The translations under genes and the position numbers were made by a program. A stretch of DNA of 64,000 nt from Syntrophorhabdaceae bacterium (GTDB taxonomy: Bacteria > Desulfobacterota > Syntrophorhabdia > Syntrophorhabdales > Syntrophorhabdaceae), in the NCBI GenBank assembly GCA_963665295.1, contig OY762209.1, positions 3,584,001-3,648,000 of the forward strand, in the 5' to 3' direction. The notes below the pieces were generated by a model, which saw nothing but the letters and a program-made list of their open reading frames with translations, was not told the origin of the DNA and made no database searches. Shown piece after piece: positions 1 through 64,000 of this stretch (its first letter is position 1; each line of letters opens with the position of its first letter).

Positions 1-1
1 G

Positions 2-964
2 GTGCCTCAGTTGATCGGGATGTACCGTGGGGACCGGGCGAGAAAGACCACGCTGGTGGAGTATGGGTTCCGTCTGCCCTCAGCCCTTGATAACAGGCCG
101 CTTATGTTCGAGGAATTCGAGTCGAGGACGAAACAGGTGGTGTACACATCCGCGACTCCGGCGCGATATGAGATGGAAAGGTCACGGGGCCATGTGGTGG
201 AACAGATCATTCGTCCCACCGGTCTTATGGACCCGTTGATTGAGTTGAAGCCCGCGGCGAACCAGGTCGATACGTTGCTTGCGGAGATAAGGAAGGTCGT
301 AGGCAATAAAGAGCGGGTACTTGTGACGACTCTGACGAAACGTTTTGCGGAGGATCTGACGGACTACCTCCTGGACAAAGGCGTGAGAACGAAATATCTG
401 CACTCGGATGTGGATACCCTCGAACGCATCGCGATCGTGAGAGACCTGAGGATGGGGAAGTTCGACGTCCTTGTGGGTGTGAACCTTCTGAGAGAGGGGT
501 TGGATTTGCCGGAGGTCTCCCTTGTAGCCATTCTCGATGCGGACAAGGAAGGTTTTCTCCGTTCGGAAACGTCGCTCATTCAGACCTGCGGGCGGGCTGC
601 GAGGAATTTGAACGGAAGGGTTCTCATGTTTGCGGACAAGGTGACAGAGTCCATGGAGCGGGCGATAAGCGAGACGAACCGGCGGCGGAAGGCGCAGTTG
701 GAGTATAATGAGAAAAACGGGATAACCCCTGAAGGGATCAAGAAAGGGGTCGTGGACATATTGTCCTCCATTTACGAAAAAGACTACTATACTGTGCCTA
801 CCGACGAACTGGATGAAAAGGGGATCGAGCCGAAGAAGCTGTCGAAGATGGTGAAGAAGCTCAGGAAGGAGATCGGAGAGGCATCAAAGAGATGGGACTT
901 CGAGAAAGCCGCCCAATTGCGAGACAGGTTGCTGAAACTCGAGCAGATGGAATTGACCCTGTGA
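2..964 (+). CDS. uvrB: Excinuclease ABC subunit B, C-terminal part (5' truncated by window edge)
   Basis: [55 protein letters not shown]-terminal UVR domain (FEKAAQLRD). Confidence 0.97.
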
Positions 965-1024
965 GGCATATGGAGGGGAACTTGGGCCGCTTGGCCCAAC
1001 ATACGCGACGCTTGGTATTATTTG

Positions 1025-2635
1025 ATGGATGAATCGATTATAGATAACCTTCCCGAGTCCTCGGGCGTGTATGTCTTTAGGAACAAAGATCAGCACATTG
1101 TTTACATCGGAAAGGCGAAGAATATAAGGGACAGGGTAAGGAGTTATTTCCGCGAGAGCGGGAGGACCTTGAAGACGGAACGTCTTGCGGGGACTATAGA
1201 ACATGTTGACGTAGTACTTACAGATAACGAAAAAGAAGCCTTTCTTCTCGAAAATAACCTCATCAAGGAACATACCCCCAAGTACAACGTAGTCCTGAAG
1301 GATGATAAGACTTATGTTTCCCTGAAACTCACCTGTCACGAACGATTTCCTGCTTTACAGGTGACCCGCAAGATCGAACCGGACGGCGCATTGTATTTCG
1401 GTCCTTATCCTCATGCGAAGGACGTGAGGGATGTTCTGAAGCTTGTTCAGACCCTGTACCCCGTGAGGAGATGCAGAGACACGGTGTTCCGGAAAAGAAA
1501 AAGGGCCTGCATGCTCTTCGAACTAGGGAAATGCCTCGGTCCCTGCACGGGGAGCGTGAGCGAGGAGGTTTATAAGGAGATCGTGGGTGAACTGAAGGAC
1601 TTTTTGTCGGGCCGGGACGAAAAGGTCTTGAAGGGGCTGGAAGAGCGCATAGGGCGGGCTGCGGCGTCGTGGAATTTTGAAGAGGCCGGGATGCTGAAGG
1701 AACGGTATCAGGCGATCAAGGGGATGATCGAAAAACAGAACGTTCACCAACATTTCGGCAAGAACAGGGATGTGTGGGGCTTTATACAGGAGGGAGAAGG
1801 TTTCAGGACGGCCTTGTTAAATTTCAGGAAGGGACTTCTTATCTCAAAAAGGTCTTTCCCTCAGCAGCCCGTGGTTACTGGAATGAAGGATGCCCTTTTG
1901 TCTTTTCTTTTTCAGTATTATAGTTCGAGGCCTGTCCCCGACGAGGTGATCCTTTCGGAGGAGATAGAGGATGTGCCATATATGGAAAAGTACCTGAGAG
2001 AAAGGAAGGCGGCGCCCGTCAGGGTCTACGGGCCCACGGACCGGTTTTCCCAGGAAATGATATCTCTCGCAGTCGAAAACCTCCATGAGCCGGAACCCGT
2101 GAGGTATGAACTGGCATTCTTGAAAACCCTCCACCTGAAAAAGGAGCCTTGCAGGATCGAAATATATGACATTTCTCACACAGGAGGAAGAAACCCCTCG
2201 GGGGCAATGGTGGTGTTCGAAGGGTTCAAACCGAAGAAGAGTGCGTACCGGGTCTTCCATATCCGTGAGGCGCCGAGCCTGGACGATGTGGCCATGATGA
2301 GTGAAGTGATAGAGCGGAGAATGAGAGATGACAGCCTGGGCGCCCGGCCCGATCTGATGATAATCGACGGGGGAAAAGGCCATCTCCACGCGGTAAGCAG
2401 GCTGCTCGCATCTTTAGGCGTTGACGTAGACGTAATAGGTATTGCGAAGGGCCAGAGGAGAAAAAGGATGGAGGACCTGATCTATCTGCCTCTGAGAAAG
2501 AATCCGCTCCTCATCCCGAAAAATTCGCCCGTCTTCAAAGAGATCGTGAAGATGAGAGACGAGGCGCACAGATTTGCCATATCATCTCACAAAAAGTGGA
2601 AGAGCAAGGAAGACCTCGCATCCGGCGTGCGCTGA
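1025..2635 (+). CDS. uvrC: Excinuclease ABC subunit C (no C-terminal HhH domain visible)
   Basis: GIY-YIG (GVYVF..YIGKAKNIRDRVRSYF), Cys-rich region, UVR domain, RNaseH-like domain (IEIYDISH, IIDGGKGH, RDEAHRFA); follows uvrB. Confidence 0.95.
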   Translation: MDESIIDNLPESSGVYVFRNKDQHIVYIGKAKNIRDRVRSYFRESGRTLKTERLAGTIEHVDVVLTDNEKEAFLLENNLIKEHTPKYNVVLKDDKTYVSLKLTCHERFPALQVTRKIEPDGALYFGPYPHAKDVRDVLKLVQTLYPVRRCRDTVFRKRKRACMLFELGKCLGPCTGSVSEEVYKEIVGELKDFLSGRDEKVLKGLEERIGRAAASWNFEEAGMLKERYQAIKGMIEKQNVHQHFGKNRDVWGFIQEGEGFRTALLNFRKGLLISKRSFPQQPVVTGMKDALLSFLFQYYSSRPVPDEVILSEEIEDVPYMEKYLRERKAAPVRVYGPTDRFSQEMISLAVENLHEPEPVRYELAFLKTLHLKKEPCRIEIYDISHTGGRNPSGAMVVFEGFKPKKSAYRVFHIREAPSLDDVAMMSEVIERRMRDDSLGARPDLMIIDGGKGHLHAVSRLLASLGVDVDVIGIAKGQRRKRMEDLIYLPLRKNPLLIPKNSPVFKEIVKMRDEAHRFAISSHKKWKSKEDLASGVR

Positions 2636-2800
2636 GCGGTATCCCCTCGAAATCACGCTGTAACCTTGCTCAGTACCGTTCCTTGAAGGACGAGGTGGTG
2701 ACCTTTTTTTGGTTTCTTTCGCGCCACGGTTGTTGTAGATTATGTCGGGAAGGGCGAAAGGGCCGGTCAGAAGCGGGAAGGAACCGGGAGGGCCGGAGCC

Positions 2801-3634
2801 ATGAAGGGGTTCCCGAAAAATCAGGAGAAACCGGGAGGAAAGAAGATGAGACGTGGAAGAACGCGGCTTTGCAGCTTCTTTGTGTCCGCTGTACTGGTGG
2901 CGTCGTCGTTTATGGCGGCCGGCGCTTTAGGCGAGAGGTGTTCGGCGGAAGCGTTGCCTCCCGGATTTACGGATATAGTACGGGTAGTACCTTCGGTTCC
3001 CCTCGATATCAGATATTTCGGAGCACACAACTTTGTAGGAGAGAGAATAGACGGCTATAACGCGCCGAAATGCATCCTCACGAAGAAGGCCGCGGAGGCG
3101 CTCTCTAAGGTGCAACGCGACTTGGCGGAATTTTCACTATCTCTCAAGATCTATGATTGTTACCGGCCCCAGAGGGGGGTGGACCATTTTGTGAGATGGG
3201 CCTCCGATATAGGCGACACAAAGACGAAAAAGGAGTTCTACCCTCATGTGGACAAGAAGAACCTCTTCAAAGACGGTTATATTGCGCGCAGATCGGGCCA
3301 TAGCAGGGGGAGTACTGTGGATCTTACGATAGTGCCTCTGCCTGTTCCGGAGCAGGAGAAATATGTTCCCGGGCAGAAACTGATGGAATGTTATCTGCCT
3401 GCCCAAATGCGTTTCAAGGATAACAGCGTGGATATGGGGACGGGTTTTGACTGTTTTGATGAGCGCGCTCATCCGATGAACAACCGCGTGGGCCCGGAAC
3501 AGAGGATGGGCAGGCTCTTACTTAAACTGCTAATGGAAAAGCATGGTTTCCAGGGATACGACAAGGAATGGTGGCACTTTACTTTGAATGCGGAGCCGTT
3601 CCCCGATACTTTTTTTGATTTTCCGGTGGAATGA
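2801..3634 (+). CDS. ddpX: D-alanyl-D-alanine dipeptidase (peptidase M15D, VanX/DdpX family), N-terminal signal/TM segment
   Basis: IYDCYRPQR, SGHSRGSTVDLT, DMGTGFDCF and EWWHF motifs; exact start uncertain. Confidence 0.88.
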   Translation: MKGFPKNQEKPGGKKMRRGRTRLCSFFVSAVLVASSFMAAGALGERCSAEALPPGFTDIVRVVPSVPLDIRYFGAHNFVGERIDGYNAPKCILTKKAAEALSKVQRDLAEFSLSLKIYDCYRPQRGVDHFVRWASDIGDTKTKKEFYPHVDKKNLFKDGYIARRSGHSRGSTVDLTIVPLPVPEQEKYVPGQKLMECYLPAQMRFKDNSVDMGTGFDCFDERAHPMNNRVGPEQRMGRLLLKLLMEKHGFQGYDKEWWHFTLNAEPFPDTFFDFPVE

Positions 3635-3673
3635 GAGATCAGGGAATATAATACGAACTATTGGAGGCACATT

Positions 3674-4897
3674 ATGATTCGAAAAGATTCACTTCGTCTG
3701 TTGATGGTCGTCTGTGTGTGTTCTGTCTTTTTCTGTTTTGGGAATGGGTCCGCTATCGCGGCGGAGGAAACGGAGTTTACGGTGGGTGGCTTGCTTTCTC
3801 TCACGGGAAATGTGCAAACCCTCGGGAAAAGCAGTAAAGCAGCGATGGAAATCGCGATTTCGGACGCAAACGCTGCGGCCGCCGCCGGTGGCCTTGCGCT
3901 GCGTTTCAAACCAATGATCTATGATACCGCACTTGAGCCGGCCAAAGCAGTTGAAGGATTCAAGATGATGGCCGGGAAAGGTATAAGATTTGTGATCGGT
4001 CCTCAGTCGAGCGCCGAGGTTCAGGCGGTCAAACCGCTGGCCGACTCCAATGGAGTAATTGTAGTGAGTCAGTCGAGTACCGCGCAGAACCTCGCCGTGG
4101 CGGGTGACAACGTTTTTCGGTTCTGCCCTTCCGATGAGCTTGAGGGAGCGGCCGTGGCCACCTTCCTGAGGAGAGACAAGGTGAAGACCGTGGTTCCCGT
4201 GTGGCGTGAGGATGCGGGTAATGAAAGTCTCCGGAAGGCAGTGACAAAGGCGGTAACGGCCGTAGGCGGAAAGGTCCTGGACGGCGTGAAATACCCGTCC
4301 GGTCAACAGGATTTCGCGCCTGTGGTAAAGAACCTCGCAGCGCAAGTCGAGGCTGCAGTGAAACAGTCCGGTGAAGGCTCCGTGGGCGTATATATTACAG
4401 GGTTTGACGAAGTGGCGTCAATCCTTGCCCTGGCTGCGGAAAATCCCCGCCTCGGTACCGTGAAGTGGTATGGAAGTGACGGGACGGCCCTAAGCAAAGC
4501 CTTGGCGGCGAACGTAAAAGCCGCGGCCTTTGCGGAAAAGGTCAGTTATCTCTGCCCTATATTCGGAGTAGAAGAAAACTCCAGAGTTAAGTGGTCCACC
4601 ATCATCTCCAGGGTCGAGGAGCGCGCAGGCGCACAAAGTGATGGATACGCCCTCGCTGCGTATGATGCGGTAAGGGTTGTGGCGCAGACCTATATCGATG
4701 CAGGCGGAAAGGTCGATGATCCGGAGGGTTTAAAGAGGCAGTTTGTCAAAACCGCAAATTCATACCGCGGTGTGACGGGTCGCACCGTGCTGAATGCAGC
4801 GGGTGACAGGAAATACGGGAACTACGATTTTTGGACCCTCCGCAAGACGGGAAGCGTTTATCAGTGGAAACTTGTGGGCAGCTACGAGAGTGAGTGA
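3674..4897 (+). CDS. Periplasmic solute-binding protein, branched-chain amino-acid (type I PBP) family; no adjacent permease genes
   Basis: Signal peptide; VGGLLSLTG, VIGPQSS, NVFRFCPSD, AAYDAV, GVTG..LNAAGDR motifs. Confidence 0.8.
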   Translation: MIRKDSLRLLMVVCVCSVFFCFGNGSAIAAEETEFTVGGLLSLTGNVQTLGKSSKAAMEIAISDANAAAAAGGLALRFKPMIYDTALEPAKAVEGFKMMAGKGIRFVIGPQSSAEVQAVKPLADSNGVIVVSQSSTAQNLAVAGDNVFRFCPSDELEGAAVATFLRRDKVKTVVPVWREDAGNESLRKAVTKAVTAVGGKVLDGVKYPSGQQDFAPVVKNLAAQVEAAVKQSGEGSVGVYITGFDEVASILALAAENPRLGTVKWYGSDGTALSKALAANVKAAAFAEKVSYLCPIFGVEENSRVKWSTIISRVEERAGAQSDGYALAAYDAVRVVAQTYIDAGGKVDDPEGLKRQFVKTANSYRGVTGRTVLNAAGDRKYGNYDFWTLRKTGSVYQWKLVGSYESE

Positions 4898-5004
4898 GCA
4901 AACCGGGACGGGGAGCGGGATATGGAATCCGCCCCTGGGTGAGAGAGTTTCGGGTGGCATGATGGGGGTTTTGACACGGATAAAAGTCCGTCTCCCATAA
5001 GAAT

Positions 5005-5046
5005 AGGGCCTTGCCGGCACAGTTCGCGATGCGGCGGCAAGGCCCT
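5005..5046. terminator. Hairpin between convergent genes, possible bidirectional terminator
   Basis: Perfect 12-bp inverted repeat AGGGCCTTGCCG (5005-5016) / CGGCAAGGCCCT (5035-5046). Confidence 0.5.
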
Positions 5047-5063
5047 GTAACATTAACTTACCG

Positions 5064-5537
5064 TCAATCGATTTTTATCTTGACCTGTTTCTTTTTTGCG
5101 TCCTCGGTCTTGGGCATACGGACCTCGAGGACGCCATCCTTGAACTCTGCTTTCACCTTGTCCTGCCGGATATCGGAAGGCAGACTCATGGTGCGGCAGA
5201 AAGATCCATAGGAACTTTCGTACCTGTAGAAGTTCTTCCTCTCAGTTTTGTGCTCCGCTCTTTTCTCACCCGATATGGTAATGGTATCATCCGTCAGACT
5301 GATGTCAATGTCCTCTTTCTTCATGCCCGGCAGCTCGGCCTTCAGTACCACGTCATTTTCCTCTTCGTAGATATCAATTGCGGGGCTGAACTCTACTTCT
5401 TCTATGGAGAAACGAGGCATCGCTGAAGGAAAAGGTCTGCGGAAGAAGTCTTCGAACCACTTGTCCATGTCCCAACTGACAGGGAACCTCATTGTCGGTT
5501 CGGTCTTCACCAGTTCTCTTGATTCTTTCTTAGCCAT
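5064..5537 (-). CDS. Small heat-shock protein, Hsp20/alpha-crystallin family
   Basis: PAIDIYE..VVLKAELPGMKKEDIDI, YGSFCRTMSLP, AEFKDGVLEVRMPK; GGAGG RBS. Confidence 0.93.
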   Translation of the reverse strand: MAKKESRELVKTEPTMRFPVSWDMDKWFEDFFRRPFPSAMPRFSIEEVEFSPAIDIYEEENDVVLKAELPGMKKEDIDISLTDDTITISGEKRAEHKTERKNFYRYESSYGSFCRTMSLPSDIRQDKVKAEFKDGVLEVRMPKTEDAKKKQVKIKID

Positions 5538-5772
5538 TAAGCACCTCCAAAAGAAAATAGTTGTTCAAATGTCACACTGAAACGTAATCATCCATCTCTC
5601 AGGACGTCAAGACCAGGGCAATAGGCGAATTGTCCGATGATAACGGGCTGGGGAGACTTCAATTGCCGCTTGATCCGTTTTGTGGTAATCTTCAATGAGA
5701 ATAGGCAGTGGGACAGAATGCGAGACGGTTGTGCCGGCGAATGGCACAGAATACCAAACAGAGGGAGCTGGT

Positions 5773-8700
5773 ATGGCCAAAGGGAACAGGGAGAGGGACT
5801 GGAACATAAGAGTGGGGACATCCGGGATTGCCGTCATTGTTCTGACTGTTTTCTTCACCATCGTTTGGGCCGGAGTGGGGTTCGGGAAATCACTCATCCC
5901 GCCGTCGGTGCGCGGGGCGGCTTATGACCCTCTGGACCACTGGCATGCGAGGAGTTCTCCCGCCCAAGGGTATTATTCCATGCATGGTATCGCTCAGAGC
6001 AACGGCATGTTTATCGCTGTAGGCGAACAAGGTACGATCCTCGCCTCAACGGATGGCGTAACGTGGACCAAGAGGTCGTCGGGTACCAGGAACAGGCTTA
6101 ATGACGTGACCTATGGCGGCAATACCTTCATAACAGTCGGGTGGATGGACACGATCCTTGTCTCGGCCGATGGCGTCACGTGGACCGCACAACCGTCGGG
6201 CACAGGTTACGACCTTTACGGAGTCGCTTACGGCAATCATACATTTGTGGCCACGGCGGGATATAAAGGCGTTCTCCTTACCTCCCCTGACGGCCGTATC
6301 TGGACACCTCAATCGTCGGGCAGCGCCTCGGTTCACATCGGCATCGTTTACGCGAATAGCGCCTTTTGGACTGTGGGGACCGATGGGTCCATATTTACCT
6401 CCCCTGACGGCCTTACCTGGACACCTCAATCGTCGGGGACCGAAGCACGCCTTCTCGGCATTGCCTATGGTGACGGCATGTTCGCGGTGGTCGGAGACAT
6501 GGGTACCATTCTCACCTCTCCGGACGGGGCCACATGGGCCGCGCGGGTATCAGGGACCAACCGCAGCCTGAATGGCATTGTGTACGCCGGCGGCATGTTC
6601 GCGGCGGTCGGAGACACGGGTACCATTCTCACCTCCCAAGACGGTGCCACATGGGCCGGGCGGTCATCAGGGACGGATTACAATCTTTACGATATAGGAC
6701 GCGGCAGCTCGACCTTTGTCGCGGTGGGCGCTGCCGGAGCCATCCTCCAATCGGACCCCGCGGGGTTCAGCCTGACGGTCGCAAAGTCAGGCGCCGGTTC
6801 GGGGACTGTAACGAGCTCGCCTTCAGGCTTGGACTGCGGGACTGTTTGTACTGCTGCTTTTGAGGCAGGAGCGGAGGTGACTCTCAGTGCGAACCCCGAG
6901 TCGGGAAGCTCCTTCGGCGGATGGTCGGGGGAATGTTCGGGCACCGGTGAATGTGTGATTACCATGACTGCCGATACGACGGTAATGGCGATCTTCCTGC
7001 CCCCCGGGACCGGGACGCTTACCGTAGGTGGACAAGGGGGTGGTTCCGGCACCATCAGGAGCGCGGACGGGAATATAAGCTGCGGCGCTTTTTGCTCTTA
7101 CACTTATGAGTATGGGTCACAGGTAGTTCTGACTGCCACGGCTGCTTCGGACTCGTTCTTCAACGGGTGGTCGGGCGCGTGCAGCGGGATGGGGGCCTGT
7201 ACACTCACGATGGATATGGATAAGACGGCAACCGCGTTATTCGAGACCTTGAGCCCTGATCCTCTGGATAACTGGTACGTGAGAAGTTTTGAACCAGGAG
7301 AGTACCCCCTTCACGGAATCGTGTATGGAAAGGATAGATTCGTGGCGGTGGGATTTGCGGGCACCATGTTTACTTCGGCTGACGGGAGCTTATGGACCAC
7401 ACGGTCATTGAAGACAGACCAGTATCTTTATGGCATCACCTACGGCAATAATATGTTCGTTGCGGTAGGATGGTCGGATACCATCTTCACTTCCAGGGAC
7501 GGAAATTCCTGGACAAAGAGGTCATCGAAGACAGGCTATGACCTCTATAGCATCGCATACGGCAATAAGACCTTTGTAGCGACTACGGGACATCAGGGAA
7601 CGGTCCTCACCTCTACCGACGGAGCTAAATGGACGAAAAGGTCTTTGGTGACCTACGATGTCTTTATGGCTATCACTTACGCAGACAACCTTTTTGTCGC
7701 AGTGGGGACCAACGGGGCTATTTTTACCTCCCCGGACGGCATCACGTGGACGGCAAAATCATCCGGCACCTCCAATTGGCTCCTGGGTATTACCTACGGC
7801 AACAATATGTTTGTGGCGGTAGGAGAGGCGGGAGTGATCCTTACCTCCCCTGACGGCAGTACATGGTCGGCGGGCAACTCCGGTACCGTCAACGACATAA
7901 ACGGCATCATGTACGGCAACGCCATCTTCGTCGCCGTGGGCAATTCAGGCACGGTACTCATCTCTCAGGACGGCGTAAAATGGGCCGGAAGGTCATCGGG
8001 GACGGAAAACGATCTTTTCAGCGCTGCTTATGGGAACAGCAAGTTTGTGACGGTAGGGTTTCGGGGGTCGATCATCACCTCTTCAGACGGCGCGTCGTGG
8101 ACCGTGCCGCGTTCAGTCAGCGGGATGGTGTCCCTGGCGGATACCATCGTTGCGGTAGGAGACTCCGGCATGATCCTTGTTTCAGGGGGCGGCTCACAAT
8201 GGGCGTGGTTGTCATGGGGAGCAAGCAACCACCTCTACGGTATCGCGTACGGGAACGGATCGTTCGTGGCGGTGGGGGCCTCGGGAGCTGCTCTCAACTC
8301 GACGAATGTAGTGAAATGGACAACGAGAAACTCGGGCGTCAAGACCGATTTGAGAGGCGTCACATACGGCAACAAGATGTTTGTCGCAGTGGGGGCATCC
8401 GGCGTCATCCGTACGTCCGCTCGAGGGGAGTCGTGGTCGAAACGTGCGTCGGGGACGGGCAATCACCTCTATGGCGTCACTTACGGGAATGGAACCTTTG
8501 TCGCAGTGGGGACCTCGGGGGCGGTTGTCACTTCAGTGAACGGAACGAAATGGACGGTGAGAGACTCCGGAACGGAGACCGATTTGAGAGGCGTCACATA
8601 CGGCAACAAGAGGTTCGTCGCAGTGGGGGCTTCCGGCGTCGTCCTGACATCCCCTGACGGAGTCACATGGACCGGACAGTCTTCGGGAACGGAGGCGCTT

Positions 8701-8901
8701 CTCTACGGGATCACCTATGGCCACAGCACCTTCGCGGTATCAGGAAAGGGTGGTGCCATACTGACATCTCCCGACGGCGCCACATGGACTCAGCGGACAT
8801 CTCCGACGAGTGAAGATTTGCTTTGTGTGGCGTCCGGTAACAGCACGTTTGTGGCCGGCGGACACGGAGGGGTAATCCTTCAATCGGACCCCTTGCCTTA
8901 A
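5773..8901 (+). CDS. Large secreted/surface protein: two BNR-like beta-propeller repeat blocks flanking two InlB-B/bacterial-repeat beta-sandwich domains
   Basis: Many ~39-aa repeats (L.GI.YG...FVAVG..G.ILTS.DG.TWT.RSSG); two GSGTVTS..G..CG..C...F.GWSG.C.G...C..TM modules; hydrophobic N-terminus; GAGGGAG RBS before ATG 5773. Confidence 0.8.
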   Translation: MAKGNRERDWNIRVGTSGIAVIVLTVFFTIVWAGVGFGKSLIPPSVRGAAYDPLDHWHARSSPAQGYYSMHGIAQSNGMFIAVGEQGTILASTDGVTWTKRSSGTRNRLNDVTYGGNTFITVGWMDTILVSADGVTWTAQPSGTGYDLYGVAYGNHTFVATAGYKGVLLTSPDGRIWTPQSSGSASVHIGIVYANSAFWTVGTDGSIFTSPDGLTWTPQSSGTEARLLGIAYGDGMFAVVGDMGTILTSPDGATWAARVSGTNRSLNGIVYAGGMFAAVGDTGTILTSQDGATWAGRSSGTDYNLYDIGRGSSTFVAVGAAGAILQSDPAGFSLTVAKSGAGSGTVTSSPSGLDCGTVCTAAFEAGAEVTLSANPESGSSFGGWSGECSGTGECVITMTADTTVMAIFLPPGTGTLTVGGQGGGSGTIRSADGNISCGAFCSYTYEYGSQVVLTATAASDSFFNGWSGACSGMGACTLTMDMDKTATALFETLSPDPLDNWYVRSFEPGEYPLHGIVYGKDRFVAVGFAGTMFTSADGSLWTTRSLKTDQYLYGITYGNNMFVAVGWSDTIFTSRDGNSWTKRSSKTGYDLYSIAYGNKTFVATTGHQGTVLTSTDGAKWTKRSLVTYDVFMAITYADNLFVAVGTNGAIFTSPDGITWTAKSSGTSNWLLGITYGNNMFVAVGEAGVILTSPDGSTWSAGNSGTVNDINGIMYGNAIFVAVGNSGTVLISQDGVKWAGRSSGTENDLFSAAYGNSKFVTVGFRGSIITSSDGASWTVPRSVSGMVSLADTIVAVGDSGMILVSGGGSQWAWLSWGASNHLYGIAYGNGSFVAVGASGAALNSTNVVKWTTRNSGVKTDLRGVTYGNKMFVAVGASGVIRTSARGESWSKRASGTGNHLYGVTYGNGTFVAVGTSGAVVTSVNGTKWTVRDSGTETDLRGVTYGNKRFVAVGASGVVLTSPDGVTWTGQSSGTEALLYGITYGHSTFAVSGKGGAILTSPDGATWTQRTSPTSEDLLCVASGNSTFVAGGHGGVILQSDPLP

Positions 8902-8920
8902 TCCAATGCGGGAACCGGGC

Positions 8921-9156
8921 TCAGGTCCGGTTATTGCGGCGATTGCGAGGCGGTAAATAGAGTTCGCTGTCGATCCGGGAGATACCTTCTTCTTTTGCCA
9001 CGGCGATGGCGGCAAGAACCATTATTGCCCGAAGTGCGATCCAGGCCGCATCTCCTGGGACAGACGGCGCATTCACGGAGCATATCGTAGGCACGGCTGA
9101 TGCGTTCCGGAAACAGGCCTTTTGCATAGGTGTCGAGGTAAGCAGGCTGGAAGCAT
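8921..9156 (-). pseudogene. Internally deleted remnant of a PflX-like radical SAM protein
   Basis: One frame reads FQPAYLDTYAKGLFPERISRAYDMLRECAVCPRRCGLDRTSGNNGSCR (PflX-type N-terminus), joined out of frame at ~9010 to AAIAVAKEEGISRIDS (C-terminus-like). Confidence 0.65.
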
Positions 9157-9245
9157 TGTCTGCTTAAAGGCTTTCCGTCAATGATGAGGTGTCTTTGTCC
9201 GGGGCGGAAGGGGTGATCTTTGTGAATGGGGCTTCCCGCGCCATC

Positions 9246-9542
9246 TCAGTGGGAACTTTCGCTTTCCTGGATTTCTATCTGAAGAGCCTTGCCTTCCACT
9301 ATCGCCTCCGCGACCTTACGCCGGGCGGAACCAAGAATTCTTCCGAAGGTGGGCCGGGAGACGCCCATCTTTTTCGCTGCTTCTTCATGGTAAAGACCCT
9401 GATGGTCGGCGAGGTTGATGGCTTCGAACTCATCAGGAGAGAGGGTTACTTCGTCGAGTTCCGTAATAGGGATGCCTCTCGGCTTAAAATACACCGCATT
9501 CGGGCTGCCTACGACACACCTGCATTTTTTTGGCCGAGCCAT
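9246..9542 (-). CDS. DUF134 family putative DNA-binding (HTH) protein
   Basis: MARPKKCRCV...FKPRGIP..L.EV.L..DEFEAI.LAD..GL..EEAA..MGVSRPTF.RIL.SAR.KVA.A...GK.L.IE. Confidence 0.92.
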   Translation of the reverse strand: MARPKKCRCVVGSPNAVYFKPRGIPITELDEVTLSPDEFEAINLADHQGLYHEEAAKKMGVSRPTFGRILGSARRKVAEAIVEGKALQIEIQESESSH

Positions 9543-9547
9543 ACGTT

Positions 9548-9576
9548 ATGGTAAACATATGTCTGATGCAAGTCAA
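9548..9576 (-). promoter_or_regulatory. Sigma70-type promoter of the DUF134 gene with an internal palindrome
   Basis: TTGACT-17 bp-TACCAT ending 5 nt before the ATG; spacer contains palindrome ACATATGT (9555-9562). Confidence 0.55.
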
Positions 9577-9665
9577 GATCAAATGCCCGGAAAGAGCGCG
9601 TCCCCTGCCCGTGTGCCGTAGAGGCCCGAATCACCTCTGTTTCTCCTGCCCGGGGGAACTTGGAG

Positions 9666-11261
9666 TTAGTGTGCGGCCGTCGAGTGCGCTTCTCCCCGGA
9701 CAGCCTTCAGGAAAAAGGCTGCCCCGTCGGATTTGAGCTTGCGTCGCGAGACCCGGTCCATGTATAACTGGTGACCTCCGTTGTAGTACTCTAGGGTGAC
9801 CCTTGATCTGAGATCCGTATCCGGACCCATGCGATCGAAGGTATACTTTGTGGCGAAATAGGGGGTGACCAGGTCATAGTAGCCGCTTGCCACAAAGACC
9901 TTCAGAAACCTATTCTGGTTGAGAGCCATTGCAAGGCTGGTCGTTACGTTCACATAGCCTCCGGCGGCCGAGCCCCAATTCCATTCATTGAAGGTCTTCT
10001 CGGATAAAAATTCATAGGGGATGTCGCTTTCATATCGCAATTCCCGTCTCAGGTAGTCGTTAAATGCCGATAGCATGGGGGCCGTGACATCAAACATGCT
10101 CGGGTCCTCCATAAAGGTCTCCGCCCTGTAACGACCGGTATACCTCGAATCATAAAGACCCGGGCGAAGGTTGCCTTCTTCGAAGAGCAGCCTTGAAAAT
10201 GACCGCCTGTCGATGCGGAGATTAGAGTTCCTGATGAATTGGGGCTTGAGGCCCGTGTAAGCGGCGAGTTTTTCGACAATGGCTTCCTTTTCCGATGTGG
10301 AGATAGTATATCCCTTGGCAAGGGCTACGAGATAGTCGCTAAGGGCAAAACGTTCAATTTCCTTTCTTGTCCTGTCGGGATCTGCCCCGAGGCCCGGAGA
10401 GAGTCGCTTATGGTACATCGCGGTAAGGGTGTACGAAGGCAGAAAGAGCGCGTAGGCGAGGTCGTTGTCCGGGCCGGGCGCGATAGTCTGAAAGTTGAGG
10501 ATCGAGGAAATGAGGGCCAGGCCGTTGAGGGCCATGCCCACCTTATCCTGGAGATACTTTGAGAGGGCCGCCGCCCTCGTGGTGCCGTAGCTTTCACCGG
10601 CGAGAAACTTGGGGGAAAGCCAGCGTTCATTTCGGGCACAATAAAGCCTGATGAATTGAGCAATTGACTCGACATCCCTCTGAATGCCGTGAAACTCCTC
10701 TCCTTTGACGCCCTCGGCAGGTCTGCTGTAACCGGTGCCCACGGGATCGATAAAGACGAGGTCTGTGAAATCAAGCCACGTCTCTTCGTTGGTTACCCAT
10801 TCGTACGGAGCAGGCAGTCCTTTTCCGTCATCGGAAAGGAGCGCTCTTTTAGGACCGAGGGCACCGATGTGGAGCCATACCGATGCGGCTCCAGGTCCGC
10901 CGTTAAAGGCGAATGTGAGGGGCCTCCCGGTTTTCTCCGGTCCATGTTCCCTGACGTAGGAGGTAAAAAAGACATACGCGGTGGGCTTACCCGACCCGTC
11001 GGTCAAGGGCATATAGCCTGCGGTAGCGGTATATTTGAGAAGCCTGCCGTTGATCATTATGGAATGGTGTGTTACCGAGGGTTTTTGGTCCCAGGGCAGC
11101 TTCTTCTCTTCCTTCCCAACCGAACCGGCGGCCGGCTCCTGCGGTCGTTTTTGCGTCTGCCCCGCGTTCTTCGTTTCCGCGTGAATCATACAAGGCATGA
11201 CAAAGAACATGAGAACCAGCAAGGCTACAGCAATAAGGGTGCGGGAGTATGCCTGCTTCAT
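9666..11261 (-). CDS. Serine carboxypeptidase, peptidase S10 family, with signal peptide
   Basis: FAFNGGPGAAS, DLVFIDPVGTGYS, GESYGT nucleophile elbow, GYYDLVTP, GGHQLY. Confidence 0.92.
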   Translation of the reverse strand: MKQAYSRTLIAVALLVLMFFVMPCMIHAETKNAGQTQKRPQEPAAGSVGKEEKKLPWDQKPSVTHHSIMINGRLLKYTATAGYMPLTDGSGKPTAYVFFTSYVREHGPEKTGRPLTFAFNGGPGAASVWLHIGALGPKRALLSDDGKGLPAPYEWVTNEETWLDFTDLVFIDPVGTGYSRPAEGVKGEEFHGIQRDVESIAQFIRLYCARNERWLSPKFLAGESYGTTRAAALSKYLQDKVGMALNGLALISSILNFQTIAPGPDNDLAYALFLPSYTLTAMYHKRLSPGLGADPDRTRKEIERFALSDYLVALAKGYTISTSEKEAIVEKLAAYTGLKPQFIRNSNLRIDRRSFSRLLFEEGNLRPGLYDSRYTGRYRAETFMEDPSMFDVTAPMLSAFNDYLRRELRYESDIPYEFLSEKTFNEWNWGSAAGGYVNVTTSLAMALNQNRFLKVFVASGYYDLVTPYFATKYTFDRMGPDTDLRSRVTLEYYNGGHQLYMDRVSRRKLKSDGAAFFLKAVRGEAHSTAAH

Positions 11262-11463
11262 ACTTTTTCTCCTTCCTTCGGGGTCGTCGAAATATTCTCA
11301 CCTTTAAGGTAATACAGAATACCGTCTTCCGGACAATTATTCCAGATGAATCCGCGCACGGGCGATCGCGGGCGGTAAGACGAGGGGGAAGAATAAATGT
11401 ACATATTCCGTGAGAGAGGGACCATTGAAAGAGATGCCGGATAATCGGGCAGGCAGCCTTGGC

Positions 11464-11490
11464 AAAAAAAAGGGGGGGGTAACCCCCCCC
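11464..11490 (-). terminator. Intrinsic terminator of the small secreted protein gene
   Basis: G8-TTA-C8 hairpin followed by T8 on the minus strand, just after the stop at 11500. Confidence 0.8.
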
Positions 11491-11499
11491 ATAAATGAA

Positions 11500-11760
11500 C
11501 TACTTCTTTTCCGGGGCAGGGGCGGGCGCTGCTGCCGGTTTCTCTTCCGGTTTCGCATCTTTCTTGTCGGCTTTCTTGTCGGCTTTCTTCTCTGCTTTCT
11601 TCTCAGCCTTCTTCTCAGCTTTCTTGTCGGCTTTCTTCTCAGGTGCTGCTGCTGCGGCTTTGTCGGCAGGTGCTGCTGCGGGCTTGTCCTGCGTGAAACC
11701 GGTTGCTACGAAAACGACGCTGATCATAACTGCGAGTACGAACATTACGACTTTCTTCAT
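11500..11760 (-). CDS. Small secreted low-complexity Ala/Lys/Glu-rich protein (A[DE]KK repeats)
   Basis: Signal peptide MKKVVMFVLAV.., tandem 12-bp repeats, GAGGTGA RBS, own terminator and sigma54-type promoter. Confidence 0.8.
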   Translation of the reverse strand: MKKVVMFVLAVMISVVFVATGFTQDKPAAAPADKAAAAAPEKKADKKAEKKAEKKAEKKADKKADKKDAKPEEKPAAAPAPAPEKK

Positions 11761-11811
11761 GCTTCTTCACCTCATTATTTGAATTTTGTTGCGTATACAG
11801 TTTTTGTACTT

Positions 11812-11827
11812 TGCATTTACGGTGCCA
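11812..11827 (-). promoter_or_regulatory. Sigma54 (-24/-12) promoter
   Basis: TGGCACCGTAAATGCA = GG-N10-GC, ~50 bp upstream of ATG 11760. Confidence 0.7.
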
Positions 11828-12088
11828 AACAGAGCCATCCGTGATAAGGCGCCAATATTACAGGGAGTGTTGTTTGAAGACGGCGTGCGGTTATTCGTGA
11901 AATGACGAAACGAAAGTTCACTATTCGTCAAATAAAGAAAAATGATTTTCATTTCCCGACAGGAAAACCGGAACAGGCAAATCCGGGAAGCGGTAGATGT
12001 GGCAATATCTCACAATCCGTACTACAATTTGGAAGGAAGGACAACTACCTCGGAATGGAGAGGAAAGACGGATCGAGAAGAGGAGACA

Positions 12089-12775
12089 ATGAAAATAATA
12101 AGCATTATAGGCAGTCCGAATGGGATGAGAGGGAATACGGGAGCATTGCTGGAAATCGTTCTTGAAGGAGCGCGAAATCAGGGAGCGGAGACCCGCACTG
12201 TTGCGGTGAAGGCGGGAGAAGTGAAGCCGTGCCTGGGTTGTGATACATGTCATAAAAAAGGCGTTTGCCCGCAGAAGGATGAATTCAACGAAATCAAGGA
12301 AAGGGTTATGGAAGCCGACGGGGTGATTCTCGCGAGCCCGAACTACATATTCCATGTGAGCGCCCAGTTAAAGGCTTTCATCGACCGTTGCTGCGGGGTT
12401 GTTCATTGCCTAGGCTTTGAGGGCAAGTACGGGGCTTCGGTGGTGAGCTCGGGCGGAGGAGAGGAGAGGCCTATTGCCGAGTACATGAACTATTTCCTCG
12501 CAGTCACAGGTGTTATGCCGGTAGGCGCAGTGTGGGCCACAATGTCTCAGATAGAGGGACGGAATTTCCCGGAAGACGTGAGAGAGAAAGCATTCGCCCT
12601 CGGCAAAAGACTGGTAACGGCATGGTCCGCAAGGGAAAGAACTGCTGAATATGCAGACGTGACGTCACGCTTCAGGGAACGCATGCGGTCCCTGGTTCTC
12701 TGGCGCAAGGAGGAATGGCCCCACGAATATGGATACTGGCGGGACCGTGACCTTAAGGGCGGCATGAATCCCTGA
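12089..12775 (+). CDS. Flavodoxin-family iron-sulfur flavoprotein (NADPH-dependent FMN reductase-like)
   Basis: IIGSP..GNT, CLGCDTC....VC Fe-S motif, DGVILASPNY, SAQLKAFIDR; AGGAG RBS before ATG 12089. Confidence 0.88.
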   Translation: MKIISIIGSPNGMRGNTGALLEIVLEGARNQGAETRTVAVKAGEVKPCLGCDTCHKKGVCPQKDEFNEIKERVMEADGVILASPNYIFHVSAQLKAFIDRCCGVVHCLGFEGKYGASVVSSGGGEERPIAEYMNYFLAVTGVMPVGAVWATMSQIEGRNFPEDVREKAFALGKRLVTAWSARERTAEYADVTSRFRERMRSLVLWRKEEWPHEYGYWRDRDLKGGMNP

Positions 12776-12811
12776 GAAAGGTCTTCCTCCTTGTTTTGTA
12801 ACTGCCCCTGC

Positions 12812-13045
12812 TCAGCCTCCGCAGCAGCGCCCGGGGGTGTCGCATGAGTTGGGGTCTCCGCAGCAGCCTCCGGGAGGCGGGCTGAAGGAAGGTGTCTGGC
12901 CTCCCATGGAAATATTGGGCGCGGACATCAGCTTCGTGAGGTTGGAACTGCCGCACTCCTTGCAGGAGAACTGTTCATCCTTTCGCAACTGAAGTATCTC
13001 GTTCACTGTTCCGCATTTTTCGCAGCGGTACTCAAAAATGGGCAT
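12812..13045 (-). CDS. FmdB-family zinc-ribbon protein with Cys-rich tail
   Basis: MPIFEYRCEKCG...CKECGS..L.KLMS; tail GGCCG...C...RCCGG; AAGGAG RBS. Confidence 0.88.
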   Translation of the reverse strand: MPIFEYRCEKCGTVNEILQLRKDEQFSCKECGSSNLTKLMSAPNISMGGQTPSFSPPPGGCCGDPNSCDTPGRCCGG

Positions 13046-13055
13046 TGCCTTCTCC

Positions 13056-13436
13056 TTAGTGGGCGCATCCGTGCTGGTGGTCGTGTCCGCCGCACGCATG
13101 CTGCAGGGTAAGCTCGGGAAGACCGCTCGCGGAAAGGAGGGTCATATTTTCCTTTACGCTGGGAGCTACGGCTCTGTAGACCTTGATTCCCCTGGAATTA
13201 AGGCCCTGTATTGCTCCGGCTCCGATGCCGCCCACAACCACGGCGTCCACGTCTTGCCCTCCCATGGCCATGATGGGATTGCATGCGCCATGTACGTGGT
13301 GGATGTCGGCGTTGCTTACTGTGGTTGTGTTTTGAACTTCCGTATCGACGAGAATAAATGTGGGCGCTGAGCCGAAGTGATTATAGACGATACTATCCAA
13401 GCCGTTATTCTCCTGTACTGGAAAACATACTTTCAT
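13056..13436 (-). CDS. NifB/NifX-family (FeMo-cofactor binding-like) protein
   Basis: MKVCFP..HFGSAP.F, HHVHGACNP, VDAVVVGGIGAGA, C-terminal CGGH..HGCAH. Confidence 0.88.
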   Translation of the reverse strand: MKVCFPVQENNGLDSIVYNHFGSAPTFILVDTEVQNTTTVSNADIHHVHGACNPIMAMGGQDVDAVVVGGIGAGAIQGLNSRGIKVYRAVAPSVKENMTLLSASGLPELTLQHACGGHDHQHGCAH

Positions 13437-13500
13437 GCGCTGCCTCCGATGAGTTGCTTTATTTGGAACGGCCCGGTTTGGCGCGGGGCGTTACATAGAG

Positions 13501-13584
13501 ATTATAATCATATGCTCATAATATGTCAATAGGGTCCATTTTTGCTGTTGACATTTCTTTGTTATAATCATATGTTCAAAATAT
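13501..13584. promoter_or_regulatory. Back-to-back sigma70 promoters, each carrying a 23-bp CATATG-centred repeat
   Basis: Minus: TTGACA(13529-13524)-17-TATAAT(13506-13501). Plus: TTGACA(13548-13553)-17-TATGTT(13571-13576). Repeats 13502-13524 and 13562-13584 are 21/23 identical. Confidence 0.75.
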
Positions 13585-13603
13585 CAGCAAGAGGAGGGAA
13601 CCT

Positions 13604-14134
13604 ATGGAGGAAAACAGGGAAAAGGGAAAGGCTTGGAATCCTTACGTTGCGGGCGTTTTGACGGGTCTGCTTCTCATCTTCTCCGCGTGGTTCACGGGAA
13701 AATATGTGGGGGCCTCAACAACGTTTGTGCGGACGGCCGGTTTTATCGAGCAGGTTTTTGCGGAAGAGAGGGTGGGCAAAATGGAGTATTTTGTGAAAGA
13801 GATGCCCAAAATTGACTGGCAATGGATGTTTGTGGCAGGCATTTTCTTCGGCGCCCTCGTCGCCTCGGTCACCTCCCGAACTTTCCGGTGGCAGGCCGTA
13901 CCGGTTACATGGAGTGAGCGATTCGGATCGGGAAGAACAAGAAGGGCTCTTACCGCTTTTGCAGGCGGGGCGATAGCGATGTTCGGAGCGCGACTGGCGG
14001 ATGGGTGACCGAGCGGGCATGGGCTGAGCGGTTCGCTTCAGCTGGCGGTGAGTGGTTACATATCCCTGGTCTGCTTCTTTGTAGGCGGTGTTATTGTCGC
14101 CAATTTACTTTACAGGGGAGGTAAAGGACGATGA
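13604..14134 (+). CDS. YeeE/YedE-family thiosulfate/chalcogen transporter subunit, putative selenoprotein (in-frame UGA 14006-14008)
   Basis: WNPYVAG, GARLADG-[TGA]-PSGHGLSG matches the family GAR.A.GCTSGH..SG motif; frame stays open to TGA 14132-14134, which overlaps the next ATG (ATGA). Confidence 0.85.
14023..14042 (+). promoter_or_regulatory. Putative bacterial SECIS hairpin
   Basis: GCTGA-GCG-GTT-CGC-T-TCAGC stem-loop, G-containing apical loop 22 nt after the UGA. Confidence 0.7.
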
Positions 14135-14658
14135 ACGAACTCGTTTACGGGCTCATAACAGGCGTTATTTTCGGACTTCTCCTTCAGAAAGCCCGGGTGA
14201 TCCGATATGACATGCAGCTCGGAGCGCTGCTCCTCAAGGACATGACAATCGTGAAGTTCATGTTTACTACCATCCTTACGGCCATGGTCGGAGTCTACTT
14301 TCTGAAAGACCTCGGTATGGTGAAACTTGCGGTGAAGCCGACCGTTCTGGGCGCGAATATCATAGGGGGTCTTATCTTTGGAGCTGGATGGGCTCTTCTC
14401 GGATATTGTCCGGGCACGTCTCTCGGGGCGCTGGGAGAAGGGCGCTGGGACGCGGTCTGGGGCATCCTCGGGATGCTTGTAGGGGCCGCGGCATTTGCGG
14501 AAGTATATCCGATTATGAAGGGGAGTGTGCTTAAGTGGGGCGTATATGGTAAAATTACCATACCGGGAATAATCGGGATAAACCACTGGATAGTCATTGC
14601 GGCGTTTGTCGTTGTTGGTCTTGTCATGTTCCGGTGGTTCGAAAAGAAAGGGGTCTGA
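14131..14658 (+). CDS. YeeE/YedE-family membrane protein, second half-size subunit
   Basis: G..FG.LLQK, GGLIFGAGWALLGYCPGT, GEGR motifs; multiple TM helices. Confidence 0.88.
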   Translation: MNELVYGLITGVIFGLLLQKARVIRYDMQLGALLLKDMTIVKFMFTTILTAMVGVYFLKDLGMVKLAVKPTVLGANIIGGLIFGAGWALLGYCPGTSLGALGEGRWDAVWGILGMLVGAAAFAEVYPIMKGSVLKWGVYGKITIPGIIGINHWIVIAAFVVVGLVMFRWFEKKGV

Positions 14659-14706
14659 CAAGGACCGGAGTACGGCAAAAAAATTACAGGAGGTCAAGGG
14701 GTTGAT

Positions 14707-15057
14707 ATGGTAGACGAGTGGATAAAGGAGATAAAGAGAGACTTTCATCCGGATAAGGTGGGCATGATCCTTGTGCACAACGGAGTGGTACGTGGTACGT
14801 CGAAGGAAGGCGGCCTGGTAAAAGGAATGATATTGTCTGTTGACAGGAAGCTGTTGGCGTCCAAGGTAGAGGAGTTGAAGAAAAAAGAGGGTATTGCGGA
14901 GATCAGGGCATGGCTTAACGAAGGAGAGCTGCATGTAGGGGATGACATAATGTATCTTCTTGTGGCAGGGCGGTTCAGGACCGATGTCTTGCCCGTCTTG
15001 CAGGAGTTGCTCACTACGGTGAAGAAGGACGTGGTGAAGGAAAAGGAGATCATGTGA
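14707..15057 (+). CDS. moaE: Short MoaE-like molybdopterin synthase large-subunit family protein
   Basis: GMILVHNGVVRGT, NEGEL.VGDDIM.L.VAG.FR; AGGAGG RBS. Confidence 0.7.
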   Translation: MVDEWIKEIKRDFHPDKVGMILVHNGVVRGTSKEGGLVKGMILSVDRKLLASKVEELKKKEGIAEIRAWLNEGELHVGDDIMYLLVAGRFRTDVLPVLQELLTTVKKDVVKEKEIM

Positions 15058-15740
15058 TGAAGAAGGGTGGCCTTACAAACTGTGCGCAGTGCGATGTGCC
15101 TCTCGGCGAGCGGATTTGCATGACCCCGGAGGGTAGATCGGGAAAGGGATGCCCCACTGGCGGCAAAAGGAAGCTCCTTGGAAAGGCGCTTGCCGAGTAC
15201 AAAGATGAGGGGGTCAGAGAATTTGCAAGGCAATCGTTCCTTCAGGAGGCGGAGTGCTATGCGGGAAGGGAGAAAAGTCCTTATGTAATGCATCCGGTAA
15301 AACCAAGAATGCTGGAGATTATGGAGTTCGCCCGCAGGATGAATTACAGGAAGCTGGGTCTCGTCTTCTGCGCGGGCCTCGCAAAAGAAGGGCGGATAGT
15401 CGGTCAACTTCTCGAGAACTATGGTTTCGAAGTCGTGTCGGTGGCGTGCAAGGCGGGCGGAGTGTCAAAGAAGGAAGTAGGCGTAAAGGATGAGGAGCAG
15501 ATATACAGGGGTAGTCATGAAACCATGTGTAATCCGGTATTTCAGGCTATGATCGTCAATGAAGCCGGGACTGACTTCAACATTCTCCTGGGCCTCTGCG
15601 TAGGTCACGACTCCCTGTACTTCAAGTATGCAACTGCACCTACCACGGTTCTCGCAGTAAAGGACCGCGTAGCCGGACATAACCCCCTGGCGTGTATCAA
15701 CATGATGGAAAACTATTCCGCATGGATAGGGAGCCCTTGA
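15057..15740 (+). CDS. DUF1847 family Cys-rich putative metal-binding protein
   Basis: CAQC..C..GCP, R..EI.EFAR.MNY.KLG..FC.GL, CKAGG, MCNP..QA, GLCVGHDSL, VKDRV.GHNPLA. Confidence 0.85.
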   Translation: MKKGGLTNCAQCDVPLGERICMTPEGRSGKGCPTGGKRKLLGKALAEYKDEGVREFARQSFLQEAECYAGREKSPYVMHPVKPRMLEIMEFARRMNYRKLGLVFCAGLAKEGRIVGQLLENYGFEVVSVACKAGGVSKKEVGVKDEEQIYRGSHETMCNPVFQAMIVNEAGTDFNILLGLCVGHDSLYFKYATAPTTVLAVKDRVAGHNPLACINMMENYSAWIGSP

Positions 15741-16186
15741 TGAACCCCGACGGATTGTCCGGGGAGGTGTTTTTGCGGGCCACAGGTTTTATTGATTCCG
15801 AAAACGACGAAATCAGGAGAGTCGCCCGCGAGATTTGCGAAGGCGCCTCAACGCCGGAACAAAGAGCAGTGAGGCTCTTCACCTTTGTCAGGGACGAGAT
15901 CCGCTATAACGCCTACATGATATCCACCCATCCCGAAGACTTCAAGGCAAGCACGACCTTGGGGAGGCAACAGGGATATTGCGTGCAGAAGGCTATACTG
16001 TTTGCCGCCCTTGGCAGGGCCTCGGGCATACCGACGCGCCTTGTCTTCGCGAAGATAAGGAACCACAGACTTTCCGGTCGTCTGATGCGGGAGATCGGGA
16101 CGAATATGCTGCCCGCCCACGGCTACAACCAACTCTACGTGGGAGAGCGGTGGGTGAGCGTCACTCCATCATTCGAAAGAGCACTA

Positions 16187-17406
16187 TTGTCACATCACAC
16201 TTGTAATGTCGTATAGTATGATATAGAATCTCCTCAAGGGTTAAATTTCACCATGGGGAGGTCCGAATGATAAAATATAGGGTGGTGCTCGAAAAAGAAG
16301 AGCGAAAGGAACTTGAAGGCGTGGTGCAAAAAGGAAATCATAAAGCCCAAAAGGTGCTCAATGCGCTGGTTCTTCTCAATTGCGATCAGGGCCGGTTCCA
16401 GGACCACCCGATGAAGAACGAGGATATATCGGCAGTGTTGCGAATCAGCATGCGTAAGATAGATAGAGTAAAAAAGCGATTCGTGGAAGAAGGACTTGAG
16501 ACTGCCCTTACCGGACACAAAGCAGAGCGAGTCTACGAGAAGAAGGCGGATGGCGATTTCGAGGCCCACCTCATTGCCTTGAGCTGTAGCGAACCACCAG
16601 AAGGTTTTGCGAGGTGGACCTTGCGTATGCTCGCGAACCGGGCCGTAGCGCTCAATTATATCGAGAATATCTCCTATGAAACCGTGCGTCGGGTTTTAAA
16701 AAAACGAAACAAAACCCTGGAAGCAGCAAGGATGGGTCATTCCACCGGAGGGCAATGCTGATTTCGTCGCCGCCATGGAGAACGTACTCGATGTATATAA
16801 ACGCCCGTATGATAAAAGATTCCCGGTGGTCTGTATGGATGAAACCCCAAGACAACTGATCAAAGAAACGCGTACCCCGATTCCCCGCGCTCCGGGACGG
16901 CTCGAGCGTCACGACTACGAATACGAGCGATGTGGCGTCTGTACCGTATTTATGGCCAACGAACCATTGGCGGGCACGCGCCTGACCAAGGTATCGGAAA
17001 GGAGAACGAAGCGCGACTGGGCGGAGTTCATCCGGGAACTTTCAGGACGGTATGGAAAGGCCAAAAGGATCACCCTTGTCATGGATAACCTGAACACCCA
17101 TAAACCCGGCTCTCTTTATGAAGCCTTTTCTCCCGAAGAGGCAAAACGCATCTGGGACCGCTTTGAATTCGTCTATACTCCCAAACATGGAAGCTGGCTC
17201 AATATGGCGGAGATTGAGCTTAACGTGCTCATTCATCAATGCCTGAGTCGCCGGATCGACACTCTCGCCGAGGTCCACTCCGCCGTGTCTGCCTGGCAGG
17301 CCCATCGCGACAATCTCAACGCAAAGGTGAACTGGCAATTTACTACTAAGGATGCGCGGGTGAAACTTAGGCGACTTTATCCGACATTAGATGAGTGACG
17401 TGACAC
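16187..17406 (+). mobile_element. IS630-family insertion sequence (1220 bp)
   Basis: TA duplication (16185-16186, 17407-17408); terminal IRs TTGTCACATCAC / GTGACGTGACAC (10/12). Confidence 0.92.
16267..17398 (+). CDS. IS630 transposase in two frames joined by a probable -1 frameshift
   Basis: orfA HTH region (PPEG.ARWTLR.LA); A7 run at 16698-16704 shifts into KNETKPW..; DDE motifs VCMDE, VMDNLNTH, TPKHGSWLNMAE. Confidence 0.9.
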
Positions 17407-17648
17407 TATGTGAAAAGACAGGAATTCCCGTGGTTGAGTTTGACGGCAGACACGATGCGGTGTTGGCGGCTGCCGACGTCGCGGGAAATCCCTTCGTGGA
17501 GTACGTGGAAAAGTATGGTCCTGAAAGCGATCTCCCTTTCCAATGGCTCAAGGAAAAGGTTTACCCCGTGTGGGGCGACAAGGCATCGTGGTTGAATGAA
17601 AGCGACTCAAGGGGGCACGTAATGCCCTCGGGGTATCGGTTTTAATGG

Positions 17649-18017
17649 TCAGTAAATAGAGCGTATCCTGCCGCTTCTTTTGTCGATGATGAGCCGGTCG
17701 ATGGGCTTGCCTTCGGAGTCGGTTATCTCTGCCTCGAAGTATCTCCTCCGCTCTTCAACTTTTCCCACCTGTACTGTTTTCCCTGAACCGGAAAAGTATT
17801 TCTCCATGGCTTCTTTTGCTTCATCGGCCGTTTTGACGACCCTCCGCGCGCCATAAGGGCCCCACCGGTGGCCCGGGCAGTAACGCCCGTAAGGCATACC
17901 CTCGTAAGAATCGGGGCCTCCCCCGCCGCGCCCCCACCAGGGCTGGGCGTAAGACTCGGCTGAAGCCGACATCATCGCCAGAAAGGCTATAACAAGTATC
18001 ATCCCACGGGCTGCCAT
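17649..18017 (-). CDS. Secreted protein with a PepSY-like C-terminal domain
   Basis: Signal peptide, Gly-rich linker, T.DEAK...YFEAEI...D.LIIDKRSG.IRSIY. Confidence 0.65.
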   Translation of the reverse strand: MAARGMILVIAFLAMMSASAESYAQPWWGRGGGGPDSYEGMPYGRYCPGHRWGPYGARRVVKTADEAKEAMEKYFSGSGKTVQVGKVEERRRYFEAEITDSEGKPIDRLIIDKRSGRIRSIY

Positions 18018-18035
18018 CTTGACTCCTGTAATGAA

Positions 18036-18060
18036 CGGACCCCGGACTCACCGGGGTCCG
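18036..18060. terminator. Intergenic hairpin
   Basis: CGGACCCCGG-ACTCA-CCGGGGTCCG perfect 10-bp stem. Confidence 0.45.
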
Positions 18061-18080
18061 CCTTCAAGGTTCGCTACCTT

Positions 18081-18518
18081 TTACCGCATCGGACAGTTGC
18101 CTGCCCCATAACCGCGGCCTCCCGCCATATGCGGGCCATAACCATGGCCGCGTCCGCCCATTCCCATACCGAAGCCCGCAGGTAATCCCTGTTTCTCGGC
18201 TGCGGTCCGGATCTTAAGGCGAAGATCAATGATCTCCTTCTGGAGCCCGGCTATTTTGGCCTGGTCCGGTTTGTCCTTCAAATACTCGTTCCGGATCTCG
18301 ACGCGCTTTGCCATGGCCTCGTCTCTGAGCGGAAGGGTCTCTTTCTGAAAGGCCCTGAGTGCATTCACATCCACCGGCTTGTTGACCGCAGGTCCGGCGC
18401 CGTACCCTGCTCCGCGAGGACCACCGCCATAACCCATGCCACACCATGCCTGAGCCGAGGCGCCCAAAAGGGCCAATCCAACCACTGCCACTAAAGCCAC
18501 TACCCATATCTTTTTCAT
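18081..18518 (-). CDS. Periplasmic ZraP/Spy/CpxP-like stress protein
   Basis: Signal peptide, Gly/Met-rich termini, core F.KET..LR....KR.E....PD..KI..L.KEI..LR. Confidence 0.8.
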   Translation of the reverse strand: MKKIWVVALVAVVGLALLGASAQAWCGMGYGGGPRGAGYGAGPAVNKPVDVNALRAFQKETLPLRDEAMAKRVEIRNEYLKDKPDQAKIAGLQKEIIDLRLKIRTAAEKQGLPAGFGMGMGGRGHGYGPHMAGGRGYGAGNCPMR

Positions 18519-18592
18519 TCCTTTGTCCCTCCTTTATTGGGATTATTTATAGTATGAGTATAAAGGAGGAATGTGAAGGGGTGACGAAGAGA

Positions 18593-19960
18593 TTATGAAG
18601 AATTGTGAATGGAAGCCCCGGGCAGGCGCACGGTAAAAACCGAACCCTGACCGTACACGCTTGTCGCTTCCACTCTCCCTCCGTGTGCCTCTGCCAGTTC
18701 TTTTACAATGGTGAGGCCGATGCCGAGGCCTCCCCCCGGTCCACGATAAAACCTCTCAAAGATGAAGGGTAGGTCCTTTTCCTTAATACCTGTCCCGTTG
18801 TCCTCAACGGAAAGAACTGCGTCTCCGTCTGCCATCGCTGCGGTAAGGAGCACGTGACCGCCGCGGGGGGTCACTTTCAGCGCATTGCTGAGCAGGTTGA
18901 GAATTATCTGACTCAGGCGGTCCGGGTCCGCGTATACTTCGGTCGCATCGCTCAATCTCAGTTCAAGGGCAACGCCTTTTTCGTCGAAGGACCCCCGGTA
19001 CCTTTCCACTATGTGGGTGAGGAAAGTTCTTATGTCGAGGATGCGGCACGCCAGAGAAAGAACGCTAGCCTCGGCCTGATTGAGTTCCTCGATCCCATCG
19101 ACCATGGCTTTGAGCCTGCCTGTCTCATCGTAGAGGGACTGGAGCCTTTCGGGATCGTTTGCGATCAGGCCGTCGATCATACCCTCGATTTCGCCCCGCA
19201 TGACCCCCAGTGGGGTCCTCAGTTCGTGAGCAACGTCGGCGATCAGCTTTCGTCGCAACTGTTCGTGGGTTTCGAGGGCTTTCGCCATCCGGTTGAACGT
19301 TTCGGAAAGGTCCCCCACTTCATCACGTCTGGTGACTGCCACGCGCTTTGTAAAGTCTCCCCGGCTGATAGCGGCGGCAGCGGCGGCAAGTTCCTGGATG
19401 GGGCGGGTCAACCGGCGGGAGAAGAGCACGGAGATAAGGACGGCGAGGCTGCCTATGATGAGCACCGAGGCGAGAAGGAACAGATCGGATCTGCGGATAA
19501 ACAGGGTCTCCTTTGCAGGCTTCAACTCCTTGAGTTCGAGGGTCCCGATCTGGGCGCCCCCCAGAAAAAGAGGGTAAGGCACAAAATCGCCGGAAGCTCC
19601 CGCTGCCCGGTATTCGGAGAGAGACATGAGCCTTCTCTTCACGAGGGGTGTTGCCGCTTCGATTGCCCTCTTCGTATCTATGACCGGGCTGCCCTCCCGG
19701 TCCAGAAGTATCATTTCAAACCCAAGGTTCAAGGCCCATAACGCATCTTCAGCCTGGGCCTCCTTGTTCCAACCGGAGTTGCGCTCGTACGACCCTTCGA
19801 GGTGAGCCAGTATCCAGTAAGCCTTATCTTCGGTTTCACCCTCGAGGTAGGCGCTAAAGTCTTTGAGCATCAGTTCCCGGAGCATCAGCGCCCCTGAGAG
19901 GGAGAGCACCACCACTCCCAGAAGCAGGAGAAGGAACTTGAGCCGCAGACGGCTAGACAT
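18593..19960 (-). CDS. Sensor histidine kinase (BaeS-like; 2 TM, HAMP, HisKA, HATPase)
   Basis: DEVGDL..TFNRMA, ADVAHELRTPL, NLLSNALK, DNGTGI, IFERFYR, GLGIGL. Confidence 0.95.
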   Translation of the reverse strand: MSSRLRLKFLLLLLGVVVLSLSGALMLRELMLKDFSAYLEGETEDKAYWILAHLEGSYERNSGWNKEAQAEDALWALNLGFEMILLDREGSPVIDTKRAIEAATPLVKRRLMSLSEYRAAGASGDFVPYPLFLGGAQIGTLELKELKPAKETLFIRRSDLFLLASVLIIGSLAVLISVLFSRRLTRPIQELAAAAAAISRGDFTKRVAVTRRDEVGDLSETFNRMAKALETHEQLRRKLIADVAHELRTPLGVMRGEIEGMIDGLIANDPERLQSLYDETGRLKAMVDGIEELNQAEASVLSLACRILDIRTFLTHIVERYRGSFDEKGVALELRLSDATEVYADPDRLSQIILNLLSNALKVTPRGGHVLLTAAMADGDAVLSVEDNGTGIKEKDLPFIFERFYRGPGGGLGIGLTIVKELAEAHGGRVEATSVYGQGSVFTVRLPGASIHNSS

Positions 19961-20654
19961 CCCTGCTCACGGAGAAGCGGTAGCCTACACCGTAAATCGT
20001 ATGGATGAAGGAAGGGTTCTGGGGATCATCCTCTATCTTGCGGCGGATGTTCTTGATGTGGGCGTCCACGCTCCTCTCATAGCCCTCAAATTGGTACCCT
20101 AGGGCCTTCTCAACCAGTTCACTCCTTGTGAAAACCCGGTGGGGAGCGTTGGCAAGGCTGAAGAGAAGCTTGAACTCGGTAGGTGTCAACCGTACCGGCT
20201 CGTTTCCTTTTATCACCTTATAGTCCTGACCATCGATAATGAGGGATCCGTGGTTGAAACTCATGGGTTCATTTCCTGCGAGGTCTCCTTTCTCGAAGCG
20301 CTTGAGGACGGCCTTTACTCTGAAGACCAACTCCCGGGGGCTGAAAGGCTTCACCACGTAGTCGTCCGCGCCGAGGGCGAACCCCGCGACTCTTTCCTCC
20401 TCGGATGCCTTGGCGGTGACCATTATTATGGGCACGTCGGCGATCTCCTTGAGCTGAAGGCAGAGTTCCTCGCCGGTGGTATCGGGGAGCATGAGGTCGA
20501 GAATTACGAGCATAGGCTTTTCTTTGTTGGCTGCTTCCAGGGCTTCCTTGCCGCGTTCCGCGTGAACTACCCGAAAACCGGCGCCTTCCAGATAGACCTT
20601 TACGATACGGGCTATTTTCAGATCGTCTTCAACGACAAGTATGGGATAGAGCAT
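19953..20654 (-). CDS. OmpR-family response regulator
   Basis: ILVVEDD, LVILDLMLP, GADDYVVKPFSPREL, winged helix RSVDAHIKNIRRKIE..TIYGVGY. Confidence 0.95.
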   Translation of the reverse strand: MLYPILVVEDDLKIARIVKVYLEGAGFRVVHAERGKEALEAANKEKPMLVILDLMLPDTTGEELCLQLKEIADVPIIMVTAKASEEERVAGFALGADDYVVKPFSPRELVFRVKAVLKRFEKGDLAGNEPMSFNHGSLIIDGQDYKVIKGNEPVRLTPTEFKLLFSLANAPHRVFTRSELVEKALGYQFEGYERSVDAHIKNIRRKIEDDPQNPSFIHTIYGVGYRFSVSRDV

Positions 20655-20888
20655 ACTAAACTCTACACTACAAACAGGGCGAGCGCAATATTCCCGGAGG
20701 TCTTTTGACCTTTCCCGGATGCCCAATCACGGGTTTTACCTGGGTTGTCCATGGACGACGGGACTTTGCCCCACCTGACGGGGACATCTTGGACCTCGTT
20801 ATATCGACCCTCCAGGCAGTCCGAAACAGAGCCGTTGCGCCGGGTCTCATCCCGCAGCAGATGCGGCCATGGAACGGGGCCGTGCATT

Positions 20889-23273
20889 TCAGGACATGAG
20901 GGCCCTCCTTACCAGGGTTTTAGCGATTTCCACCTTGTAGGCATTCATGGCGAGAGGCAGAGCGCCCGCGAGGGCCAGTTCGCCTGCCTTCGCAGCCGTG
21001 TATTCATTCAACACCTTTCCTTTCACAAAATCTTCCGCTTCTCTGGCCCTCAAGGGTTCAGGGGCCACAGCGCCAAGGACGATACGCGCATCCCTGCAGA
21101 CTCCGTCGCTGAAGCTCACGACCGATGCAATGCTTACAATCGCGAAATCGACGGGCTTTCTCAGGGTGAATTTCCGGTATATCTGACGTGTCCCTTTTGC
21201 GGGCTTCGGAATCCGGACCTCCTTTATCAGTTCATTCTTTTCAAGAACAGTCGAGTGGGTGGCGCTTGCGCTGAAGAAGACCTGCGCCGGCAGGCTTCTT
21301 TTCGAGGTGACAATGCGGGCGTCCAGCGCCACGAGGGCCATGGCAATGTCCGACGGTCCCACTGCGAGACATCCGCAGTTGAAGCATCGTCCGGCCTCTG
21401 TCTCGATCTCTCCCATGGTGAGGCCCCGTATATCTTCCACATTGACGGTCTTTATCCGCTCATCCGCGGGCAACTCACCGACCCTCGCCCGGGGTACCTC
21501 CCGGAGAGAGGAGTCTCCGAAAGCCGTGGGCCCCTTCTCCTTTCCTTCCGCCGTCCGACCGGTTCCTATGGCCGATTCGATGCCCCGGACGGCTTCCCGC
21601 GCCGAGGCTACCGCCTGGACTACGGTGGTCGCTCCGGCCACAACATCGCCTCCTGCGAAAACGGAGCTCATGTCCGTCGTCGAATTCTTCGAATCCACGG
21701 AGACTGTGCCTCGCGGGGTGAAAGAAAGCCCGGAAGTGGAGAGAGATTGATCGACGCCCTGGCCTATGGCGACGATGATACTGTCCGCCTGAATGTCCAG
21801 GGCTGTGCATACCGCATCAAACTGAGGGTTGAACGTGCCGTCCCCATCCCGGACCGAGACGCATGTCATGGTTTCGAGACCCGAGGCTCTGCCGTCTTTT
21901 ACGATTATCTCCTTTATGCCGAGAGAAGGGTGGATAATTATTCCTTCCTCTTCCGCCTCGATGATTTCGGCATCGAGGGCAACCATCCTGTCCCGGGAGG
22001 TGAGGTCGCGGCATTCCAGGCAGACGAGGTGTACTTCTCCTGCGCCCGACCTCCTTGCTGTCCTCGCGGCGTCTATGGCCACGCTCCCTCCGCCGATGAT
22101 AATCACTTTCTTGCCGAGGGGAATCTTCTCTCCTGAGTTTATCCTCCTCAGATAGTCCAGGGCGTAATGGATGCCATGGGCGTCCTCGCCCGGCACACCG
22201 AGCTTGAGGCTCCTCCAGGTTCCGCCCGCGACCATTACGGCGTCGAACTCGTTCGCAATCTTTTTCAACGAAATGTCCTTTCCCACATCGACACTCACCC
22301 TGAAGGCGATGCCCATTCGTTCCAGGGCTTTTATCTGCTTCTTCACCACGTCCTTGGGAAGACGGAATGGTGGAATGCTGTAGCGGAGCATGCCGCCGGC
22401 CTCGGGCAGTCTTTCGTACACCGCGACCTTGTGTCCCGCTCTTCTGAGGTAAAAAGCGGCGGCTAGCCCTGCGGGTCCGGAGCCTATTATCGCGACCTTT
22501 TTGCCCGACTCCTTTTCCGGCGGGGCGTAGAACTCTTCAGCCCGTTCAAGAATGTAGTCGCCTATTCCGCGTTCGATGCAGTTGATTGCCACGGACTCGT
22601 CGAATTCGTTGCGGTTGCACTCGGGTTCACAGAAGACGGGACAGACGCGGCCTGTCATGGCCGGGATGGGATTGTAGTCCATCAGTATCCGGGCTGCTTC
22701 CGCGAAATCGCCCTTCCGGACCCTGCTGAGGTACCCGGGTATGTCGGTGCCCACCGGGCAGTGACGTGCGCAAGGATATTCGGCAGGCCGGGCAGCACCG
22801 AAGAGTGAATGGTACCGGTTGTCGCCCGCAAGGGCACTGCATATCTTGCCGCCTTTACGGAGACAGGTGATAGGACCGCCTATCTGCTGCGGATACCGGT
22901 AATACCAGCACCTTACATCCTGGGCCAGGTTGCCGCCGATGGTAGCCATGTTCCTGATATGGGGACTGGCCACGGAATAGGCCGCCTCGGCAAGGAGGGC
23001 ATAATCTTCCTTGACCTCCGGTGAGGCGGCGATGTCCGCCAGTCGGGTGAGGGCGCCTATCTTAAGTACTTTCCGGTCTTTCCTGATGTACTCCAGACCC
23101 TCGATGGTCTTTATATTGATCACCGCCTCGGGGTACTCGGCGAGGCATTTGTCTCTCATGGCGCCCAGGAGGTCGGTGCCTCCCGCATTGACCCGTGCCT
23201 TCCCTTCGTATTCCGTAAGGAGCGACGTCGCTTCTTTGATCGACCGGGCATTATGGTGTCTGAAGGGTTTCAT
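20889..23273 (-). CDS. Xanthine-dehydrogenase-family FAD subunit (PaoB/HcrB type) with an inserted GltD-like Fe-S/FAD/NAD(P) module
   Basis: N-terminal AGGTDL, IRNMATIGGNL.Q..RC.YYR; middle CARHCP..GRVCP..CE..C, IIGSGPAGL, IGGGSVAID, FAGGD, RCFNC; C-terminal PSD...ALVAL, RKPVDFA, LGAVAP.P. Confidence 0.88.
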   Translation of the reverse strand: MKPFRHHNARSIKEATSLLTEYEGKARVNAGGTDLLGAMRDKCLAEYPEAVINIKTIEGLEYIRKDRKVLKIGALTRLADIAASPEVKEDYALLAEAAYSVASPHIRNMATIGGNLAQDVRCWYYRYPQQIGGPITCLRKGGKICSALAGDNRYHSLFGAARPAEYPCARHCPVGTDIPGYLSRVRKGDFAEAARILMDYNPIPAMTGRVCPVFCEPECNRNEFDESVAINCIERGIGDYILERAEEFYAPPEKESGKKVAIIGSGPAGLAAAFYLRRAGHKVAVYERLPEAGGMLRYSIPPFRLPKDVVKKQIKALERMGIAFRVSVDVGKDISLKKIANEFDAVMVAGGTWRSLKLGVPGEDAHGIHYALDYLRRINSGEKIPLGKKVIIIGGGSVAIDAARTARRSGAGEVHLVCLECRDLTSRDRMVALDAEIIEAEEEGIIIHPSLGIKEIIVKDGRASGLETMTCVSVRDGDGTFNPQFDAVCTALDIQADSIIVAIGQGVDQSLSTSGLSFTPRGTVSVDSKNSTTDMSSVFAGGDVVAGATTVVQAVASAREAVRGIESAIGTGRTAEGKEKGPTAFGDSSLREVPRARVGELPADERIKTVNVEDIRGLTMGEIETEAGRCFNCGCLAVGPSDIAMALVALDARIVTSKRSLPAQVFFSASATHSTVLEKNELIKEVRIPKPAKGTRQIYRKFTLRKPVDFAIVSIASVVSFSDGVCRDARIVLGAVAPEPLRAREAEDFVKGKVLNEYTAAKAGELALAGALPLAMNAYKVEIAKTLVRRALMS

Positions 23274-25573
23274 TCTGCACCTCTCTCTTGTGAATCAGTT
23301 ACATTGTTCGAACCCGTCTTTCCAAGGGCCTTCAAGACCCTGTCCGGAGTGGCCGGGTACTCGTAAAGCCACGTGCCGATTGCGTTGGACACCGCCATGA
23401 GCACCGCGGAGGGTCCCGGTGACGTAGATATCTCCCCCACACCCACGGCATGAAAACGGTGGCTGGGGAAGGGTGTTTCAAGGACGACATGGTCGATTAC
23501 AGGCAACTCCAGAAAAGTCCTCCACTTGTAGTCGATCATATTGGCGTTCATGATGTGGCCTGTGCGGCGATCGAGGACCGACTCCTCGAAGATGGCGCTG
23601 TCGATACCCGCTGAGCCGAAACAGCCGTTGAGTTGGCCTTCGAGGCCCTGGGGGTCCATAATCTGCCCCACATCCGTGGCGTTCACTACACGGATGAGGT
23701 CTACCTTTCCCGTTTCCGTATCCACTTCTATTTCCACAAAGCTCATCATGCAGTTGCACATGGTGAAGTCAGGCTCGAACCGTCCGTATCCGAGTATGGT
23801 GCGGTCATTTCCCATGACAGACCATCTTATCCTCTTTTCCGGATGATCCTTCACAAAGACGAAGCCGTCCGCTGTGTCCAGGTCTTCGGGGGCCGCACCG
23901 AGCTTGGGCGCGGCGAGTTCGAAAATCTTCCGCCTCGCGTCCTCCGCGGCGTTGATGACCGCGCTGCCTATAGCATAGGTCCCTCTGGAACCGACCGGTC
24001 CGAACTCGAAGGGGGTGATCAGCGAATCGGCAGGCGTCATGGATATGCGCTCCGGTGGGATCTGGAGCACCTCGGCGACCATCTTCGCATAGTTGCTCTT
24101 CTGTCCTGTTCCGTGTTCCGTCACGCAGAGGAAGATTGTGGCAGTGCCGCTATATCCCAGTTGTACATAGGCCTCGGCTGCATCTTCGCCGATGTCGGCG
24201 TTTCCATGAACGCCGACGCCTATGCCCCGCCTTCTTGCGCCGTTGACGGCGGTGGGTTTCAGCCAGCCTTTCCATTTTTCCTTCCATCCGAACCGCTCCG
24301 CACCTTTGTTCATGGCTTTGGAGAAATCGACGCCCCGGAAGTTGTACCAGCCGCCGTCCCGCCAGAAATATCCGCCGCCGGGCTTGACGAAATTCTTCCT
24401 CAGCACCTCAAAGGGGTCGAGACCGGCCTTTTCCATGGCAAGACTCAAAAGGGGTATGAAGGAACATTTCAATTCCTGTCCTCCGAAGCCTCTTGTGCTC
24501 CCCGAGGCATTCCGGTTGGTGGCCACCACGATGTTCTTGAGGTCCCAGTTGGGACACTGGGCCATGATCATAAGTTCTCCCGATCCTATTGCCACCTGGG
24601 CCTGGGTGGTAAAGGAGTAATACCCCGTGTCGACATACCATGTGCCTTGTATGGCCGTTATGGTGCCGTCCTTCTTCATGCCCACCCTCGCGTGAATGCG
24701 GGAGCCGACTCTCAGGGTGAAGGCGGCCATGTGTTCCTCCTTTGTAAAGAAGACCTTCACCGGGAGCCTGGTGGCCTTGCTCAGGACTATTGCATAAGAC
24801 TGGACCTGCCAGCACATGATTTTCGTGCCGAAGCCTCCTCCGCACTGGGGCCCGATAGTCCTTATATCGAACTTGCGGTTGAAGACGTGGAAGAGGGTGA
24901 CCTTATCCAGGTATGGGGCCTGAGTTGTTCCCCAGACAGTGACTTTGTCGGGCTCCTCCCACTGGGCCACTGCGCCCACGGATTCAGGGGGCAGGGCGTT
25001 CGGTATGTTTTCGTATCCGAAAGTGCCTTCCGTAATGACGTCCGCTTCCGAGAACCCCTTTTCTACATCCCCCATTACCACTCCCTTGAGGCAGTTGGGG
25101 CCGTAAATGATCGTGCCGCCGGGCAGTATGTTGCCGGGGAACTCATCGTATACCAGAGGAGCGTCGGGTTTGAGGGCGGAGTCTATGTCGAAGACCGCGG
25201 GCAGGACCTCATACTCCACGTCGATAAGCTCCAATGCCTGTTCTGCAATGGCCTCGGTGACAGCGGCAACAAGGGCTACCGCATCACCCACATACCGCAC
25301 TTTATTATCAAGTATACGCACGTTTCTGGGCGTGCCGCCTCTGTAATCAGGGATATCTTCCCATGTGAGAACCGTCTTGACACCTTTCAGGGCGAGGGCT
25401 CTGGTTTTGTCGATCTTTGTGATCCGCGCGTGGGCGTATGGGCTTCGGAGCACCTTTCCGTGGAGGAGGTTCCGGAATTTCAGGTCATCCGTGTATTGTG
25501 TCGCTCCGGTTACGATGTCGTGGCCGTCCCTGCGATTTACATGCTTGCCTATATATCTGTAGTTGTTCTCCAT
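23270..25573 (-). CDS. Xanthine-dehydrogenase-family molybdopterin-binding subunit
   Basis: LRSPYAHARI, GGGFGTK, RGFGGQE, EHGTG, GSRGT, DVG..MDP..LEGQ, GVGE. Confidence 0.95.
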   Translation of the reverse strand: MENNYRYIGKHVNRRDGHDIVTGATQYTDDLKFRNLLHGKVLRSPYAHARITKIDKTRALALKGVKTVLTWEDIPDYRGGTPRNVRILDNKVRYVGDAVALVAAVTEAIAEQALELIDVEYEVLPAVFDIDSALKPDAPLVYDEFPGNILPGGTIIYGPNCLKGVVMGDVEKGFSEADVITEGTFGYENIPNALPPESVGAVAQWEEPDKVTVWGTTQAPYLDKVTLFHVFNRKFDIRTIGPQCGGGFGTKIMCWQVQSYAIVLSKATRLPVKVFFTKEEHMAAFTLRVGSRIHARVGMKKDGTITAIQGTWYVDTGYYSFTTQAQVAIGSGELMIMAQCPNWDLKNIVVATNRNASGSTRGFGGQELKCSFIPLLSLAMEKAGLDPFEVLRKNFVKPGGGYFWRDGGWYNFRGVDFSKAMNKGAERFGWKEKWKGWLKPTAVNGARRRGIGVGVHGNADIGEDAAEAYVQLGYSGTATIFLCVTEHGTGQKSNYAKMVAEVLQIPPERISMTPADSLITPFEFGPVGSRGTYAIGSAVINAAEDARRKIFELAAPKLGAAPEDLDTADGFVFVKDHPEKRIRWSVMGNDRTILGYGRFEPDFTMCNCMMSFVEIEVDTETGKVDLIRVVNATDVGQIMDPQGLEGQLNGCFGSAGIDSAIFEESVLDRRTGHIMNANMIDYKWRTFLELPVIDHVVLETPFPSHRFHAVGVGEISTSPGPSAVLMAVSNAIGTWLYEYPATPDRVLKALGKTGSNNVTDSQERGAE

Positions 25574-25576
25574 TCT

Positions 25577-26125
25577 TTACCTCCCTCCTGGGCCGACGTT
25601 GCCCGCCACCGACATGACCGCCCTGATTACGTGGTAATGGCTGACACAGCGGCAGAAATTGCCCGAAAGGGCCTCCTTTACCTCTTCCTCGTCAGGGTGA
25701 GGGTTCGTGTTGAGGAGTGCCCTGGCGGTCATAATGATGCCCGGGGTGCAAAACCCGCACTGGAAAGCGGTATGGTCGATAAACGCCTGCTGAAGAGGGT
25801 CGAGTTCACCCGACTCCCTGTCTTGCAGCCCCTCTATAGTGGTGACCGCCTTTCCGTCGCATTCAACCGTGAGTATTTTGCATGAAAGGACCGCCTTTCC
25901 GTCCATGATTACCGTACATGCGCCGCAGGCGCCGTTGTCACAGGAAATTTTAGTTCCCGTGAGGCCGAGGGTCTCCCTGAGGGTGAAGGAGAGCGTGTGA
26001 AAGGGCTCGACTTCACCCGCCCTGTTGCCGACGTCAAGTACGTAATTCTGTCCGTTCACCGTAAGGCTGACAGGCGGGGCATCAACCGGCTCTCTGCCTG
26101 GTCCGTGTTTCCTTTTTGTTGTCAT
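25577..26125 (-). CDS. Xanthine-dehydrogenase-family [2Fe-2S] subunit
   Basis: GTKISCDNGACGACTV..SC, TTIEGL, QCGFCTPG, GNFCRC. Confidence 0.95.
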   Translation of the reverse strand: MTTKRKHGPGREPVDAPPVSLTVNGQNYVLDVGNRAGEVEPFHTLSFTLRETLGLTGTKISCDNGACGACTVIMDGKAVLSCKILTVECDGKAVTTIEGLQDRESGELDPLQQAFIDHTAFQCGFCTPGIIMTARALLNTNPHPDEEEVKEALSGNFCRCVSHYHVIRAVMSVAGNVGPGGR

Positions 26126-26213
26126 ATCTGTTCCTCCATATTCGGATCGATTCCGGTTTCAAGTATCCCAGGGGGAATGACTCTCGTCAGACCTGCCTCT
26201 TTACCATCTGTGG

Positions 26214-26229
26214 TACAAGAAGCATGCCG
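26214..26229 (-). promoter_or_regulatory. Possible sigma54 promoter of the molybdoenzyme operon
   Basis: CGGCATGCTTCTTGTA: GG-N10-GT (one mismatch at -12), next to a divergent sigma54 activator gene. Confidence 0.45.
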
Positions 26230-26413
26230 TTCGCATAACAATTGGATATTACGCGTGATAATTTTCTGCGCGGAATGGTGACGCGAAATCACCTCCAATA
26301 TATTGGTGATTGTAACAACATATTGACGTTCACACGGCAGTTTGTTAGAGTGTTCGAAGGGGCTATCGGCACTCGGCCGGCGGTCGGCTCAGGATCCGTT
26401 AAAGGGAGGGTTT

Positions 26414-29400
26414 ATGGCAAAAATGACAAAGTCCGGCACTGATCCCGAAAAGCTGTGGCTGCGCTTTGACCGGCTTCATAGGGACATCGTCCTCTACCTT
26501 GTCTACACAGAACCCCCAGTTTCCATCGATATGCTCACCTCCCTCGTCGGCGGCCCCGCCCTCCGGGTTCTGAACGCAATGGAAGCATTGAGGAAGCGAA
26601 GGCTTGTGACTGAAAGGCGCGGGTACGGAAAAGGATTGTACTTTCTCACTGATTCCGGTCTTCCGGAGTTTGCACGGGAACACCTGCCCGGCGAGGAGAC
26701 GGGTGAAGCCCTGAGAAAGCTTGTCGGTTATTACAAGGGGCAGGAGACGAAAACAGAGGAAGCCCTTCTGGCCTTGTCAAGACTCTATCTTGAACTGGGA
26801 GATATCGGGGCAGGTCTTGAGTACATAAAACAGGCAGCCGATATCCTTTACAGGTCAGGGCAAAGAGAAAAGGCTGTGGTCAATTACGATAATATCCTGC
26901 AGTATTACGGAAAGAACCAGCCCCGGGAGGCGGATGCGGACTGTTTTCTTGACAGCGTTTTCGCTAAGGTCACCATATCGAAGTACCTGATGCCCCTCCA
27001 TGAGCAGGTAGCTCTTCTCAGCAAGGCGGAGAAGGTTGCGGAGCGTCACGAAAGATGGGAGGCCCTGGCGCGGACAAAACTCACCCTGGGGCGGCTCCTG
27101 CAGGCGTCGGGCCGTCACAGGCAGGCAGAAAGATGCATGAACGACTACCGGAACCTCACGAGGGATGTGGGGGATCCCGCGATGCTCAAGATAGCCACCC
27201 TTTTGACAAGTGAATTCCTTTACTGGCAGGGCAGGTTTTCCGAGGCGGCCCGTCGGTACGAGGAGGTTGCGGGGGATCTGGAAGAATTCGGGGACGACAG
27301 GGCAACATTAAAGGCTGGAGCGAGGGTGGGTTTCAGTTATGTTATCTGCGGAAGGATTGCCCGGGGTATGGGTATGATCGACGCGGTAAGGGCAAAAGGC
27401 AATTCGCTGGACCTCCCGTCTGTTGTTGCCGTGGCGGACTTCATGAGCGCCCTTGCCTTGATGGAAATGCGGAAGCTGCCCGAAGCCGAGCTCCAACTCG
27501 ACAGGCTGTCTTCTTTTCCGGACGAGGTGCTCGGTCACTACACGCTCTCGGGCATGAACAGGTGCCGGGCATATATCAGTTGCGCCCGTGAGGATTATTC
27601 AGGGGCTTACGAATACCACAAGCGGGCCATCGAGCATTCCCTATCCCTCGGTTGGAGCCATCATAACGGTCCCTGGAACCTCGAATGTCTCGACATACTC
27701 GAATCAAAAGGCTTTTTCAATAAGGAATGGAACTTCGACGGAGAGGTAAGGAGAATACTCGGCTGGGATGATATTTATATGAAGGGGGTGGCCTACAGGT
27801 ACAGGGCGCTCAGAAATATGAAGTCAGGTCGGCCTCTCGGGAAGATATTGACGGACCTGAAAGGGAGCGAGAAATATCTGAAAGAGGCGGGGGCGGAGAT
27901 AGAGCTTGCCCGAACGTGGGTAGACCTTGGAAACGCCTTTGCGAAAAAGGGAGAGCCCACAGTGGCACGGGCTTACCTGGAAAAGGCGTGGGCCCTCTTT
28001 TCAACGGTGGACAGAAATCTTATCCCCAAGGACCTCCTGGTCATCATGCCCCAGGAAGCGAAGATTGAACTGATGATAGAAAGGATCATGAAGATCAACG
28101 AATCCCTGGGGACGATACAAGACATGTCTTCCTTCCTTGAACGGGTCATCAACGCGGCCATGGATTTCACGATGGCCACGCGAGGGGCTTTCTTCGCCGT
28201 GGGGGCCGGAGGCGAGCCGAAGATCATGGCAAGCAGAAACCTTGACGTTCCGGACGCGAGGCAATCGTCGATCATACATAGCGTAGTGGCCCATGGAGAC
28301 CGCGAGGGCATCGAAGTTGTCGCCCCCGGCATCAAGAAGATAGGCGGTCTTACGGACCAGATCCTTCTGGAGGCGGGCATCTATTCGTTCATCTGCATGC
28401 CCGCCAAACTGGTCGGACAGACACAAGGCTACCTCTACCTCGACAATCGTCTTGGAGGCGAGCCTTTCTCCGGTAACCTCCTTACTTATGTAAGGCTGCT
28501 TTGCAGCCAGATCGCCGTGGGACTTTCCAATATCAAGGTATATGATGAGATGAGGAAGGAGAAGGACCGTCTCGAAGACGAAGCGATCTTTTACAAGCAG
28601 ACCATGGGTATCGCCAACCCGCCGGAAAGGATCATGGGAACGTCCGGGGCCATAAAGACAATTATTGAACAGATACGGCAGGTGGCCCCGACGGACAGCA
28701 CGGTCCTGATCGTGGGCGAAACAGGGGTCGGAAAAGAGCTTGTAGCCAAAGCCATCCATCACCTGAGTGAGCGCCGGGAAGGGCCTTTCATCCCCGTCAA
28801 TCTCGCCGTCCTTCCCCACGATCTCGTGGCGAGTGAGCTTTTCGGCCACGAAAAAGGATCCTTTACCGGGGCAAGTGAAAGGCACAAGGGGAGGTTTGAG
28901 CTTGCGGACGGCGGAACGATCTTTCTCGACGAGATCGGGGACCTGCCGCCCGATGTTCAGGTGAAGCTGCTCCGGGTCCTCCAGGAGAGTAAATTCGAGC
29001 GGCTCGGAAGTGAGAGACAGATCAGGTCGGACTTCAGGGTCGTCGCCGCTACCCACAGAAACCTTCACGCAGAGATCGAAAAGGGCGCATTCCGGCAGGA
29101 CCTCTATTACCGTCTGAACGTCTTCCCCCTCTACATTCCTCCGCTAAGAGACAGAAAGGAGGACATCCCTCTCCTGGCGCACCATTTTCTCGACAAGTTC
29201 GGGAAGAAGATGGGCAAAAGGATAGGGCGCATCCCGGAGGAGGAGCTTGCAAAACTCATAGATTACCATTGGCCCGGGAATGTGCGGGAGCTGGAACATT
29301 TCGTCGAGAGAGCGGTCATAATCTCCGATGGGCACAGAATAAGCTTTTCCGGTCATGAATTCCAATCGCCGTCCATTGGTTTCGGCAAGAACCCCGGTGC

Positions 29401-29560
29401 CACCTTGTTGGCGGACGTGGAGAGGGAACACATAGAGAAGGTCCTGAAGGAAACGCGCGGGAAGGTGGGAGGCCCTGACGGGGCAGCTTCGATCCTGGGA
29501 TTGAAACCGACAACCCTCTTTTTCCGTATGAAGAAACTGGGGATCACGAAACGCTCGTAA
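26414..29560 (+). CDS. Large sigma54-dependent transcriptional activator (helical/TPR-like N-terminus, GAF, AAA+, Fis HTH)
   Basis: GETGVGKEL, SELFGHEKGSFTGA, GTIFLDEIGD, FRQDLYYRLNV, WPGNVREL, AASILGL.PTTL. Confidence 0.93.
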   Translation: MAKMTKSGTDPEKLWLRFDRLHRDIVLYLVYTEPPVSIDMLTSLVGGPALRVLNAMEALRKRRLVTERRGYGKGLYFLTDSGLPEFAREHLPGEETGEALRKLVGYYKGQETKTEEALLALSRLYLELGDIGAGLEYIKQAADILYRSGQREKAVVNYDNILQYYGKNQPREADADCFLDSVFAKVTISKYLMPLHEQVALLSKAEKVAERHERWEALARTKLTLGRLLQASGRHRQAERCMNDYRNLTRDVGDPAMLKIATLLTSEFLYWQGRFSEAARRYEEVAGDLEEFGDDRATLKAGARVGFSYVICGRIARGMGMIDAVRAKGNSLDLPSVVAVADFMSALALMEMRKLPEAELQLDRLSSFPDEVLGHYTLSGMNRCRAYISCAREDYSGAYEYHKRAIEHSLSLGWSHHNGPWNLECLDILESKGFFNKEWNFDGEVRRILGWDDIYMKGVAYRYRALRNMKSGRPLGKILTDLKGSEKYLKEAGAEIELARTWVDLGNAFAKKGEPTVARAYLEKAWALFSTVDRNLIPKDLLVIMPQEAKIELMIERIMKINESLGTIQDMSSFLERVINAAMDFTMATRGAFFAVGAGGEPKIMASRNLDVPDARQSSIIHSVVAHGDREGIEVVAPGIKKIGGLTDQILLEAGIYSFICMPAKLVGQTQGYLYLDNRLGGEPFSGNLLTYVRLLCSQIAVGLSNIKVYDEMRKEKDRLEDEAIFYKQTMGIANPPERIMGTSGAIKTIIEQIRQVAPTDSTVLIVGETGVGKELVAKAIHHLSERREGPFIPVNLAVLPHDLVASELFGHEKGSFTGASERHKGRFELADGGTIFLDEIGDLPPDVQVKLLRVLQESKFERLGSERQIRSDFRVVAATHRNLHAEIEKGAFRQDLYYRLNVFPLYIPPLRDRKEDIPLLAHHFLDKFGKKMGKRIGRIPEEELAKLIDYHWPGNVRELEHFVERAVIISDGHRISFSGHEFQSPSIGFGKNPGATLLADVEREHIEKVLKETRGKVGGPDGAASILGLKPTTLFFRMKKLGITKRS

Positions 29561-29620
29561 GCAAGGGAACGAGCGGAAGCGGACGATGCCATAGAGGGCT
29601 GCCGCTACAGGAGGTCCGTT

Positions 29621-30574
29621 GTGGATGAAATGGAACGAAAAGAGAGAATCCTGGGTGGGTTGTGGGGCGCAATTGTGGGAGATGCCCTTGGTGTACCCGT
29701 GGAGTTCGGAGGCAGGGAGGAGCGAAAAGCCGACCCCGTGACGGACATGCGGGAATTCGGGATTTTCCGTCAGCCTAAAGGCACGTGGTCCGATGATAGT
29801 TCCCTCATGCTCTGCACTGTAGAGGGTCTCATGGACGGATTCGATACTTTGAGGATGGGTGAACTCTTCTCCCGGTGGTTTTACGAGGGGTACTGGACTC
29901 CCTGGGGCAGGACTTTCGGCGTCGGCCTGACCACGAGGTCTGCAATCCGGCGCATGAAGTCGGGTGTACCTCCTGAAATGGCGGGCGGCGCGGAAGAAAA
30001 GGACAATGGAAACGGCTCCCTCATGCGCATCCTGCCCGTGGGAATTTACGCGTCGCGACTGCCTCCGGCGCAGATCCTCGAATATGCGCACCGTGCCTCT
30101 TCGCTCACCCACCGTCACCCGAGGTCCCAAATGGCGTGCGGCTTTTACTGCCTCATGGTTTCCTTTTTGCTTGAAGGAATTGACCCGGATGCAGCTTACA
30201 GGGAGGCAATAAAACACACCCTGCGGTTGTATCGCGACAGGCCGGCCTGCTCAGACGAACTCCCCCATTTTGCCCGCCTCCTCTCCGGTGGGATAGCCGA
30301 CGCCGATGACGGGGAAATCGAATCAGGGGGATATGTGGTCCACACGCTGGAGGCAGCCGTCTGGTGTCTCCTCACTACGCGTACCTTCAGGGAAGCAGTC
30401 CTTAAAGCCGTCAACCTGGGCGCAGACGCAGACACCACCGGCACCGTAACCGGCGGATTGGGAGGGATATGGTACGGGGAAAACTCCATACCGCAGGAAT
30501 GGATGGAGGCTGTCGCACGGAGGAAAGATATGGAGGGGCTTTTTGAGAGGTTTTGGGAGAGGCAGCAAGATTGA
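29621..30574 (+). CDS. ADP-ribosylglycohydrolase family protein
   Basis: GAIVGDALGVPVEF, GTWSDDS, NGNGSLMR, LTH, AVNLG.DADT. Confidence 0.92.
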   Translation: MDEMERKERILGGLWGAIVGDALGVPVEFGGREERKADPVTDMREFGIFRQPKGTWSDDSSLMLCTVEGLMDGFDTLRMGELFSRWFYEGYWTPWGRTFGVGLTTRSAIRRMKSGVPPEMAGGAEEKDNGNGSLMRILPVGIYASRLPPAQILEYAHRASSLTHRHPRSQMACGFYCLMVSFLLEGIDPDAAYREAIKHTLRLYRDRPACSDELPHFARLLSGGIADADDGEIESGGYVVHTLEAAVWCLLTTRTFREAVLKAVNLGADADTTGTVTGGLGGIWYGENSIPQEWMEAVARRKDMEGLFERFWERQQD

Positions 30575-30641
30575 CATAGGGGTCTTCATGTTATACAAGA
30601 ATTGAAAGTGGTCTCCAACACTATCCTCGAGGAGGGGTCGC

Positions 30642-32375
30642 ATGGGTAAAGATAATGGCGGGAAAACCGTTACACGACGCGGTTTCATCAAGGGTGCGCT
30701 GGCGGCAGGCGCCGGTGGAGCGGCCCTCGCGGGTCTGATCCCGAACGACGTTTCCGCGGCTTCGGGAGGTGTCCGGCAAAAGTGGGACCATGAAACGGAT
30801 GTGCTTATCCTCGGTTTCGGCGGAGCCGGGGCTGCAGCGGCAATCGAAGCGAAAGACGCGGGCGCCCATGTCCTCATACTGGAGAAACAACCTGAGAACG
30901 CGCATTACTCCAACACCCGGATGGCGGGCGGCATATTCCATAGCCCGGACCCGACAGGAGACAAAGCAGCCCTCAAAGCATATGCCCTCGCCATGTTCAG
31001 TGGCGAGAACCTTCCATGGAAGCTGGAAGGCGAGCAACCGGAGGTCTCTGAGGGCCTGGCTGAAGCTTGGGCCGAGCTTTCCCCTGAGAACGTGTCCTGG
31101 CTCAAGAAACTTGACCCGGAGTTCAGGACGGTTCCCATGTCCGGGTTTTCGGGGGCAGCTTTTCCGAACTTTCCCGGGGCGAAGGAGTCGAAATACAGGG
31201 TCTACGGAAGCACTTTTTCCGGGAGGTCGGACTTCAATGTTCCCACGAAGGACAGTCCGAAACTTCAGAAGATGAACGGGGAGGCGTTCTTTACCGTACT
31301 CCATGACGCAGTGCACAAAAGGGGCATTCCGGTCCTCTATGAGACCGCCGCGGTGAGGCTCCTTATGAATGACCGGGGAGAGGCGATCGGGGCCATGGCG
31401 CGGACCGGAAACGGGAAGGAGGTCGCCTGCAAGGCCCGAAGGGCGGTAGCCATTACCTCGGGCGGCTATGAATACAACAAGGAGATGAGGCGCGCCTTTC
31501 TTGAAGGCCCCGGCGTCGAGGGGTGGGCCTTTTACGGTACACCCGCGAATACCGGTGACGGCATCGAGATGGCCCTGAAGGTCGGGGCGGGCCTCATGAA
31601 GGCAGGCAAAGCCGCGGCGCGCATGATCATGGCCGTGCCCGTCCGCGTGAACGGCATGAAGATGGGTCTCATCACTGATTCGGTGGGACGCCCCAACTCC
31701 ATTGTGGTAGATAACTACGGTAACCGGTACGCAGCCGAAACCCTGATCACCACGGACCCGAGCCGTTACTTCTTTTACAAGGAAGCCGTCAAGTTCGACA
31801 TTACGAAACTCCTCTACCCGCGTTGTCCGAGTTGGATGGTATTTGATCAGACTTTCATGACAGGAACGACCGTCACCTCTCTCGGGATATCCACGGCGGG
31901 TTATGGCTATGTGCCCTGGTCGAAGGACAACATGGATGCGGTGCGGAGGGGTTGGATACTCACTGCGGATACGATCGAAGCCCTCGGCGAGAAAATCAGG
32001 GGCCAACACGATAACAGGAAGCTCATGGACCCCACAGGCCTCACAAAGGCTGTCGAGCGGTACAATGAGTTTTGTATAAAGGGAAAAGACGAGGACTTTT
32101 CACGGGCAGTGAAGACCCTCGGCCCGGTGGCAAAACCTCCCTTTTATGCGCTTCCCCTCTATGCGGGCGGCCCGAACACCAAGGGCGGCATTGCGGCTAA
32201 CGCGCGAAGAGAAGTCCTCACGTGGGCCATGAAGCCCATTCCCAGGCTCTATACCGCGGGCGAGATATCCTCGGCCCTGAAATTCGTGTATCAAGGTGGA
32301 GGAAACCTCACGGAGTGCCTTGTCTTCGGGAGAATTGCAGGGAGGAATGCGGCGGCCAACACACCGTGGAAGTGA
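30642..32375 (+). CDS. Tat-exported FAD-binding oxidoreductase (flavocytochrome c flavin subunit, FAD_binding_2 family)
   Basis: Tat motif TRRGFIK; DVLILGFGGAG; NTGDGI.MA; PPFYAL; IPRLY.AGE; ECLVFGRIAG. Confidence 0.9.
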   Translation: MGKDNGGKTVTRRGFIKGALAAGAGGAALAGLIPNDVSAASGGVRQKWDHETDVLILGFGGAGAAAAIEAKDAGAHVLILEKQPENAHYSNTRMAGGIFHSPDPTGDKAALKAYALAMFSGENLPWKLEGEQPEVSEGLAEAWAELSPENVSWLKKLDPEFRTVPMSGFSGAAFPNFPGAKESKYRVYGSTFSGRSDFNVPTKDSPKLQKMNGEAFFTVLHDAVHKRGIPVLYETAAVRLLMNDRGEAIGAMARTGNGKEVACKARRAVAITSGGYEYNKEMRRAFLEGPGVEGWAFYGTPANTGDGIEMALKVGAGLMKAGKAAARMIMAVPVRVNGMKMGLITDSVGRPNSIVVDNYGNRYAAETLITTDPSRYFFYKEAVKFDITKLLYPRCPSWMVFDQTFMTGTTVTSLGISTAGYGYVPWSKDNMDAVRRGWILTADTIEALGEKIRGQHDNRKLMDPTGLTKAVERYNEFCIKGKDEDFSRAVKTLGPVAKPPFYALPLYAGGPNTKGGIAANARREVLTWAMKPIPRLYTAGEISSALKFVYQGGGNLTECLVFGRIAGRNAAANTPWK

Positions 32376-32405
32376 GCCACGCAAAGAGAGGACAAAGGAG
32401 CGTGC

Positions 32406-32822
32406 GTGACGTCATTATTGAGGCGATCGGTTCGATGTAGATGGATGGGAATCATTTCCGCCTTTCTTCTCGTGGCGGTTCTCGCGATACCCGTGGGAGT
32501 CCTCCGGGGCGGGGAACCGGCAAAGGCGGACCCGAAAATGTCACAGAGCGGCAGGGATGGCTTCCTTGCCGGCCGGCACACTGCGACGGGCATGGACTGT
32601 GCGGCCTGCCACAAGGGTTCCCCGGAAAAGAAACCGTCTATGACCGTGTGCCTCGAATGCCACGGGCCTTATGACAAACTTGCGGCGAAAGGGGAAAAAC
32701 TGGAGCCCAATCCCCATATGTCACACCTTGGCGAACTTGAGTGCGACAACTGCCACCACGGTCACAAACCCTCGACGGATTACTGCGCCCAATGTCACGC
32801 TTTCGGTCTAAAGGTGCCGTAA
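32406..32822 (+). CDS. Tetraheme cytochrome c (flavocytochrome c heme subunit)
   Basis: Signal peptide; four CxxCH motifs (CAACH, CLECH, CDNCH, CAQCH); NPH.SH motif. Confidence 0.9.
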   Translation: MTSLLRRSVRCRWMGIISAFLLVAVLAIPVGVLRGGEPAKADPKMSQSGRDGFLAGRHTATGMDCAACHKGSPEKKPSMTVCLECHGPYDKLAAKGEKLEPNPHMSHLGELECDNCHHGHKPSTDYCAQCHAFGLKVP

Positions 32823-32927
32823 AAGGGGGTGACGAGGCGTGTGACCGGTGAGTGACCAGGGCCGTGTCTCTTGCGGCGGCTGCACGATCGGTTGCATCGC
32901 CCCTTCCTGGTGGTATATCTTACTTGT

Positions 32928-33188
32928 GTGACCAGGATAGACAAGTTGCTGGCGAGGCTTCTGGCGCGCCCCGAAGACTTCTCCTATGATGAATTGAGAC
33001 ACCTTCTGTTCAGGTACGGTTATGAAGAAGTGAGACCGGGGAAGACATCGGGTTCAAGAGTGGGGTTCGTCAACCGGCGGACAAAACATATTATCCACCT
33101 CCACAGACCGCACCCCGGTCCGCACGTGAAGCTCTACCAGATTGAAATGATCATTGATGAACTGAAGGAAATAGGGGTAATCCCATGA
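32928..33188 (+). CDS. hicA: HicA-family toxin
   Basis: KLL.RL...P.DFSYDEL..LL...GY....GKTSGSR..F......I.LHRPHP; GTG start inferred. Confidence 0.82.
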   Translation: MTRIDKLLARLLARPEDFSYDELRHLLFRYGYEEVRPGKTSGSRVGFVNRRTKHIIHLHRPHPGPHVKLYQIEMIIDELKEIGVIP

Positions 33189-33409
33189 AAGACATGATGA
33201 GGCATAAAGGATTTGCAGGGTCCGTCCATTTCATCTCAGAGGAAGAGATATTCCATGGAAAGATTGAGGGCATCCCCGACCTCGTTACTTTTGAAGGGTC
33301 CACTATGGAAGACCTCAGACAAGCATTTCACGAGGCCGTCGAAGACTACCTTGCCCTTTGCAGGGAGGTAGGCAAGGAGCCCGGCGAATCGTGCAAGCTC
33401 CCCTTCTGA
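33185..33409 (+). CDS. hicB: HicB-family antitoxin, short form with no C-terminal DNA-binding domain
   Basis: KGF.GSV.F..E..IFHGKI.GI.DLVTFEG....L..AFHEAVEDYL..C...GKEP; overlaps the hicA stop. Confidence 0.82.
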   Translation: MKDMMRHKGFAGSVHFISEEEIFHGKIEGIPDLVTFEGSTMEDLRQAFHEAVEDYLALCREVGKEPGESCKLPF

Positions 33410-33468
33410 CCCAGGCATTGAGCGGGCCCGAGAGAGCCATGATGCCCGACCATCCATTTTGACCTTGC

Positions 33469-35163
33469 TCAGAATCCCGACGAATCTGTTCCTGATAACC
33501 ATTTCTTTACCGGCTCCACGGTCCTTTCCAGTATGCCGGAGTCGAAGGGTGATTCCAGTCCCCCTGTTTTGACCAACTCCAGGAAAGGGGCGCTTCCCCC
33601 TGCCTTGCAGAGCCGGAGGTAATCGGACCATGCCGAACCCCGGTCTTCCTGAAACTTCTCCCAATACTGGATGGCGCAGACCTGGGCCAGGGTGTAATCG
33701 ATATAATAAAAGGGCGATTCATAGATGTGCCGTTGACATTGCCAGAACCCACCCTCTTCAAGATAGGCGTTTCCGGAAAAATCACGGTATGGCAGGTATC
33801 TTTTTTCCAGTTCGCGCCACGCGGCAAAGCGCTCAGCGGGCGATAAGCCCGGATTTTCATACACCACATGCTGGAATTCATCCACCAGTGCGCCGTAGGG
33901 GATGAATAGGAGCGCGTCGGAAAGATGCATAAAGCGGTACTTATCGGCCTCGGGGCCGAAGAAGCGGTTCATCCATGGCCAGGTAATGAATTCCATGCTC
34001 ATGGAATGGATCTCGGCGGCTTCCATGGTCGGCCAGACGTATTCCGGGCATTCGAAATCCTTGCTCATGTGTGCCTGAAATGCATGCCCCGCCTCGTGGG
34101 TCAGGACATCCACATCACCGGATGTGCCGTTAAAGTTGGAGAAGATGAAGGGGGCTTTATATTTTGGTATCCAGGAACAGTAACCGCCGCCGGCTTTACC
34201 GGGACGATTTTCGAGGTCCATCAGGCCTTCGTCGAGCATCCGGTCGATGAATTCCCCTGTTTCCTTTGACAGGGCGTGGTACATTTCTCTGCCCTCCCGG
34301 ATAATCTCTTTCGCGCTGCCCTGCGGTGTCGGATTACCGCTTTTAAAACGGAAAGGCAGGTCGTAATAGTAGAGATGGTCCAGGTTCAGCCGGATCCTCT
34401 GGCCCTCCCTCAGCCCGTTGGCAAGCGGCACAATAGTCTTCAGAATAGCGTTGCGGTAGTCCCGGACCATATTCTCGTCATAGTCGAGGCGGGACATCCT
34501 GAGATAGGCGAGGGGAATGAAATTCTTGAAACCCAGCTTAACGGCCATCCGGTTTCTGACGGAAACCAGACTGTCGTAGATCGAATCCAGCCTTTCGCGG
34601 TTCTCCTTAAGAAATCCGAAATAGGCCTCCGAAGCCGAACAACGGGTTTCCCGGTCTGACGATTCGCGGTATGGTCCAAGACCGGACAGATTCAATTTCT
34701 TTCCATGGAAATCAATTTCCGCCGAAGCGAGGAGTTTCATATATTCCGTGCAGAGCCGGTTTTCCTCGGAAAGATCCTCCATAATTTCCGGTCTGAAGGT
34801 TTTCAGCGCCGACTCGGCCAGGGCAAAAAGGTACATTCCGAAGCGTTTCTCCAGATCTCCCCTGAAGCGGGAGGTGGTGAGGGCGCGGTAGTACTCGTTG
34901 ATCAGGGCCTCGTAGCGTGGAGAGTTCTCGTCGAAAAACGACGACTCTCCGTCGTAAAAGGCATCGCCCGTGTCTATGGTCTGCCGTATTCGTGCGAGAC
35001 TCATGGCCGTATCCACGTCCTCGCGGATAAGGTTAATCTCCTTGATGATAGCGGCTTGTTTCCCGCTGCTCTCGGAATTGATAAAGGCATCTATCTTCTC
35101 ACGGAAATCGGACTCCAGTTTATCGAAATCCGGCCTCTCATAAATCATATCGGAAAACCGCAT
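33469..35163 (-). CDS. M3-family oligoendopeptidase
   Basis: GKAGGGYC, PFIFSNFNGT.GDVDVLTHEAGHAFQ, EIHSMSME, HIY..PFYYIDY. Confidence 0.93.
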   Translation of the reverse strand: MRFSDMIYERPDFDKLESDFREKIDAFINSESSGKQAAIIKEINLIREDVDTAMSLARIRQTIDTGDAFYDGESSFFDENSPRYEALINEYYRALTTSRFRGDLEKRFGMYLFALAESALKTFRPEIMEDLSEENRLCTEYMKLLASAEIDFHGKKLNLSGLGPYRESSDRETRCSASEAYFGFLKENRERLDSIYDSLVSVRNRMAVKLGFKNFIPLAYLRMSRLDYDENMVRDYRNAILKTIVPLANGLREGQRIRLNLDHLYYYDLPFRFKSGNPTPQGSAKEIIREGREMYHALSKETGEFIDRMLDEGLMDLENRPGKAGGGYCSWIPKYKAPFIFSNFNGTSGDVDVLTHEAGHAFQAHMSKDFECPEYVWPTMEAAEIHSMSMEFITWPWMNRFFGPEADKYRFMHLSDALLFIPYGALVDEFQHVVYENPGLSPAERFAAWRELEKRYLPYRDFSGNAYLEEGGFWQCQRHIYESPFYYIDYTLAQVCAIQYWEKFQEDRGSAWSDYLRLCKAGGSAPFLELVKTGGLESPFDSGILERTVEPVKKWLSGTDSSGF

Positions 35164-35355
35164 AATCCCTCCTTATGGTTCAGCGACAAGTATAATGCGT
35201 AAGCGGGATGCTTTCAACTGAAACCGCGCCGACAACCGAAGGTTGTTCCATCGGTCGATAGGGGATTTAGTTGGTCATAAACACTTTTCAAGGGCCAGCA
35301 ATATCATTAACGAGAGAGGATTCTGAATCGAAAGCTTCGTGAAGAAGATCCATCT

Positions 35356-35988
35356 GTGCTCAGCAGTTCATGGATTGCGAAACACGTTCCTGCTGCCTGT
35401 CGTTTCATCTCTAACAACATCAGGACCGAGCTTAATCTTATCGACTGGGATAGAGTGACCATTACTCTCAGCCGTAAGTATCAAAAACGTTGGAGGCTGC
35501 ACGGATATAGGAGTCGTAAAACATATGAAGACGAGGCGGAACTCGATAAAGTTCTCAGTGTGTATCGTGATAAGCTCTATGTTTTTATCGCAATGTCAAA
35601 TAAGAAAGAGGAGGGATTGCGACACCAAATAGCCATCGCCCTCGTGCGGGTTTCGCAGAAAGGGAACGTATTGGCCACCCAGCGGCTTGTCGGCCTTCTC
35701 AGATACATCGTCGACGAATGGATTGACCAGCACTTTTTCCTCCGTCGCTGGCGGGGTGCCGAGAGCGAGATCGATGGAGTGATCGAAGGATGCATTCTCA
35801 GGTATCGATACACCGGCACCTTCTTTGGCTATCTTTTCAAAACCTTTGAATATAAGGCGTGTCGATTGAATGCGTTCCTTTCGCTGGACGACTATCTGCC
35901 TCGGACTGACAGGCGAATAGTCGATATTGTGGGACAGGGTTCTGCTAGCGGCGAGGAAATCAGGATGTACAATTCTCGACAAGTATGA
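35356..35988 (+). CDS. Hypothetical protein with weak sigma70 region-2-like pattern
   Basis: 210-aa ORF; LVRVSQKGNVLATQRLV, ILRYRY.GTFFGYL, SLDD; start unclear. Confidence 0.5.
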   Translation: MLSSSWIAKHVPAACRFISNNIRTELNLIDWDRVTITLSRKYQKRWRLHGYRSRKTYEDEAELDKVLSVYRDKLYVFIAMSNKKEEGLRHQIAIALVRVSQKGNVLATQRLVGLLRYIVDEWIDQHFFLRRWRGAESEIDGVIEGCILRYRYTGTFFGYLFKTFEYKACRLNAFLSLDDYLPRTDRRIVDIVGQGSASGEEIRMYNSRQV

Positions 35989-35996
35989 AGCAAATG

Positions 35997-36281
35997 CTAT
36001 TTGACCAGTTTGCGATGACGGACAAAAGCGCGCTTTTAGGGGGGCATGGAGGGAATGTTGATAGCGGCGCTTGGCCGAAGGGTTCCTTGATCAACGGGCG
36101 ATAGTCTGAGAACTTCTTCTGTCTATTCGATTGCTTTTTGGCCTGCCTGCCGAACGGCGGCGATGACGAAGTCAGTTATAGACCAATTTTGTAGCTCGAC
36201 CGCACGCTTGAGGACGGCTTGTAGCTCCTTGCTGATGCGCACCACTGAAAGATGCAAGGTCGGAGTAGTGGCTGAGCGCAT
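35997..36281 (-). pseudogene. Degraded DUF1778 (TacA-like RHH) antitoxin
   Basis: RISKELQAVLKRAVELQNWSITDFVIAAV...AIE*..VLRLS..DQ /shift/ ..FGQA.L /shift/ LKRAFVRHRKL; one in-frame TAG and two frameshifts. Confidence 0.75.
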
Positions 36282-36337
36282 GATACATTACTCAACAGTC
36301 CCCGAAGCTATTTTGGAAAAGCAAGCCTGCGCCCGCG

Positions 36338-37279
36338 TTACCTGATGTCCTGAGCGCATTTATCTATTTGCGAAACTAGTGCCATGGCCAAATCCTTAAG
36401 CGTCTTGAATTGAATTAGTGCAGGAGTATTGCCCACATATCTGAGGTGCGCCAGAAACAACGAAGATATGTATATCCAAAAAACATCGTCGTTGTTGATT
36501 GTTAACTTGTCTACCATAGACTCTATGCGTCTGGCTATACTTGGGTGAGACTCTGTCCCGGACCAGCCATCCTTACGTGTGATTACCAGCATAAAGAAGA
36601 ACGCGATTCCGATACCGAATGCCCTCTTTGTAGTAAGCCTGTCTATACTGTATCCGCTTGCCCTTGCGTAATCATCCAGTTTGTCGAGCATCAGGCTCTG
36701 CGCAAATGAATCACACTCGATTTCCTCTTCATGGGCATTGGCTGGCGTGTTACTGTCTGTTCGGAGCATGATGTGTTTCACCTCATGAAGAAAGACATAG
36801 GCACCAGCCATACATATTAAGTCGAATACCACAGAACCCTCTGGATCCGACGGCTTTTGATTCACAGGGTTTGGTACTGCCGCAGGCCACAGGAATAGAG
36901 CAGGGTCATCTACGCGGGACAGTTCATAAACCGAGTTTATCAAATCTCTATACTTGGATTCCCCCTCCGCTTGTCCCGGAATTCCGGAAACCGTGTACGC
37001 ATCGAGCTTACCCGTCCGCAACCTCAACCTGGCAAGTGTTGCTGACCACAAATTCAATGCTTGGTTTGCCGCGAAACCAAGCATCCACATCAGATGCATC
37101 GTTCTTTGCGTGAATTTCACTATGCCAAACGGACCAGCCTCTATGGAGAATCCCGGGCGGTCATCACAACGCAAAAAACAGGCACCAAATTCTGCAATAT
37201 ATTCATTTAGAATTTCCTGATTTTCCGGTACGACCCCATCAAAGAGCATTTTTATCTCATGTTCGGAGTCTACTCCCAC
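36338..37279 (-). CDS. Lit-like phage-exclusion zinc peptidase (peptidase U49 family)
   Basis: FDLICMAGAYVFLHEVKH (HExxH), EEIECDSFA, KRA.GI, SHPSI..RI; AAGGAGG RBS before GTG. Confidence 0.78.
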   Translation of the reverse strand: MGVDSEHEIKMLFDGVVPENQEILNEYIAEFGACFLRCDDRPGFSIEAGPFGIVKFTQRTMHLMWMLGFAANQALNLWSATLARLRLRTGKLDAYTVSGIPGQAEGESKYRDLINSVYELSRVDDPALFLWPAAVPNPVNQKPSDPEGSVVFDLICMAGAYVFLHEVKHIMLRTDSNTPANAHEEEIECDSFAQSLMLDKLDDYARASGYSIDRLTTKRAFGIGIAFFFMLVITRKDGWSGTESHPSIARRIESMVDKLTINNDDVFWIYISSLFLAHLRYVGNTPALIQFKTLKDLAMALVSQIDKCAQDIR

Positions 37280-37701
37280 CTTTCCTCCTTATGGCAGCGT
37301 GTCTCGGGCTTCTTAGAGCTTCGGGAATTCTTCCATTTTGAGGGACGGGTCCTGTCTTGCAAGGACGAGGTCCTGGTACTGGCTACGAGGATGGCTTTCT
37401 GGGAACAGAATCCTCGGAGATCAGTTGCTCGGGGTAATAAGAGCAAAGACCCGTTTGCCGACCCTGGTGGCTTCCACCTTTATATTCACGTCGGGCAAAA
37501 TCCCCTGGCTATGTTTCCACCAATTAAGATTTTCGGTATTCTCATGTACCTCGAGGCCATAGGAAGCTTCCCAATACGCATCGGTGATCACCGATTTTTC
37601 CGGAACCTCCATATTTTGGTATATCCCCTCCGTGCCAATATAAGTGAGACACTTCCCACCCAATAGTTTAGACTCTTGGGGGCGGGAAGGAAAGAACGAT
37701 C

Positions 37702-38100
37702 GTGGAAGAAAAGAAATCAGTCATGGCATCACCAAGGGTAGTCCCCGATCCGGAAGTACCGGAAAAGGCAGTTCGCCGGAAATTCACCGCGGCGTACAAG
37801 CTCCGTATCCTCAAGGAGGTGGAGAACTGTACCGGGAAGGGTGAGATAGGGGCGCTTCTGCGCAGAGAGGGACTTTATTCATCGAGCCTCACCTCATGGC
37901 GGCGTCAGGTTCACCAGGGCCTCATCCCGAAAAAGAGAGGACCCGTCACACAAAAGCCTGATCCCCTTATCCGTCGCACCATCGAACTGGAAAAGGAGAA
38001 CACGAGGCTCACCCATAAACTGAAACAGGCGGAGCTCATTATCGAGGTCCAAAAAAAAGTGGCCGAGCTGCTCAAGGGGTCGAGCGAGGAGAAGTCATGA
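37702..38100 (+). CDS. IS3-family transposase OrfA (HTH)
   Basis: RRKFTAAYKLRIL.E....GEIGALLRREGLYSS.L..WRRQ; A8G slippery run at 38051-38059. Confidence 0.9.
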   Translation: MEEKKSVMASPRVVPDPEVPEKAVRRKFTAAYKLRILKEVENCTGKGEIGALLRREGLYSSSLTSWRRQVHQGLIPKKRGPVTQKPDPLIRRTIELEKENTRLTHKLKQAELIIEVQKKVAELLKGSSEEKS

Positions 38101-39095
38101 ACATCACGCAATCGCTTGCCCATGAAGTGGGTATCCGCCCTGCCTGCAACGCCCTCGACGTATCCCGTGCGGGCTTTTACCGGTGGCAGCATCCGAAAGA
38201 GAAGGAACCTTTGAACCGTCTCTCTCCCTTGGCCCTCTCCTTCGGGGAACGGAACGATGTACTTGATATCCTTCATTCGGACCGCTTCATCGATAAAGCA
38301 CCCCGGGAAATCTACGCGGCCCTCCTGGACGAGAAGAGCTATCTCTGTTCAGTGCGCACCATGTACCGGATCCTTGAAGAAGAAGGTGAGCTGAAAGAAA
38401 GGAGGAGGCAGGTCTCCCGTCCCCGGTACGCAAAACCGGAGATCCTCGCGAAGGCGCCCAACGAGGCGTGGAGCTGGGATATCACGAAGCTCAAGGGTTC
38501 CGTAAAATGGACCTACTACTACCTCTATGTGATCCTCGACATCTACAGCCGCTATGTGGTGGGGTGGATGGTGGCCCACAGGGAACTTGCCGCCCTTGCT
38601 CGCAAACTGATCGCGGAGACCTGCGAGAAGCAAATGATAGAGCCCGGTAAGCTCCTGATCCATGCGGACAGGGGGTCGAGTATGACGTCGAAACCCGTCG
38701 CCCTGCTCATGGCCGATCTCGGGGTCACCAAGAGCCATTCGAGGCCTTCGGTCAGTAATGACAACCCCTATTCCGAATCTCAGTTCAAGACCATGAAGTA
38801 CCGGCCCGAGTTCCCTCAAAGGTTCGGCTCCATTGAGGATGCCCGGGCCTTTTGCCAGACATTCTTCCCCTGGTACAATACCGAGCATTACCATTCGGGG
38901 ATAGGTCTTCTCACCCCCGAGGACGTCCATTATGGAAGAGCGTTGAGGATCATTGAAGGTCGTACGGACGTACTGCGGGCTGCGTATGAAAAACATCCGG
39001 AACGGTTCAAGGGGAGGATGCCGAAACCGGCGTCACTGCCTGACGCCGTCTGGATCAATAAGCCATTATCAACGAGCGATGGCGGGGTACACTAA
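38097..39095 (+). CDS. IS3-family transposase OrfB (rve integrase-type DDE)
   Basis: PNEAWSWDITKL, DIYSRYVVGW, HADRGSSM, SRPSVSNDNPYSESQFKT.KY, YN.EH.HSGIG. Confidence 0.93.
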   Translation: MNITQSLAHEVGIRPACNALDVSRAGFYRWQHPKEKEPLNRLSPLALSFGERNDVLDILHSDRFIDKAPREIYAALLDEKSYLCSVRTMYRILEEEGELKERRRQVSRPRYAKPEILAKAPNEAWSWDITKLKGSVKWTYYYLYVILDIYSRYVVGWMVAHRELAALARKLIAETCEKQMIEPGKLLIHADRGSSMTSKPVALLMADLGVTKSHSRPSVSNDNPYSESQFKTMKYRPEFPQRFGSIEDARAFCQTFFPWYNTEHYHSGIGLLTPEDVHYGRALRIIEGRTDVLRAAYEKHPERFKGRMPKPASLPDAVWINKPLSTSDGGVH

Positions 39096-39981
39096 ATATC
39101 TGATGGAAGTGTCTCATTTTCATTGACACGTTCCGATCTGCAATCCGGATTGTCTAGCTGTCTCATTACTTGCTACTTGTACGGCCCTTAATTTTGGTTC
39201 GAACGGAATGCCTTCTTCAACGGAGAAGAGTTCCATTTGCTTCAGTTGGGACACCCGCCTTTCCTCCTCTTTCTTCAGGCCATAGTCGGCAATCACCAGT
39301 AGCTGGGGAAAAGGAGCTCTGGAAATGGCTCCTCGGATGGTTGCCTCACGGCTGGCGCTGGGACAAACTGTCTTTCTGAGCTCTTCGATAATGTCGAACG
39401 TCAGCCTTTTCGTTGATTTGGTCCTCGCCAGGAGTTCAGGTAAAAAGAGGGGTGTATAAAACGCAAAATCCCCCGCGATCCTATCAGCAAGCTTCTCTTC
39501 AGGTGCTTTCAAATCTTTCGGAGTTCTCCGAAAAAGTGCAGGCTGGCGGGATTCCGTCAGCACATGAGCCACCTCATGCCATTTTGAAAAATAAGCCCTA
39601 GTTTTTTTGAGCCCTCTACAGTCAATCACGGCTACATACTTCCACATTCTTGTGTTCTTTAGCCTTATCAGCACTGCGTCCGTCATCTTATCCAATTGTC
39701 CGGCTAGGTCCGCAAAAATGAGTTCGCCTTGAGAAGTATAGACTCTGGCCAAGTTGGAGATGTCTTGATCGTCATTGACCTCCTCAAAGCGGATGCCTAG
39801 CGCTGAACTTACAATCTCCAACAGGTTGTCGAGATCCTTGAGTTGGGTGAAAGGGGCTATTATCTTTTCGACTTTTCGGACACAGAATTCACGTATGGCC
39901 TTCTCGGGGTCTCTCAGTCTCTTCAGCCCTAAATCCTTAGCCATCCTAAGGACAACCTCAGAATCCTTTAATGCCTTCATT

Positions 39982-40392
39982 TTACTCCAGATAGTCTTTT
40001 AAACGGTCGTACAAGTCCCTCCAGCCTTCCTTCGTCATTTCCGTCTTCTCATTGGAGCTTCTCTTGGCAACAAGAGATCCGTGCGTGGTGAGGAGTGTCA
40101 CCGTGGACTTATACGAGAGTCCGAGCTCCTCGGCTAGTTCGGAAAGCTCCGAGGGTATTTCTGTAGGCCCACGTTTTTTGTCGTTCTGAATTGTCTCACC
40201 CTTCATTAAGTAATCCAACGAGGTGTTTAGAGTGTTGGCGATCTTCAAAAGATACTCTCCGCTAATGCTTGCCTTGTCATTCTCAATCTCACTCAAGAAA
40301 CTCTTGCTTATCCCAGCCTCGTGGGCAAGTCTATCCTGGGTCCATCCCAACGACTGCCTCAATATTTTGATCCTCTCTCCTGGTCTTGGCAT
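39982..40392 (-). CDS. capH: XRE-family HTH repressor, CapH-like
   Basis: GERIK.LR...GWTQ..LA..AGISKSFLSEIEN; C-terminal helix WRDLYDRLKDYLE; coupled to the HExxH peptidase gene. Confidence 0.75.
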   Translation of the reverse strand: MPRPGERIKILRQSLGWTQDRLAHEAGISKSFLSEIENDKASISGEYLLKIANTLNTSLDYLMKGETIQNDKKRGPTEIPSELSELAEELGLSYKSTVTLLTTHGSLVAKRSSNEKTEMTKEGWRDLYDRLKDYLE

Positions 40393-40468
40393 TCCGTCAC
40401 CTGCCTCCTTTTCTCAGTTAACCAAAAACGGGATACAGGTTTTCCCATCTCCATAGATGATATTCCTC

Positions 40469-40565
40469 TTGACATCGTCTTTAGCGAACAATATAATATA
40501 TAGCGAACATATACTCTGATAGCTTCGCTATAGAATATCATATGGCACAGCGAGAAGCCTGTCAA
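40469..40565. promoter_or_regulatory. Face-to-face sigma70 promoters with repeated TAGCGAA operator half-sites
   Basis: Plus: TTGACA(40469-40474)-17-TATAAT(40492-40497). Minus: TTGACA(40565-40560)-17-TATGAT(40542-40537). TAGCGAACA at 40482 and 40501; inverted TTCGCTA at 40524. Confidence 0.78.
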
Positions 40566-40599
40566 GTAAATTTGGGTTCATTGTAAGGAGGAGTTGAAA

Positions 40600-41766
40600 A
40601 TGTCATCAACCATAACATTTTTTCCCGTCGGCAATGGTGATATGACCCTCATAAAGTTGGCCGATAAGACCACGATACTTATCGACATTAACTTACGAGA
40701 AATCGCTGAAGATGAACAGGATCCGAGTTGCGATGTGCTAAAAAAATTAAGGGAGAAGCTTGAGAAAGACCTCGAGGGGAGGCCCTATGTAGATGTTTTT
40801 CTCTTAAGCCATCCCGATCAGGACCACTGTAGAGGTCTAAAGAAGTACTTCCATCTCGGACCGTTGGCCGACTACAACACCAAACCTGATGAAGGAGAGG
40901 AATTGAAGATTGTCATTCAGGAGATGTGGTCCTCGCCCATAGTATTTCGAAGGGCAAGCAGGAATAATCCGCTGTGCGAGGACGCGAAGGCATTGAATTC
41001 AGAGGCCAGGAGGAGAGTCAATCTGTTTAAAGAAAAGGGGTCTGCTCTTGGCGGTGATCGAATCATTATCATCGGAGAAGATGAAAACGGGAAAACCGAT
41101 GGCTTGGATGCGATTCTTGTTAAGATAGATGAGGTCTTCAACCGAATTAACGACAAGATGAGTGACGAAATCTCTATGCGGGTCTTGGCACCGTTGCCGT
41201 CACAAGGAGACTCGGAGGAACAGAATCTCAGGAAGAATCATTCGAGCGTGATCCTTCAACTATCGTTCACCGTTGACGGGCGGCAGGACTCTTGCCTGTT
41301 TCTAACCGGTGGAGATGCTGAAGTATACGTTTGGGAAAAAATGTGGGGCAGAAAAAAGGACAGGCCATCCGACCTCAAATATGATCTCCTGTTGAATCCC
41401 CACCATTGTTCGTGGCACTCGCTCTCTTACGACAGTTGGAGCGAAGACGAAGATCCCCAGGTTAACCAAGATGCCAAATCTGCCCTCTCTCAATGCAAGG
41501 CCGGCGCGTTTATTGTTTCCAGCAGCAAGCCCATCAAAGACGACGAAAGCGATCCGCCTTGTTGGGGGGCGAAACAAGAGTATTTGGATATACTGAGGCA
41601 GGCGAAGGGGCAATTCTATTGTACGGGAGAATATCCTACTGAGAAGAACCCTGAGCCATTGACTGTTGTTGCGACAAAGGAAGGTTTCCAACCACCGTCA
41701 AAGAAAAGCGCATCGATGTCTGCGATCATAGCAGGCAGCACAAGAGAACACCACGGCCATGGGTAA
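40600..41766 (+). CDS. Metallo-beta-lactamase-fold (ComEC-like) hydrolase ending in Gly
   Basis: ITFFPVGNGD.TLI, ILIDIN, FLLSHPDQDHCRGL, N.SSVIL, LTGGDAE, PHHCSW; ends ..REHHGHG*; AAGGAGGAG RBS. Confidence 0.85.
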   Translation: MSSTITFFPVGNGDMTLIKLADKTTILIDINLREIAEDEQDPSCDVLKKLREKLEKDLEGRPYVDVFLLSHPDQDHCRGLKKYFHLGPLADYNTKPDEGEELKIVIQEMWSSPIVFRRASRNNPLCEDAKALNSEARRRVNLFKEKGSALGGDRIIIIGEDENGKTDGLDAILVKIDEVFNRINDKMSDEISMRVLAPLPSQGDSEEQNLRKNHSSVILQLSFTVDGRQDSCLFLTGGDAEVYVWEKMWGRKKDRPSDLKYDLLLNPHHCSWHSLSYDSWSEDEDPQVNQDAKSALSQCKAGAFIVSSSKPIKDDESDPPCWGAKQEYLDILRQAKGQFYCTGEYPTEKNPEPLTVVATKEGFQPPSKKSASMSAIIAGSTREHHGHG

Positions 41767-44116
41767 ACAAAAGAAAAGGATCTCTACAAAAGGCGGGGAT
41801 ATACGTATAGCCCCCTCCTGCACGAGAGTCCATCCGGAAGCCGAATGTGCTTGGAAGGTAGTTCGCGCCCACCCATCAGTAGCGGGAGAAGTCCCTTTCC
41901 CTGTATTATTGCGGGATGGAGGCTTCCAGATGACTTTCGACATGGATGTGGCTCTGCCTTCAAGGGCCAGAGCAAGGGGGATAAGTCGAACTAGCGTAAG
42001 ATCCAAGGAACAAATTGAGCTCCTGTTTCCTCCCGCGTATCCATACAGGGCTCCACTAATTTTGTTAAGGCCAGATTTCAACAAATTCCTTGCGCACATG
42101 AACCCCGTACTACGGGTTTCGGGAAGAGACTACGTGTCTCCCTGTGTCTACGAAGGCCCGCTCGAGGAGTTGCTCCACGAAGAGGGCGATGGGCTAAGCG
42201 AGATACTCAATCAGCTTTCAGATTGGCTTAGTAAAGCGGCCATCGACGACTTGATAGACACCAGGCAAGGTTGGGAGCCAATCCGTCGAGATCGCCTGTT
42301 GGGGTGGATGACATACGATCTCTCGCGTATCAGGTCACATGCGGAAGATAGAAGGGGTTCGTCAGTATTTCCGTGCAACGTATGGGTATCGACGGGTCCG
42401 GAAGAGACGTTCGGCAATGTATGGGTAGCGGATGAGAAGAAGATGCGCATCACCCCTCTGCTTGTTCGAAGCTGCTTCATGCCGGACGGTAACCAGAGTC
42501 CCTATGGTGCGTGGTATAGATCCTTGACGATCCTCGCATGGGGCGACTCAACATCGATTGTTGGCCGGTATCTTCCTGAGAGCGTCACGAATTTTCGTCA
42601 GCTATGCGAGAGAGCGAAGGATTATGGTCTCCTTGATGTTTTGAGTAGCGCCATCGAAGATCTCAGGTGGGCCGCAAAAGAGGGATCTCGCGACCTTCAC
42701 CGTTTCTTGCTTTCCGTAATTCTCTGCGTCAGAAGGCCCTGTCACTTAATCGGAGATGCTTCGTCGCTTGAGCTCATTCCATATATTGTTTGGTGTGAGA
42801 CCGAGGAATGTGTCGGCCCATTGGGGGAGCCTGTCATAAGAATCGATGCAGATTCAAAGGTTTTGCCACTAGCGCACCGACACAAGGTGACAAAACGGCT
42901 TCTCCAAAAGATGTCGGGCCGGAAAGTGTCAGTGGAAGATGGTCCTATCGTTTGCATCGGCTGTGGAAGTGTAGGCTCCAAAATGGCCATGCATCTTGCC
43001 CGCTCTGGTTATGAGTCCTTCAAGCTCATAGATAGGGCCAGTTTCTCCCCGCATAACATGGCGCGGCACGCGTTGACGGTTGCTTCGCACGCACCGTTGC
43101 CGAAAGCGGTACTTCTTGCTGAAGAGATCAAGCTGCTCGGACTAAGAGCAGAAGGGGTAAACGAGGATATTGTCGACTTAATCAGTGACCAGAACGAGAA
43201 GCTATCCGGCGTTCTCAACAAAGCACGTTTGATCATCGAATCAACCGGGTCTATGGCAGTCAGAGATGTCCTGGTCTCGCTGCCCCCCCGGAGATTTTCG
43301 GGGAGGTTGATGCACACCATACTTTACGAGGAAGGAACCATAGGAGTTATGGCGATCGAGGGCACCGGAAGAAACCCCAACGTGAATGACCTAATCTTGC
43401 AGTTCTATGACGAACAGGTTGATAACGAACGCCTACCGCCTCTTTCTTCTCCGCAAGCTGGAACAAGACGTTATGAGATTGGACTTGGTTGCGGATCGCA
43501 GACAATGATCATGCCTGATACTCGAGTTTCTTTATTCTCTGCGGGAATGGCTGAGCGGGCTGCCCAGATTCTCGAAGGCAATGACGGCGGCCTCTTTGAA
43601 GGAGAGCTTTGGGTAGGGACACTTGACAAGAAAAGGATAGGCGTTTCTTGGAAACTTTGGAAGATTGGGCAGACAAGAATCTTGACCTTCGCGGGAAATA
43701 ATTTGTGGCACATAAGGATACTTGACCGGGCGGCAGAGCAGATGTCTGTGGAGGTAAAGAAGTGGGCAGACCTGGAGACTGGCGGCGTATTGATGGGCAG
43801 AATCTCGTTATACAACCGGTCATTCAATGTTTCGAGGGTGGTAGAAGCTCCTCCCGATTCTATAAGATCAAAGAACTCATTTGTTCTTGGCACCGAAGGA
43901 CTGATGAAGACGGTGCAACGCATACACGAAGAATCGGGCGGGGTGCTCACCTATGTGGGGACCTGGCATAGCCATCCCAAGGGTGGGGCGGCATCATCCA
44001 TCGACAGGAATTGTCTGGAAGAGCTTAGACGGGTTCGCCTTGGGGTGCCGGCGGTGGGTGTGATTTGGACTCCGTCCGGATTTCGAGCAATTGCAGATGA
44101 AGGCAAACTTGCTTAA
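41759..44116 (+). CDS. Prokaryotic E2 - ThiF/E1 - JAB fusion protein (ubiquitin-like conjugation/deconjugation enzyme)
   Basis: E2-like FPPAYP..AP...LR.DF...AH.NP...PCVY; E1 IGCGSVGSK, LID..SFSPHN.ARH, GLGCGS.T; JAB ETGGVL.G, YVGTWHSHP....S.ID. Confidence 0.87.
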   Translation: MGKQKKRISTKGGDIRIAPSCTRVHPEAECAWKVVRAHPSVAGEVPFPVLLRDGGFQMTFDMDVALPSRARARGISRTSVRSKEQIELLFPPAYPYRAPLILLRPDFNKFLAHMNPVLRVSGRDYVSPCVYEGPLEELLHEEGDGLSEILNQLSDWLSKAAIDDLIDTRQGWEPIRRDRLLGWMTYDLSRIRSHAEDRRGSSVFPCNVWVSTGPEETFGNVWVADEKKMRITPLLVRSCFMPDGNQSPYGAWYRSLTILAWGDSTSIVGRYLPESVTNFRQLCERAKDYGLLDVLSSAIEDLRWAAKEGSRDLHRFLLSVILCVRRPCHLIGDASSLELIPYIVWCETEECVGPLGEPVIRIDADSKVLPLAHRHKVTKRLLQKMSGRKVSVEDGPIVCIGCGSVGSKMAMHLARSGYESFKLIDRASFSPHNMARHALTVASHAPLPKAVLLAEEIKLLGLRAEGVNEDIVDLISDQNEKLSGVLNKARLIIESTGSMAVRDVLVSLPPRRFSGRLMHTILYEEGTIGVMAIEGTGRNPNVNDLILQFYDEQVDNERLPPLSSPQAGTRRYEIGLGCGSQTMIMPDTRVSLFSAGMAERAAQILEGNDGGLFEGELWVGTLDKKRIGVSWKLWKIGQTRILTFAGNNLWHIRILDRAAEQMSVEVKKWADLETGGVLMGRISLYNRSFNVSRVVEAPPDSIRSKNSFVLGTEGLMKTVQRIHEESGGVLTYVGTWHSHPKGGAASSIDRNCLEELRRVRLGVPAVGVIWTPSGFRAIADEGKLA

Positions 44117-44235
44117 CTTAACTGATCCTGCCCCGATGATTGAGCATTGAACGTGAAGGAGGACACGATTCTTTGGTTTCCGAGATCGAAGACTATGGCT
44201 GAGGGGTATATATTTATCTTCACGGAGGCACATAT

Positions 44236-44868
44236 TTGACAAAACCACTGAAGGAACAAAATCGTTGGCAGATTTGGCTCATCGTTGCGGTGAATACGGT
44301 TTTTCTATGTGCCTTAGTGCAAGTCGATGCCATTCAGGCCGTAAACTTCCGAACTATTTTCGAAAGTACCGAGAGCTTTCTGTCGCCTGCCCTTGCAATT
44401 ATTGTTTCGACAGCTCTGAATGGGCTATTAAGCGCCGACAACAAGGCACGCTTGGTGTTCTTACGGTGGCGATACGCTTTACCAGGCCATCGCGCTTTCA
44501 CCCAATACGGCAAGTTCGACCCCCGGATTGACCTGGACAAGCTGACAGAGGCTCAGGGTATAATGGTTCCTACCGACCCCACCGAGCAGAATCAGCTCTG
44601 GTATCGTCTCTATAAGACGGTTGAAAATAGTCCTGCCGTCTTGCAGACCCACCGTGATTTCCTCCTTATGAGGGACTATACCGGCTTGGCGGCATTGTTT
44701 GTTCCGTTCCTTGGGGCGATAGGATTCTACGCTATCGCATCTATAACAACGTCTTGCGTCTATTCTCTCTGTCTCCTGGGGCAGTATTTGGTGGTGCGCC
44801 AGGCAGCCGCGCATTATGGTATTCGGATGGTTGCTACTGTTCTTGCTCAGAAAATGATACACCCCTGA
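44236..44868 (+). CDS. Multi-pass membrane protein of unknown function
   Basis: About 4 hydrophobic segments around a soluble LPGHRAF..DPRID..EQN.LWY.LYK..HRDFLL.RD loop; GGAGG RBS before TTG. Confidence 0.72.
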   Translation: MTKPLKEQNRWQIWLIVAVNTVFLCALVQVDAIQAVNFRTIFESTESFLSPALAIIVSTALNGLLSADNKARLVFLRWRYALPGHRAFTQYGKFDPRIDLDKLTEAQGIMVPTDPTEQNQLWYRLYKTVENSPAVLQTHRDFLLMRDYTGLAALFVPFLGAIGFYAIASITTSCVYSLCLLGQYLVVRQAAAHYGIRMVATVLAQKMIHP

Positions 44869-44917
44869 CTAATACATTAATAACCCATGCCTGACGCAAA
44901 GCAAGTTGTGCAGTAAC

Positions 44918-45119
44918 TGTAGATTGTAAAATACATTTGACTCCTTCTTCGCAATAGGAATGGGGGAACCGTTTTCTTGCTCCGCAATTTTCACAACCAC
45001 GACTGCAGATCATTCGGCTCTCTTTTGCAGGACTTCCGGCGATTCGGAGAAGACTACACCGTCAGCCATGGGTCAATTCAATCCGATGAGAGGGGGTCAA
45101 ATGTATTTGATAATCTATT
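44918..45119. mobile_element. MITE-like non-autonomous element (202 bp) with IS21-like ends
   Basis: IRs TGTAGATTGTAAAATACATTTGACTCC (44918-44944) vs reverse complement of 45093-45119 AATAGATTATCAAATACATTTGACCCC; extra GGGTCAA at 45070; no transposase. Confidence 0.65.
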
Positions 45120-45242
45120 CCTTTTTTATGCGGGTCCCTACGCGTTCTCTGGATTAATAATGGCCCTGATGTCTCCTCGGTGGGTAAACTTTCGGATAGA
45201 TTAAGACATGCATTTATCGTATGCTTGATGGCAGGAGGGGAT

Positions 45243-45788
45243 ATGAAACCCGAGATAGTTGTTAGTATCTGCGCCGTGTTTATTTCGGTATTGTCGCTCG
45301 TACTTTCGGCGTATTATGGGTGGTGCACCCGAGACCATAATAGGCGATCGGTAAAACCGCTGCCTTATGTGTCACCATCCGATTTTGAGAACTTGATATC
45401 GGTTCGCTTGTGGAACTACGGCAATGGGCCATTGATTTTAAAGGACGTCATTGCACGCGGAAACCAGGATGGTGTGTCAGGTCACCTCGTCGATTTACTC
45501 CCGGAGCTTCCGGACGGTCTGTACTTCAATAGTTATGTTAAGATCTTACGCGGTAGGGCCATCCCACCGGGAGGGAGACTTACTCTTGTCGAATTCAGCC
45601 CCGACGTTAATGATATTAAGGCGATCGCATACCGAGAGAAGCTTCGTGATGCCCTTGGGCGCCTATCTGTTGATGTCGATTTTACGGACATTTATGACAC
45701 AGCCTTTCTTACCTACAACAGAGATTTAACATGGTTTCACAGAACGAAACATGCCAATCGGGCGATGCTGCCCCGAAAACATGGTTAA
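45243..45788 (+). CDS. Hypothetical protein with N-terminal membrane anchor
   Basis: TM helix, HNRRSVKP, NYGNGP..L pattern; AGGAGGGG RBS. Confidence 0.65.
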   Translation: MKPEIVVSICAVFISVLSLVLSAYYGWCTRDHNRRSVKPLPYVSPSDFENLISVRLWNYGNGPLILKDVIARGNQDGVSGHLVDLLPELPDGLYFNSYVKILRGRAIPPGGRLTLVEFSPDVNDIKAIAYREKLRDALGRLSVDVDFTDIYDTAFLTYNRDLTWFHRTKHANRAMLPRKHG

Positions 45789-46425
45789 CATAGCTGAAGC
45801 ATTCCTCCCTTTTTTCTCGATAGGCGCTCCACTTGGAAGGCCGCGAATGCTGAATCTCGCCGTTCTTCGGACAACTTCCACGCTGTGAAATGGATAAAAG
45901 CATCTATGTTATGTTCGACAGCTCCACTGAATACACTATTCCGGGCAATGGCTTTGTCAAGCTCTAAGAATTCCTTCTTACGACCTCCGACGCGTCCTTC
46001 GTTGGCCAAGTGGAGATCAGCGTAAAAATAGCCACTGCCAATTCGATTCATTATTGTCAAATTCAAAATACGTTCGGTCGAGATAAGGCTGCGTTGTGTG
46101 AACTGGGAGGGAAAGGTGAGGAAATACGGGTGGTTATGGGGAGGGGGGATCGGGAAGGGGAGGGGTTTAGAATATTAAACGGGGAAAGAGGGCGGTCGGG
46201 AAAAAGCGGGGAGAGGGGGAGGGATGCGAAACGAAGCAGGACAAAAAGAAATACAAAAGAGGGTGGGACGAGAATTCTTGGAGAGGGGCGTGTCAAAGTT
46301 TGGCACGGCACTGCATGTGAGGCGCCTCCGATCTGTTCTGCTCACTCCGGCGCAGGTCTTCACGAATTGCACCAACACGGTTCTACCGCTCAGCGCTGAA
46401 GCAAATCGATTTTGTCGTGACGGAT

Positions 46426-46689
46426 TCAATCGCCAATCGTGTGGCGTCCCCTCAATAACGTTCCTCCCCCCCTCTCCTCCGTGACCAGTTCGCTCATAGG
46501 CTTGCCGGCAACGCGAATGGAGTCCCTGAATTTCTTCTGATCCGCCAATATCTCCTTTCTTTCGGAGGATACAGGAACGAGGCGAGCCACACGTTTGCCA
46601 TGGCTGGTAATGATCACCTCCTCACCGGCTATGACCCGTTCGAGAAGAGAGCTGAATTTGGCCCTTGCTTCTTTCACTCCAATCTCCAG
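46426..46689 (-). pseudogene. Orphan Phd/YefM-family antitoxin, probably decaying
   Basis: EIGVKEARAKFSSLLERV.AGEEVIITSHGKRVARLVP; no in-frame ATG after the RBS; apparent +1 slip in a G7 run; no toxin gene downstream. Confidence 0.72.
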
Positions 46690-46947
46690 ACATCCTCCCG
46701 TTCAATGGCCGACGTGCACCATCAGGAAATAATCCCATGCTCTATGCGAAGAATCAGTTGTTCCACTTCTCGGGCGCCGCCGTCAGCCTGGAGTACATCG
46801 ATCGCGATAGCGCCACCGAGACCGTGCTGTGGGGTCCGGACATCCGCCGATAGCGCGGCGAATCGTCGATTATTTTCTTGGTTTACAGGTGACCGGAATA
46901 TTGATTAAACATAGTCTGGAATAACAGTGAGCTTAGACTATGAGGCC

Positions 46948-47751
46948 TCAGGCAATATCGATTCTTCGGTCGAGATACCCGACCTGTTCTTCATAGTAGG
47001 AATCCCAGTACCCGCCATACCGACTCCTGATGAAACTCGAAAACCTTTCGGCCATTCCCCGTTGTTCGTGCTTATCGGTTAGAATAAAGTAGGCCCTGGG
47101 ACTATATGGCCAATAGCGAAGGGCAAATATCTTGCCGCTTGGGTTGACATGTTCTCTCAATTGGTCAACCCTTGCCCGAATCTGATTCTCATGAGTCCCG
47201 TTTCGGTTGAGGTGGTGATAAATGACTGTGACATCTTTGTCTTTTGTCAATATGGACACTTCTGAGTAATAGGTAAACTTTCCCGCTTTGAGCTGACTTA
47301 TCTTCGAGCATGAAGGTATTTCCAGACCGTTGTCTGGATCAAGAAATATTACGTTGCACCCAGATACCTTCAAGGCGGCCCTCCTCAGCCAGCGCTTTCT
47401 GTTAGCTTCCCTTTCTCCCTTGTCCTTTTCGCGTTGGGAAGGATATTTTAGATGAAAATCGAGCGGTTCAGAAAAATAAACGGTATTCCCGGGAAGTAGT
47501 CCTGCTTTTTCAAGAGCTGTGACGGAGCGATGACCACGCACTATCTCCGACAACTTCTCGCAAAGGTCATCGTCGCAGCACCGAAAGGCACGGTTCGTTG
47601 AATAGTCTACGTGCCGACCATCGTCGTTGTGGGATTCATCAGGGAAGAGGTACCAAATTACCCCTAATCGGTTCTTGGGATCGCTCAGCAAATAACGCAG
47701 GAGCAAGAACTTCCCGAAGTCTCCGACATCCCCGGCATATCTGTTTTGCAT
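46948..47751 (-). CDS. Conserved-looking hypothetical protein with a methyltransferase-like DPDNG motif
   Basis: MQNRYAGDVGDFGKF.LLR, VIWYL..D, VIFLDPDNGLE, VIYHH. Confidence 0.65.
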   Translation of the reverse strand: MQNRYAGDVGDFGKFLLLRYLLSDPKNRLGVIWYLFPDESHNDDGRHVDYSTNRAFRCCDDDLCEKLSEIVRGHRSVTALEKAGLLPGNTVYFSEPLDFHLKYPSQREKDKGEREANRKRWLRRAALKVSGCNVIFLDPDNGLEIPSCSKISQLKAGKFTYYSEVSILTKDKDVTVIYHHLNRNGTHENQIRARVDQLREHVNPSGKIFALRYWPYSPRAYFILTDKHEQRGMAERFSSFIRSRYGGYWDSYYEEQVGYLDRRIDIA

Positions 47752-47807
47752 ATCCTCTTGCCACCTTTATTTTAAATTACCACCAGCCGCAAACACCAAG
47801 CCCTCGT

Positions 47808-49631
47808 TTACTCCACTGTCACGCTCTTTGCCAGGTTCCGGGGCTGGTCTACGTCGGTACCGCGGAAGTTGGCGATGTGGTACGCGAGGAGTTGGAGGGG
47901 CACAATCGCGAGTATGGGCTGCAACTCGTAAATGGTCTCCGGGAATACGAAGGTTGTCTCCACCCTTGACGCCATTTCGTGGTCATCGTCGTCGGTAAAG
48001 AGCAGGGTCTTGCCTCTTCTGGTGATTGCTTCTTCCATGTTGCTGCACGTCTTCTTGTACGTGTGGTCTCTGGGGGAGACGACGACGATAGGCAGATTTT
48101 CATCTATCAGAGCGATAGGTCCGTGCTTCATCTCTCCCGCCGCATACGCCTCGGCGTGGATATAGGATATCTCCTTCAGCTTGAGGGCGCCTTCCAGGAC
48201 CGTGGGATAGTTGATACCTCTCCCCAGGTAGAGGAAATCTTTGTAATTCATGTACTTCCGGGCGAATTCCTCCACTTTGGAAGCCCCGTCGAGAATAGTC
48301 TGTATCTTGTGAGGCACCTTCTTGATCTCTCCGATAAAATCCCTCACTTCATCAGCATTCATGATGCCGAGTTTCCTCCCCACGTGAAGCATGAGGAGAT
48401 AAAGGACGGCAATCTGGGTGGTAAATGCCTTTGTGGAAGCGACGCCGATCTCGGGCCCGGCATGGGTGAATATCACTCCGTCGCACTCCCTCGCAAGGGT
48501 GCTTCCGAGGACGTTGCAGATGCACAACGTGTAAGCTCCGTTCCTTTTGCCTTCCTTCATGGCGGCGATGGTATCCGCTGTCTCTCCCGACTGGGAAATG
48601 AGGATGAGCATGTGGTCTTTGGTGATGATGGGATCCCTGTACCTGAACTCGGACGCGATGTCCGTCTCCACGGGTATCCGGAGGTTTGCTTCAAACATCT
48701 GCTTGCCTATCATACACGCGTGGTACGAGGTGCCGCAGGCGACCATCCATATTTTCGTTATATTGCCGAGATCGGGCAGTTCCAATTCCTCAAAATCGAC
48801 CTCGCCTTTTTCTTCCTTGATTCTGCCGATAAGGGTCTCGGAAATGGCCCGTGGCTGCTCAAAAATTTCCTTGAGCATAAAGTGCCTGTAGCCGCCCTTT
48901 TCGGCCATGGCTCCGCTCCAGTTGACCTCATGGATTTTACGCTCCACGGGCAGACCGTTCGTCGTGGTGAGGGTGAAACCGCCGTTCTTGAAAACGGCCA
49001 TGTCATTATCTTCCATGAATATGAACCGGTTCGTCCGGTTGAGGACAGCGGGCACGTCGCTCGCAATGAAGTACTCGCCGACCCCCACACCTATGACAAG
49101 GGGACTCTCTTTCTTTGCCGCGATCATGGTCCTTTCGCCTTCTCTTATTATGCCAAGGGCATAAGACCCCTTCATCTCACCCAGGGACGCTCTCACGGCT
49201 TCGACAAAGTCGAGACCTTTGTCCAGGTAGCTCGTGATGAGATGGGGAATGACCTCGGTGTCCGTGTCGGAAAGGAACTCGTGACCGGCCTTCTTCAGCT
49301 TCTCTCTCAGCTCCATATAATTTTCCACGATGCCGTTGTGGACCACAACCACGTCGCCTGCGCGATGGGGATGGGCGTTTCTTTCGGAGGGGGTTCCGTG
49401 GGTCGCCCACCGCGTGTGGGCGAGGCCGAGGGACCCTTTGAAGGAGTCCGTGCCGCACACCTCTTTACGCAACTCGTCAACCTTGCCCTTCTTGCGTCCT
49501 ATCTCTATCTTGCCTTCGTGCCATATGGCGATCCCCGCCGAATCATATCCCCTGTATTCAAGTCTTTTCAAAGCGTCAATGAGCATATCGCATGCTTCTT
49601 CGCTACCCTTGTAGCCGACTATCCCGCACAT
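47808..49631 (-). CDS. glmS: Glutamine--fructose-6-phosphate aminotransferase
   Basis: MCGIVG, LEYRGYDSAG, HTRWATHG, SQSGETADT, GVASTKAFT, PRNLAKSVTVE. Confidence 0.99.
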   Translation of the reverse strand: MCGIVGYKGSEEACDMLIDALKRLEYRGYDSAGIAIWHEGKIEIGRKKGKVDELRKEVCGTDSFKGSLGLAHTRWATHGTPSERNAHPHRAGDVVVVHNGIVENYMELREKLKKAGHEFLSDTDTEVIPHLITSYLDKGLDFVEAVRASLGEMKGSYALGIIREGERTMIAAKKESPLVIGVGVGEYFIASDVPAVLNRTNRFIFMEDNDMAVFKNGGFTLTTTNGLPVERKIHEVNWSGAMAEKGGYRHFMLKEIFEQPRAISETLIGRIKEEKGEVDFEELELPDLGNITKIWMVACGTSYHACMIGKQMFEANLRIPVETDIASEFRYRDPIITKDHMLILISQSGETADTIAAMKEGKRNGAYTLCICNVLGSTLARECDGVIFTHAGPEIGVASTKAFTTQIAVLYLLMLHVGRKLGIMNADEVRDFIGEIKKVPHKIQTILDGASKVEEFARKYMNYKDFLYLGRGINYPTVLEGALKLKEISYIHAEAYAAGEMKHGPIALIDENLPIVVVSPRDHTYKKTCSNMEEAITRRGKTLLFTDDDDHEMASRVETTFVFPETIYELQPILAIVPLQLLAYHIANFRGTDVDQPRNLAKSVTVE

Positions 49632-50983
49632 TATTTTTTCCTCCGTCCGTACCCATCTATATGTTTCTGGGGAGCCCGAGTGACTGCCAGGGCGTTCTCG
49701 GGAACATCCTTGGTAATGGTCGAACCTGCGCCGATGACCGCGTTCCTGCCTATCTTCAGGGGAGCCACGAGCGCTGCGTTGCTGCCTATGAATACATTGT
49801 CTTCCATAACCGTCCTGTGTTTCTTCTTCCCGTCATAATTACAAGTTATTGTGCCTGCCCCTATGTTAACGGCCCGGCCTATCTCGGAGTCACCGATATA
49901 GGCGAGGTGGTTTGCCTTGGTGCCCTCGTCCAGGGTTGAGTTTTTCACCTCGACGAAGTTTCCTATATGCACATTCTTCCCGATCGAGGTGGTTGGTCTC
50001 AGGCGGGAGAAGGGTCCTACCTTCGCCCCCTCCTCTATTACAGCCCCGTCTATGCTCACAAAACCTTCAACCTCGACGTTGTCCTTGAGGGTGGACTCTT
50101 TTATCACGGAATTCGGGCCGATGGTAACGTTTTCTCCTATTGTGGTGTTTCCATAGATATGACAGTTCGGGGAGACCACCGTGTCCCTTCCTATGGTGAC
50201 GCGGGCGTCGATGTAGACGCTGCGGTCCAGAAATGTGACCCCTTTTGCGAGAAGGCCGTCCAATATGCGATCCTTCATGGCTATGTTGGCTTCCATCAGT
50301 TCTTTCCGGGTGTTTATGCCGAGTACCTCGGAGGCCTCTCCGTGATGATAGACGCCCACGCTTTTACCCTGTTTTTCCGCGACGGTGCATATGTCGGTGA
50401 GATAATATTCATTCTTTCTGTTGTCGGGGGTGATGGCCTTCAGGAATTCGAAGGCTGTTCGGGGAATGATGCAGATTCCCGTGTTAATTGTCCGGATCAG
50501 CCGCTCGTCGTCCGTGGCGTCTTTCTCTTCCACGATCCGCCGTATCCGTTCACCCTCTATGACTACGCGGCCGTAACCCGTGGGATTGGCCACATCCGTA
50601 ACCATGAATGTGATATCGCCGCTTTTCTCGAAGGAGTCGAGAAAAGATTTGAGTGTGTCGGTCCGGATAAGGGGCACGTCGCCGTAGAGAACGAGGACAG
50701 GGCCGTCTTTGAGCAGGCCTTCCGTGGTGAGGAGGGCGTGGGCGGTGCCCTTCTGTTCGGCCTGGAGTGCGAAGCGGACGTTGCGGTCCTTAAGATGCTC
50801 CTCTATCTGTTCCTTCGCGTGTCCCACAACCACTATGATATTTTCAGGGGAAAGTTCCCCGGCCCTTTCGACTACGTGGCCGATCATGGTGGTTCCCATG
50901 ATCTTATGCATGACCTTGGCCTTAGCGGATACCATCCTCTCGCCTTTACCTGCGGCGAGTATTACTATGTTAAGCCCCTTCAT
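49631..50983 (-). CDS. glmU: Bifunctional UDP-GlcNAc pyrophosphorylase / glucosamine-1-phosphate acetyltransferase
   Basis: ILAAGKGERM.S, Q.EQKGTAHA, PTGYGR, EYYLTD, GNFVEVK, GAGTITCNYDG, hexapeptide repeats. Confidence 0.98.
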   Translation of the reverse strand: MKGLNIVILAAGKGERMVSAKAKVMHKIMGTTMIGHVVERAGELSPENIIVVVGHAKEQIEEHLKDRNVRFALQAEQKGTAHALLTTEGLLKDGPVLVLYGDVPLIRTDTLKSFLDSFEKSGDITFMVTDVANPTGYGRVVIEGERIRRIVEEKDATDDERLIRTINTGICIIPRTAFEFLKAITPDNRKNEYYLTDICTVAEKQGKSVGVYHHGEASEVLGINTRKELMEANIAMKDRILDGLLAKGVTFLDRSVYIDARVTIGRDTVVSPNCHIYGNTTIGENVTIGPNSVIKESTLKDNVEVEGFVSIDGAVIEEGAKVGPFSRLRPTTSIGKNVHIGNFVEVKNSTLDEGTKANHLAYIGDSEIGRAVNIGAGTITCNYDGKKKHRTVMEDNVFIGSNAALVAPLKIGRNAVIGAGSTITKDVPENALAVTRAPQKHIDGYGRRKK

Positions 50984-51710
50984 TGCGTATTTCCTCCTTC
51001 TTTCCAAAAATTCGAGTGATGACGATGCTGATTTCGTAGAGCCCCCAAAGCGGTATTACCATGAGCAGTTGGCTCGCCAGGTCCGGCGGCGTAATGATGG
51101 CGCTCAGGATAAATATGCCAAGTATCGCGTACCTTCTCTTGGATGAAAGCATCTTCGCATTGATGATACGCGCCTTGGTAAGGTAAAAGGCCACGAGGGG
51201 CAATTCGAAGATCAGGCCGAAGACAAGGAGGAGCTTGAGGGTAAGGTTCATGTAGTTCTTCAGGTCAGGCATGGGGATAATGAAATCCGCGGCATAACTG
51301 ACGAAAAATCGATAAGTAACGGGCATAACGATGAAGTAGCAGAAAATGGCGCCCGCGAGGAAGCACAAGCTGCCGAAGATGATGAAGGGATAGACGAATT
51401 TCTTTTCCTTTTCATAGAGCCCCGGCGCAATGAACATCCAGAATTCATACAAGATGACGGGCGCCCCCGCAAAGAGCGCCATAACGAAGGATATCTTGAA
51501 ATAGGTGATGAAGGCTTCCGTGATACCCGTAAAAATAAAAGAGCTTTTGGCAGGCATCACCTTTATGAAAGGCTGCATCAGGATGGCGAACACCTTTTCT
51601 TTGAAGTAATAAGTAAAGACAAAGGCAATAGCAATGGCGACGATGCAGACGAGAAGCCTATCCCTCAGTTCCTTCAGATGGGAAGTAAATGGAAGTTTGT
51701 CGTCGGTCAT
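50970..51710 (-). CDS. tatC: Twin-arginine translocase subunit TatC
   Basis: HLKELRDRL, W.FIAPGLY.KEK, FGLIFELP, ITPPD..SQ. Confidence 0.97.
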   Translation of the reverse strand: MTDDKLPFTSHLKELRDRLLVCIVAIAIAFVFTYYFKEKVFAILMQPFIKVMPAKSSFIFTGITEAFITYFKISFVMALFAGAPVILYEFWMFIAPGLYEKEKKFVYPFIIFGSLCFLAGAIFCYFIVMPVTYRFFVSYAADFIIPMPDLKNYMNLTLKLLLVFGLIFELPLVAFYLTKARIINAKMLSSKRRYAILGIFILSAIITPPDLASQLLMVIPLWGLYEISIVITRIFGKKEEIRNEGA

Positions 51711-51994
51711 GCGCCCTTTTTCTCATCTTTTCCGCCCTGTTCTGATGGTTCGTCTTTCTTTGTTTCCGTAACAGTGGGAACATGGCTTTCCGCTATTTCC
51801 TCGGGTTTCTTCGTCACCGGTTCTTCCTGGATAACCTCTTCGTCGAAGGTCTCCTTCACCTCGTCTGCCATCCTCTTGAAGTCATTGAAGGCTTTCCCGA
51901 GGGACCGGGCAAGTTCGGGCAGCTTCGAAGGGCCCACAACGAGAAGGGCCACTATCAATATAATGATTATTTCGGGGAGTCCCAATCCAAACAT
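51707..51994 (-). CDS. tatB: Twin-arginine translocase TatA/TatB-family subunit (TatB-like)
   Basis: MFGLGLPE....ALLVVGPSKLPELARSLGK; directly upstream of tatC. Confidence 0.8.
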   Translation of the reverse strand: MFGLGLPEIIIILIVALLVVGPSKLPELARSLGKAFNDFKRMADEVKETFDEEVIQEEPVTKKPEEIAESHVPTVTETKKDEPSEQGGKDEKKGA

Positions 51995-52101
51995 GATGAT
52001 AAATTATCATAAAAAGATGGAGATATAAATGGCAATCAAAATAAACGGGTGGAGGGCATCCATATTTTTGCAGGAAAGGGAGATTTTTTTTACTCCCCCT
52101 C

Positions 52102-52154
52102 TTGACAATAATTATTATCACCTTAAATTGAATATAAGTTAATAATAATTCTAA
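52102..52154 (+). promoter_or_regulatory. perR-operon promoter with two Per/Fur-box-like sites
   Basis: TTGACA at 52102; CAATAATTATTATCA (52106-52120) and TAATAATAATTCTAA (52140-52154) resemble TTATAATNATTATAA. Confidence 0.65.
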
Positions 52155-52166
52155 GTAGAGGCGTTT

Positions 52167-52571
52167 ATGAGTTTAGGCAGTAACGATGAATTGAAGCTTA
52201 CCCCCCAGAGGCTCGCAATTCTGAAATACCTCGATAATAACAAGGAGCACCCGTCAGCGGCGGATATACATAAAGCCATGTCACGAAATTTCCCCACCAT
52301 GTCGCTCGCGACGGTCTACAACACACTTAAGGTGCTGAAACGGTTAAAGAATATACAGGAGCTTTCCATAGATTCCGATAAGAGGAGGTTTGACCCCGAT
52401 ACGGGAGATCATAACCACCTTATCTGTATAAAGTGTAAAAAGATCGTGGACGTGAAGCATGAGTTCAGGCTCGATATTCCCGACGCCGAAAAGCAGGAGT
52501 TCGAGATCATAGGTAACCATGTGGATTTTTACGGTGTATGTCCGGAATGCCGTAATCGGAAGAAGACCTGA
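52167..52571 (+). CDS. perR: Fur-family regulator, PerR-like
   Basis: LTPQR.AIL, HPSA, SLATVYNTL, RFD....HNHLIC..C, G.CPEC; heads oxidative-stress genes. Confidence 0.85.
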   Translation: MSLGSNDELKLTPQRLAILKYLDNNKEHPSAADIHKAMSRNFPTMSLATVYNTLKVLKRLKNIQELSIDSDKRRFDPDTGDHNHLICIKCKKIVDVKHEFRLDIPDAEKQEFEIIGNHVDFYGVCPECRNRKKT

Positions 52572-52673
52572 GACAGTCGTGCGTGAGGACGGGCCCGGCC
52601 CATGAGGAGCAGGGCGGTCCCCGGCACAGGGCGGTTTTAGCATATTTTACTTTTAAAATGGGCGAGGAGGCGA

Positions 52674-54014
52674 ATGATGGATGTTCTGTTGCTCTCACGA
52701 TTGCAGTTCGCGGTGGCCACTTATTTTCACTTCTTGTTCGTCCCTCTCACCTTGGGACTGTCCATACTGCTCGCGGTTATGGAGGTCACCTATGTGAGGA
52801 CCGGGGACCCCGTGTACAAGGCAATGACGAAGTTCTGGGGCAGGCTATTCCTGATCAACTTTGTCATAGGAGTGGCGACGGGGATAACCCTTGAATTTCA
52901 GTTCGGCACCAACTGGTCGAGGTACTCACGGTATGTGGGGGATATATTCGGTCCCCTTCTGGCTGTGGAGGCCACAGTGGCCTTTTTTCTTGAATCGACG
53001 TTTATCGCGGTGTGGGCCTTCGGTTGGAGGCGCCTGTCTCCACGGGTTCATGCGTTGAGTATCTGTCTCGTGGCGATTGCCGCCAATATTTCGGCCTTCT
53101 GGATACTGATCGCCAATTCATGGATGCAAAGCCCCGTCGGATTTGTGATGAAGAACGGGAGACCGGTGCTGAACGACCTGATTGCCGTCATCAGCCAGGG
53201 GTATGCCTGGCTCACGATCATGCACACCCTTGGCGCCGCCTATATCCTCGCAGGGTTCTTCGTGATGGGCATAAGCGCGTACCACATACTTCACAAAAGG
53301 GACCTTGCCTTCTTCCTCAAGTCCTTCAGGATTGCCCTCGTCTTTGCCCTTGTCTTCTCCATCTTTGAGGTGGTGGAGGGGCATATGCACGGTGCGAATC
53401 TCGCGTACAAACAGCCTGCAAAACTCGCTTCCCTGGAGTCTCACTGGACAACCGGGCCCAACGCGCCCCTCTATCTCTTTCTCATTCCGGACCCCGACAA
53501 AGATCGGAACCTGGTGGAGATCGGAGCGATCCCCGGCGGGCTAAGCATCCTGGCGCACCATACACCCTCTGCCGTGGTAAAAGGGCTCAAAGACATCCCG
53601 AAGGATGAGCGACCTCCTGTGACGGCAACCTTTCTTTCGTTTCGTCTCATGGTAGCGCTCGGAATGGTCTTTCTCCTTCTCACCATTATCGGGTGGTTCC
53701 GGAGGAAGAAACTGGAAGAAAGCGGCCCGTTTCTCAAGGTAATGCTCTATGCGATACCCCTTCCATATATTGCGTGCGGCCTGGGATGGACCGTCACCGA
53801 GGTGGGACGTCAGCCATGGATCGTGTACGGGCTTATGAAAACAGCCGACGCAGTCTCGCCCGTGTCGGCCGGCCAGGTTGCGGTCTCCCTCGTCGCATTC
53901 ACGGTGGTTTATTCGCTCCTTGGTGTAACCGCCTTCTATCTCATATCAAAATACGCCCGGAGAGGCCCCGGGGCTTTGCTCAACGCCGCTACGGAAGGAA
54001 GGAGGGTTGACTGA
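52674..54014 (+). CDS. cydA: Cytochrome bd oxidase subunit I
   Basis: LSRLQFA...HFLFVPLT.GL, EFQFGTNWS, FFLESTF, ANSWMQ.P, QPAKLA, GW..TE.GRQPW. Confidence 0.97.
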   Translation: MMDVLLLSRLQFAVATYFHFLFVPLTLGLSILLAVMEVTYVRTGDPVYKAMTKFWGRLFLINFVIGVATGITLEFQFGTNWSRYSRYVGDIFGPLLAVEATVAFFLESTFIAVWAFGWRRLSPRVHALSICLVAIAANISAFWILIANSWMQSPVGFVMKNGRPVLNDLIAVISQGYAWLTIMHTLGAAYILAGFFVMGISAYHILHKRDLAFFLKSFRIALVFALVFSIFEVVEGHMHGANLAYKQPAKLASLESHWTTGPNAPLYLFLIPDPDKDRNLVEIGAIPGGLSILAHHTPSAVVKGLKDIPKDERPPVTATFLSFRLMVALGMVFLLLTIIGWFRRKKLEESGPFLKVMLYAIPLPYIACGLGWTVTEVGRQPWIVYGLMKTADAVSPVSAGQVAVSLVAFTVVYSLLGVTAFYLISKYARRGPGALLNAATEGRRVD

Positions 54015-55039
54015 TGCTTGAGACTATATGGTTCGTTCTCTGGGGGTTGTTGTGGGCCATTTATTTCATGCTCGACGGTTTTGACCTCGGAGTAGGCATG
54101 CTCATGCCCTTTGCCGCGAGGACCGAGGCGGAGAAGCGTCTCGTCTATCATTCCATCGGACCCTTCTGGGACGGGAACGAAGTATGGCTTATCACCGCGG
54201 GCGGGGTAACCTTTGCCGCGTTCCCGGGGGCCTACGCTGTTCTGTTCAGTTCGTTTTATTCGCCCCTCATGCTCGTTCTCTTCGGTCTTATTTTGCGGGC
54301 CGTTTCTCTTGAGTTAAGGGGTAAGGTGGAAACGGACGGGGCCCGTAAGCTCTGGGATACCTGCCTTGCTATCGGCAGTTTTGTTCCGGCCCTGCTCCTG
54401 GGTGTTGCTTTCGCGAACATATTCGAGGGCATCCCCATAGATGGAGAGGGTCTGTTTCACGGGACCATATTCACCCTCCTCAATCCATACGGCCTGATGG
54501 GAGGGGTACTCTATCTTGCCCTGTTCCTCATGCATGGCTCGCTCTGGCTCAACCTGAAGCTGGAGGGCGATATTCAGGCCCGGACCATGGGGATGTCACG
54601 GAGGTTGTGGCCCGTGGTGGTGCTCTTCGCGGTGGTCTTTCTGGTGCTCACTGCGGTCCGGACAAAATTGTTTGCAATCTATGCCGCGAACCCGGTTCTG
54701 TTCCTGATCCTTTTAGGCACTCTCTGCGCCTTGTTCCTTACGCGGTTCTATATAGGTAAGTCCGCCTGGCTGAAAGCGTGGTGGACTCATGGGCTGACGA
54801 TAGTAGGGACCACGCTCTTCGGGGTGGTGGGACTCTACCCGAACCTGCTCCCGTCGAGCCTCAATGAAGCCTTCAACGTCACCATATATAATGCGGCATC
54901 GAGTCCGTTGACTCTCAAGATTATGCTCGTGGTAGCCTTGATCTTCGTGCCTGTCGTGCTCCTCTATCAGGGGTGGGTATACAGGGTATTCGGGGGAAAG
55001 GCGAAAGACGATAGTCTTGATTACGAAGACGGATATTAA
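54014..55039 (+). CDS. cydB: Cytochrome bd oxidase subunit II
   Basis: LDGFDLGVG, IGPFWDGNEVWL, FAAFP, ASS..TL..M. Confidence 0.97.
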   Translation: MLETIWFVLWGLLWAIYFMLDGFDLGVGMLMPFAARTEAEKRLVYHSIGPFWDGNEVWLITAGGVTFAAFPGAYAVLFSSFYSPLMLVLFGLILRAVSLELRGKVETDGARKLWDTCLAIGSFVPALLLGVAFANIFEGIPIDGEGLFHGTIFTLLNPYGLMGGVLYLALFLMHGSLWLNLKLEGDIQARTMGMSRRLWPVVVLFAVVFLVLTAVRTKLFAIYAANPVLFLILLGTLCALFLTRFYIGKSAWLKAWWTHGLTIVGTTLFGVVGLYPNLLPSSLNEAFNVTIYNAASSPLTLKIMLVVALIFVPVVLLYQGWVYRVFGGKAKDDSLDYEDGY

Positions 55040-55082
55040 GTCATGAAGTATAGAAACTAACTAACTACAGGAGGAGACACGT

Positions 55083-55457
55083 ATGGCTGAAAGACTGGAA
55101 GTGTACAAATGTGAGATTTGCGGACATATTATCGAGGTGCTTCACGGCGGGGTGGGACAGCTTGTGTGCTGCAACCAGCCGATGACGTTGATGAAAGAAA
55201 ATACGGTCGACGCGTCATTGGAAAAACACGTGCCCGTGATCGAAACCACGCCTGACGGCATCAGGGTCAAGGTGGGGGCCGTAGCCCATCCCATGGAGGA
55301 AAAACACTACATCGAGTGGGTCGAGATTATCGCGGATGGGAAGGCGTATCGTCAATTCCTGTCTCCCGGCGGCAACCCGGAAGCATTCTTTCCGGTGAAA
55401 GCGGAGAATGTCACCGCGAGAGAATACTGCAATCTCCACGGGCTATGGAAGTCGTGA
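55083..55457 (+). CDS. dfx: Desulfoferrodoxin (superoxide reductase)
   Basis: YKCEICG..CC desulforedoxin domain; [20 protein letters not shown]. Confidence 0.96.
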
Positions 55458-55543
55458 GAGAAGAGGCGGCTATAGAGTAAAGGGCCTGCCGGTGTCGGCT
55501 GTAGGGCCGATTAAGGGCGAATTTTATCCATAAGGAGGGACAT

Positions 55544-56119
55544 GTGAAGGGATTGAAGGGCACAAAAACAGAACAGAATCTCCTGGCAAGTTTTGCAGGG
55601 GAATCGCAGGCGAGGAACAGATACACCTATTTTGCCTCGGAGGCAAAGAAGGCCGGCTATGAGCAGATATCCTGGATCTTTCAGGACACGGCGGATAACG
55701 AGAAAGAGCATGCGAAAAGGTTTTTCAAGTTCCTCGAAGGAGGGATGGTGGAGATAACCGCCTCGTACCCCGCCGGTACAATAGGCACGACCCTTGAGAA
55801 CCTCAAAGAGGCGGCGGACGGTGAGAATCTCGAATATACCACCCTCTATCCTGAATTTGCCAGGGTAGCGGACGAGGAAGGGTTTCCGGAGATCGCAGAG
55901 GTGTTCAGGGAAGTGTCCAAGGTGGAGGCCGGCCACGAAAAGAGGTACCTCACCCTCATGAGTAACATAGAGAACGGGAGAGTCTTCAAGAGGGATAAGC
56001 CTGTGAAGTGGCGGTGCAGAAATTGCGGGTACGTGTCGGAAGGGCCGGAGGCGCCCGACGAATGTCCTGCCTGCGCACATCCCCAGGCGTACCAGGAGTT
56101 ACTTGCTGAGAACTATTGA
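55544..56119 (+). CDS. rbr: Rubrerythrin
   Basis: FAGESQARNRY, NEKEHA, E..HE.RY, C-terminal CRNCGY..CPACAHP; AAGGAGG RBS with GTG start. Confidence 0.96.
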   Translation: MKGLKGTKTEQNLLASFAGESQARNRYTYFASEAKKAGYEQISWIFQDTADNEKEHAKRFFKFLEGGMVEITASYPAGTIGTTLENLKEAADGENLEYTTLYPEFARVADEEGFPEIAEVFREVSKVEAGHEKRYLTLMSNIENGRVFKRDKPVKWRCRNCGYVSEGPEAPDECPACAHPQAYQELLAENY

Positions 56120-56146
56120 TCCGCCATAGGGCGGCATAGAATTTGT

Positions 56147-56190
56147 ACGAAGGCCCAGGGTCCGCCACGTCGGCTGCCATGGGCCTTCGT
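56147..56190 (+). terminator. Hairpin after rbr, possible terminator
   Basis: 11-bp IR ACGAAGGCCCA / TGGGCCTTCGT. Confidence 0.4.
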
Positions 56191-56254
56191 CCTACACGAG
56201 AAATACGTCTTTTTCCTTGACACCGCTCTTTCCCATCTGTTAGGTTTTGTGCTT

Positions 56255-56872
56255 ATGGACCGGCAAGAAATCCGGAAAATCTACAGTCGGTACGCGGCTG
56301 TCTACGATGTGATTTTTGCAAAGTGGTTCTTTCCCAGAATCAAGCTCGGTCTGGAAAAGATAGGTATAAAGGCGGGAGACAGAATTATCGAGGTGGGAGT
56401 AGGGACGGGTTTGTCTCTGTCTCTTTATCCGCCGTCCTGTAAAGTGATGGCAATCGATATCACAAGGGAAATGCTGAAGAAGGCGAAGCAGAAGAAAGAG
56501 AAATACGGCTTCGATCACGTCTCTCTCTTTGAGATGGACGCCGAAACCATAGGCTTTGCCGATGACAGTTTCGACCACGCCGTGTTGCCTTTCGTGGTGA
56601 GCGTGGTGTCCAACCCGGTCAAAATGATGTCGGAGGTCAAAAGGATAACGAAGAATAACGGTACGATCATCGTCGTAAACCACTTCAGCAGCGGGAACGC
56701 AATACTGGCGGGACTGGAAAAGCTCTTTTCCCCCTTATTCCTGCAACTGGGGTGGAAGGCTGCGGTGCCCTTGGAATTACTGGCCAATCACTGTGGTCTT
56801 CATATCGAGGAGATCTCAAAGAAACACAAATTCGATCTTTGGTCTGTCCTATACGCCACAAACAAGAAATAA
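56255..56872 (+). CDS. Class I SAM-dependent methyltransferase, PmtA (phospholipid N-methyltransferase)-like
   Basis: YSRYAAVYD..F, IEVGVGTGLSL, MDAE...F.DDSFD, V.SVV..P, IVVNHF. Confidence 0.8.
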   Translation: MDRQEIRKIYSRYAAVYDVIFAKWFFPRIKLGLEKIGIKAGDRIIEVGVGTGLSLSLYPPSCKVMAIDITREMLKKAKQKKEKYGFDHVSLFEMDAETIGFADDSFDHAVLPFVVSVVSNPVKMMSEVKRITKNNGTIIVVNHFSSGNAILAGLEKLFSPLFLQLGWKAAVPLELLANHCGLHIEEISKKHKFDLWSVLYATNKK

Positions 56873-56875
56873 CTC

Positions 56876-57691
56876 ATGAAAATAGCCGGAATACAGTTCG
56901 CATGCTCCAAGGATAAAGAGAAGAATACGGAAAAGGCGCTGAAGATCGTCGATATGGCCATCGAGGCGGGGGCAGAAATTATCTGTTTGCAGGAGCTTTT
57001 TAACCTGCCCTGGTTTCCCAAAGGCAAGGACGAGCAGGCCTTCTCCATGGCTGAACCGGTCGAAGGGGATCTGGTGAAGCGGATACAGGATAAGAGCGCG
57101 TCAAGCAACACGGTGATCCTCGTACCTCTCTTTGAAAAGGAAGGTCCCCGCTACTTCAATAGTTGTGTTGTTGTCGATCGGGGCGAAGTAAAGGGGGTAT
57201 ACAGGAAGATTCACGTCCCTGATATCCCGTTGTGGGAGGAGAAATTTTACTTTTCCACCGGCGATAAGGGGTTTCCCGTGTTTGAAACCTCCCGCGGAAA
57301 GGTAGGGGTCCAGATATCGTGGGATAACCTTTTTCAGGAAGGGACGAGAATACTCTCTCTGAAGGGCGCTGATATGGTGTTTGCTCCCACTGCGTGCGCT
57401 TTCAAATCGCAGCATATATGGCAGACCGTCATATCGGGGAACGCCATCACCAATGGCCTCTATGTGATGAGGATCAACAGGGTGGGAAGCGAGGATGTCC
57501 AGGATTTCTATGGCATGAGCTTCTGCGTGAACCCTGAGGGAGAGCTTATTGGCGGTCCCACCGGGGGCGGCGACAGCGTGCTGCTCGCGGACGTGGACCT
57601 GGAGTATTTGAAGCAGGTGAGGAGGGAATGGCCTATAATGAGAGAGAGAAGGCCGGACCTTTACAAAGAGATATTAATGGAGGCCCTATGA
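56876..57691 (+). CDS. Carbon-nitrogen hydrolase (nitrilase superfamily) with Ser at the catalytic Cys position
   Basis: ICLQELF, YFNS, YRKIHVP, EKFYF..GD, GVQISWD..F.E, NRVG.E, FYG.SF. Confidence 0.88.
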   Translation: MKIAGIQFACSKDKEKNTEKALKIVDMAIEAGAEIICLQELFNLPWFPKGKDEQAFSMAEPVEGDLVKRIQDKSASSNTVILVPLFEKEGPRYFNSCVVVDRGEVKGVYRKIHVPDIPLWEEKFYFSTGDKGFPVFETSRGKVGVQISWDNLFQEGTRILSLKGADMVFAPTACAFKSQHIWQTVISGNAITNGLYVMRINRVGSEDVQDFYGMSFCVNPEGELIGGPTGGGDSVLLADVDLEYLKQVRREWPIMRERRPDLYKEILMEAL

Positions 57692-57858
57692 GTGATGAAC
57701 CTCCCGTTTGCACCATATGTGCGTGGAGAAAGGATTGTCAGAAAAGGTTTCTGAAAAGCCGCGAAATCAAATTGAGGTGTCCTGATTTTGCAAAGGACCT
57801 GTCGATAAAGAATACGGAGAAAGCGGATGCTGAAAAGAAAGATAGCGGCCATAATTGA
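57688..57858 (+). CDS. Small four-cysteine protein
   Basis: CTICAWRKDC....RCPDF; GGAGG RBS; overlaps both neighbours. Confidence 0.6.
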   Translation: MSDEPPVCTICAWRKDCQKRFLKSREIKLRCPDFAKDLSIKNTEKADAEKKDSGHN

Positions 57859-59485
57859 AGGCTCGCTGGATAGTTACAGGGCAAAAGGGGCAATACCCCC
57901 GGACCTCGTTCTAAAACCTATTATTGAATCCCCCAGAGAAGAGGGATTTGGCGATTATTCCTCGAATATTGCCTTTTTCCTCGCGCCGAAATTCAGGAAG
58001 AGCCCTCCCGAGATAGCGAAAATGCTCGTTGAAGCCATGGTCTTTGACGATGTATGCGACAAGGTGGAAGTGGCCGGCAAGGGGTTCATCAATTTTTACC
58101 TCAAGGACGGGGCTTGGCGAAAGGCCCTGAAGGAAGTGCATGACGCAGGCGTGGGTTCTCTTTACCCGGACGTGGGACGCGGCAGGAAAGCCCTCATAGA
58201 GTTTGTAAGCTCAAACCCCACGGGGCCGCTGCATATAGGCCACGGAAGAGGGGCTGCGGTGGGCGATGTCCTCGCCAACCTGATGAAGAAGACGGGCTAT
58301 GACGTGGTGAAAGAATACTACGTCAATGATGCGGGGAAGCAGATACAAACCCTGGGTGAATCGACCTACCTCAGATGGAAAGAATCGAGGGGAGAAACCG
58401 TCGAATACGGGAAAAACCTTTACCAGGGAGACTACGTAAAAGATATCGCCGCCCTCATTGTCGAGAAGGGTGTTGAAGTGCCGGAAGGCAGGGACGAGGC
58501 GGTGAAGCTCATGGCCTCCTTTGCGGCTGAAGTGGTAATGAAGAGCATTGAAGAAGACCTCGAAGCCTTCGGTGTAAAATTTGACAATTACTTCAGGGAG
58601 TCATCCCTCTATGAGAGGGGCATTGTGGAGGAAACCCTGGAACTGCTCAAGAAAAAAGACTATGCATACGAGAAGGACGATGCCTTGTGGTTCCGGACGA
58701 GCCTCTTTGAAAAGGACGAAGACAGGGTCCTTATCAAGTCGGACGGGGAAAAGACCTATTTTGCTTCGGATATTGCCTACCATCGTGACAAACTCGACAG
58801 GGGTTTCGACCTGCTCGTTGACATCTGGGGTTCCGACCATCACGGGTATATTCCGAGAATGAAGGCCGGCCTGAATGCCCTCGGAAGAGACAAAGAGGCA
58901 TTAAAAGTCCTTCTTATTCAGTTTGTGACCCTGCTGAAGGATGGGAAACCGGTAGGGATGTCGACCAGATCAGGAGAGTTTACCACCTTGAGGGAGGTCC
59001 TGGACGAGGTCGGAACGGATGCGGCGAGATTCTTCTTTCTCATGAGAAAGAGCGACGCCCATCTGGAGTTCGACCTTGACCTTGCGAAAAAGACGTCGAA
59101 TGAGAACCCTGTTTATTATGTCCAGTATGCCCATGCAAGAATCGAGAGCATTTTCAGGAAAGCGGGAGAGAGCGGCATTGACCTGGGATTGGTGGACAGG
59201 GCCAATACGGACCTTCTTACGCTTAAGGAGGAGATGAACCTGATCAAGGCCATTCTTGAGTATCACGATGTCCTTGAAGGCGGGGCGCGGAGTTCCGAGC
59301 CTCATCGTGTAACCTTCTACCTCCTCGATCTTGTAGGGAAGTTCCACAGTTACTATAATAAAGCCAGAGTGGTAAGCGATGATACCGAACTAACCCTCGC
59401 CAGGTTGTTTCTCCTCAGGATGTTGCAGGAGATTATCAGGGACGGATTGGCTATTCTCGGTGTGTCCGCGCCCGAGAAGATGTAA
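57827..59485 (+). CDS. argS: Arginine--tRNA ligase
   Basis: FGDYSSN, EFVSSNPTGPLHIGHGR, EYYVNDAG.Q, MSTRSG, YYVQYAHAR, LGVSAPEKM. Confidence 0.98.
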   Translation: MLKRKIAAIIEGSLDSYRAKGAIPPDLVLKPIIESPREEGFGDYSSNIAFFLAPKFRKSPPEIAKMLVEAMVFDDVCDKVEVAGKGFINFYLKDGAWRKALKEVHDAGVGSLYPDVGRGRKALIEFVSSNPTGPLHIGHGRGAAVGDVLANLMKKTGYDVVKEYYVNDAGKQIQTLGESTYLRWKESRGETVEYGKNLYQGDYVKDIAALIVEKGVEVPEGRDEAVKLMASFAAEVVMKSIEEDLEAFGVKFDNYFRESSLYERGIVEETLELLKKKDYAYEKDDALWFRTSLFEKDEDRVLIKSDGEKTYFASDIAYHRDKLDRGFDLLVDIWGSDHHGYIPRMKAGLNALGRDKEALKVLLIQFVTLLKDGKPVGMSTRSGEFTTLREVLDEVGTDAARFFFLMRKSDAHLEFDLDLAKKTSNENPVYYVQYAHARIESIFRKAGESGIDLGLVDRANTDLLTLKEEMNLIKAILEYHDVLEGGARSSEPHRVTFYLLDLVGKFHSYYNKARVVSDDTELTLARLFLLRMLQEIIRDGLAILGVSAPEKM

Positions 59486-59518
59486 TGACGAGACTGATGG
59501 GGCGCTAAAGGAGCAGAG

Positions 59519-60142
59519 ATGGAGAAATCCAAGAGCAAGACAAGAGAATACGCAGAATCACTGATTATCGCGGCTATCATCGCCTTTTTCGTGAGAAGTT
59601 TTTTTATCCAGGCTTTCAAGATCCCCTCGAGTTCCATGGAGCCGACCCTCCTTATCGGCGACCATCTCCTGGTTAACCGTATGAGTTATGTGGTGAAGGT
59701 CCCCTTTACCGACATAGTGATACTGAATACCGGCAAACCGAAGAGGGGGGATGTGGTGGTCTTCCGCTATCCCGTGGACACGAGCAAGGACTTCATCAAG
59801 AGGGTAATCGCCACGGAAGGCGATAAAGTGGAGATAAGGGACAAGGCTGTCTATATCAACGGGAAGAAGACGAGCGACCCCTGGGGGCGCTATGTCGATG
59901 AGGCAATCGTACCGGCCTTCCTTTCGCCGAAGGACAACCTGGCTCCCGTTGTAGTCCCCAAGGACTCGTATTTTGTCATGGGCGACAACAGGGACAGAAG
60001 TCTTGACAGCAGGTTCTGGGGCTTTGTGAAGAAGGAGCTTTTTGTAGGTAAAGCGCTCGTGATCTATTTTTCGTGGGACGGCAATTCACAGGATCTGCTC
60101 CACTACATACGGTGGGAGAGATTGGGCAAACTGATCAAGTAG
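59519..60142 (+). CDS. lepB: Signal peptidase I
   Basis: IPSSSMEPTL..GD, RGDVVVF, FIKRVI, GDNRD.S.DSRFWG. Confidence 0.97.
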   Translation: MEKSKSKTREYAESLIIAAIIAFFVRSFFIQAFKIPSSSMEPTLLIGDHLLVNRMSYVVKVPFTDIVILNTGKPKRGDVVVFRYPVDTSKDFIKRVIATEGDKVEIRDKAVYINGKKTSDPWGRYVDEAIVPAFLSPKDNLAPVVVPKDSYFVMGDNRDRSLDSRFWGFVKKELFVGKALVIYFSWDGNSQDLLHYIRWERLGKLIK

Positions 60143-60213
60143 GCAGGACCTCCGTACATGGTTTTTTTGATTGATGTGTGGTACAATTTTTGAATGATAA
60201 CGTATGGAGTTTT

Positions 60214-61884
60214 ATGAAAAAATGGATTCTCGTTTCCCTTCTGTTCCTCCTCGTTTTTCCTTTAACGCCCGCATCGGGAACTGATTATTCGGCGTCGGTC
60301 CTCTCATTCCTGAAAGGCTACAGAACGGAAGTTCGCGGTCAGTACGACGCGGCTATGGAGTTCTATAATTCCGCCCTTAAGGCAGACCCCGGTTCCGCCG
60401 ACATAAGGACCGGGCTTGCCCTGCTTTATATCAAGAAGGGGGAAGTGAGAAAGGCAGAGGAACTGCTCAGGCAGGCCATAGAGATCAATGGAAAGAGCAG
60501 GAACGCGCTCATTCTCCTCGGGAGCCTCTACTCGGCAACGGGTCAGGCGAGGAAAGCCAAACCCCTGTATGAGAAATGTATCGAACTGGACGGCGAGGAC
60601 ACCGAGGCGTACCTTTATCTCAGTTCGATATACATTGCGGAGAAGGATTTTGCGGCAGCATTGAAGACCTACCAGAAGATCCTCTCCTATGACGACGATA
60701 ATGTGTTGACCCTATACTACATAGGGAGACTGAATGCCGAACTGAAAGAGTACGAAAAGGCAAAGACCTACTTCAATAAAGCGCTCAGCCTCAAGCCCAA
60801 TTTTGAGCCGGCCCTCCTTGATCTGGGCACCATCTACGAGATAGAGGGTAGCTTCGACAAGGCTATCGAGGTCTATCAGAAGATACTGATCATGGACCCG
60901 GGGAATAAGAAGGCGCTGTCGAGGATCGCTGCCCTGTACGTGCGAAAAGGGCAGTATGACAGGGCCATTCACGAATTCGAGAAGCTTTCCGACATGGACA
61001 AGGGGGATGTGTCGATCAGGGTCAAAATAGGTCTTCTTCACCTTGAAGAAGGAAGATATGACGAGGCAATCAGAGAGTTTAACTTTCTTCTCGCGTCTCA
61101 ACCTAATAACAGCGCGGTGCGCTATTACCTTGCCATCGCGTGGAGGGAGAAAGGAGACTCAAGGGAAGCGATAAACCAACTGTTGAAGATTGACCCGAAG
61201 TCGGAAGAATTTTCCGACGCAATGAAGAGCCTTACCTTCCTCTATATAAAAACAGGGGCCTTTGACGAAGGCATAGAAAAAATAAAGGGCCTGGTTGCGG
61301 AGAAGAAGGACGATGTGGACTTCCATATCCTCCTTTCAACACTGTACGAGGAAAAGGGCGAGTACCTGTCGGGTATCGGGACCCTCGAGGAAGTAAGGGC
61401 AAAACACCCCGATAATATTGACGTAATATATCAGATCGGGATGTTGTACGAGAAGGCAGGCAATACGGATAAAGCCTTGGAGTACATGGGGGAGGTGCTC
61501 AAACTGGACCCTGAATATGCGCATGCCCTCAATTTCATCGGTTATACCTGGGCGGAAAAAGGCATTAACCTCGACAAAGCAGAGGACATGGTAAAGAGGG
61601 CATTAAAAAAGAGACCGGATGACGGTTATATCCTGGACAGTATAGGCTGGGTCTATTACAAGAAGGGGAATTACAAAATGGCCCTCACGGAGATATTGAA
61701 GGCGTACCAGAAGTTGCCTGACGATCCGACCATCGCGGAACACCTGGGGGATGTTTATATGGGGCTGGGAGAATATCGGAAGGCCCTGGACTTGTTTGCC
61801 GCATCATCCAAGCTTGAAAAGAAGGAAGACAAGAAGAAGCTCCTTGAAAAGAAAATGAAGGAAGTCCAGCAGAAGATAAAGTGA
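60214..61884 (+). CDS. Exported tetratricopeptide-repeat protein
   Basis: Signal peptide; many TPRs; C-terminal ALNFIGY..A, YILDSIGW.YYK.G, EHLGD. Confidence 0.9.
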   Translation: MKKWILVSLLFLLVFPLTPASGTDYSASVLSFLKGYRTEVRGQYDAAMEFYNSALKADPGSADIRTGLALLYIKKGEVRKAEELLRQAIEINGKSRNALILLGSLYSATGQARKAKPLYEKCIELDGEDTEAYLYLSSIYIAEKDFAAALKTYQKILSYDDDNVLTLYYIGRLNAELKEYEKAKTYFNKALSLKPNFEPALLDLGTIYEIEGSFDKAIEVYQKILIMDPGNKKALSRIAALYVRKGQYDRAIHEFEKLSDMDKGDVSIRVKIGLLHLEEGRYDEAIREFNFLLASQPNNSAVRYYLAIAWREKGDSREAINQLLKIDPKSEEFSDAMKSLTFLYIKTGAFDEGIEKIKGLVAEKKDDVDFHILLSTLYEEKGEYLSGIGTLEEVRAKHPDNIDVIYQIGMLYEKAGNTDKALEYMGEVLKLDPEYAHALNFIGYTWAEKGINLDKAEDMVKRALKKRPDDGYILDSIGWVYYKKGNYKMALTEILKAYQKLPDDPTIAEHLGDVYMGLGEYRKALDLFAASSKLEKKEDKKKLLEKKMKEVQQKIK

Positions 61885-62396
61885 AAAGAGGACTGATATG
61901 GATATGTGTATTGTTCCTCCTTTCGGGATGCGCCTTGCTTCCCACCAAAGCTCGCCAAATAGACTGGCCTGAGAAAATACAATACATGGAAGCCCTGTGC
62001 GAACTGGACATGGCGTGGAAGGACATGAACTACACCGGTTCCATGTCGCTCAAGGTCGACTATCCCGAGCAGTTCCAGTTTGAGGTCTACGGTCCTTTCG
62101 GAGACACCATAGTATATTTGAAAAAGGACAGGGGTGCATTTCTGCTCCTCGCCGGGGACGAAAAGTTTACCGATGAAAAGGCTTTTGAAAAGAAGTTTGA
62201 TATTAAATTGAGCGAGTTTGTGGACGATATCACTTTCCACAGCCAGGGAGACGCGAACACGGCAGGGAAGACGGTCGTGAGAGACCGTTACCGCGTAACA
62301 TATCAACTGGGCGGAAATACGAGCAGGATCTGTTGGCAGGGGGCTGAAGGCAGGATATGTGTAAGGTTCCTGGACGCGCGCTTCAGTAAAGAGTGA
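61881..62396 (+). CDS. Lipoprotein, LolB-like fold probable
   Basis: Lipobox LLSGC; EVYGPFG motif; follows the TPR gene as in TPR-lolB loci. Confidence 0.6.
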   Translation: MKRGLIWICVLFLLSGCALLPTKARQIDWPEKIQYMEALCELDMAWKDMNYTGSMSLKVDYPEQFQFEVYGPFGDTIVYLKKDRGAFLLLAGDEKFTDEKAFEKKFDIKLSEFVDDITFHSQGDANTAGKTVVRDRYRVTYQLGGNTSRICWQGAEGRICVRFLDARFSKE

Positions 62397-62400
62397 TCCT

Positions 62401-63462
62401 GTGGAAAAGGTTATTATCGGTTCATGTGCAGACTATGACGTAGTGCGCATAAAAGACTTCCTTGCAAAGGGCTTTCGGGAATCCGGTTTTGAGATAAGAG
62501 GCGGGAGAGTCCTGTTGAAGCCCAATCTCCTCAGCGGTAAAGCTCCCGGGAAAGCGGTCACAACCCATCCGGCAATAATCAGAGCCCTCGGCGAGTTACT
62601 CCTCGACGCGGGGTGCACAGTTTATGTTGGAGATAGTCCTGGCTATGAATCAACCGAGAAAGTTCTTCAATTATCTGGTATTATGGATGTTGTTAAAAGT
62701 ATTGGATTAAGTGTTGCCAATTTTGATGGCAGAATTATTAAGAAAAATGATGGCATTTCGCCCTACAAAGCCTTCACTTTCGGAGAAGACCCTCGGTTGT
62801 ACGACGGGATCATCAATTTACCCAAATTAAAGACCCACACCATGATGGGACTTACCCTGGGGGTCAAGAATACCTTCGGCTTCATCCCCTCCAAAGAGAA
62901 AGCGAGATGGCACCTGAGGGCCGGCAAGGACAGGTTGCTCTTTGCGGCGGTTCTCATAGACATCCATAACCTCGTGAAACCCTCGCTCACGGTTCTTGAC
63001 GGGATCACGGGCATGGACGGTCAAGGGCCCTCCAGCGGGAGGCCACGGCAACTCGGGATGGTTGCCATGTCCCGGGACGCATATGCCCTTGACAGGGCCG
63101 TGGAAGGCATCGTAGGGCTTTCTACTCCGTTGCCCATCAGTGAAGTGGCGAAGGAGCACGGCCTGTTGGGGGACTACGATCTGGTTGATTTCGGGGCTCC
63201 CCCTATAGAGGCATTCAAAATGGCCGATGAGATGGACACGGACTGGCCTTTGCCGGACTTTGCCAAGAGGATTCTCAAGAATTTTTTCGTGAGAAAACCA
63301 AAATTACGCAAAAAGTTGTGCAAGGGTTGTGAGTTGTGTGTTAACGTCTGTCCGGCAAAGGCGCTGGTCATGGTGGGGGGACTGCCTTCATTCGATTATA
63401 AGTCATGTATCCGTTGCTATTGCTGCCAGGAGATGTGTCCTGAAGGGAGCATAAGAGTATAA
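62401..63462 (+). CDS. DUF362 domain protein with a C-terminal 2x[4Fe-4S] ferredoxin
   Basis: VLLKPNLL, VTTHP, INLPKLKTH, GVKN.FG, DGI.GM.G.GP; CKGCELC...CP and CIRCYCCQEMCP. Confidence 0.9.
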   Translation: MEKVIIGSCADYDVVRIKDFLAKGFRESGFEIRGGRVLLKPNLLSGKAPGKAVTTHPAIIRALGELLLDAGCTVYVGDSPGYESTEKVLQLSGIMDVVKSIGLSVANFDGRIIKKNDGISPYKAFTFGEDPRLYDGIINLPKLKTHTMMGLTLGVKNTFGFIPSKEKARWHLRAGKDRLLFAAVLIDIHNLVKPSLTVLDGITGMDGQGPSSGRPRQLGMVAMSRDAYALDRAVEGIVGLSTPLPISEVAKEHGLLGDYDLVDFGAPPIEAFKMADEMDTDWPLPDFAKRILKNFFVRKPKLRKKLCKGCELCVNVCPAKALVMVGGLPSFDYKSCIRCYCCQEMCPEGSIRV

Positions 63463-63479
63463 ACAAGAGGGAGAGAAAC

Positions 63480-63779
63480 ATGAAAGAGATAGCTCAGGAA
63501 AGATGCAGAAGGTGCGGTGAAGAGGGCCGGGAGGTAGGCGTGAGGGGTGAGGGTACAGGTGAGCCGACCGTGCTCTGTGCGGACTGCCTGGAGGCGGTGT
63601 ATCCCGAGGGGAGAGGACTGCCGGTCGCCATGGACATGGACGGAAACCTTTACTTCATAAATAAGCCCAAGAACTGCATGATCATACTGTTTGCTTACGG
63701 CGATACGCCCTATACGGCGTGTACGGAAGTGAGCCTTGAAGACGAAGAGGAGTGCGGTTGCGGCTTTACGCTCTGTTAA
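63480..63779 (+). CDS. Small Cys-rich hypothetical protein
   Basis: CRRC, CADC, CGC motifs; GGGAGAG RBS. Confidence 0.5.
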   Translation: MKEIAQERCRRCGEEGREVGVRGEGTGEPTVLCADCLEAVYPEGRGLPVAMDMDGNLYFINKPKNCMIILFAYGDTPYTACTEVSLEDEEECGCGFTLC

Positions 63780-63811
63780 CCCGGATGGGTGGCTGTCATG
63801 GGGACAGGCGG

Positions 63812-64000
63812 TCATCCTCCCCCAAGAGGAGGGAATACGCTTATCACGTCGCCGTCCCGGGCAAGGTAGCTTTCGTCCACATGAGAGCCCTTCACTAAAA
63901 TGATCCTCGGCGCATCAGAGGGGAATCCCAGGTCCGCCATAATCTCGGCGGCCGTTTTTTCCCCCTGGAAGCTTAGCTTTACGGCGAAACCCGCGCGGCC
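63812..64000 (-). CDS. MoaD/ThiS-family sulfur-carrier protein (5' end beyond window)
   Basis: Minus frame ..IILVKGSHVDESYLARDGDVISVFPPLGGG*; di-Gly terminus; absent from the supplied ORF track. Confidence 0.88.
   Translation of the reverse strand, partial: GRAGFAVKLSFQGEKTAAEIMADLGFPSDAPRIILVKGSHVDESYLARDGDVISVFPPLGGG

Follow-up and report, generated by a model that had tools for sequence, protein, structure and literature searches.

Van den Berg et al. reportedly validated, in 2024, an anti-phage system named 6A-MBL. Iyer, Burroughs and Aravind had described it in 2006 as operon type 6a (PMC1779556), and both that work and NCBIfam treat it as two genes, one encoding an MBL-fold hydrolase (NF058524) and the other an E2-E1-JAB fusion (NF058523). 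Conjugation of the MBL-pathway enzyme has already been stated in print (PMC11601596). An operon of Methylobacterium oxalidis comprising CapP-like, CapH-like, metallohydrolase, E2-E1-JAB and hypothetical genes is given in the legend of Fig. 6F of Lau et al. (10.1101/2022.04.27.489752), Ledvina et al. (10.1101/2022.03.31.486616) describe types I and II of CBASS along with CapV, a phospholipase effector, and PDC-M48, whose MBL component is M48B, is a PADLOC candidate from Payne et al. (10.1101/2024.01.29.577857). Among defence MBLs, the best studied act as effectors in their own right, being nucleases of dsDNA.

Identity of the locus

The locus lies in a 64-kb stretch of DNA (hereafter the window) and is, practically beyond doubt, a member of the 6A-MBL anti-phage system. 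Its operon contains the following features:

40600..41766 (alternative start 40594), + strand: 6A-MBL enzyme, 388 aa (NF058524)
41692..41766, + strand: low-complexity MBL tail with terminal His-Gly, proposed conjugation handle (homolog C-termini)
41759..44116, + strand: E2-E1-JAB fusion, 785 aa (NF058523, Pfam)
44236..44868, + strand: TM-A protein, 210 aa, candidate effector (hydropathy, homologs, model)

Both core proteins exceeded the curated NCBIfam cut-offs, with 441.1 bits for the MBL against NF058524 (cut-off 220) and 520.7 bits for the fusion, encoded next to it in the same direction, against NF058523 (cut-off 320). Profile searches with Pfam, NCBIfam and PADLOC resolved the fusion into Prok-E2_A, ThiF and Prok-JAB domains, in this order and all above the Pfam cut-off, and the E1-E2 and JAB models of PADLOC matched it as well. 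The 6A-MBL assignment of a preliminary description, made from the DNA letters alone, was thus upheld, and the four ORFs that it reported (XRE, MBL, E2-E1-JAB and TM gene) are all present in the window. The same applies to the absences it noted: no family match to a CD-NTase or pyrimidine cyclase was obtained among the island proteins (10 with PADLOC and NCBIfam, 12 with Pfam), and no beta-grasp ubiquitin-like gene, the criterion for Bil and Bub, was found among operon ORFs or family matches. The 64-kb window contained no tRNA. The locus is a copy of a known, catalogued system, probably non-inducible. The suggestion that it may be an undescribed variant found no support: conjugation of the MBL is already in PMC11601596, a CapH/CapP pair with a 6a operon is in Lau 2022, the proposed Lit-like partner was found in no related locus searched, and the regulatory switch is probably broken. 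The value of the locus is that it points to a gap in the definition of 6A-MBL.

A conserved glycine tail and the proposed conjugation machinery

The MBL has a ComEC-like MBL fold, with motifs HPDQDH (71-76), D239 and HH268-269, followed by a flexible tail running to H387-G388. Translation of the ORF, whose ATG at 40600 is preceded by AGGAGGAG, confirmed the HPDQDH motif and a C-terminus reading REHHGHG before the stop, and the motif residues were invariant across 31 aligned homologs. Searches of the PDB with the MBL sequence returned nothing meaningful. The gene ends in CAT-GGG-TAA, within which the ATG of the fusion lies, so that the two genes share 8 bp. The terminal glycine, on whose conservation the preliminary description had staked its proposal, was found in 100 of 120 homologs, and 18 of the remaining 20 carried HG plus a short extension. 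When tails were scored for a final G, or for HG or AG within the last 15 residues, 73 of 75 distinct 6A tails were positive, as against one of 16 complete MBLs of a second family and none of five MBLs found without a ligase nearby. A terminal glycine arising as a by-product of the ATG overlap was ruled out, as the overlap is missing in 25 of the 56 Gly-ending tails.

The fusion carries E2 residue C129, E1 motif GxGxxG (401-406) and C578, and JAB residues E673, H737, H739 and D749, which bears out its earlier reading as a single-chain E2-E1-JAB protein. Among 60 homologs, C129 was conserved in 60, and C578 and the JAB residues E673/H737/H739/D749 in 59. By profile, the closest solved structure is Cap2, in an alignment that spans the adenylation core only, the roles of C129 and C578 being assigned by conservation and position. 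Because the Gly tail is conserved independently of the gene overlap and the E2, E1 and JAB residues are near-invariant, conjugation of the MBL by the fusion is well supported comparatively and likely. The idea that the MBL is itself the conjugated modifier is therefore sustained by its terminal glycine and conserved catalytic residues, but it is not new.

A third gene for a candidate membrane effector

The product of the gene following the fusion, here called TM-A, showed three TM segments in a hydropathy scan, and its homolog P0122 showed four; an AlphaFold model (pLDDT 85) was all-helical with four long helices, making the earlier "~4-TM" label a fair one. The protein has a conserved polar central domain and 1481 homologous representatives at E<=0.001. 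It belongs to no Pfam, NCBIfam or PADLOC family and has no recognised ligand-binding domain; no Foldseek match was found at E<=0.001, and the best VIA Z, 7.5, was to generic helical bundles. ESM Atlas returned only unnamed clusters for TM-A and for a second family, TM-B. For a possible homology of the two families the HH probability was 4% (E 0.0095), and weak cross-matches between them were also seen.

A third gene, encoding either a protein of a 2-4-TM family or a patatin, was present in 32 of 33 non-redundant 6A loci: TM-A, TM-B or TM-C in 28, a patatin in two, a fourth TM type in two, and none in one. These in-sample loci also supplied the profiles for TM-B, TM-C, TM-D and patatin, and independent evidence therefore comes only from upstream copies and 13 held-out loci, nine of the 13 having been hand-picked for taxonomic spread. 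Of the held-out loci 12 contained TM-B, TM-C or patatin; in the thirteenth, an unclassified ORF with two TM segments lies immediately downstream. The third gene often overlaps its neighbour by stop and start codons, and the TM gene remains linked wherever it sits, whether it follows the fusion, precedes the MBL or lies beyond a divergent WYL gene. These figures weigh against a self-sufficient two-gene 6A-MBL in which the TM gene merely came along from the MBL+TM cassettes common in defence islands, as does the rarity of TM-A, found in 5 of 401 genomes. Despite the two-gene definition, the occurrence of TM-A with other MBLs and the 119-bp gap that separates it from the fusion in the window, we regard such a passenger as highly improbable. 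Comparative data instead make it probable that the TM gene is a functional part of the system.

The membrane partner was rightly pointed out in the preliminary description, which undersold its importance: across the 6A-MBL family a membrane-acting third gene appears to be near-universal and swappable, and it may be the actual killer. It is also the under-described part, lying outside the two-gene definition and the libraries searched, and the supplements of Lau 2022 and Payne 2024 may list third genes. If such a swappable gene is needed, triggering becomes a likelier role for the MBL than killing.

In a different account, the MBL is a toxic DNA nuclease that conjugation licenses or directs to its place of action, be it the membrane, the phage nucleus or a phage protein, and the TM protein anchors or senses it by direct binding. 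Zn-dependent cleavage of dsDNA is known from protease-gated defence MBLs, the nearest PADLOC models of the MBL are LmuA and an RT-associated MBL, and one paper places 6A-MBL among jumbo-phage defences. In addition, when contexts were collected from the TM side, 15 of 16 had TM-A next to some type of MBL, eight of these without a ligase within the fetched 4-7 kb. However, unrelated TM families and patatin sharing one slot are hard to square with a single direct contact, and because the ligase-free MBLs that pair with TM-A lack the Gly tail, conjugation to TM-A cannot be a requirement. We consider this account unlikely.

Alternatively, the membrane protein could be a toxin and the MBL its brake, degrading an activator or restraining the effector until conjugation or JAB cleavage lifts the brake on infection. 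Hydrolysis suits the MBL fold, the effector gene is almost never missing from the 33 loci, and Cap2 conjugation can, according to PMC11153139, hold a substrate on PspA until Cap3 frees it. By contrast, the loci examined encode nothing that would supply an activating signal, and two loci with a broken fusion and an intact TM gene (L129 and L161) would fit only if the MBL alone restrains. A brake thus appears distinctly improbable.

The divergent regulator and its disruption

Upstream of the MBL gene the window contains:

39982..40392, - strand: XRE/HTH_3 repressor, CapH-like (HTH_3, PADLOC capH)
40469..40565, both strands: divergent promoters and operator-like boxes (consensus matches; putative operator role)
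39120..39980, - strand: CapP/IrrE-like HExxH metallopeptidase, 5' part (codons 1-281), ending in the IS (PADLOC capP, L001 identity)
37626..39135, + strand: IS3-family element (NF033516)
37421..37625, - strand: peptidase 3' remnant, ~66 codons (tblastn)
36338..37279, - strand: Lit-like (Peptidase_U49) gene, neighbour outside the conserved module (PF10463)

The XRE gene (HTH_3, E 2e-18 in Pfam; capH, E 1e-11 in PADLOC) diverges from the operon and shares its promoter region. The + strand promoter, TTGACA-17-TATAAT at 40469-40497, matches the consensus at 12 of 12 positions, and the - strand promoter, TTGACA-17-TATGAT at 40565-40537, at 11 of 12. Boxes reading TAGCGAA(CA) at 40482 and 40501, with an inverted TTCGCTA at 40524, are candidate XRE operators; the 9-mer occurs six times in the 5.5-Mb genome, twice at the locus, and the promoter and box region is conserved in L001, a Syntrophorhabdaceae relative.

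A full-length CapP-like peptidase is not encoded, the lost C-terminal part being a putative counterpart of the GAF domain of CapP. The gene, whose product matches capP weakly (E 6.6e-6, PADLOC) and retains an intact HEVAH motif (135-139), is interrupted by the IS3 element after codon 281 of about 347; the preliminary description, whose coordinates stop just short of the gene, missed this. An intact relative of 347 aa is encoded in L001, and over its residues 1-281 the 5' part shows 83% identity, while the 3' remnant was located by tblastn with that relative (E 2e-27); the intact peptidase itself had no match in Pfam, including M78, or the PDB. The element (orfA 37702-38100, orfB 38097-39095; NF033516 above cut-off) is flanked by a 3-bp target duplication, ATC, and has 10 near-identical copies in the genome; its insertion is recent. 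An assembly artefact was rejected, as two samples, from two studies, have flanking contigs that break off at the IS, with no empty-site joint listed, in a comparison where contigs drop rare variants and one sample may be the source of the window. The proposed CapH/CapP switch therefore stands as to its divergent XRE gene and shared promoter, but its peptidase is split, and the XRE and peptidase genes lie upstream in only 9 of 33 6A loci, as one of several interchangeable neighbours. The recent IS3-family insertion in the peptidase gene has probably disabled the switch in this genome and abolished inducibility.

The Lit-like gene (PF10463 above, NF007238 below cut-off) was also considered as a module partner and rejected: it has no match in any other 6A locus searched, and L001 has a different 270-aa gene in its place. 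Its inclusion in the combination originally proposed was accordingly dropped.

Proposed mechanism

The best explanation, to which we assign a probability of about 0.55, is that the locus encodes a type II CBASS-like 6A-MBL in which an MBL hydrolase replaces the cyclase. E1 would adenylate the terminal Gly388 of the MBL, which would pass via Cys578 to E2 Cys129 and be joined to a target amine; JAB would undo the link and, in relatives, trim the short C-terminal extensions. Such reversible conjugation would switch the MBL on and off, and the active MBL would trigger the third gene product (TM-A here, other TM families or patatin in related loci). A small nucleotide-like product is the most plausible link between them, and the infected cell would die or turn dormant. 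The CapH-like repressor would bind the boxes around the -10 element and the CapP-like peptidase would relieve repression on DNA damage, presumably by the ssDNA-stimulated repressor cleavage expected of CapH/CapP; with the peptidase truncated by the IS, the operon is probably at a basal level.

That one slot holds effectors of unrelated folds would be easier to reconcile with a diffusible signal than with a fixed contact. Against this, MBL folds hydrolyse rather than synthesise, TM-A has neither a recognised ligand-binding domain nor a fold match, and the best-studied defence MBLs are nucleases. A diffusible link between MBL and effector is thus plausible at somewhat less than even odds. More tentative, and rather doubtful as a whole, is the proposal that ligase-free MBL+TM pairs are type I, and 6A-MBL type II, of an unrecognised signalling immunity in which a ComEC-like MBL hydrolase, in place of a cyclase, makes a new second messenger. 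TM-A would be the receptor-effector of that messenger, which would open 4-TM pores or activate patatin, and conjugation would prime or silence the MBL. If true, a hydrolase-made messenger would join bacterial immune signalling, and a function would be assigned to a TM family of about 1,500 clusters at 50% identity. Any signal could be read out directly through enzyme activity in sister loci that carry a patatin, among them those of Gluconobacter oxydans pGOX1 and Phaeobacter G2.

Comparison with known systems

The locus resembles 6A-MBL as defined in both core proteins, which are above cut-offs and equal in order and coupling; it differs in the third, unnamed TM gene and the IS-disrupted regulator. 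The M. oxalidis 6a operon, as far as its figure legend describes it, shares the divergent CapP- and CapH-like genes followed by metallohydrolase, E2-E1-JAB and a hypothetical gene, and has an extra hypothetical gene of its own before the hydrolase. Relative to the CapH/CapP 6a operon, the peptidase of the window is longer (347 aa when intact), matches capP weakly and is split.

As for PDC-M48, its M48B model is strongly matched by the other MBL family found paired with TM-A (E 5e-152 to 2e-98), whereas the MBL of the window matches it over its N-terminal 80 residues only. M48-type MBLs have no Gly tail or ligase, and the 6A TM families did not match M48A.

Unlike type II CBASS and Pycsar, the window has no CD-NTase or cyclase, and its Cap3-like JAB is fused to the Cap2-like part. 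TM-A, TM-B and TM-C matched no PADLOC model, those of CBASS effectors included, and one sister patatin matched a PADLOC phospholipase effector model with E 1e-3. Shared with these systems are a Cap2-related E2-E1, a JAB, a non-ubiquitin enzyme with a flexible C-terminus as probable substrate, a swappable candidate effector of TM or phospholipase type, and a two-gene form that lacks the ligase. By analogy, the 6A-MBL family would mirror type I and type II CBASS, as an enzyme and an effector to which a ligase is an optional addition.

Operon genes and system identity

All open reading frames named in the preliminary description were found in the window:

39982–40392, minus strand, XRE gene, divergent from the MBL gene
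40600–41766, plus strand, MBL gene (ATG at 40600; NF058524)
41759–44116, plus strand, E2-E1-JAB fusion gene (785 aa), overlapping the MBL stop by 8 bp (Pfam, NF058523)
44236–44868, plus strand, hydrophobic gene (210 aa), membrane family TM-A

Prok-E2_A, ThiF and Prok-JAB all scored above their Pfam cut-offs in the 785-aa protein, bearing out the single-chain architecture. In NCBIfam, the MBL matched NF058524 (6A-MBL_enzyme, 441 bits; cut-off 220) and the fusion matched NF058523 (6A-MBL_cap2_3, 521 bits; cut-off 320). The two-gene 6a operon was defined by Iyer et al. (PMC1779556), two papers cite experimental support for 6A-MBL as an anti-phage system (PMC13276650, PMC13700489), and another lists it among jumbo-phage defences (bioRxiv 10.1101/2025.09.30.679545). 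The locus is a further copy of this known system with a known type of regulator, broken in this genome. Its distribution is patchy in class and phylum: with the window's genome included, 6 of the 96 genomes in the class exceeded the MBL cut-off, and 5 of the 401 genomes sampled from the phylum exceeded the fusion cut-off. The nearest relative, a Syntrophorhabdaceae MAG, shares 84% identity in the MBL.

Upstream region and surroundings

The XRE/peptidase switch next to a 6A operon had been thought perhaps an undescribed combination. This was not upheld, since Lau et al. (bioRxiv 10.1101/2022.04.27.489752) already catalogue a 6a operon comprising genes for CapP-like and CapH-like proteins, a hypothetical protein, a metallohydrolase, E2-E1-JAB and a second hypothetical protein; CapH/CapP also occur beside Bil operons (Chambers et al., PMC10557695). 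In a neighbour survey (86 loci, 55 after 90% clustering, 33 of them non-redundant with full context), a divergent XRE+peptidase pair recurred in 9 loci, and the other 24 had a WYL gene (8), an hsdS-like gene (6) or another neighbour (10) upstream. The short hsdS-like gene heads a type I restriction operon divergent from the 6A operon (L002, L039, L045, L055, L056, L069); a sigma-54 activator is divergent in L058 and L081, and a HATPase_c gene, possibly a CapK-type regulator, lies upstream in L096 (4379–5335).

The intergenic stretch in the window contains an MBL-directed promoter with perfect sigma-70 consensus, an XRE-directed promoter matching 11/12 of the consensus, and three TAGCGAA boxes on both sides of the -10 element, conserved in the relative L001. 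The intact peptidase of this relative has 347 aa. In the window, a 1,510-bp IS3-family element (37626–39135), with an ATC duplication, splits the peptidase gene, residues 1–281 being encoded at 39980–39136 and the remainder at 37625–37421. In two samples, contigs stop at the element on both sides, and no empty-site joint is listed. CapP binds ssDNA between its peptidase and C-terminal GAF domain (PMC13228613); by analogy, the truncated peptidase, having lost the putative GAF part, is probably not activatable, leaving the operon at basal level. The element has 10 copies in the genome; at this and nine other sites its terminal repeats are short and imperfect and target duplications are 2–3 bp or absent, and one copy covers a further ~1.9 kb.

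The operon lies in a lower-GC island (35356–47751) adjoining the 3' end (47808) of a gene that we take from its sequence to be glmS; the glmS 3' end is the usual Tn7 attachment site. Small genes at 32871–33409 and 46426–46677 resemble, respectively, HicA/HicB and an antitoxin of the Phd type. Island ORFs 45204–45788 and 46948–47751 had no Pfam, NCBIfam or PADLOC match and no homolog in related loci, and the same databases gave no match for a 210-aa ORF (35356–35988), which had no homolog in other loci examined and whose C-terminal half looks sigma-factor-like by eye. Sigma factors adjoin some capH/capP loci (Lau et al., bioRxiv 10.1101/2022.04.27.489752). The downstream Lit-like gene, earlier suggested as one element of a possible variant, had no counterpart in any other locus searched and is taken as a neighbour of the module.

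C-terminal tail and putative conjugation residues

Conservation of the terminal Gly had been set beforehand as a condition for the MBL acting as modifier. Among the best 120 of 3273 MBL homologs, Gly was C-terminal in 100, preceded by His in 98; of the remaining 20, 2 were tail-less and 18 had HG followed by a short extension. The fetched loci gave 75 distinct 6A tails, of which 52 had a final G, 21 had [HA]G among their last 15 residues and 2 had neither. In a second MBL family nearby, a final G was present in 1 of the 16 complete sequences and in none of the 5 found without a ligase. In the window, the fusion ATG sits inside the His-Gly-stop codons of the MBL; that this overlap forces the tail was ruled out, as 25 of 56 Gly-ending tails lack it.

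C129 was invariant in 60/60 fusion proteins, and C578 and JAB residues E673, H737, H739 and D749 were conserved in 59/60. The best solved-structure match to the fusion profile was Cap2, with the alignment confined to the adenylation core, so the roles of both cysteines are inferred from position. Conjugation of the MBL-pathway enzyme is itself an idea already published (PMC11601596).

A membrane-acting gene beside the MBL

The 33 loci contained TM-A (11) or one of the membrane families TM-B (12) and TM-C (5), 28 in all, patatin (2), a fourth TM type (2) or none (1). As the profiles drew mainly on these 33 loci, 13 further loci were tested, comprising 4 new phylum hits and 9 plasmid records hand-picked from 281 for taxonomic spread. 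Nine had TM-B or TM-C, three patatin (by a profile from two in-sample loci, made after the patatin annotations of the further loci were known) and one an unclassified 2-TM ORF directly downstream. The gene follows the fusion, precedes the MBL or lies behind a divergent WYL gene. It is this family-wide, testable pattern, and not the window locus itself, that gives the finding its weight; the literature searched, mostly without subscription papers and preprint supplements, describes no third, membrane-acting gene of 6A-MBL.

The TM-A gene matched no Pfam, NCBIfam or PADLOC family. With E<=0.001 as threshold, its large family counts 1481 representatives, in whose polar centre Lys, Pro-Gly, Asp-x-Arg, Asn, Trp and Arg-Asp are near-invariant; the family was present in 5/401 genomes. 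Structural comparison of the confident predicted TM-A model (pLDDT 85) gave no clear match. Contexts of TM-A were taken from 10 of 22 plasmid records, from 4 genomes and from 2 viral contigs, 16 in all: 7 were 6A operons, 8 had a ComEC-like MBL or MBL fragment and, within the flanks fetched, no ligase, and the last had neither. The commonest ligase-free MBL beside TM-A matched PDC-M48B, a component of the PADLOC candidate system PDC-M48; the PDC set was described by Payne et al., whose main text does not include M48.

In L073, L089, L116 and L132, a 6A MBL, its fusion and a TM gene form one run with a further MBL that resembles PDC-M48B; these four-gene forms suggest that a ligase-free MBL+TM pair can dock onto a 6A operon. 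The TM gene is retained in an E. coli plasmid whose fusion gene is interrupted by an IS3 element (L161) and beside a fragmented 6A copy in a Pseudomonas syringae plasmid (L129). The 1158-aa fusion of L037 (314–3790) has ~400 extra C-terminal residues in which metallophosphoesterase-like motifs can be seen by eye; this part may be an effector joined to the ligase.

Proposed mechanism and relation to CBASS

To judge from these comparisons, the constant unit is the MBL with a membrane-acting gene, and the ligase and Gly tail are a joint add-on. The MBL would be toggled by reversible conjugation and, once switched, trigger the membrane-acting effector. The link between them would most simply be a small product, because unrelated folds occupy the effector slot, although TM-A lacks a known ligand-binding domain. 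Against signalling, related defence MBLs are directly killing dsDNA nucleases (bioRxiv 10.1101/2025.11.14.688446). Conjugation could instead silence the MBL rather than prime it, for which the CBASS cyclase on PspA offers a precedent (PMC11153139). An MBL switched by conjugation that triggers the effector is the reading we favour, because an MBL and effector unit with an add-on is arranged like CBASS in its type I and type II forms. In CBASS a phospholipase is likewise an effector (Ledvina preprint), and the likeness to its two types lies in the optional ligase and tail placed on the pair of MBL and membrane-acting gene.
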